Shown here piece by piece: positions 1-29,942 of a DNA stretch of 29,942 nucleotides; the first letter of the stretch is position 1; each line of letters opens with the position of its first letter. Made by a program: the position numbers and the translations under genes. The notes under the pieces are model-generated. The model did not search any database. It had not been told where the DNA came from and saw nothing but the letters and a program-made list of their open reading frames with translations. The stretch comes from Candidatus Bathyarchaeia archaeon. GTDB lineage: Archaea > Thermoproteota > Bathyarchaeia > Bathyarchaeales > Bathycorpusculaceae. Where the stretch lies: NCBI GenBank assembly GCA_037481775.1, contig JBBFKZ010000018.1, positions 1 to 29,942 of the forward strand. Direction: 5' to 3'.

Positions 1-440
1 CACTGAACCTCCGCGGCATGCGCCAGCCTGCCAATCTGATTATAAGTAAGCGGCAGCGCCAAAGCTTTCGCGAGCGCCAAAGCAGCAGTTAAAGCGCCAG
101 CTGCGCTTGAGCCGAAGCCCGCGCCTATGGGAACATCCACTTTATGGTTGATAATAACCTTGTAAAACTTGCTGCTTCTGTGCAGCAGCATCTCAGCGAC
201 TGTTCGAGTGGTTTCGGCTTCGGGCGCAGGGGCACCGTTAATTGAAACGCTGATGCTGTTTGCTTTCGCCTCAGAAACAGTAACTTCGGTTAAAACGCCT
301 TTTTGGATGCCGAAGCCGCCGCCTCTGGCGCCTACTCTCGCCAAATCGGTGATGGCCGCGCCGTCGGCTGTTCTGTCGCAGATTTCGAAAAAACTTGAAA
401 TTCCCGCAGGGGAGAAAGCAGTTACCATTCGTTTTGGCAT
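1..440 (-). CDS. Pantoate kinase (GHMP kinase family), 5' part; runs off the window edge
   Basis: Not in the ORF track; hand translation from ATG at 440: MPKRMVTAFSPAGISSFFEICD...VGARGGGFG...VDVPIGAGFGSSAAGAL...LAHAAEVQ. GHMP motif PxGxGFGSSAA plus the AFSPxxISxFF and AHxAEV segments typical of archaeal PoK. The ATG overlaps the stop of the upstream gene (TAATG). Confidence 0.88.
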   Translation of the reverse strand, partial: MPKRMVTAFSPAGISSFFEICDRTADGAAITDLARVGARGGGFGIQKGVLTEVTVSEAKANSISVSINGAPAPEAETTRTVAEMLLHRSSKFYKVIINHKVDVPIGAGFGSSAAGALTAALALAKALALPLTYNQIGRLAHAAEVQ

Positions 441-1204
441 TACGTCGCCTGTTTTTCAGTTTTCTTTGAGAGTTTAAGAGAAGGAAAAGCCCTGTAGCAT
501 GCTTTGATTATGGGTGGACCAAGAACGAGAACAAAGGGGATTTCAGTGGCAACTGTCCACACAAACACCAACGGAACAAAAGAAGCAGGTATAGGTGATT
601 TGAAGTAACCGTTTGGAGAAAAGAACAGGTTGCTGTATATCCACACTGCAATCGCCACTATTGTCGCGCCTACCCCTTGTCCAATCAAGGCACCGACGCT
701 GAAATTTCGCCATTCTCTCTTGAAAGCAAACATTACCGCAACTGCAAGTATGCTTGCTACGACAACCACTGTTAGAAGGGCAATAATCTCTGAAGTTGTC
801 AGTCCTGTAAAAAGCAGAGATTCAGTCGGCAACAGCACCGTAGGCAACAATAAGCCAGCAACAATGATGCTCCCGCCAACGATTACGCTCAAGCTCAATT
901 TTTTGCGGCTGAGATCTGTCCTAGAAATGTACCCAATTAAGAAGCACATAGCAAAGTTGCTTGTGACCCCGGCTGATAAGCTGAGCAATGGGTCTCCGTG
1001 GTACATAATGTCTCTGATGAATATGCCTATTGCTGCGCCTATTCCGCCTACCCAAGGTCCAAACAAGACGGCGAAAATTGAAGGAACTACTACAGCTGGC
1101 CAAAACGCTACGCCGCCTAAGCTGAGACCGAAACTGGTTAAAAGTCCTATTACCGCGTACAAAGCGGCGCAGACTCCTGTGATTGCAATTTCTGATGACC
1201 GCAT
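440..1204 (-). CDS. ECF transporter S-component (QueT/PanT-like membrane protein)
   Basis: N-terminal 'IAITGVCAALYAVIG...FWPAVVVPSIFAVLFGPWVGGIGAAIGIFIRD' is the ECF S-component signature (AxxxA helix, FGPxxG). Many hydrophobic helices; translationally coupled to pantoate kinase. Confidence 0.8.
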   Translation of the reverse strand: MRSSEIAITGVCAALYAVIGLLTSFGLSLGGVAFWPAVVVPSIFAVLFGPWVGGIGAAIGIFIRDIMYHGDPLLSLSAGVTSNFAMCFLIGYISRTDLSRKKLSLSVIVGGSIIVAGLLLPTVLLPTESLLFTGLTTSEIIALLTVVVVASILAVAVMFAFKREWRNFSVGALIGQGVGATIVAIAVWIYSNLFFSPNGYFKSPIPASFVPLVFVWTVATEIPFVLVLGPPIIKACYRAFPSLKLSKKTEKQAT

Positions 1205-1325
1205 TTTATGTTAACCCCTCATTCGTTTGTGTTAAGGCTCTCTTCAAGTTAATTTTTATAAATAAAACTTCCCTATGAATTGTTTGTACATGTTTAAACT
1301 TGGAATGGCTTTTGCTTGCCCATAG

Positions 1326-1344
1326 AGGCTTAAGCTTTAAGCCT
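1326..1344. promoter_or_regulatory. Perfect inverted repeat AGGCTTAA-gct-TTAAGCCT (terminator or operator candidate)
   Basis: 8-bp arms with a 3-nt spacer, just 3' of the stop of 1352..1687 and ~120 bp upstream of the ECF/PoK operon. Confidence 0.35.
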
Positions 1345-1351
1345 TACACCG

Positions 1352-1687
1352 CTATTTTTTGTGTCTGCGGATTCGCTCTTGCCTTTGACTCTTTATACGC
1401 CAGTCTCTCTTCCGCTGCGTTTCAAAAGTAATCTTGCCTTGGCTTGTCAGATTAGACGGTAACTTTCGGTAGTGCGCTATATTCCGGTAAAATGTTTCGC
1501 AGTCTATACGGTTTTCCTTAAGCGCCTCAATGTTCCTATTCAAGTCAGCCTTCGCTACCGCATCAGTCGCACCATCAAATAACTCCGAATACACCGTATA
1601 AGCGGCGTGGAACTGAAAATTTGTAGGTTCATCAATCAAAAGCTTCTTTGGATGTGAGGCTTCATTTCTGTTAGGTTCTTCACTCAT
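1352..1687 (-). CDS. Hypothetical protein with basic C-terminal tail
   Basis: ORF track 1352..1708; the internal ATG at 1687 (MSEEPNRN) is the more plausible start. Helical, charged, ends RKRDWRIKSQRQERIRRHKK. Confidence 0.65.
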   Translation of the reverse strand: MSEEPNRNEASHPKKLLIDEPTNFQFHAAYTVYSELFDGATDAVAKADLNRNIEALKENRIDCETFYRNIAHYRKLPSNLTSQGKITFETQRKRDWRIKSQRQERIRRHKK

Positions 1688-1849
1688 AGTTTTCCCGCAT
1701 TTACGCAAGGTATCATGTGGATTTTCTCTCTTTTATATGTGTTCCCACCTAAAGCGGCTTTCGAAATAGAAATTTTTCACAGGGCACAATCAAAGCATAA
1801 ACGCAAGTGGCAGTATACTATGAAAACGAGTTGCCCCGATGATGACGCT

Positions 1850-2257
1850 TCAGATAAATCGCCTTATCATCGCCGCGTCCCGCTCTAGCGCCTCTGCATC
1901 GCGGATGTCTGGTTGATGTGGGAAGGAACTTTGCGTGTGCATGGGAATAACATGCACGTGAAGGTGAAAAATCACTTGCCCAGCCGTCGCACCGTTGTTC
2001 TGCACGATTCTGATGCCCGGAGCAGACATAGCTTTCCTCACGGCGTAAGCTACTTTCTTAACGATTCTATATAGATAAGCGTGCTCCTCCTCAGGAATTT
2101 CATAGATGTTCTCATAATGCTTCTTCGGCACGACAAGTGTGTGACCGATGTTTACGGGTTGTATGCTCAAAAAGGCTATCACGCGATCATCTTCGTAGAT
2201 TATGCTTGCAGGCGCTTCTCTGCGCAGTATCTTGCAGAAAGTGCATGACTCAGACAT
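1850..2257 (-). CDS. HIT family nucleotide hydrolase (Hint-like)
   Basis: CTFC zinc motif, GHTLVVPKKH, AGQVIFHLHVHVIP histidine triad. Confidence 0.95.
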   Translation of the reverse strand: MSESCTFCKILRREAPASIIYEDDRVIAFLSIQPVNIGHTLVVPKKHYENIYEIPEEEHAYLYRIVKKVAYAVRKAMSAPGIRIVQNNGATAGQVIFHLHVHVIPMHTQSSFPHQPDIRDAEALERDAAMIRRFI

Positions 2258-2356
2258 TTTGACCCACGATTCCAGAGTGCTGTAACTCTTTAGTGTTAGA
2301 GCATAGTTAAAAATGCAGCTATATGTTTAAAAGAATACTACAACTAAGATAGCTTC

Positions 2357-3382
2357 ATGAGCGTACTAGTTGATGATATAGGGAGTTTTCCGCTTCCCGC
2401 TGGCATTAGCAGAGAAGCCTTTAGCAAGGCATATCAGCTTGCGAGAGACACCATAATTAACGGAGGCGACGTCAGAAAAGACGCGTTTCTTGTAAAGAAT
2501 TTCTGCGAGGTCACGCTTAATTCTTTTCGTAAAAAAGTCATTACAGGATTAGATGTGGTTAATTATCCTCAGCAGTATGAGGGGAGGAGGCAAGTCAGCG
2601 ATCTTCTTCACAGAGCAATGGACAAGGGCTCTTTCGTAGTCGAGGAAAGGCAGGCGGTTCTGCCAGAAGTGCATTTAATCAATGCGGAAGCAAAAGCGCT
2701 CAGCGAAGAGTTTGGAAAAAAAATATTGCTGCGCGTGTCAATATTTGGTCCGCTGGAGCTCTATCTGAAAGAGATAGGAACAACTCCATATGAGGATGTG
2801 CTGGAGAGTTTCGCTGAAACCATACAGCGCGTCGCTAAGAACACTATTCTAAACTCTAAGTACATCGAGACGAAGGTAGTATCCATTGACGAGCCAAGCT
2901 TCGGCTTTATGGATATATCTGCCGAAAAAGATTTGATGTGCGAAGTGCTGGAGAAGGCTTTTGACTTTCATGGTGCAGTAAAGCAGATCCATCTCCATTC
3001 GGCTTCAAGACTACCAGACTTGCTTGAGATAGACAATATTGATGTGGTGTCCTTTGAGTATGCGGCGTCACCGCAAAACATCAAAAGCATCTCGCGGAAA
3101 ATGCTAGAAGACGCTGACAAGCAAATACGCGTGGGCATTTCAAGAACAGACATAGATGCAATTATGGCGGAACTGCACGACAGAGGCATAGAGAAGCCAA
3201 CTGCTGAGCAGCTGGTTGAAGATGAAAAGACAATAAGAAAACGTTACGCCACAGCCAAAGAGAAATTTGGAGAGCGAATGACATTTACTGGGCCTGACTG
3301 CGGTCTTGGAGGTTGGCCCAGCCAAGAGGCAGCGCAGCTTTTGCTGAAAAGAACCGTGGAAGCAGTAAAGAAAAGAGAGTGA
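2357..3382 (+). CDS. Core (folate-independent) methionine synthase, MetE C-terminal-like, probably MesC-type
   Basis: DDIGSFPLP N-terminus, SIDEPS, IHLHS, GPDCGLGGW. A single TIM-barrel half of MetE (341 aa). Confidence 0.8.
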   Translation: MSVLVDDIGSFPLPAGISREAFSKAYQLARDTIINGGDVRKDAFLVKNFCEVTLNSFRKKVITGLDVVNYPQQYEGRRQVSDLLHRAMDKGSFVVEERQAVLPEVHLINAEAKALSEEFGKKILLRVSIFGPLELYLKEIGTTPYEDVLESFAETIQRVAKNTILNSKYIETKVVSIDEPSFGFMDISAEKDLMCEVLEKAFDFHGAVKQIHLHSASRLPDLLEIDNIDVVSFEYAASPQNIKSISRKMLEDADKQIRVGISRTDIDAIMAELHDRGIEKPTAEQLVEDEKTIRKRYATAKEKFGERMTFTGPDCGLGGWPSQEAAQLLLKRTVEAVKKRE

Positions 3383-3384
3383 AA

Positions 3385-4029
3385 CTACCTTAGCAGTATT
3401 TTCTCGCCAGTTGCAATGTACGCGATTGCCTCGCATACGTATGTTGCGTGATCCGCTATTCGCTCCAGATAACGCATCACAAGCACACTTGAAATGATGC
3501 ACTTGCTTGTGATATGCACTTTTCCAATTAGCTTGTCAAGGTATTCAAAAAACATTTTGTCCACTTCTCGTTCAATGTCAAAGACGGTTTTGGCTAATGC
3601 CACGTCATGCCGCTTGAGCGATTCGATGCTTATTCTAACCATTTTTAAGACTTTTTCTCCGACTTCTTTGATGTAAGCTGGCATCCAAGCTTCGCATTCC
3701 GCTATTCCACCGAGCCTATCATTAATGTATGAGATGTCTAGTGCGTATCTGCTGTATCGACCAAAATCATAAGCTATTTTCATGTAGGATTTTATGGTTC
3801 TCAAGTCAGAGGCTACTGGCTGAAATCTGGAGATTAATTCGAAAGATTTGTCTTCGACCTCGTCGACCATCGCTATCAGAAGCTCAGATGTCTCCCGCAC
3901 TTTTGGGTGAACGCTTTCTCCGCTTAAGAAGCCTTGAATTGCCAAGTCAACGGTGTCATAAGTCAGCTTGCCCATTCTACAAAGCAAAGCAGACAGCTCT
4001 TCTAAACCCGCGTCTATAATTCTGCCCAT
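3385..4029 (-). CDS. phoU: Phosphate transport accessory protein PhoU
   Basis: QPVASDLR and LERIADHA PhoU repeats; last gene of the pst operon. Confidence 0.92.
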   Translation of the reverse strand: MGRIIDAGLEELSALLCRMGKLTYDTVDLAIQGFLSGESVHPKVRETSELLIAMVDEVEDKSFELISRFQPVASDLRTIKSYMKIAYDFGRYSRYALDISYINDRLGGIAECEAWMPAYIKEVGEKVLKMVRISIESLKRHDVALAKTVFDIEREVDKMFFEYLDKLIGKVHITSKCIISSVLVMRYLERIADHATYVCEAIAYIATGEKILLR

Positions 4030-4032
4030 AGC

Positions 4033-4797
4033 TTATCCGAATTCTCCTGTAATATATTTCTCTGTAAGTTCATTCTTTGGATTCTCAAAAATATCTTTGG
4101 TTAATCCATACTCAACAAGTTCGCCAAGGTAAAGAAAAGCAGTGTAGTCTGAAACTCGTGAGGCCTGCTGCATGTTATGTGTAACAATCACGACAGTATA
4201 TTCCTTTGATAAGTCTCTAATCAAACTCTCGATTTTTGCCGTTGCAATTGGATCCAAAGCAGAACACGGCTCATCCATCAAAATAACCTCGGGATTCACT
4301 GCTAAAGCGCGGGCAATGCATAGCCTTTGTTGCTGGCCGCCAGAGAGGCTGGTTCCAGGCTTTTTCAAATCATCCTTAACTTCATCCCACAAACTCGCCT
4401 GCTGAAGACATCTCTTCACTATTTCATCAAGCGCCGGGCCTTTTTTGACGCCTACGAGTTTCAAGCCGGCGGCCACATTATCATAAATTGACATCGTAGG
4501 GAAAGGATTTGGTTTTTGGAAGACCATGCCTACTCTTCGGCGAATTTGAACGGGATCAACATCATCATCGTAAATGTTTTTTCCATCCAGAAGCACTCGC
4601 CCTGAAACTTTGGCTTGGGGTACCAGTTCGTGCATGCGATTTAGCGTTCGAATTAGAGTGGATTTGCCGCAGCCTGAAGGACCGATAATTGCCGTCACAA
4701 CGTTAGCTCTTATTAAAAGATTAACATCTTTTAGAGCTTGTTTCTGCCCGAACCACGCATTCAATTTTTCTGTTCTTAGCTTTTCACTGTTACTCAT
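4033..4797 (-). CDS. pstB: Phosphate ABC transporter ATPase
   Basis: GPSGCGKS Walker [50 protein letters not shown]. Confidence 0.97.
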
Positions 4798-4806
4798 GGG
4801 TTAATT

Positions 4807-5637
4807 TCACTTTTTGAATTGACGTCTACTAGCTATTCTCACGCATACATTTAACGACAAGACTATTAAAATTAGCACCAAAGCTGCGCCCCAAGCCTGC
4901 GCCTGTACCTCTGCGGATGGCTGCCGCGAATTCAAAAACACTCTCAAAGGAAGCGCATCCATTGGCTGATTGAAACCTTGGAAGAAGTAAGTGTTTCCCA
5001 TAATGGTCAGCAAAATTGGCGCTGTTTCGCCTGCAATTCTAGCAATCGAGAGAAGTGCGCCTGTAACTAAGCCTTGCCCAGCAGCAGGAAGCACAACGCG
5101 AAGAATTGTTTTCCAACGGTGTATACCCAGCGCCAAGGAAGCTTCTCGGACTGTGGTGGGTACAAGTTTAAGCGATTCTTCTGTTGTGCGCGCCACTATA
5201 GGAATCATGATGAATGAGAGAGCTACTGCGCCTGCGAGAGGAGAGAAACTTCCTGTTATACCTATGACGACTATGCTGAAAGCAGTTATACCTACTACTA
5301 TGGAAGGGAACTCCGTGAGGATGTCGTTGATAGTTCGCATGGCTGAAGTATACTTGTTGCCGCCGAATTCAGCCAAGTAAATGCCTGACATGACGCCTAC
5401 GGGAACCCCAATCAGACTAGTTAAGCCAATTAGAATGAGTGTTCCTTGTATTGCGGGACCTATGCCTCCTTCTAAGCCATTTGCTGTTAGAAAATGAAGA
5501 CTTAATTGCGGAGCCCCGCGTGCAATCACCTCGAAAACGATGCTTGCCAAGGGTATAACAGCGACGACAACGCAAAGAAGACAAAGAACGTAAGCAATTT
5601 TGTCCTTGAACTTCCTAAAACGGTAACTGCTTAGCAT
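4807..5637 (-). CDS. pstA: Phosphate ABC transporter permease PstA
   Basis: PSIVVG, REASLALG EAA loop, ARIAGETAP. Confidence 0.95.
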   Translation of the reverse strand: MLSSYRFRKFKDKIAYVLCLLCVVVAVIPLASIVFEVIARGAPQLSLHFLTANGLEGGIGPAIQGTLILIGLTSLIGVPVGVMSGIYLAEFGGNKYTSAMRTINDILTEFPSIVVGITAFSIVVIGITGSFSPLAGAVALSFIMIPIVARTTEESLKLVPTTVREASLALGIHRWKTILRVVLPAAGQGLVTGALLSIARIAGETAPILLTIMGNTYFFQGFNQPMDALPLRVFLNSRQPSAEVQAQAWGAALVLILIVLSLNVCVRIASRRQFKK

Positions 5638-6579
5638 TTACTCTACTGCTCCTCCCTTAACTTTTAAGACGCGAGTAACCATTAGGTGAGCTATTATGTT
5701 TATGAGGAGACTTATCAGCAGCAAAACTAAGCCCGCGCCCATGTAGGCGGATTTTTCCAGCGGCGTAGGCGCCTCCAAAAAACCGTTGGCTATCAAAGAA
5801 GGCAAAGTTTGCCCCGGCTGAAACAGGGATGTTGGCAGGGCGTTTGGGCCGACCGCGTTGCCAATTACCATTGTGACGGCCATTGTTTCGCCTATTGCTC
5901 TGCCTAAGCCGAGAATGGTGGCGCCTAAAATTCCTGAGCGTCCGTAGCTTAGAACCCAATGGCGAATCACTTCCCACCTTGTTGCGCCGATGCCGTATGC
6001 AGCTTCTCGAATATAATCTGGAACTGCGCCAATTACGTCTCTAGAGACAGAGGCTACTGTGGGGATAATCATTATGGCAAGAATTATGCCTGCGGTAAAA
6101 AGGTCTAGGCCAAAAGGTGTGCCGCTGAAGATTGAAACCCAACCTAACTGTGCGTTAACCGGCTTTTCGATGTAGTTTAAAACCCAGAAGCGTAAGACAA
6201 ACAATCCCCAAAGCCCGAATATAACGCTGGGCACAGCAGCCAACAGTTCGATTAGGTAAGATACAGGCACGCGAATGGCTTTGGGAGCCATTTCTGCAAG
6301 GAAAATAGCAATTCCGAGGCTTAATGGCACTCCAATCAAGAGAGCAATACCTGAAGTGACTAAGGTTCCAAGAATGTAAGGAAGCACACCGAAAGATTCT
6401 CTTCCCTCCACAGGGTTCCAGTTTACCCCTGTAAAAAAGCTCAAGCCGAAGCGTTGCAGAACTGTTGTCGAGCCAGTTGATAAAACGTAGAGTGTGGCAA
6501 ATAGAATAACTGCAGCCGAAGCTACCAATACTCCCGCTGCAACTTTGAATATCGCGTCGCCAGCTAAGCTTCTTCTCAT
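5638..6579 (-). CDS. pstC: Phosphate ABC transporter permease PstC
   Basis: ELLAAVPSVIFGLWG, REAAYGIGATRWE, GRAIGETMAV. Confidence 0.95.
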   Translation of the reverse strand: MRRSLAGDAIFKVAAGVLVASAAVILFATLYVLSTGSTTVLQRFGLSFFTGVNWNPVEGRESFGVLPYILGTLVTSGIALLIGVPLSLGIAIFLAEMAPKAIRVPVSYLIELLAAVPSVIFGLWGLFVLRFWVLNYIEKPVNAQLGWVSIFSGTPFGLDLFTAGIILAIMIIPTVASVSRDVIGAVPDYIREAAYGIGATRWEVIRHWVLSYGRSGILGATILGLGRAIGETMAVTMVIGNAVGPNALPTSLFQPGQTLPSLIANGFLEAPTPLEKSAYMGAGLVLLLISLLINIIAHLMVTRVLKVKGGAVE

Positions 6580-6643
6580 CTTATTTGTCTCCTAATAAGC
6601 AAGAAAAAATTTGGTTGTTAGGCAACCTAACCTGACGCAGGCG

Positions 6644-7900
6644 TTAGGATATTAGAGGCTGGCCGTTGAATGTTATTGACCGTATAGTTGCCTCGTTAAG
6701 CTGAACCAAGTTCGAGGGCAACGCAGCGTACTGCAAGCCTGATGCAAGCTGCTGACCGTCGTGTACCACGTACCAGAGGAAATCCACAAGTTGTCTTGCT
6801 TTGTCCAAGGTCATACCAGGGATAACGTTGAGCTCTTTATACACAAGCAAATATGTCGGTGTCACTATTGGATAAGCTTGGCTTCCTGGAGTATTAAGTA
6901 GGCTAACGCTAGTCCAGTCTCCGCTGCCGGCGGGTAGCCCGCTGGTTGGAAGTGATTCAGCGGCGGCTGTTGTCGAAGCAAGCGAGGGCACCACAAAGTT
7001 CCCAGCGGAATTCTGAATCGCAGCAACAGGCATATTATTCTGTAAGGCATAGGCCAATTCAACATAGCCTATGGCATACTGCGTTTGGTTTACGGTAGCT
7101 GCGACGTTGGCGTTTCCACTCGCGCCAACTGTTACGCCAGGCCATTGAACTGTAGTGCCGCTTCCAACTTGCGTGTTCCATTCGGGACTTACAGCGCTTA
7201 AGTATTTAGTGAACCAGTTGGTTGTGCCTGAGCTGTCAGATCTGCGAACTTTGATTATGTCCTGGTTTGGAAGCGTGATTGTTGGATTCAAAGCGGCAAT
7301 TGCAGGGTCGTTCCATTTAGTGATTGTGCCCAAGTAGATGTTGGCGATAATGGGGCCTGTCAACTTTAGACCACTGGGAACATCAGGCAGATTATAGGTT
7401 ATCACTATTGCTCCTATGGTCTCTGGGATATGTAACGCGTTAGGTGCTGCTTCACGTTGGGAAGCAGTGAGTGCTGCATCTGTGGCTGCAAAGTCAACTG
7501 TTTTGCTTGTAAAGGCAGATATTCCTGCGCCGCTGCCGACTCCCTGATAGTTGATTTGGACGTTTGTTCTAACTTGCGTAGTATAGTGCGAGATAATTGC
7601 GTTAAGTAGGGGTTGAGGGAAAGTTGCGCCTGCGCCATTAAGAGTTGCAGGACCTGGAGTTGGCGTGGGTGTTGGGGTTGATGCAGGCGTAGGTGTAGGC
7701 GTGGGGGTGGAAGTAGCTGATGGAGTAGGCGAAGTTTGCGGTGTTGGTGTGGGCGTTGAAGCGGGCGTCGGTGTTGGAGTTGGGCTGGGCGAATTAGTTG
7801 GCTCTGATGCTGGTTGTGACAAGTACATGTAACTTGCTATGCCTATTACTACTATAGCTATGGCAACTATTGCTAAAGTTATTGTTTTATTCATGTTCAT
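6644..7900 (-). CDS. pstS: Phosphate-binding protein PstS with N-terminal membrane anchor and Pro/Thr linker
   Basis: GAGATFP, YQGVGSGAG, DFAATD, RSDSSGTT, IGYVE, AYPI motifs. Confidence 0.96.
   Translation of the reverse strand: MNMNKTITLAIVAIAIVVIGIASYMYLSQPASEPTNSPSPTPTPTPASTPTPTPQTSPTPSATSTPTPTPTPASTPTPTPTPGPATLNGAGATFPQPLLNAIISHYTTQVRTNVQINYQGVGSGAGISAFTSKTVDFAATDAALTASQREAAPNALHIPETIGAIVITYNLPDVPSGLKLTGPIIANIYLGTITKWNDPAIAALNPTITLPNQDIIKVRRSDSSGTTNWFTKYLSAVSPEWNTQVGSGTTVQWPGVTVGASGNANVAATVNQTQYAIGYVELAYALQNNMPVAAIQNSAGNFVVPSLASTTAAAESLPTSGLPAGSGDWTSVSLLNTPGSQAYPIVTPTYLLVYKELNVIPGMTLDKARQLVDFLWYVVHDGQQLASGLQYAALPSNLVQLNEATIRSITFNGQPLIS
7649..7813 (-). repeat. Low-complexity (PT)n linker inside pstS
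   Basis: Residues ~30-84: PASEPTNSPSPTPTPTPASTPTPTPQTSPTPSATSTPTPTPTPASTPTPTPTPGP. Confidence 0.9.
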
Positions 7901-8043
7901 ACTTCTCCATTGTTTTTCATCATTTTTTTCAAACAGCCAATACCCAACTTTTGATTATATATATTCTCCCAATAATCATTATAGACTATATAGAGACAAG
8001 ATTTATCTATAGCTAATACTGCAATAATACAGAGGCAGCAAAG
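7901..8043. promoter_or_regulatory. Divergent pstS / phoU-regulator promoter region
   Basis: AT-rich; TATATATA box near 7956-7963, palindromes CTATATAG (7986-7993) and CTATAG (8007-8012). Confidence 0.55.
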
Positions 8044-9093
8044 ATGAGCAGCGCTTCTCCAACACGAAGAGAGGAAACAAGAAAATTACAGGTGACAGGC
8101 GGATCCACGTACATACTTTCCTTACCTAAACGGTGGATCACACAGAACCAGCTTACGAAGGGAAGTACTTTATCAGTTCACGAGGAAGAAGACGGCTCAT
8201 TATCAATTGTTCCCTCAAAACTTAAAAAACTTGAAAAACAAGATGAAGCCTTGATCCGCGTTTCTTCAGCAGATAAACCAGAAGCGGTAACAAGAAAGAC
8301 AGTGGCAGCCTATCTAGTAGGCTACAACATTCTTCATATAAAAGCCCAAGGTCAGCAACAGCTATCGTCGAAGTTAAGGAATCACCTCAAAAACTTTGCA
8401 CGACATTTCCTAGTGGGAACAGAAATCGTAACAGACACATCTACAGACCTAGTTCTGCAGGTTTTGCTTAATTATCCGGAACTCTCCGTCCAAAGTGCAT
8501 TAAGAAGAATGGCAATCATTACCTCATCAATGCACAAGGACGCCATAGCAGCGTTCAAAAACATGGATCACTCCATAGCAAAGGCAGTAATCGAAACAGA
8601 CAATGAAGTGGACCGATTCAACCTCTACATGATACGTTTACTCAAACTGGCAGTATCAAATCCTCGAGTTCTCAAAGAAATCGGCTTAACTAACGCAAAA
8701 CATTGCCTTGGATATAGACTCATAACAAAAGCCGTCGAAAGAACAGCAGATCACGCAACAAAAATTGCAGAAAACATTCTCGTCCTCAAAGAAAAAGCAA
8801 GCGATGAACTTGTCGAGAGAATCGAGAAAATGAGCAACCTCGCAATCTCCATGTTCGAAGACGCCGTGGAATCTCTTTTCAAAGGTGACTTCAACTTAGC
8901 TGAGACCGTGATTGAAAAAGTAGACCAAACTGTTAAATTGGAAAAAGATACCGCGCTAACATCTCAAAACATTAGTGCGAAAGAAGTTGCTAGCTTAAGC
9001 TTACTCATCGAAAGTATACGCAGAACAGCTGAATACGCCAGCGACATCGCAGAGGTAGTGCTTAACTTGAACGTAGACTCAGTAATAAAATGA
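8044..9093 (+). CDS. Phosphate uptake regulator, AbrB/SpoVT DNA-binding domain plus PhoU domains (COG0704-like)
   Basis: ETRKLQVTGGSTYILSLPKRW AbrB-type N-terminus; DNEVDR, VERTADHA and RRTAEYASDIAE PhoU repeats. Confidence 0.92.
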   Translation: MSSASPTRREETRKLQVTGGSTYILSLPKRWITQNQLTKGSTLSVHEEEDGSLSIVPSKLKKLEKQDEALIRVSSADKPEAVTRKTVAAYLVGYNILHIKAQGQQQLSSKLRNHLKNFARHFLVGTEIVTDTSTDLVLQVLLNYPELSVQSALRRMAIITSSMHKDAIAAFKNMDHSIAKAVIETDNEVDRFNLYMIRLLKLAVSNPRVLKEIGLTNAKHCLGYRLITKAVERTADHATKIAENILVLKEKASDELVERIEKMSNLAISMFEDAVESLFKGDFNLAETVIEKVDQTVKLEKDTALTSQNISAKEVASLSLLIESIRRTAEYASDIAEVVLNLNVDSVIK

Positions 9094-9224
9094 AAACGGC
9101 AAGAAGTTACAAGAAGCATTTCAAATCACCAATAGAGCATACGCTACACAACTGTCAAGCCAAAAATGGAAATGCTTAGAAAGGATAAAGTAGGCGCTGT
9201 GAACGCTTAAACTCAACAGTTCAG

Positions 9225-10088
9225 CTAGTTTTTAGGCGTTGCCTTCTCCACTGCATTATTTAAACTCAGCATTTCCATGTGCGCCTTTCTAACAAGATCT
9301 GCAATGGTTTCTTTCGTAGGCACTGCTGCACTTAGCGCAAGCGCAAAGGCTTTCTGATGGGCAATCTGCAAAAGCAAGGTTATGTTCTCAGCTGTTGGGT
9401 AAGCTATGCTCAAGGACAAAGCGAATGCTTCGCCGTGGCCTTGCTCCAAACTTTTGCGTGCTGCGTCAATGTCAATTTTAAGTTGCTCGCCGTCTATCAA
9501 TACGCCCTCGTCTAAAATTACCTTCATCGACAAGCCAGCTTCAACTGCTTTGATTCCGAGCTTCGAGAGGACACCTGCAAGTCTCTCCGATATTTGCTCG
9601 CCTTTCTTGACCACCAACGTATCTTTGCTTATCCAGACGCTTCCAGATTCTATTCTTGTGGGCAAGCCAACAGAATTCAACTGGCTTATTATCGGCCCCG
9701 GCGGCTGCCCAGTGTTTCCAGCTGGAATAACAACATCCATGGCAGCGATGTCGCCGGCTTTAGCTATTGTCTTGACCTTGCCGCGCTCAAGAAGAAGAGC
9801 CAACTTGAATGGGTTGAGATTAGTGAACAAAAAGAGGTTTGGACCCTCTAGGTACTTCTCAAGCTGTTTCAAGTCTTCACGCTTAGTATTTTCGATGGCA
9901 ATTTTCGTTAGCGTATTCTTTAAAACTTTCATGTAAACTTTGCCGGCTAAACTTTTCTTCAGTTCTTGAAGTTGCGTGGCACGGACTTTTTGTAAACTGG
10001 CGATTCCTAAGGCTTTGTATTCCATTAGCAAATTCGTTATGGCATCAATCTCGCCGGTTTTTTCTTCCAATACTTGTTGGGAAGGCAT
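9225..10088 (-). CDS. rpl10: 50S ribosomal protein uL10 (P0)
   Basis: KVLKNTL, FLFTNLNPFKL, AKAGDIA, PAGNTGQPPGP, LSKLGI. Confidence 0.96.
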   Translation of the reverse strand: MPSQQVLEEKTGEIDAITNLLMEYKALGIASLQKVRATQLQELKKSLAGKVYMKVLKNTLTKIAIENTKREDLKQLEKYLEGPNLFLFTNLNPFKLALLLERGKVKTIAKAGDIAAMDVVIPAGNTGQPPGPIISQLNSVGLPTRIESGSVWISKDTLVVKKGEQISERLAGVLSKLGIKAVEAGLSMKVILDEGVLIDGEQLKIDIDAARKSLEQGHGEAFALSLSIAYPTAENITLLLQIAHQKAFALALSAAVPTKETIADLVRKAHMEMLSLNNAVEKATPKN

Positions 10089-10102
10089 AGGTATCCACTC
10101 TG

Positions 10103-10753
10103 TTAAGGAGTAATTTTTACTGGTTCACCCATGGATGTTTTTATGTAAGCAACTTTGACGTGTTTGAGGCCCCGCTTAAGTTTTCCTTCAACAACCCTTA
10201 AGACTGCTTGAATGTTGTCAACAAGCGCGTCGTCTGGCATATCTTCGGTTCCGATGGGACATTGGATTATGGGCTGATTGCGCATTTTTACAACTACTGT
10301 CTTGCGTTGCTTGAGTATTAGGCTTGCAATGTCCGCGTTTGGTGGAACAGGCACGGGGAGCTTTCCACGCGGACCCAAGACAGGCCCTAAAATCTTGCCG
10401 ACAAGCGGCATCAATGGAGCCTCGGAGATAAATACGTCGTAGTCAGAGGCTATTTTCCGCAGTTCTTTTTTCTTTCCGGCCAGCGCGTCAAGGTCTGGTT
10501 TTTCAATAACAAAATCTGCCTTGGCGTTCCGTGCTTTAAGCGCTAATTCGCCAGAGGCGATGACGCATATTTTGTTTGGTTTTCCCGTAGCGTGAGGAAG
10601 TTCGAGAACTTGCTGTATTTTGCCTTCAGGAGCTTTCATATCAACTTCTTTGAGATTTAGAATCAAATCTATTGTTTGTGTAAATTTTTTCCCTCCAGAT
10701 TTTGCCTTCGCCTCTTTAACGGCGTCTAACAGCGATTTCTTGTCCAAGGGCAT
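10103..10753 (-). CDS. rpl1: 50S ribosomal protein uL1
   Basis: KFTQTIDLILNL, ELPH, LGPVLGPRGK, IKTSMG. Confidence 0.97.
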   Translation of the reverse strand: MPLDKKSLLDAVKEAKAKSGGKKFTQTIDLILNLKEVDMKAPEGKIQQVLELPHATGKPNKICVIASGELALKARNAKADFVIEKPDLDALAGKKKELRKIASDYDVFISEAPLMPLVGKILGPVLGPRGKLPVPVPPNADIASLILKQRKTVVVKMRNQPIIQCPIGTEDMPDDALVDNIQAVLRVVEGKLKRGLKHVKVAYIKTSMGEPVKITP

Positions 10754-10806
10754 CTTTTGAGCCTCGTGCCAATGATGAGACAGAACCCAATTATAAAAAT
10801 ATTCGC

Positions 10807-11301
10807 TTATTCTTCGCCTTTACTGAACAATTCCGCGTATTTACCTTCGTCAATTTCAGATTGCACTTCACGCGGGTCCTTGCCCTCAACTGTCACGCCC
10901 ATGCTGACGCAGGTGCCTAGAACTTCCTTCGCGGCACTCTTCAAAGTTGACGCTAACAGTTCTTGACGCTTGATTTTTGCTATGCGAAGCACTTGTTCCA
11001 TAGTAAGGTTGCCTACTTTCGTTGTGCTTGGCGCTCCTGAGCCTTTCTCGATTTTCAACTCGCTTACAATCAGCGCTGAAGTCGTCGGCGTACCAACAGT
11101 AACCTCGAAGGTTTTGGTTTCAACATCAACCGCCACTTTCACTGGAACCTTCATGCCAGCGTAATCTTTCGTAAGCTCATTGATCTTGTTCACAACAGCC
11201 ATTGTGTTAATGCCTAAAGGTCCCAGTGCAGGACCCAGCGGCGGCCCTGCAGTTGCTTGTCCTCCGCTTACAAGTAATTCTACAATTTTTTTCTCAGCCA
11301 T
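10807..11301 (-). CDS. rpl11: 50S ribosomal protein uL11
   Basis: [26 protein letters not shown]. Confidence 0.97.
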
Positions 11302-11789
11302 TATGCTTCACCAGCCTTTTTTGCTCTTTCAACTAGTTTAACGTAATCTGAATGAACCGTGATTGGCAAGGTAAACGTGGCTTCTAGCAGTTCAAGCGTA
11401 ACCTCGCCTTTAGACTTATCTAGCCGCGTAATTTTTGCGCGCATTCCTTTGAATGGGCCACCAGTTATTTCCACTACATCATCTTCATTCAAGTCTTCAA
11501 GAACAGGCTTTCGGACGATGTAACGTTCGATTTCGTTAAAGTTCACTAAACCTGGAATACGTGAGCGTACATGCCTTATTCCAGTTATGGCTTCTTCCAC
11601 GAAATGCGGACCGTCAGCCTCAACAAAAACGTAGCCTTTCAGGGCTTCAGGAACGAGAATGGCCTTTATGGGAATGTGCTCCATTTCCACCTTCGCCGCT
11701 ACGAGCCTTGCCACATTACGCTCTTGCCCAGTTGTTGTTTTAACAACGAAAATTTTCGTCTGAGCCTGTTCCTCGTTCTTTTTCTCCAT
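11301..11789 (-). CDS. spt5: Transcription elongation factor Spt5 (NusG)
   Basis: NGN domain ([14 protein letters not shown]) and KOW motif [10 protein letters not shown]. Confidence 0.96.
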
Positions 11790-11802
11790 AAACTTCTTCC
11801 TT

Positions 11803-11991
11803 CTATGATGCAGGTACGGCCGTGGCGCCGCCTAATGCGAACGAAAGTAACTTAATTATGAAACCGATTAGGCCAATAGCGCCTATGCCTAGGAAGCTGA
11901 TTTTTAAAGATAGCCAAAGCTCATCTTTCCCAGGCTTCACTGCTAACTTTAAGGTTCTCGCGCATTGTGATAGAAACGATTTTACACCCAT
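11803..11991 (-). CDS. secE: Protein translocase subunit SecE / Sec61-gamma
   Basis: RTLKLAVKPGKDE followed by one TM helix GxIGxIGF; conserved position upstream of spt5. Confidence 0.9.
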   Translation of the reverse strand: MGVKSFLSQCARTLKLAVKPGKDELWLSLKISFLGIGAIGLIGFIIKLLSFALGGATAVPAS

Positions 11992-12076
11992 ATTTACCGC
12001 ACACTCAAGATTTCATTAAGGAATAATAAACGTTACTGTGATTTTAGGGGTTTAACAGCTAACTGCGCGGAGTTTA

Positions 12077-12901
12077 TTAAATTTTCTTGTATTGAAGCCC
12101 GATTTCTTGCAGTGCCGCCAGCAGTTGCGGCTTGTCTGCGCTTTTTATGCCTTTCCAATCAAGAACCGCACAATCGACTTTTTCCACGGTCTTTTCCACA
12201 CATTGGCGGAGCATCTCGGCGTCCACTAATGGAACCGCGTATTTTGGAATCATATGACCGAAAACCGCTTCGTCACTCAAAGCCATGCGTGTGAAACGTT
12301 CATTATAATGTGTACCGCCTATGCCCAAAACCGCCTTTTTCTCGGAAACACCGAATTTGCCAATAGCTGACATGGCAGCATGCGCAACCGCTTCCGCCGC
12401 TTTCAAATCACGCCATTGCTGCGGCGAACTACCCAGCTCAACAAACATCGTCGGCGCGTTGAGTGACGGCCCATGGTGCGTGCATTCGTAGCTTACCTCA
12501 TACTCAAGCTGCATGCCCTCCTTGAAGTAGGAGAGCGCCTTTAGCGCGTCGCACATGGCGACGGCAGGTGAAATAGACAATTGCCGTGGCAAGCCGCCCA
12601 ATTCCGCTTCGCCAAAGTTTCCCGGAGTATGCGCCGAAAGCGTGGGTTTGCCGCTTGTGCTGCTGTGCCGCGAGATGAAGACGATCAGGCTTGGATTAGG
12701 AAAGCTGCCGGTTAGGTACTGCGCGTTTACGGCCTCTTCACGGAGTATAATGAGGTTAACCTCTTTCTTGTTTACAATTGTTGAATAAATGGGGTTTCCT
12801 TGGAAAGCTTGACCCACCGGCTTAAAGGGATAATGCTCCAAGACTTGGCGTGCTATGGTTAAACTTGCAACATCCTTAAGTGAAGCCACAAGCAGGATCA
12901 T
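12077..12901 (-). CDS. dtdA: D-aminoacyl-tRNA deacylase (DTD2/GEK1 type)
   Basis: FISRHSS, LSAHTPGN, YECTHHGPS, FVELGS, GIGGTHY, GHMIPKY. Confidence 0.93.
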   Translation of the reverse strand: MILLVASLKDVASLTIARQVLEHYPFKPVGQAFQGNPIYSTIVNKKEVNLIILREEAVNAQYLTGSFPNPSLIVFISRHSSTSGKPTLSAHTPGNFGEAELGGLPRQLSISPAVAMCDALKALSYFKEGMQLEYEVSYECTHHGPSLNAPTMFVELGSSPQQWRDLKAAEAVAHAAMSAIGKFGVSEKKAVLGIGGTHYNERFTRMALSDEAVFGHMIPKYAVPLVDAEMLRQCVEKTVEKVDCAVLDWKGIKSADKPQLLAALQEIGLQYKKI

Positions 12902-13003
12902 GCGGAAGCCTTCGCATTAAAGACGCGACCTAGAGAGAAAAAGGTTTCCATAAAGCTTATTTGCCAAGCGCTGCTTCAACCTTTCTGCGAGAGACGAGGG
13001 AAA

Positions 13004-13915
13004 ATGCATTTACTCAACTTTAAAGAGTTATCGCCTGAGCAGCTTACTGAGCTAATAGATTTAGGCATTGAGGTTAAGCGCAACCCTGAGAAATATCGCA
13101 AAGCATTGGACGCCAAGTCGCTGGCGCTGATTTTCCAGAAAACCAGCACACGCACCCGGGTTGCGTTTGAAGTAGCTATGACGCAGCTCGGCGGGCACGC
13201 ACTATACATCGACTGGCGAACCACGAACTTCACTTTGGCGGATATTTACGACGAAACAAAATATTTGTCGCGTAATGTGGATGGCATAATGGCGCGGCTA
13301 CTGCGGCACGTTGACCTGCAGCGCATGGCAGAAGCATCTGCGGTGCCAGTAATTAATGGCTGCGACGAGAAATATCACCCAACCCAAGCTATTGCCGATT
13401 TAATCACAATAAAGGAGAAGCATGGCAAGCTGAAGGGCGCACAGCTGGTTTTTATAGGCGTGCATAATAACGTGTGCAACTCGCTGATTGAGGGCTGCAC
13501 AAAAACAGGCGTTAAGCTGACCACAGTGACGCCAATAATTAACGAGCAGGCGCGTGATGAGGAGCTTATGCAGGCGGCTAAGAAGACGGGGCTGTGGCAA
13601 ACCACGCTAGACGCGAAAGAGGCAGTGGCGGATGCGGATTTCGTTTACACTGACACATGGATTGACATGGAATTCTTCACTGACTCCAAATTTGCGGCGG
13701 AGAAGGAGAAGCGCATGAAGCAGATGATGCCCTATCAGGTTAACAAGGCGCTGATGAAGAGCAGCAACGCGTACATTATGCATGACATGCCCATACACAG
13801 AGGCTTCGAAATAAGTGCTGACATAATCGAAGACAAGCGCTCAGTAATTTACGAGCAAGCAGAAAACAGACTATACTCAGCAAAAGCAATACTACTAAAA
13901 CTAATATCTACTTAA
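13004..13915 (+). CDS. argF: Ornithine carbamoyltransferase (variant motifs)
   Basis: FQKTSTRTR and HPTQ carbamoyl-phosphate motifs, YTDTW, QAENR. Has HDMP in place of HCLP. Confidence 0.85.
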   Translation: MHLLNFKELSPEQLTELIDLGIEVKRNPEKYRKALDAKSLALIFQKTSTRTRVAFEVAMTQLGGHALYIDWRTTNFTLADIYDETKYLSRNVDGIMARLLRHVDLQRMAEASAVPVINGCDEKYHPTQAIADLITIKEKHGKLKGAQLVFIGVHNNVCNSLIEGCTKTGVKLTTVTPIINEQARDEELMQAAKKTGLWQTTLDAKEAVADADFVYTDTWIDMEFFTDSKFAAEKEKRMKQMMPYQVNKALMKSSNAYIMHDMPIHRGFEISADIIEDKRSVIYEQAENRLYSAKAILLKLIST

Positions 13916-13966
13916 ACAAGGAAAAAGTTTGACTTGTTTTTAAAGTTTTTAGTTCTACTGATGCAA

Positions 13967-14249
13967 TCAAATTATGGAGTAGCCTTTAGTGTAAAAGTTT
14001 GCTTCAAAAATTTGTTTTGAACAACTTGCTGCAACGTAGGTTCTACTCAGAATTATATGTCCAACAATTTTACCATTTTCTTCTGTTATCAGTGCAAGTT
14101 CAGGAATGTAGCTGACGCTGGCACGGAGACGATTAAACATAATTTTGTTCGTTACCATTAGACACTTTAGCCGTTTCGAAAGCAGTCTTCACAAGATTGT
14201 AAATATTAAAGCACTCTGCGGACTGTTCTTGCCTGATATTCAGCTGCAC
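13967..14249 (-). pseudogene. Frameshifted and truncated GNAT N-acetyltransferase (COG3153/YhbS-like)
   Basis: GTG at 14249 gives MQLNIRQEQSAECFNIYNLVKTAFETAKVSNGNEQNYV, then TAA at 14135-14133. Removing one T from GTTTAAT joins it to NRLRASVSYIPELALITEENGKIVGHIILSRTY. The acetyl-CoA motif (QxxGxG) is missing. Confidence 0.8.
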
Positions 14250-14278
14250 ATGACCCAGCTAAATGAGCAAAGTATGTT

Positions 14279-15184
14279 TTAACGTAGTATCATATTAACG
14301 AATTTTTCTGGGTTAAACAGTTCCAAATCCTTGTACGCTTGTCCCACACCGATGAATAGTATGGGTTTTTGCGTCACGTATGTTACACTCAGAGCCGAAC
14401 CGCCCTTTACGTCCGCGTCCACTTTCGTCAGTATTGTCGCGTCTATGCCTATGGCTTTGTGGAATTCTGCAGCCTGAGTGACCGCGTCGTTCCCAATCAG
14501 CGAGTCCACCGTCAGTATCGTCAAGTCAGGTGAAACAACACGCTTCACCTTCGCCAGCTCATTCATCAGGTTCTGGTTGGTCTGCATCCGACCAGCCGTA
14601 TCAATCAGCACAACGTTTATTCCATGCGCCTTAGCGTGACTTATAGCGTCGTATGCGACTGCTGCGGGGTCTGCGCCGTACTTGTGCTTTATGATGCGCA
14701 TGCCAAGGCGTTTCGCGTGTTCCTCCAGTTGCTCTATGGAGCCGGCGCGGTAGGTGTCGCTGCCAGCAAGCACCACGGAGTAGCCTTTCTCACGCAGGAA
14801 AAGGGCGACTTTCGCTATGGTTGTGGTTTTGCCGGTGCCGTTTATGCCTACGAAAAGCAAAACCAGTGGTTCGCCTTTCTTGCGTTTCTCCTCCGCCTTC
14901 TTCAGCAAGTCGATTTTATTGTTTGTGAGCATAACCTCTAGGAGCACTTGGCGCAGGTTCTCTTCCACGATTTTTTTGCGGTCTTCCAAACGCTTGACTT
15001 GCATGCCTACTAAGCGCTTTTGAAGCTCTTCGCAGATGCGGTCAGCCACGGGAAAGGCAACATCGTTCTCGGCGAGAACCATTTTAAAATCTAAGAGTAT
15101 GGAGCTGAGGTTTTCAGCCTTAAGCTCGATTGTGGTGACTTTGGTTACTAAGCCCTTAAAGCCTGACTTAAGCTTCTCAAACAT
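14279..15184 (-). CDS. ftsY: Signal recognition particle receptor FtsY
   Basis: GINGTGKTTT, DTYRAGS, DTAGR, TKVD, KGG, GVGQ. The ATG at 15184 (MFEKLKSG), overlapping the pfdA end, is more plausible than 15217. Confidence 0.96.
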   Translation of the reverse strand: MFEKLKSGFKGLVTKVTTIELKAENLSSILLDFKMVLAENDVAFPVADRICEELQKRLVGMQVKRLEDRKKIVEENLRQVLLEVMLTNNKIDLLKKAEEKRKKGEPLVLLFVGINGTGKTTTIAKVALFLREKGYSVVLAGSDTYRAGSIEQLEEHAKRLGMRIIKHKYGADPAAVAYDAISHAKAHGINVVLIDTAGRMQTNQNLMNELAKVKRVVSPDLTILTVDSLIGNDAVTQAAEFHKAIGIDATILTKVDADVKGGSALSVTYVTQKPILFIGVGQAYKDLELFNPEKFVNMILR

Positions 15185-15629
15185 CGCTTGAAGCTTTCCC
15201 TTCTCGCATTTTTGCAAGTAAACTTTCAGCGCGGTTCCTATCTGCGTTGATTCGCTCAGCTACCTGCGCAAACTGCTGCTGCACCGAATTCAGCGTTTTC
15301 TCCAGCTCTTCTATGCGCTCTTTAACAACGGCTTTTGCTTCCTGCAGTGTTTTCTCAACGGATACGCCCGCGCCGATGCCTACAACAACCTTATCAGGCG
15401 CTGCCAACTTCGCTTTTAAATAAGAGCCTCCGCCTATTGGAACAAGAAGCTCCGTGTCCTCTTTCTCCTTTTCTACACTCTCCAGAGTCATGTTGGCATA
15501 AGACAATTCCGTCATAGCCGCAGTTATCATGCTTATTCGCTGCTGCAGGGTCTCGGCAGTCTGCTCTAAAAGGCGCATTTCAAGACTGAGCCTGCGAAGC
15601 TCCTCTTCCTCTTCGCTTATTTTCGCCAA
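15177..15629 (-). CDS. pfdA: Prefoldin alpha subunit
   Basis: Coiled coils flanking ELLVPIGGGSYLKAKL...VVVGIGAGVSVEK. TTG start. Confidence 0.95.
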   Translation of the reverse strand: MAKISEEEEELRRLSLEMRLLEQTAETLQQRISMITAAMTELSYANMTLESVEKEKEDTELLVPIGGGSYLKAKLAAPDKVVVGIGAGVSVEKTLQEAKAVVKERIEELEKTLNSVQQQFAQVAERINADRNRAESLLAKMREGKASSDV

Positions 15630-15631
15630 GC

Positions 15632-15859
15632 TTATTCCCCAGCCACAATCTTTTTCAAAACAGGATTCTTGATTTCGTCAGCCGGGACTTCCTCAACGCT
15701 TAATATTCGGATATGATATCGTTTGACGCGGTGTTTGCTGCCGATTTCCGCGTAAACTTTCTCAACGGCATGCTCGGCTTTAGCAGCTAACATTTCCTTT
15801 GCGAAGGGAGTCTTCAAATTTGGTTTGTTAATTTCGCCTGTTACTCGGAAAACCTTCAT
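15632..15859 (-). CDS. rpl18a: 50S ribosomal protein eL20 (LX/L18ae)
   Basis: MKVFRVTG...AVEKVYAEIGSKHRVKRYHIRI. Confidence 0.93.
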   Translation of the reverse strand: MKVFRVTGEINKPNLKTPFAKEMLAAKAEHAVEKVYAEIGSKHRVKRYHIRILSVEEVPADEIKNPVLKKIVAGE

Positions 15860-16542
15860 GCTACATCATCTTCCTGCACAACATCCAATGCATTCCCAAT
15901 TATAAACATCTCGGGTCCAGTTGTTAAAGAACCGGCTACTGCGGCGTGGCTATTAGCTATCAAGCCAGTGCCAACGTAGGGTATGCCGCAGTTGATTGTG
16001 CCAACATCCACTGGAACTTTAAAGACGCTTTCCAGAACCTTCCTCTCCTCGTCTTTAAGCAACGGGTGCGCGAGGACGCCCTTGTTGGTTGCCACCGCCA
16101 GAGAACCAACGTATGGCAAGCCGGCAATTTCGGCTGGAACCACATCAACGCCTAAGGTTTCGGCGATTTTGCTTATTTCATGTTCCTTGAAGCGGGGGTC
16201 AACAACCGCTCCATGATCGTTGGCTAGCACCAGATTGCCGTAGGCGGTCTTTTTTGTCTCCATAACCGTTATGTTGCCATCAAAGGACGATTTGATGGCA
16301 GTGAATTCTTCTTCCTTAACTGAGTGAGGCAATAGAATGCCGTTCGAGTTTGCGCAAGCTAGTGCGCCAACCAGCACTGAACCAGCGATGGAAGTGTGAA
16401 TGAGCTTTACTTTTAACCAGTCTGCTGTCCGCTGAGCCTTTCTAAGTGGAACCGCTTTTGGAATTATGACGATTTTATCGTTTGCAAGCGAGTAGACGCC
16501 TATACTTGCGCTTCCAGCGATACTGGACAAGTAAACGGCCAA
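15856..16542 (-). CDS. eif6: Translation initiation factor 6 (aIF6)
   Basis: IGVY, ANSNG, GNLVLANDHGA, VGS, GTINCG, GSLTTGPE pentein repeats. TTG start. Confidence 0.96.
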   Translation of the reverse strand: MAVYLSSIAGSASIGVYSLANDKIVIIPKAVPLRKAQRTADWLKVKLIHTSIAGSVLVGALACANSNGILLPHSVKEEEFTAIKSSFDGNITVMETKKTAYGNLVLANDHGAVVDPRFKEHEISKIAETLGVDVVPAEIAGLPYVGSLAVATNKGVLAHPLLKDEERKVLESVFKVPVDVGTINCGIPYVGTGLIANSHAAVAGSLTTGPEMFIIGNALDVVQEDDVA

Positions 16543-16545
16543 GGA

Positions 16546-17058
16546 TTACTCGCCCTCAGCCAAATAAAGAGTAACATTACCATCCTTGTCTTTAGCAGCA
16601 CGCACCCGAATCTTTCTCGGAGGCTTCTCTATGCCTCTACTCCAAACTCTCTCGTTAACCTCGTTACTTATTACAAGCTTGGGCAATTCTTCCTTTTCCT
16701 CTTCAGCTTCAACAGGTATTTCCAGCTTCATATGCTTAATTATGAATTCTCTAATCAACTGTATAGCCCGCGGAGCTCTTTTCTTAGGCGGCCTAGCCAA
16801 AGCCTTAACCAGCGGAATAGTGTATATTCGCTCTTCAACTATTTCTTCGCCTTCTTCCTTCTTTTTCCGCGGCGTAACCTTTTCTTCTTCCTCAGGCGCC
16901 GCTTCCTCTTCCGCCTCAGCCGTTTCCTCTAGGGGTTCTTCTTCCAGAATTTCTTTAATTTCATCAACGGTCTTCTCTTCACTAACGCTTGCGTCCACTA
17001 CTTCCTCGTCAACCTTTGCTTTAGACGTGTTTTCTTCCGCTTTAGCTTCTTTTACCAT
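16546..17058 (-). CDS. rpl31e: 50S ribosomal protein eL31 with long acidic N-terminal extension
   Basis: ERIYTIPL, KRAPRAI, VNERVWSRGIEKPPRKIRV. Confidence 0.95.
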   Translation of the reverse strand: MVKEAKAEENTSKAKVDEEVVDASVSEEKTVDEIKEILEEEPLEETAEAEEEAAPEEEEKVTPRKKKEEGEEIVEERIYTIPLVKALARPPKKRAPRAIQLIREFIIKHMKLEIPVEAEEEKEELPKLVISNEVNERVWSRGIEKPPRKIRVRAAKDKDGNVTLYLAEGE

Positions 17059-17073
17059 AAGTTACCAACACTC

Positions 17074-17232
17074 CTATGCCTTTATTTTTCGTGTTCTCCA
17101 AGTTCTTCTTCGCTTAGGGTTCGTCCTAACTTTCCCGTCGGTGCGCACAATAACCCATGTTGGAACGGCCTTTTTCTGCTTATTAGCCTTAGCCAATCTG
17201 CGTTTTTTAGCCGGAGGTTTAACTCGCGCCAT
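17074..17232 (-). CDS. rpl39e: 50S ribosomal protein eL39
   Basis: Below the ORF-track cutoff; hand translation [52 protein letters not shown] (52 aa). Canonical position between PDCD5 and eL31. Confidence 0.95.
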
Positions 17233-17234
17233 AC

Positions 17235-17564
17235 TTACACCCTTCTAATTTTTGTCTCTCGCTTCCGAGATTGAAGCTGAATTAATATTTGTTTCAGTTG
17301 GGCATCTGACAACGGTATGGGCAACTTGCCCACCTGCGCCAACTGTATCAACTGAAGCTCGAGTTGCTCAGCGAATTCAGGCTTAACCATCTTCAAGTTG
17401 GTCAGCCTCTGGCGAGCTTCAGGCGAAAGAATCTGCCGCAGTAATGCTTGCTTCTGCGCTTCCAATTGCTGCTCTACTTGCGCTTGCCTCTGTTCATCAC
17501 TCATTTTTTGCTGTAGAGCCAAAAGTTTTCTTCTACGAATCGCCTCAAGCTCTTCATCCGACAT
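17235..17564 (-). CDS. DNA-binding protein, PDCD5 family
   Basis: [32 protein letters not shown]. Confidence 0.93.
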
Positions 17565-17566
17565 CC

Positions 17567-18031
17567 TTAGTCGCCTTTGTATTTCTTGAGTTCGGGAATA
17601 GTTTTCGCTAACTCTTTATGCAAATCCTCAGCTATCTCCTGAAGAAGCTTACGTCCCTTCGGAGTTAAGATTCTTCCGCGAGGACGCGTGGTTTGAACTA
17701 AGCCAGCTGTTTCAAGTTGCTGAAGGATTTTTCTAATGTTGCTTCCGCCAGCTTTTACAACATGCTCAGGTTTAACGCCGAAATCTTTTCTTCCACCATA
17801 TGCAGAGCGCAGTTTTTCTAGCCCTACAGGACCATGAACATAGACTTTACGCAATATTGAAGCGCTACGTATGTACCACCAGTTGGGGTTTTGCGGATGC
17901 TTTTCCACGTGAGCACCAGTTTTAGCAAGGCTTGCCCATGCTGGAGGCTGCACTTCATCAATGTTCTCTTTTAGATATTTGGCTAGTTTTTCGATGAATT
18001 TGGATGCTGGGACATCGTATGGAGTTGTCAA
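17567..18031 (-). CDS. rps19e: 30S ribosomal protein eS19
   Basis: YDVP, PAWA..AKTG, WWYIRSASILRK, YGGRK, ILQQLE. TTG start. Confidence 0.97.
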   Translation of the reverse strand: MTTPYDVPASKFIEKLAKYLKENIDEVQPPAWASLAKTGAHVEKHPQNPNWWYIRSASILRKVYVHGPVGLEKLRSAYGGRKDFGVKPEHVVKAGGSNIRKILQQLETAGLVQTTRPRGRILTPKGRKLLQEIAEDLHKELAKTIPELKKYKGD

Positions 18032-18220
18032 GATGCTTGTTCCCTTTTAATTTTTCCTTGCAGTAAAATCATTAAGCCTAATATAAATATTCTCTGGAAG
18101 GAGACATGTTCCAAAAAGGGATAAATCCCCAATTGCGGATGGAGCGCATACTAATTGCAACAGCAATTCAGAAGACATAAAAGCAACTGCAGGATAATCT
18201 GAAGAAGCGGTGAATTAGGT

Positions 18221-18481
18221 ATGAAGCCTAAAATTACTAAAGCAACTGAAAAAGAACGTCAGGAAGCAAAAAATTGGCCTACCTGGGAAAAAGAAGAATC
18301 CACATTCCCATGGGAGTATGACGAACAAGAGAAATGTCTAATTCTAGAGGGAAAAGCTGTCGTGCACACGCCCGAAGGAAAATTCGAGTTCGGCGCAGGC
18401 GACTATGTAGTGTTTCCCAAAGGGCTTAAGTGCACATGGGAAATTAAGCAGAAAATCAGAAAACACTACAATTTTGGCTAA
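18221..18481 (+). CDS. Small cupin-fold protein (DUF861/EutQ-like)
   Basis: WPTWEKEESTFPWEYDEQEKCLILEG...FGAGDYVVFPKGLKCTW...IRKHY. Confidence 0.88.
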   Translation: MKPKITKATEKERQEAKNWPTWEKEESTFPWEYDEQEKCLILEGKAVVHTPEGKFEFGAGDYVVFPKGLKCTWEIKQKIRKHYNFG

Positions 18482-18516
18482 AAAGAAGCACCCTTTTTTA
18501 GGCGAAAAAGCGTTAA

Positions 18517-18539
18517 TTGCCGCGTTTTAAGCGCGGTAA
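18517..18539 (+). terminator. Hairpin downstream of the cupin gene
   Basis: TTGCCGCG-ttttaag-CGCGGTAA followed by T-rich tracts. Confidence 0.4.
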
Positions 18540-18609
18540 GCACCTTTTAATTTTATAACAACCTTTTTAGGCTGCTTGCGTCATCATAAAGTAAGGAAGA
18601 AAAATAAAA

Positions 18610-19101
18610 TTGGATAATAAAAAACCGGGAAGCCCGTCGGCTTTTTCTGATGCAGAATTGGTTGCATATTGCGGTATTAACTGCAAGGATTGCAAAGCAC
18701 GCTCAGAACGGCGACTGCAACTGGCGAAGTTGTTCAAAGAATCGCTGCAAGAGTTACCTCTGGACTTGTTTAAACATGTTCTACCGCCCTTCAAGAACAT
18801 CGATCAAGTCATGGAGTTTCTAGAATTTCTCCCTCAACTAGGCCTCACGCAAACTTGCTGCACATCACCAAGTGAACCCTGCGGCGATCCTAACTGCGAA
18901 ATTCGAACCTGCATAAAAAATAACGGCTACAGAACCTGCGCCGAATGCACAGTGTATATAACTTGCTCGAAACTTGATTTTCTCAAACCGCATCACCCAA
19001 CGCTGCTGACGGATCTTGACTACATCAAAAAGAATGGATTCGATCAGTATATAACAGAAATAATCGCAAAACACAAGTTAAAGCCCATAATTATCAAATA
19101 A
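18610..19101 (+). CDS. Cys-rich DUF3795-like putative metal/Fe-S binding protein
   Basis: AYCGINCKDC and CEIRTC...TCAEC...C motifs. TTG start. Confidence 0.75.
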   Translation: MDNKKPGSPSAFSDAELVAYCGINCKDCKARSERRLQLAKLFKESLQELPLDLFKHVLPPFKNIDQVMEFLEFLPQLGLTQTCCTSPSEPCGDPNCEIRTCIKNNGYRTCAECTVYITCSKLDFLKPHHPTLLTDLDYIKKNGFDQYITEIIAKHKLKPIIIK

Positions 19102-19280
19102 ACTTTAGCATTACTGCCTTCTGCCTAGAGAAGAAAAAGAAAGTGATTATAATTACTATAGAAGATAGTAAATTGTTGCTTCCCTGTTGCGATAAACAAG
19201 AGTTTTCAGATGGCTTTATATGATTTTAATATACTACTGATTCCAAAAATAACCTCGATAAAAATAGCAGAGAATCAAGA

Positions 19281-20927
19281 ATGAGCAAAAAAGGCGTCAA
19301 AGCGCTTTCGACATGGTTAAAAAGTAGAGTTGACAAGTGGCGATTAGCCTTTTTGATCTTTGCATTAACCTACGCCATCTTGCTAACACTGAACTTGCCA
19401 GTGATGGCGATTCAATGGGATGAAATCACACACTTGAACGGCGGTTTACGCCTTTTGCGTGGGCTTTATCAGGAGTATTTTGCCTATAACGCGTTTTATC
19501 CGCCGATGTACGATGCGATAACAGCGGTTTTCTTCGGCGTTTTCGGCGTGAGCGTGTTTGCAGGAAGATTCGTTTCCGTGGTCTTCGCGTTCCTGTCGCT
19601 CTGGATAATATACGAGTTAGCTAACAAGATGTTTGGCTCGAAAATCGCGGTTTTGTCCAGCGTTCTGCTTGCGGTGATGCCTGGGTTTGTTTGGCTTTCG
19701 CGGATAGCCATGATAGAAACTATGCTTGTGTTCTTCTTTACAGCAGCCATGTTTTTCTTCTTTAACTGGTTGCGTACGCACCGAAACAGAGACTTGGTGT
19801 TAAACGGCGTTGCGCTTGGCATAGGCTTCCTCGTCAAATACCAGATACTCGTCGCGGGCATAGTAATGGTGGCAAGCGTGCTGCTTTTGAGCCGCAATTA
19901 TCTGAAGGAAAAGTTTTCTAAGATGCCGCTTTTGATTGTGGCTGTCGCCTTAGTGGTGATACCATGGGTCTTCATCTCCTACCAAGTCTACGCTTCGGGA
20001 ATGCTGGACCAGTGGATATACGCTTTGAGCATGGGCAACCCGGAGAAGTCGCTGTACAGCGAACGCTTTTCGCCGCTTATATTCTATTTTATAGAGATAA
20101 CTTGGCCATACAACGATGTACATCCAGTTTCATTCTTTCTCTACATCATAGGCCTGCTTGGTTTGGGGCTTTTCGCGTGGCGGCGGAAAACTGAAGACAA
20201 GTTTCTCCTCACGTGGTTCGCTGTGGTCTTCGTGTTCTTTACGCTAATACCGAATAAGCAGTGGCGATATGTGATCCCGCTATTTCCGGTTTTGGCTATT
20301 TCCGCCGCCAACCTTATCACGTTTGCTTACGGCAAACTCGCGAGGGCTTGGCGTTCCGAGCGTATAAGCTTAAACAGGAAGCTGGCTGCAAAAATCACCG
20401 CAGGCTTGTTCACGGTATTCCTTGCAGTTGCTTTCTTCTTCAGCATAAGCGACGCGTACTATTGGGTTGCGAAGGACCAGATTGAGGTCCCCATCGAGGC
20501 GGCGACGCGCTACGCGGCTAGTTGCCTAGGCGAGAATGAGTCGATAATGCTTGTTTGCCCCTTCAACTTATTCAGCCATGACATGGTGAAGTTCTACTTG
20601 TACGCGACCGGTACAAGGCGTAATGAGGTTTGGCAGTATCCAGAGCTGCCAGTGGATACTTACACGCCGAATTTTGACATAAACGAGTTCATCGCCCTAT
20701 GCGAGGAGCGTAACGTAAAGTATGTGTTCACATACGAATTCGGCGGCAACGTGTCCTACTTCAACACGTCGCTGTGCTTGATGGACATTTATCAAATGTT
20801 TTATGAGTCAGGCAGGTTTGCGCCTCTCTTCGGCAATGATACGGTGGAGGATATGATTAAAGACGGGCGGCTTCCTGCGTTCGGCACTAATCCGCGTAGA
20901 ATTCTTATCCTGACGTTCCTGCGTTAG
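19281..20927 (+). CDS. GT-C fold glycosyltransferase (ArnT/PMT_2, GT39/GT83-like)
   Basis: WDE in the first loop, YPPMY, GRFVS, LVKY, RYVIP; about 11-13 TM helices followed by an extracellular C-terminal domain. Confidence 0.85.
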   Translation: MSKKGVKALSTWLKSRVDKWRLAFLIFALTYAILLTLNLPVMAIQWDEITHLNGGLRLLRGLYQEYFAYNAFYPPMYDAITAVFFGVFGVSVFAGRFVSVVFAFLSLWIIYELANKMFGSKIAVLSSVLLAVMPGFVWLSRIAMIETMLVFFFTAAMFFFFNWLRTHRNRDLVLNGVALGIGFLVKYQILVAGIVMVASVLLLSRNYLKEKFSKMPLLIVAVALVVIPWVFISYQVYASGMLDQWIYALSMGNPEKSLYSERFSPLIFYFIEITWPYNDVHPVSFFLYIIGLLGLGLFAWRRKTEDKFLLTWFAVVFVFFTLIPNKQWRYVIPLFPVLAISAANLITFAYGKLARAWRSERISLNRKLAAKITAGLFTVFLAVAFFFSISDAYYWVAKDQIEVPIEAATRYAASCLGENESIMLVCPFNLFSHDMVKFYLYATGTRRNEVWQYPELPVDTYTPNFDINEFIALCEERNVKYVFTYEFGGNVSYFNTSLCLMDIYQMFYESGRFAPLFGNDTVEDMIKDGRLPAFGTNPRRILILTFLR

Positions 20928-21373
20928 CCTTGAACCTCAAGGAACTCGAAGCCTGTTTTCTTATCCGCGGCTCTTTTCGCCTTTGCCCCTGCAAGCTCTA
21001 TGATGACTACTTCGCCGATTTGCCAAACATCTACGCCCATGCGGACGCAGCCGGTTACCGTTTGCTCGTTTCTGCCGAAGCTGGCGTGCATGTGCAGCTT
21101 AGGCTTGCTTGCTTCATCCATAAAGATTGTGCCGACGCCGCAGGCTTCATGTACGCCGCGGAGGAGCGTAACCATGGGCTCCGGCGGAAGCACTTCGCCG
21201 TCTTTCGGGCCGACGACTACGCGGCTTTTCTCTTTTGCTCCGCCTAGGAAGAAGCAGAGCGCCGCGGAAATGTTCTGTTCAGCAGCAAAGGCTTCGATGA
21301 CTTCGTGGAGGCAGTCGCCATCGTGTAGTCTCAGCACAAAAATTCTTCCAAGTTTGGCTTCGGTGAAATGCAT
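20924..21373 (-). CDS. PPC domain protein (DUF296, AF0104-like)
   Basis: GRIFVLRL..G, E...VGTI, LHMHASFG zinc-binding HxH. Confidence 0.88.
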   Translation of the reverse strand: MHFTEAKLGRIFVLRLHDGDCLHEVIEAFAAEQNISAALCFFLGGAKEKSRVVVGPKDGEVLPPEPMVTLLRGVHEACGVGTIFMDEASKPKLHMHASFGRNEQTVTGCVRMGVDVWQIGEVVIIELAGAKAKRAADKKTGFEFLEVQG

Positions 21374-21472
21374 TATGCTTTTAACCTCGCATCTTGAAGC
21401 TAAATTGGAGAGAGCAAGCTAATATAAAAACAGTTTTGGACTTGAAGTTGACGCTGAAAGAACTCGCTTTCG

Positions 21473-21622
21473 CTATATTCTTTTGAGGTATAGTGGCTCT
21501 GTGGCTTCCTTTTTACGTTTTTTACGAGAATCATTTGCTTTGCCGCTGTCTGCCGCGGTGACAGCGCAGACTACATCTTTCTCAGCAATTACCGAAGCCT
21601 TTTCTTTTCGAACGCGGCTCAT
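21473..21622 (-). CDS. Possible small basic protein (49 aa)
   Basis: Hand translation MSRVRKEKASVIAEKDVVCAVTAADSGKANDSRKKRKKEATEPLYLKRI. A TTTATTAA box lies ~45 nt upstream on the minus strand. Confidence 0.35.
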   Translation of the reverse strand: MSRVRKEKASVIAEKDVVCAVTAADSGKANDSRKKRKKEATEPLYLKRI

Positions 21623-21838
21623 TTCTATTTCATCTCTCTTTAAAAGATAAGAGAGCGATTAAACTTAATAAATGTTGTGAAAAACTCTGAAACTGAACTG
21701 AAAATAGCAAAAAAACTTGAAAATTAATCTAAAATACTGATAGAGACTTCATATTGGCTGTGTCTCCTTATCTGCGGCTTAATAGCCCCCCTTTTCCCAG
21801 CACATAAGCATGTGCACGTATATTGCTGTCTGCATTAA

Positions 21839-22945
21839 CTATTTTTCAAAGAAGCTTGTCAGCCGCTGTTGCGCGGATTCTTCTCGGCTGAAGCACGCTA
21901 TTTTGACGCCTACGCGGCGGATTTCAAGCTGCGATGCGCTGAGAAGCTTCTCGAAAAGTTCCTGCACCGTTCGCCTTAGCACAGCAATGTCGTTTGTGGC
22001 TGTTTCCAGCGTGCGTGAGCGACTCTTAGCGCTTAAGTCAGTCATAACAGCGATTACGCTGATCTGCTTGAAGCTGAAGCGTCTCTGCGCTGCATCTTTG
22101 TGAATCTCCGCGATTAGCTGGCTGGCTTTTTCCATTATCCGCGTTAGGTCACGTGTGTCCTCTTTTAGAGTAGCGATTCGACTGATTGATTCCGCTTCGC
22201 CTATTTCCTGCACTGGCGCATTATCTATGCCGTTTGCGGCGTTGTGAAAGTATATGCCAAGCTTTTTACCAAAGATCTCCACGAGCCTTTGCACATCATA
22301 GACTGCGAGGTCGCCGATGGTTTTTATGCCCAACTCAGACATTTTCGCCGCTGTTTTGCGTCCTACGCCTATGAGTTGGTCAACCGGCAGCGGCGACAGG
22401 AAACGCGTCACGTCTTCAGGCGGGACTATTGTTAAGCCATCAGGCTTTTGCCTGTCAGCCGCGATTTTGGCGACAAGCTTGTTCGGGCCTACGCCCACGG
22501 AGAAGGTGATGCCCACGCGAGTTTTGATGTCGCTTTTCATTTTTTGCACTAAAGCTTTGACTGCGGCGAAATCAGCGTTCACCTTTTGCGTGACATCCAA
22601 GTAAGCCTCGTCTATGCCCACCTGCTCAAAAGCGTCCGCGTAGCTTCTAAGCGTCTGCATTATTTTGTTTGAGATTTGCTCATAAAACTCTGCGTCAACA
22701 GGCAGAAAGACGGCGTCGGTGCCCTCCAGCCGCTTCTTCGCCAGATAAAGCGGAAGCCCAGATTTCACGCCATATTTTCTGGCGATGTAGTTGGCGGTGC
22801 TTACGGCGCCGCTGTCTTCAGTGCGTCCTGAGTAGACGCCTACGACGACCGGCTTGTCCTTGAGCGCCGGGTTCCGCAGTTCTTCGCATTGAGCAAAAAA
22901 GTAGTCCAGATCCACCAGCATTATAACGCGAGTTGACTGCGGCAT
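21839..22945 (-). CDS. dinB: Y-family DNA polymerase IV (DinB/Dbh)
   Basis: VDLDYFFAQCE, STANYIARKYGVKSG, GIDEAYLD, KLVAKIA..KPDG, IGVG, RRVGV; terminal QQRLTSFF PIP-box-like motif. Confidence 0.96.
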   Translation of the reverse strand: MPQSTRVIMLVDLDYFFAQCEELRNPALKDKPVVVGVYSGRTEDSGAVSTANYIARKYGVKSGLPLYLAKKRLEGTDAVFLPVDAEFYEQISNKIMQTLRSYADAFEQVGIDEAYLDVTQKVNADFAAVKALVQKMKSDIKTRVGITFSVGVGPNKLVAKIAADRQKPDGLTIVPPEDVTRFLSPLPVDQLIGVGRKTAAKMSELGIKTIGDLAVYDVQRLVEIFGKKLGIYFHNAANGIDNAPVQEIGEAESISRIATLKEDTRDLTRIMEKASQLIAEIHKDAAQRRFSFKQISVIAVMTDLSAKSRSRTLETATNDIAVLRRTVQELFEKLLSASQLEIRRVGVKIACFSREESAQQRLTSFFEK

Positions 22946-22951
22946 GGCATT

Positions 22952-23815
22952 TCATCTCCGGTACGCGTGAAGTAGCCATGAGCCGTCGCATGCTGCCGTG
23001 TTCAGCTGCGTTAGGCCTTCTCTGCAGACGCCGAAGCGCATCCCGTTTGCGGCGGCTAAGCGGCGGATGTTGCTTAAGAGCTTAAGCCTCAAAGCATGGG
23101 GCAGAAGCGTGTAGCCGCCTGCTTTTTCGCCTTGCTCAAAATATAGTGGTTTTAGTTTCTCTGCGACGCGGGGCATAGCTGTGGAGAATCGCCGCCAATT
23201 GTCAGGTTTAATCTTGTAAGTGGAAGCGGTCAAGTGCTTGACGCCGATGCTTGCAAGCGCAGCAATAAGCCGTTCAGGGTTGTCGTTTACGAATGGAATT
23301 ATTGGATCAACGCGCACTGACACCGGAAAACCCTTGCTTATGAGTGTTTCAACGGTCTTGAGGCGCTCGGCGGGCGAAGGAACATGCGGCTCAAGCAGCC
23401 TCGCCGTGTCCTCGTCATCGGTAGTTATGGTCAAGGCGACGGCAGAAGGCACTTTGCCCAATAAGTCGACGTCGCGCGTGACAAGCGTAGATTTCGTGAT
23501 TATCTGGATTCGGCAATGGCTCTGGGCAAGAATCGCCAAGCACATCCGCGTCAAAAGTGCTTCAGCCTCAATGCGCGGGTAGGGGTCGGAGCTGTTGGCG
23601 ATTGACACGATTTCGCCCTTTAGCTTAGCGGCTTCCCGCTGCAACCGCTGGAGCAAATCGCGTTTTGGTCTGCACTCGGAGAAGCGGGGAATATAGCTGG
23701 AGGCGTAACAGTAAACACAAGCGTGGTCGCATCCTGTGTAAGGGTTAAAAGTCAGTTTAGGCGGGCAAGTGCAAAGGTTACTACGCCAAGGGTCAAACCG
23801 CGAAATTAACGCCAC
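22952..23815 (-). CDS. Radical SAM protein, spore-photoproduct-lyase-like (COG1533)
   Basis: NPYTGCDHACVYCYA, SDPYP, ITKS, LEP..PSPAERL, VRVDPIIP. Extra Cys at LCTCP and VCRE...ACDG. Confidence 0.85.
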   Translation of the reverse strand: MALISRFDPWRSNLCTCPPKLTFNPYTGCDHACVYCYASSYIPRFSECRPKRDLLQRLQREAAKLKGEIVSIANSSDPYPRIEAEALLTRMCLAILAQSHCRIQIITKSTLVTRDVDLLGKVPSAVALTITTDDEDTARLLEPHVPSPAERLKTVETLISKGFPVSVRVDPIIPFVNDNPERLIAALASIGVKHLTASTYKIKPDNWRRFSTAMPRVAEKLKPLYFEQGEKAGGYTLLPHALRLKLLSNIRRLAAANGMRFGVCREGLTQLNTAACDGSWLLHAYRR

Positions 23816-23987
23816 ATCTGCTCACTACACGCACTATAAAGAGCAGAAGGCAGACAAAAACCATTCGCCACCGATAATAAGCAATGTATAAGGAACTGGC
23901 AGCAACAATCGCGGAAGCCAGCAATATTTCTCACGGGCTAGTTACTCCTTAAAATAAGGAAACGACGACCAAAAATTATGCATCAGT

Positions 23988-24641
23988 TCACCAGAAGCAG
24001 GGAATGTACTCTCTAACCCGCAGCGGCACGCCCAACTCGTCGGCGACTACGCGGACTTTTTCCAAGTCAACTTCAGGCATCCTCACAGCCGAAACCTCCA
24101 CATCCAACCCAGCCATCTTCGCCTTCTTGATGAAGTCCAGCACAGCAGCGAAACCGCCAGCACACGTGGGTCGGCAGTTCTCCGCGTAACTCGCCTCATC
24201 ATGCCCATTCAGGCTGACGCTGACTTTGCTGACGCCAGCAGCACGCAACTCGCTCGCAACATCTATGCCCTTGTTCAACACGTAACCGTGACCGTTCGTG
24301 TTAACCCGAATAGGAATTGAACTGCCACGGCGCTGCCTTATCCAACGCGTAACCTCCAACAAAACATCTAACCGCGCAGTGGGCTCGCCGAAGCCACAGA
24401 AAACCACTTCGTCCCAATGGCGAAGCGCCAAAACGTCTTCCAAAGCAGCCTTCACTTCGGCGGCTGCAGGCTCTTTTTCCAGTTTAAGATTGAAGCCGCC
24501 TACGCCTTGCCTGAAGTTGCGGATGCAGAACCAACATTTGTTTGAGCATTTGTTGGTGATATTTAAGTATAGGCTGTTGTCTAGCCAATAAACAACACTC
24601 GGCTTTTCCTTGCGAACCACGCTTTTCCACCTATAAGGCAT
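23988..24641 (-). CDS. TatD-associated radical SAM protein (TIGR04038-like)
   Basis: LYLNITNKCSNKCWFCIR, EVVFCGFGEPT, RVNTNGHG, SVSLN, CRP, LRVREY. Confidence 0.88.
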   Translation of the reverse strand: MPYRWKSVVRKEKPSVVYWLDNSLYLNITNKCSNKCWFCIRNFRQGVGGFNLKLEKEPAAAEVKAALEDVLALRHWDEVVFCGFGEPTARLDVLLEVTRWIRQRRGSSIPIRVNTNGHGYVLNKGIDVASELRAAGVSKVSVSLNGHDEASYAENCRPTCAGGFAAVLDFIKKAKMAGLDVEVSAVRMPEVDLEKVRVVADELGVPLRVREYIPCFW

Positions 24642-24853
24642 TATACTGCTAAGTGTGCATTTGACTATATAGTTTAAAGTTTCTCTATGAAAAATGTTTT
24701 AAACCACAGATACGAGCACTTGCCATGTGAGGGGGAACAGTGGTAAAGTGAAAAAGGTACCGCTGTTTGAGCATGAATTTGTTCATTACAGAAAGCACAC
24801 AACAGAATGGCTGATAACGAAACAAAGCCGCTAGAATTGGTTCAGCCTCCACT

Positions 24854-25738
24854 TCACGCAAGAAAGGCAACGCCTAGCAACAATTCATTTCTAATCCTAG
24901 TGGCGCGTCTTATTTTGCGCTGCTTTAGTTGTCTATAAACTATCGGAGAAAGCAAAAGCACAATTAAAAGGGGCAACATAAGAAGCCAAAAAGTCGCATT
25001 CTTAACTGTAGATTCGGCAAGCTTAAACGTGATTGCCAAATCACCGGGTAACGGCTTGGAATATTCTGAATAAACTTTCAAGGTCACTATTTCCACGCCA
25101 TTCTGTTGCTTTTTTGTGTAGTTTACCAAGTTCCATACGCTATCGGACGCCGTGGTGTACGCTTGCATGTCGGAAACGTTCACATCGAAGCGTATAGTAA
25201 AGTAAGCAGTTGAGTTAGGCCTCAAAGGCGAGAGGTATTCGCGTATGTTGAGATCATATAGGAACACGTAGGAGCCATTTATCAGCTGGACAGGATGCTC
25301 ATAGTGAATACTGAGCACGAAATGTTCTGAAACAGGCTTTAACACGCAGCGAATCATAGCCCAGTCGCCAATGGCAGTATGATGAGTATCGTAGGGATAA
25401 TAGTGCCAGCTGAGGTCTGTTCCGTTCAGTTTCACTTGAATGTTTGTTGTGCCAGGCGGAATAGGATAATACATTGGCAACTCTTGCAAAGCACATTGCG
25501 CGCCAATTTCGGAAACTGCAAGCACATATATCGGGTACAAGCCATCAATTTTCGCCCACAAAGTCCCGTTGACGCATGTAATAGTGTAATTGACGTATTC
25601 TTCGGGCATGGCAAAAACTAGACTTAACGGGTCAGGGTTCGCCTTTGCCAAACTAACAAACGCCGAACCAATCAATGTCAATGATAAAAGCGTTGAGAGT
25701 AAAACTGCGGCACATAATATTTGCGCTCTATAAGCCAT
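24854..25738 (-). CDS. Secreted, C-terminally membrane-anchored hypothetical protein
   Basis: Hydrophobic N-terminus ending AKA-NP (signal peptidase-like site), beta-rich middle with several NxS/T sequons, C-terminal TM helix followed by a basic tail. Confidence 0.75.
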   Translation of the reverse strand: MAYRAQILCAAVLLSTLLSLTLIGSAFVSLAKANPDPLSLVFAMPEEYVNYTITCVNGTLWAKIDGLYPIYVLAVSEIGAQCALQELPMYYPIPPGTTNIQVKLNGTDLSWHYYPYDTHHTAIGDWAMIRCVLKPVSEHFVLSIHYEHPVQLINGSYVFLYDLNIREYLSPLRPNSTAYFTIRFDVNVSDMQAYTTASDSVWNLVNYTKKQQNGVEIVTLKVYSEYSKPLPGDLAITFKLAESTVKNATFWLLMLPLLIVLLLSPIVYRQLKQRKIRRATRIRNELLLGVAFLA

Positions 25739-25810
25739 CGGCGTTTCGCTTCCTAAACCATTAATAAAAGGTTATTTCTTTGATTAAAGGATTCTCACGT
25801 AACAATTAAC

Positions 25811-25850
25811 AAAAAAGACGCCCCTAGCCACTAACTCTTGGCTAGCGCCT
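25811..25850 (-). terminator. Hairpin plus U-tract terminator downstream of alkD
   Basis: Minus strand AGGCG-CTAGCCA-agagttag-TGGCTAG-GGGCGTCTTTTTT: stem-loop immediately followed by a T-run. Confidence 0.55.
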
Positions 25851-25967
25851 TCATATTTGGCGCATATTAGCGATTCATTGCAGAAACCTATAGAGGGGCT
25901 ATCGCAGGAGGCATTGAAGCGTGCCAAAGCAACTAATTGTTTTCAAATTTCTATGCGAAAGCATAAA

Positions 25968-26684
25968 TCAATCTCGTTTCATTGCTTCTGCCTTAAGCTC
26001 TTTTGGCATAAGTTCAATAGCGTAGCGTAATGCTGTTCGCGGCATCCACGCCTTGTTTTTCAGCACATAGTTTAAGACTTCTTTTTGATGCCGTCTGCTT
26101 GCTTCTTTTAGAAGCCAACCATAACCTTTCTGAACCATGTCATCCTCGTCTTTCAGGAGCATATCGGTTATTTCGAAAACCTCGCTGAGAAACTCGCCTT
26201 TCCTAGCGGGAAGTATAAGCGACACTGCAGCAGCCCTTCTAAGCCAACGGTTACTTGACTTAGCCCACTTTTTCAATTCGCTAACAGCCTCAGGATGTTT
26301 CTGTATTAAGCCGCCAACAGTGTGATTGCAAAAGCTGTCACATTTAGCCCAGTTATTAACGTACTTTTCAATCCAGCCCTCAAAAACTGCCAAATCACTT
26401 GGCGCAAGCACCTCAACCAGAGACGGCAGCCAATAACAAACTACCGCTGCCTCTTCGGTATAATCAGAGCGCAACAGATCTTCACAAAGCGAGAAAATCT
26501 TTCCCTTATCGAAGGTTCTAACTTCTCTCCAATACTTCTTCGCTATCTTGCGAACCACATCTGCTTTCACACCGTAACAGGTAATTTCTTCTTTGAAGAA
26601 ACGCTGAAAACTACGTTGAGTTTGCTCATCCGCAAGTGACCTCAGTTCTTTCCTAATTTCCTCAACAAGCTGGTGCATAATCAC
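25968..26684 (-). CDS. DNA alkylation repair protein (AlkD-like HEAT-repeat glycosylase)
   Basis: RFFKE..YGV, NNWAKCD, W..SSNRWLRRAA, DMVQKGYGWLLKE, MPRTALRYAIE. Confidence 0.92.
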   Translation of the reverse strand: MIMHQLVEEIRKELRSLADEQTQRSFQRFFKEEITCYGVKADVVRKIAKKYWREVRTFDKGKIFSLCEDLLRSDYTEEAAVVCYWLPSLVEVLAPSDLAVFEGWIEKYVNNWAKCDSFCNHTVGGLIQKHPEAVSELKKWAKSSNRWLRRAAAVSLILPARKGEFLSEVFEITDMLLKDEDDMVQKGYGWLLKEASRRHQKEVLNYVLKNKAWMPRTALRYAIELMPKELKAEAMKRD

Positions 26685-26761
26685 CGTATACGCGCATGCA
26701 GAAAAATAACACTTTCCTCTAGAAAAAGAGAAACAAACAACAAAAAATGGGAAAGAGGAAC

Positions 26762-27049
26762 CTACGGCGTCTCCATCTGGTAAAGATCGAGATCCAACTC
26801 GAGCTTTAACGGCTTTTCCCGCACACCATTCTCTAAATCATATATGCTTGCCAGAACTTTCTCCAGCCCGCTCTGCGTAATCTTCTGAACCACGGCAACC
26901 GCTGATCTAGCCGCATCCTCAGAGCTAGCACCGCAGACAGCCAACGCACTTTGATCCAACAACTCCGTCGAGCCACCCTTCAGTTTATATGCTTCTTCTA
27001 GACCAATCGGACATTTCACTGCGATCTCTTCAGGCAAATGCTTAGTCAA
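26762..27049 (-). CDS. Truncated FtsZ-like protein (C-terminal subdomain fragment plus tail only; no GTPase domain)
   Basis: TTG at 27049 overlaps the cdrS stop. Segment LEEAYKLKGGSTELLDQSALAVCGASSEDAARSAVAVVQKIT aligns by eye without gaps to the FtsZ H10-S9-S10 pattern (LEEA-x10-LD-xx-A-xxx-WGA-x9-VxV-xxx-IT). No GGGTG(T/S)G motif. Confidence 0.6.
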   Translation of the reverse strand: MTKHLPEEIAVKCPIGLEEAYKLKGGSTELLDQSALAVCGASSEDAARSAVAVVQKITQSGLEKVLASIYDLENGVREKPLKLELDLDLYQMETP

Positions 27050-27197
27050 CGCCTTTCCTCCGCCAAACCTCAGCACTAATCAAATCACGGATAGCAACAC
27101 GTATGGCCTCAGCTCTATTGGGGTAGAATCTTTCATCCACCAGCTGATCCAAAGCTTTTATATAAGTTTCAGGAAGATATAGCGTGATTAGCTTCAT
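27042..27197 (-). CDS. cdrS: Ribbon-helix-helix transcription factor, CdrS-like
   Basis: MKLITLYLPETYIKALDQLVDERFYPNRAEAIRVAIRDLI; the (Y/F)PNRxEAIR signature of the archaeal cell-division regulator CdrS. GGGAGAGG RBS before the ATG at 27197. Confidence 0.8.
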   Translation of the reverse strand: MKLITLYLPETYIKALDQLVDERFYPNRAEAIRVAIRDLISAEVWRRKGVD

Positions 27198-27405
27198 TGT
27201 TTTCCTCTCCCGTTGGTGGAGTATCAAAGCGTGTTTTTGCGTTATACTTCTATATATTATGTATTAAATATGTTTTAATCATGTTCGTTCCCTACTTTAT
27301 AAGCATTTAACAATGTATGTTGCAGTTTCATGTAAATTCCGCTCCAAAGAAACCCCTATGTTTTTATTTATTATTAAAGCATCTAATGTAATGCGATGTG
27401 AAGCT

Positions 27406-28692
27406 ATGCGTGTTTTCGTAAAAAGCTATGGATGCGCGGCGAATTTAGCTGACGGGGAAGTTTTAGCAGGCTGCTTAGCGAAAGCAAGATACAAACTAGC
27501 ACAGTCCGCCGCAGAGGCAGACGTGGTGATTTACAATACCTGCGCGGTTAAAGCGCCTACAGAGAACCGTATGATCGAAGTTTTAAAGCGCGTTCCACCT
27601 GAGAAAAAGTTGATTGTCGCAGGTTGTTTGCCGCTTATCAATTTCGAAAGGTTACAGCGTGAAGTGCGTTTTGATGGTGTTGTTGGACCCGCCGCGGGCA
27701 GAAAAATCGTCGAGGCTGTAAAACGCGTTTCAGAAGGCAGAAAAATCATCATGTTAACCGACGCGACAGAGGCTATGCCATCGCTGGATCTTCCAAGATT
27801 GAAAGCAAACAGCGTAACAAGCATTCTGCCGGTTAATTATGGATGTTTAGGCATGTGCGCTTATTGCTGTGTTGTCTTTGCAAGAGGCCGCTTGAGGAGT
27901 TACCCAATTGCCAAGCTTGTCGAGAAAGTGCAGCAGGATGTGGCTGCTGGCATGAAAGAGCTCTGGATTACATCGCAAGATGCAGCGTGCTACGGAAGAG
28001 ACATCAACACGAATCTTGCAGCGTTGCTTAAAGCGATATGCAATGTAGATGGTGATTTTCGGGTTCGCGTTGGCATGATGACGCCGAACAGGGCTGCTGA
28101 CATCTTAGACGAGTTAATTGAGGCTTTTGAAACTCCTAAAATTTTCAAGTTTGTGCATCTGCCCGTGCAAAGCGGTGATAACGACGTTTTACAGCGAATG
28201 TGCCGCTTTTACAGCGTCCAAGATTTTAAAGAGGTAGTCGCGGCTTTTAGAGCCGCTTTCCCCGAGATTACCTTTGCGACAGATGTTATATGCGGTTTTC
28301 CAGGCGAAACACGCGAGGCCTTTGAAAACACGCTTAAGCTGATTAATGAAATAAAACCTGATATAGTTAATGTATCAAAGTTTTTTCCTAGACCACGAAC
28401 AACAGCCGCTGCAATGCAAGATGATTTTGTGGATTTAGCGGAAATTAAACGGAGAAGCACGGAAGTAACGAAGCTGGTTAAGCAAATCTCGCTGGCGAGA
28501 AACCAAAATTGGATCGGCTGGGCTGGCGAGGTTCTCATTGACGAGAAGGGGAAAGCGCCCAGCTCGTGGATAGGTAGGAACTTCGCTTATAAACCCGTGG
28601 TCGTTAAAAGCGCAGAAAACCTGCTTGGCAAAATGCTACAAGTTAAAATTGTAAAGGCCTTCCCCACGTACCTTGTTGGAAAAATTGAGTAA
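27406..28692 (+). CDS. tRNA t6A37 methylthiotransferase (archaeal MtaB/CDKAL1 type, MiaB-like)
   Basis: SYGC, NTCAVK and VAGC (UPF0004 domain), GCLGMCAYC radical SAM motif, HLPVQSG, GFPGET, C-terminal TRAM domain. ATG at 27406 (MRVFVKSYGC) is the likely start. Confidence 0.92.
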   Translation: MRVFVKSYGCAANLADGEVLAGCLAKARYKLAQSAAEADVVIYNTCAVKAPTENRMIEVLKRVPPEKKLIVAGCLPLINFERLQREVRFDGVVGPAAGRKIVEAVKRVSEGRKIIMLTDATEAMPSLDLPRLKANSVTSILPVNYGCLGMCAYCCVVFARGRLRSYPIAKLVEKVQQDVAAGMKELWITSQDAACYGRDINTNLAALLKAICNVDGDFRVRVGMMTPNRAADILDELIEAFETPKIFKFVHLPVQSGDNDVLQRMCRFYSVQDFKEVVAAFRAAFPEITFATDVICGFPGETREAFENTLKLINEIKPDIVNVSKFFPRPRTTAAAMQDDFVDLAEIKRRSTEVTKLVKQISLARNQNWIGWAGEVLIDEKGKAPSSWIGRNFAYKPVVVKSAENLLGKMLQVKIVKAFPTYLVGKIE

Positions 28693-28849
28693 AGACGCGG
28701 CCTGTGATTGACGCTTAACCAAACTTTAAATCGTTAAAGCTTCTCCAAGAAATGTGAGTAATCAACGATAATTTCTTTTCATTTTATGCAATGTATTTAT
28801 GTTTCACTTTAAAGTTACTTATCTCAACCAAAAAGGAACGGAAAGCAGA

Positions 28850-29914
28850 ATGACCGGCAAAGACGCAGTTACAATGTTGCATGGCGCTGGCGGCACAGTC
28901 ATGCACAAGCTAGTTAATGATTATATTGTAAAGTACTTCAGCGGCTTGGGCAACGCTGAGGTTCCGCTCGAGGCCTTAGATGACGCAGCAGTCATCGGCG
29001 ATGTCGTGCTAAAAAGTGACTCGCACGCGGTTAAGCCCATCTTCTTCCCAGGAGGCGACATCGGCCGCTTAGCGGTCTCCGGCACTGTAAACGATATTTC
29101 GTGCTTAGGCGCTGAGCCTTACGCTTTGGCATGCGGTTTGATTTTGGAGGAAGGCTTGCCGCTTTCCGACTTAGAAAGGATATTGGCAAGCATGCGGCAA
29201 ACATGCGTCGAAGCAAACGTTGGCATAGTAACAGGCGACACAAAAGTTGTCGAAAAGGGCAGTTTAGGCGGCTGCATCATGAATGTTTCAGGTATAGGCA
29301 GAAGAACCAAAGCGCTTGAGAACAACCTTGAAGTGGTCAAGCAGCACCGCAGCGGCTTCACGGCGCGATGGACGCTGGACTCCAACCTAAGCGTTGGCGA
29401 CAAGATAATTTTGTCTGGAACCATAGGCGATCACGGCTTGTCTGTGCTCTCAGCGCAGCAAGGGCTAACTTTTGGAAGCGAGATAAAAAGCGACGTTAAA
29501 CCCTTAAACCGACTTATTCAGCGTATGCTCGGCGAAGTCGGCGGTGTTGTCGCCATGAAAGATCCCACAAGAGGCGGTTTGGCAGACGCTCTAAATGAGC
29601 TCAGTGAAAAATCAAAGAAGGGCATACTAATTTACGAAGAAAAAATTCCGGTGAGAAATGATGTGCGTGCTGCTTGTGAAATGCTGGGTTTAGACCCGCT
29701 TGAAGTTGGAAATGAAGGAAAAATGATTATAGGCGTGGTGCCCGCGAAGGCGGAGCAGGCGCTGGAGTTTCTGAAGAAAACTGAGGAAGGCAGAAACGCG
29801 GAAATCATCGGCGAAGCCACAAGGGACTTCACAGGTGTGGCCATGCAAACTGTTGTCGGCGGCAAAAGGATAATCACGAGACCAGTAGGCGATCCGGTGC
29901 CGAGAATCTGCTGA
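28850..29914 (+). CDS. hypE: Hydrogenase maturation carbamoyl dehydratase HypE
   Basis: HGAGG, DSH.VKPIFFPGGDIG.LAV.GTVND, VTGDTKVV, DPTRGG, NEG, terminal PRIC. ATG at 28850 is the likely start. Confidence 0.96.
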   Translation: MTGKDAVTMLHGAGGTVMHKLVNDYIVKYFSGLGNAEVPLEALDDAAVIGDVVLKSDSHAVKPIFFPGGDIGRLAVSGTVNDISCLGAEPYALACGLILEEGLPLSDLERILASMRQTCVEANVGIVTGDTKVVEKGSLGGCIMNVSGIGRRTKALENNLEVVKQHRSGFTARWTLDSNLSVGDKIILSGTIGDHGLSVLSAQQGLTFGSEIKSDVKPLNRLIQRMLGEVGGVVAMKDPTRGGLADALNELSEKSKKGILIYEEKIPVRNDVRAACEMLGLDPLEVGNEGKMIIGVVPAKAEQALEFLKKTEEGRNAEIIGEATRDFTGVAMQTVVGGKRIITRPVGDPVPRIC

Positions 29915-29942
29915 AAAGACGACAAGCAGTAGGCGTCATTAG

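Follow-up and report, generated by a model that had tools for sequence, protein, structure and literature searches.

A 29,942-nt stretch of DNA from a Candidatus Bathyarchaeia archaeon (here called the window) carries, behind a cdrS-like gene, a 95-codon frame that we named mini-ftsZ. As judged by sequence comparison, mini-ftsZ is an ftsZ gene from which ~267 residues (~800 bp) were removed in frame, and its product is unable to polymerize or to hydrolyze GTP. We estimate at roughly 60% the probability that mini-ftsZ is a real gene whose product is a CdrS-coupled SepF ligand that has outlived FtsZ polymerization. Coordinates of the locus are given in Table 1.

Table 1. Features of the cdrS/mini-ftsZ locus (window coordinates)
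Feature	Position	Strand	Remarks
mini-ftsZ	26762..27049	-	95 codons plus TAG stop; TTG start overlaps cdrS TAA
N-terminal peptide, codons 1-14 (MTKHLPEEIAVKCP)	27008..27049	-	homologous to the start of full-length FtsZ
Decayed remnant of FtsZ helix H10 and strands S9-S10, codons 15-57	26879..27007	-	from hhalign and alignment
FtsZ C-terminal tail, codons 58-95	26765..26878	-	best conserved segment
Tail motif 1, I69-Y-D-L-E73	26831..26845	-	LYDLE conserved
Tail motif 2, L89-Y-Q-M-E93	26771..26785	-	DLYQME at least 90% conserved in 110 members
cdrS-like ribbon-helix-helix gene	27042..27197	-	51 aa (MKLITLYLPETY...RRKGVD), ATG start
Shine-Dalgarno GGAGG for mini-ftsZ	27057..27061	-	within cdrS 3' end, 7 nt before TTG
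AT-rich divergent intergenic region, cdrS/MiaB-like gene	27198..27312	.	read from sequence
T-rich tract (..CCCATTTTTTGTTGTTTGTTTCTCTTTTTC..)	26720..26761	-	immediately past mini-ftsZ stop

The two genes fill positions 26762-27197 exactly. A preliminary description of this DNA had noted a ribbon-helix-helix (RHH) gene whose stop overlaps the TTG of an uninterrupted 95-aa frame, and the sequence agrees: an open frame spans 27076 to 26762, with its TTG at 27049..27047 (not at 27050), the cdrS TAA lies at 27044..27042 on the minus strand, and the junction reads G-TTG-ACT-AA. The gene callers behind public records place the starts of homologues identically (P0004, P0005), and most cluster-representative matches to the family profile start at profile position 10. 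TTG starts are common in the window, as had also been stated; the aIF6, eS19, prefoldin, and FtsY frames begin with TTG and match their Pfam models nearly end to end.

The cdrS product has the single RHH domain of ~50 to 60 aa expected of CdrS (Pfam RHH_1, residues 4-40 of 51, 31.6 bits against a cut-off of 20.5). Its top NCBIfam match was the haloarchaeal CdrS model NF058555 (E = 4.1e-11), with 42.7 bits against this haloarchaeal model's equivalog cut-off of 100. Synteny of cdrS directly upstream of ftsZ in the same orientation is described across archaea, including Bathyarchaeota, in the accessible text of PMC7439475. Among 17 loci that we examined (14 distinct places with CdrS; two loci had no flank, and L014 and L027 represent a single place), a near-identical CdrS lay directly 5' of a long or short ftsZ in 15, and the overlap TTG(A/G)CTAA at the cdrS stop was present in 15 of 17, in long and short forms alike; in the full-length loci of relatives, too, cdrS and ftsZ form one unit, with cdrS immediately upstream and its stop overlapping the ftsZ start. 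The CdrS sequence was almost invariant across these loci, and the stretch GG(A/C)GG was common to long-form and short-form loci; this Shine-Dalgarno sequence explains a conserved “GGG” in the out-of-frame translation above the true start. A candidate TATA-like element, TAATATATAG, lies ~55 nt before the cdrS ATG, and the T-rich tract is possibly an archaeal oligo-T terminator of the cdrS/mini-ftsZ unit. A scan for sigma-70 promoters and hairpin terminators, which is of bacterial type and ill suited to archaea, found nothing above shuffled sequences, and there was no RNA among the 24 runs looked up for the stretch.

Shared ancestry of mini-FtsZ and FtsZ, at an orthologous locus, is what hhalign, the TTG start on the cdrS stop, and the tail together indicate. 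A profile built from short forms only (A1) was aligned by hhalign to 15 full-length FtsZ proteins of relatives (99.1%, E = 1.5e-18), with mini-FtsZ positions 22-104 falling on FtsZ positions 300-388 of 390. The same profile found matches in 50 of the 61 related genomes; for 33 of these 50, profile positions 22/24-103 coincided with the extreme end of a 360- to 399-aa frame scoring 150 to 172 bits on Pfam Tubulin; one long form, of 381 aa, matched Pfam Tubulin at residues 40-199 and FtsZ_C at residues 247-340. Searched alone, mini-FtsZ matched nothing in Pfam at E values up to 10, including PF00091 and PF12327, and NCBIfam and PDB phmmer searches with it returned no FtsZ; weak matches to TATA-binding proteins (E = 0.11 to 1.4) and matches to coiled-coil adhesins were taken as chance. 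Inspection of the sequence revealed neither a G1 box nor a GGGTG(T/S)G signature, and only the last ~48 positions of FtsZ_C (S7-S10, H9-H10) survive, diverged and disordered. The preliminary description had named a hit to FtsZ_C as the check on its proposal and the lack of any profile hit as its refutation; this was too narrow, because the homology shows only via the lineage's own FtsZ. The gap-free likeness to the end of FtsZ that it had proposed holds against the real FtsZ proteins of relatives. Profile comparison and full-length relatives likewise support its view that an in-frame deletion removed the GTPase domain and T7 loop and left an open frame that is still coupled to cdrS and has a SepF-type tail.

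What was kept is unevenly conserved. In an alignment of 110 family members (median 32% identity to the window copy), conservation lies in the two ends, namely the N-terminal peptide and the tail, with a variable middle. The full-length FtsZ proteins begin with the pattern L(T/A)K....(E/Q)HALKY.W, and MTKH..DE..LK is kept across the 110 members; in codons 1-3, the overlap with the cdrS stop is an additional constraint. The H10/S9-S10 region, near-invariant in long forms (MTIEEANRVGEIVTEMMD..ALVIWGARVNPE..GKLKVTLVMTGV), has diverged in short forms (W to C), is poorly conserved among the 110 members, and is predicted to be disordered. AlphaFold2 (AF2) modeling of mini-FtsZ with 38 sequences gave a mean pLDDT of 56 and a pTM of 0.18, with pLDDT below 50 over residues 29-53 and a sole helix at residues 61-69. 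The tail aligns with that of the full-length FtsZ proteins of the order and contains two motifs, (I/L)YDLE and LYQME, ~17 residues apart.

Mini-ftsZ is not an assembly artifact, a possibility that had been raised at the outset. Contigs from three other studies (X2, X6, and X8) cross positions 26400-27500 unbroken, with 2, 5, and 13 differences, respectively, and with no indel or joint. Six strain differences fall within mini-ftsZ, of which four are synonymous and two conservative. A split gene was also considered. A long form used as a query against the window's own genome found only the paralogue on contig C15 and mini-ftsZ itself (long-form residues 286-369, 40% identity, E = 0.0011), and the missing GTPase part is therefore not encoded elsewhere in the genome.

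The loss of the FtsZ GTPase, another point to be checked, proved to be real for the lineage. The genome (96.7% complete) has one Pfam Tubulin match, a paralogue without a tail, the first ~82 codons of which are missing from the genome's own DNA (the G1 box is gone); Pfam and long-form searches of the genome revealed no intact FtsZ GTPase, and no tail-bearing FtsZ was found in it. Within the genus of the window genome, this second paralogue is visibly decaying. The 101 genomes of genus g17 gave no Tubulin/FtsZ match above 131 bits; all such matches are of the tail-less FtsZ-B type, which is present in 22 of the 101. The ~890- to 900-aa Tubulin_2-like coiled-coil proteins of relatives were considered as a replacement tubulin, and a query with a protein of this kind (from G007) found none in the genome. 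Contig C2 carries a full CdvABC cluster (CdvA, two to three Snf7 genes, and an MIT/Vps4 gene) as well as a stand-alone PRC barrel gene. CdvA was found in all 61 related genomes, and SepF in 56 of 61 and in 12 of the 13 short-form genomes.

We predicted the complex of the SepF core dimer with tail residues 58-95, using custom alignments as input. The score was 0.82, and the best of three controls reached 0.07; the score mark applied is attained by 58 of 80 solved complexes and by 2 of 110 mismatched pairs. Runs shared at least 83% of contacts, with a partner pLDDT of at least 70. In the model, residues 70-72 of motif 1 contact residues 63-65 (ARL of DIARLGEE) of SepF copy 2, with an expected error of about 1 Å, and residues 89-92 of motif 2 contact residues 62-66 of SepF copy 1. 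The two LY(D/Q)(L/M)E motifs are thus placed one on each protomer, and one tail would therefore clamp one SepF dimer. Modeled SepF interface residues have a majority frequency of 0.97 in short-form genomes, compared to 0.84 for the rest of the core. The prediction suggests that the tail may bind the SepF dimer; the high score could reflect likeness to the solved Methanobrevibacter smithii complex (PMC8178401). In the accessible text of that paper, an acidic/hydrophobic FtsZ tail extends the beta-sheet of the SepF dimer in the SepF-FtsZ(CTD) crystal structure, and the archaeal FtsZ tail is described as a conserved terminal peptide after a linker, centered on a GID motif. The modeled mini-FtsZ tail would use the equivalent SepF strand. 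Unlike its M. smithii counterpart, it is a gene product in its own right instead of the terminus of a filament subunit, it has two docking motifs that are modeled on both protomers at once, and it keeps the GID core only loosely, as (N/K)(I/L)(D/E)L (KLELDL in the window copy). The same text reports SepF to be absent wherever FtsZ is absent in archaea; in contrast with that pattern as given there, the mini-FtsZ clade keeps SepF without an FtsZ GTPase.

The preliminary description had proposed that the peptide might be a decoy or inhibitor, MciZ-like or SepF-titrating, under CdrS control. In that case, a free tail would titrate SepF off FtsZ filaments or, like MciZ, cap FtsZ, to delay division. 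The predicted occupancy of the FtsZ-binding pockets of SepF and the co-expression with a division regulator, as judged by gene order, would suit such a decoy. However, there is nothing for it to compete with, since searches of its own genome and of the 101 g17 genomes revealed no tail-bearing FtsZ; an MciZ-like protein would act on a resident polymerizing FtsZ, and no intact FtsZ GTPase was found in the genome; and what is left of the polymer interface has decayed and is disordered. We regard inhibition of this kind as quite improbable. An adaptor is a better candidate, if still an unlikely one, in which the tail would hold SepF and the N-terminal peptide a second partner (a PRC-barrel or CdvA protein, an ESCRT-III protein, or the tail-less FtsZ-B), tying SepF to the Cdv machinery. 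Two conserved ends held apart by a variable linker would fit this arrangement, as would the universal presence of CdvA in the related genomes, the PRC barrel gene on C2, and the conservation of the N-terminal peptide in the full-length FtsZ proteins of the order (W25 is invariant in alignment A4). In Haloferax, moreover, SepF is found in complex with PRC-barrel proteins, according to the accessible text of PMC11188069. On the other hand, the overlap fixes the first three codons, and N-terminal conservation is thus partly not at the protein level; the invariant W of the long forms is missing from the short forms; the N-terminus differs in the short form of G044; and FtsZ-B is present in only 22 of the 101 g17 genomes.

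On a tree of EF-2, the 13 short-form genomes group as a single clade (SH-aLRT 98, one change, 40 rows). This tree covers one gene, which has paralogues; its rows were picked by score and coordinates, 21 of the 61 genomes are absent from it, and the group is defined by the trait itself. The short frame is open in 13 of 13 genomes of this first-sampled clade. Of the 101 species genomes in genus g17, 96 match the family, and 89 keep a full, uninterrupted frame of 99 to 132 aa; seven of the 96 have broken or partial copies, some owing to contig ends. Copies in G377, G326, and G421 look truly interrupted, and because of such copies mini-ftsZ may be dispensable in some species. Pairwise Nei-Gojobori dN/dS values within the genus were 0.14 to 0.28 for mini-ftsZ and 0.10 to 0.43 for the tail only; between genera dS is saturated, and the tail is still conserved. 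A search of 1.84 billion cluster representatives gave 140 matches, 133 of them of 151 aa or less. By the comparison of junctions, reduction to the tail happened independently in three further lineages, for four deletions overall: the short forms of G019 (69 aa), G016 (~95 aa), and G044 (65 aa, from another family, with a different N-terminus) have different junctions and share the cdrS overlap and the tail with the window copy. In G008, G051, and G059, FtsZ is full length, its GTP motifs are ruined, and its tail is intact.

These data bear on two further explanations. The preliminary description had left the choice between a deletion relic and a retained peptide; the latter is favored by the dN/dS values, one old origin, retention in about a hundred species, and the convergent deletions. 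A neutral relic, that is, a pseudogene disappearing after a switch to Cdv division, would agree with the loss of the GTPase, the decay of the second paralogue, and the few interrupted g17 copies, but it is extremely improbable given the frame kept open in most species of the genus and in the entire first clade, dN/dS values far below 1 (with dS saturated), strain variants that are synonymous or conservative, and the same outcome reached convergently in other lineages. Alternatively, the frame might be kept for the sake of cdrS, its translation stabilizing or regulating the cdrS message and the peptide itself being irrelevant. The strict conservation of the overlap and Shine-Dalgarno sequence, the freedom of the middle of mini-FtsZ to vary, and the near invariance of CdrS would all be expected. 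This explanation does not account for the conservation of DLYQME 60 to 90 codons downstream or for the sparing of the tail in all four independent deletions, and the dN/dS of the tail also speaks against it; we consider it very improbable.

We therefore return to mini-FtsZ as a retained SepF ligand, for which we propose the following course of events. In an ancestor of this Bathyarchaeia clade, a cdrS-coupled ftsZ would have lost ~800 bp in frame, and with them the whole GTPase domain together with the T7 loop and the initial half of the C-terminal domain. The N-terminal ~14 residues, the H10-S9-S10 remnant, and the full C-terminal tail would have been left over, and the remnant would later have decayed into a variable, disordered linker. 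Translation would start at the ancestral TTG behind the GGAGG in cdrS, so the product is presumably made together with CdrS. As modeled, one SepF protomer would accommodate each tail motif along its DIARLGEE strand and pocket. Mini-FtsZ would then serve as a SepF ligand or cofactor that holds SepF in an “FtsZ-bound” state under the cell division regulator CdrS or, alternatively, that tunes the membrane binding and self-association of SepF. Constriction is probably carried out by the complete CdvABC/ESCRT-III set.

Small or degenerate relatives and partners of FtsZ occur elsewhere. MciZ of Bacillus subtilis is a small protein that acts on FtsZ itself, and the plastid protein ARC3 has an FtsZ-like domain that lacks GTPase activity; both depend on a resident FtsZ. 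Like them, mini-FtsZ is small or degenerate and does not polymerize, but MciZ is not known to be related to it in sequence, ARC3 keeps an FtsZ-like fold, and neither is a free SepF-binding tail. FtsZ1 and FtsZ3 of Agrobacterium are not known to have the linker and tail. They are shortened, long-kept FtsZ derivatives of the Hyphomicrobiales that are thought to tune division, defined by the FtsZ GTPase domain and existing beside an essential full FtsZ, according to the accessible text of PMC13732431; mini-FtsZ is their mirror image, keeping only the tail and having replaced the FtsZ of its locus. The closest comparison is with the archaeal FtsZ of the cdrS-ftsZ2 operon (Halobacterium and Haloferax; accessible text of PMC7439475), which shares the locus type, with a small RHH CdrS upstream. 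Mini-FtsZ descends from such an ftsZ, with its start and tail retained, and measures 95 aa compared to ~370 to 380 aa for cdrS-linked FtsZ; it cannot form filaments because it has no GTPase domain, T7 loop, or foldable C-terminal domain. Our searches of the openly accessible literature turned up no account of an FtsZ tail protein without a GTPase.

No division protein is more widely conserved than FtsZ, which is commonly understood to work through GTP-driven polymerization, with its tail serving as no more than a grip for anchors. In the archaeal clade described here, which is rich in species, SepF and the FtsZ tail have been kept and the polymer discarded, and other lineages of the order have independently done likewise. 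This suggests that the FtsZ tail has a job of its own. If the tail binds SepF, then SepF would have a filament-independent role that needs mini-FtsZ as its ligand. More tentatively, and with the odds against it, the FtsZ tail and SepF might form a module with a filament-independent function, handed to or working beside Cdv/ESCRT-III; the series from full-length through GTPase-dead FtsZ to mini-FtsZ would then record a swap of division engines in which the motor was lost first and the tail stayed, and the repeated reduction would mark SepF occupancy as the selected function. There is also a warning for annotation: by Pfam these genomes look FtsZ negative and SepF positive, and a 95-aa “hypothetical protein” would carry what remains of FtsZ function. 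If our reading is true, the major archaeal division modes, set apart by the switch from FtsZ to ESCRT, would be bridged in this clade by natural intermediates; so far, that switch has been studied solely via presence/absence tables.

The cdrS/mini-ftsZ pair lies between three neighbours with no relation to division (see the table). Since the DNA at the start of mini-ftsZ reads G-TTG-ACT-AA, its TTG overlaps the TAA of cdrS; reading of the frames upheld the overlapping TTG ORF of the preliminary description and moved its start by 1 base, to 27049. TTG starts are frequent in the window, where aIF6, eS19, prefoldin, and FtsY use them. A conserved stretch (VLRFGGGKAL) seen when the frame is opened at GTG 27076 was rejected as a protein; it is the Shine-Dalgarno sequence and the cdrS C terminus read out of frame. 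The top NCBIfam match of the cdrS product was the haloarchaeal CdrS model, at a score under the model's cut-off. A cdrS-ftsZ2 unit with wide synteny, Bathyarchaeota included, is known (PMC7439475). The arrangement is not an assembly artefact, a concern raised earlier: single contigs from three other studies cover 26400-27500 with 2, 5, and 13 differences and with no indel or joint, and the differences within mini-ftsZ are 4 synonymous and 2 conservative changes.

Features of the cdrS/mini-ftsZ locus and of division genes (G, genome, G000 being the window's own; C, contig; L, extracted locus)
Feature	Location	Strand	Remarks
cdrS-like RHH gene	27197..27042	-	51 aa; passed Pfam RHH_1
mini-ftsZ	27049 (TTG start)..26762	-	open frame directly after cdrS
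GGAGG Shine-Dalgarno of mini-ftsZ	7 nt upstream of TTG, inside cdrS	-	from sequence
DNA alkylation repair protein	window 25968-26684	-	PF08713; neighbour
MiaB/CDKAL1-type radical-SAM methylthiotransferase	window 27313-28692	+	neighbour, divergent from cdrS
AIR-synthase-related (HypE/SelD-like) protein	window 28799-29914	+	neighbour
FtsZ-B frame	L001 (G000:C15:28912-32304), 1489-2376		Tubulin domain
Compact cdv cluster	G000:C2:139259-141735		Snf7-like, CdvA, Snf7/CdvB, MIT-domain 397-aa frame (Vps4/CdvC-like)
sepF vs mini-ftsZ	G018:C1 822842 vs 825985
sepF vs mini-ftsZ	G005:C33 338433 vs 344890
sepF vs mini-ftsZ	G001:C8 45130 vs 37117

Searched alone, the mini-FtsZ ORF matched no Pfam family at E values up to 10 and gave chance-level matches only in NCBIfam and PDB. 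A large protein collection yielded 18 homologues of 97-108 aa among 22 candidates, and a profile of short forms only (A1) matched 50 of 61 related genomes. The whole profile fell in a short frame in 13 genomes (12 frames of 103-116 aa and one cut by a contig end); only positions 22/24-103 matched in another 33, at the extreme end of a 360-399 aa frame. These long frames score on Pfam Tubulin (150-172 bits in most, 59-89 bits in G008 and G059, no match in G051) and are therefore full-length FtsZ. The further matches were one genome whose long form is truncated at a contig end and three with other short frames. When the short family was aligned with 15 full-length FtsZ proteins by hhalign, mini-FtsZ 22-104 corresponded to FtsZ 300-388 of 390 (99.1% probability; E, 1.5e-18), so that the FtsZ resemblance first noted, though absent from Pfam, NCBIfam, and PDB searches, was borne out against the FtsZ of relatives. 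In one 381-aa long form, Tubulin spans 40-199 and FtsZ_C 247-340. The first ~14 residues also match, LTK....E.ALK in mini-FtsZ and L(T/A)K....(E/Q)HALKY.W in long forms, and the TTG(A/G)CTAA overlap with cdrS is the common start of both at 15 of 17 loci (2 have no flank, and 2 are one place). Taken together, the profile match, the common N-peptide, and the common start indicate that mini-FtsZ is FtsZ minus ~267 residues, deleted in frame, as the preliminary description had proposed for the GTPase domain and T7 loop. Half of the C-terminal domain has gone with them; what is retained is the N-peptide, helix H10 with strands S9-S10 (since decayed), and a 41-residue tail. When the window's genome (96.7% complete) was queried with a long FtsZ for the missing GTPase part, nothing turned up beyond mini-ftsZ itself and a paralogue on contig 15.

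Several lines of evidence point to a working gene. Among six genomes of the same genus, dN/dS is 0.14-0.28 (pairwise Nei-Gojobori); between genera, synonymous sites are saturated and the tail remains alike. A1 matched 348 of 401 evenly sampled genomes of the order and, in the genus g17, 96 of 101 species genomes, 89 with a full uninterrupted frame of 99-132 aa and 7 with partial or broken ones (a TGA in G421, splits in G377 and G326, the rest short or at contig ends). Of 140 proteins matched among 1.84 billion cluster representatives, 133 have at most 151 aa and 7 at least 331 aa. In a 110-member alignment (median identity to the window, 32%), the ends MTKH..DE..LK and LYDLE...PEK.L.IDL..DLYQME.Y are conserved and the middle is variable. 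The H10-S10 stretch is nearly invariant in full-length FtsZ; in mini-FtsZ, freed from constraint once the deletion had occurred, it decayed, its invariant W changed to C. mini-ftsZ is a real, conserved gene. That it is a neutral relic, one of two options offered originally, is contradicted by the selection data and extremely unlikely; the other option, a retained functional peptide, is favoured by the dN/dS values and the intact g17 frames. It is very unlikely that the ORF purely serves cdrS and that its product is irrelevant, which would leave residue-level conservation 60-90 codons downstream unexplained.

In a 40-row EF-2 tree, its rows picked by score, the 13 short-form genomes formed one clade with long-form genomes as neighbours and one trait change (SH-aLRT, 98), EF-2 being one gene with paralogues, with 21 of the 61 genomes outside and the group defined by the trait. 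Two or three aEF-2 paralogues occur in many genomes of the order, some adjacent and divergent (e.g., G030:C13 and G017:C15), and the window's genome has two (C29 and C24).

Three genomes outside this clade carry different reductions behind cdrS. In G019 (69 aa), the N-peptide is fused directly to the linker and tail; in G016 (about 95 aa), which the EF-2 tree places among long-form genomes, the junction lies within H10; and in G044, of another family, a 65-aa frame has a GTG start overlapping the cdrS stop. None of the three genomes has a Tubulin match, and all three have SepF. Three others, G008 (L016), G051 (L113), and G059 (L115), encode a cdrS-linked FtsZ of full length whose GTP-binding motifs are destroyed and whose FtsZ_C and tail are intact, and these look like GTPase-dead intermediates: that of G008 scores only 57 bits on Tubulin, that of G051 has no Tubulin match and 66 bits on FtsZ_C, and that of G059 has GDETGTE for GGGTGTG. 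The N-terminal half of the G051 protein is oddly rich in T, N, and P. The reductions and the forms with destroyed motifs thus show that the engine of FtsZ has been lost repeatedly, by degrees, across the order, with the tail spared every time.

The sole Tubulin match of the window's genome is the tail-less paralogue FtsZ-B, ending in ..VVTGVESAFLKKQEKRLGPIKLW. Compared with an intact copy, its frame is missing the first ~82 codons, G1 box included; homology to the intact 374-aa G005 copy begins at L001:1498, directly adjoining and overlapping an upstream unrelated 162-aa HTH ORF (TrmB-like by eye), and the earliest in-frame ATG, GTG, or TTG is at 1804. G001 (251-aa frame) and G002 (153-aa fragment) carry worse damaged copies, which suggests ongoing decay of the paralogue within the genus. 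FtsZ-B occurs in 22 of the 101 g17 genomes; none of the 101 has a canonical cdrS-type FtsZ, every match scoring at most 131 bits. The proposed loss of the FtsZ GTPase in this lineage therefore stands: the window's genome holds no intact one, and it has SepF and a cdv cluster. It also has a PRC-barrel gene and, on C5, a second CdvA-like gene (356-aa frame), which fits the pattern in PMC11188069; Bathyarchaeia are reported to have FtsZ, noncanonical FtsZ-like proteins, and extra CdvA-like proteins (PMC9723716 and PMC11188069). All 61 relatives have CdvA. Many short-form genomes (G007, G015, G021, G027, and most weak-Tubulin g17 genomes) encode ~890-910 aa proteins with an N-terminal Tubulin_2-like GTPase (PF13809, 37.6 bits; GLGSAG and GGGTGSG motifs), the remainder being a long coiled coil (L068, G007:C16; L069, G021:C11); their genes often adjoin another gene with weak tubulin likeness (390-500 aa). 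These proteins could be a replacement cytoskeleton; a search with the G007 protein found none in the window's genome.

SepF was found in 56 of 61 genomes and in 12 of the 13 short-form ones, the exception being 85% complete. PMC8178401 reports SepF missing wherever FtsZ is missing. The window's genome encodes a 124-aa SepF with a TTG start and the N-terminal LPSIGLFRKPKK; per-column identity of the SepF core over 20 genomes is 80%. sepF lies 3-8 kb from mini-ftsZ in three short-form genomes and on a separate contig in the window's genome (C2 and C18); ftsZ and sepF are seldom close together in archaea (Pende et al.). mini-FtsZ is predicted to be disordered (AF2 pLDDT, 56; pTM, 0.18; a single short helix). 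The SepF core dimer, modelled together with tail residues 58-95, scored 0.82 (best of 3 controls, 0.07), a mark that 58 of 80 solved complexes and 2 of 110 mismatched pairs attained. Runs shared at least 83% of their contacts, the partner pLDDT was at least 70, and our own alignments served as input. The modelled tail is a bivalent clamp on the dimer: motif 1 (Y70-D-L) lies on the ARL strand of one SepF protomer, and the equivalent strand of the second protomer carries motif 2 (L89-Y-Q-M). This model and the conservation of the tail are consistent with the SepF-type tail suggested initially. The pass may reflect only likeness to the M. smithii SepF-FtsZ tail complex, because that complex has been solved (PMC8178401). 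Modelled interface residues of SepF are better conserved than the rest in short-form genomes (0.97 vs 0.84), and their consensus in short- and long-form genomes agrees for 96% of positions. The single switch is C to Y at residue 52 of the SepF core alignment A3 (NELYEF vs NELCEF), with Y in 8 of 10 short-form genomes (the remaining two have T and H) and C in 9 of 10 long-form genomes (the tenth has S). This may be a co-change with mini-FtsZ.

Gene structure, FtsZ descent, the deletion, purifying selection, clade size, SepF retention, predicted disorder, and the confident docking model are computational results. We consider it most likely that mini-FtsZ is made together with CdrS by coupled translation, that its tail would fill both pockets of one SepF dimer, and that this occupancy would maintain or tune a SepF activity no longer dependent on FtsZ filaments, with constriction performed by CdvABC. 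The decoy or inhibitor (MciZ-like or SepF-titrating) offered earlier, in which the free tail competes with FtsZ for SepF, is quite unlikely because no co-resident tail-bearing FtsZ was found with which to compete. An adaptor, with the tail on SepF and the N-peptide on a second partner, is a lesser possibility. Bacterial truncated FtsZ paralogues, which are recognised by a retained GTPase domain and coexist with essential full-length FtsZ (PMC13732431), are the mirror image of mini-FtsZ. The openly accessible article texts that we searched describe no free-standing FtsZ tail protein lacking the GTPase. mini-FtsZ is a new variant within the FtsZ-SepF system and not, functionally, a member of the FtsZ family.
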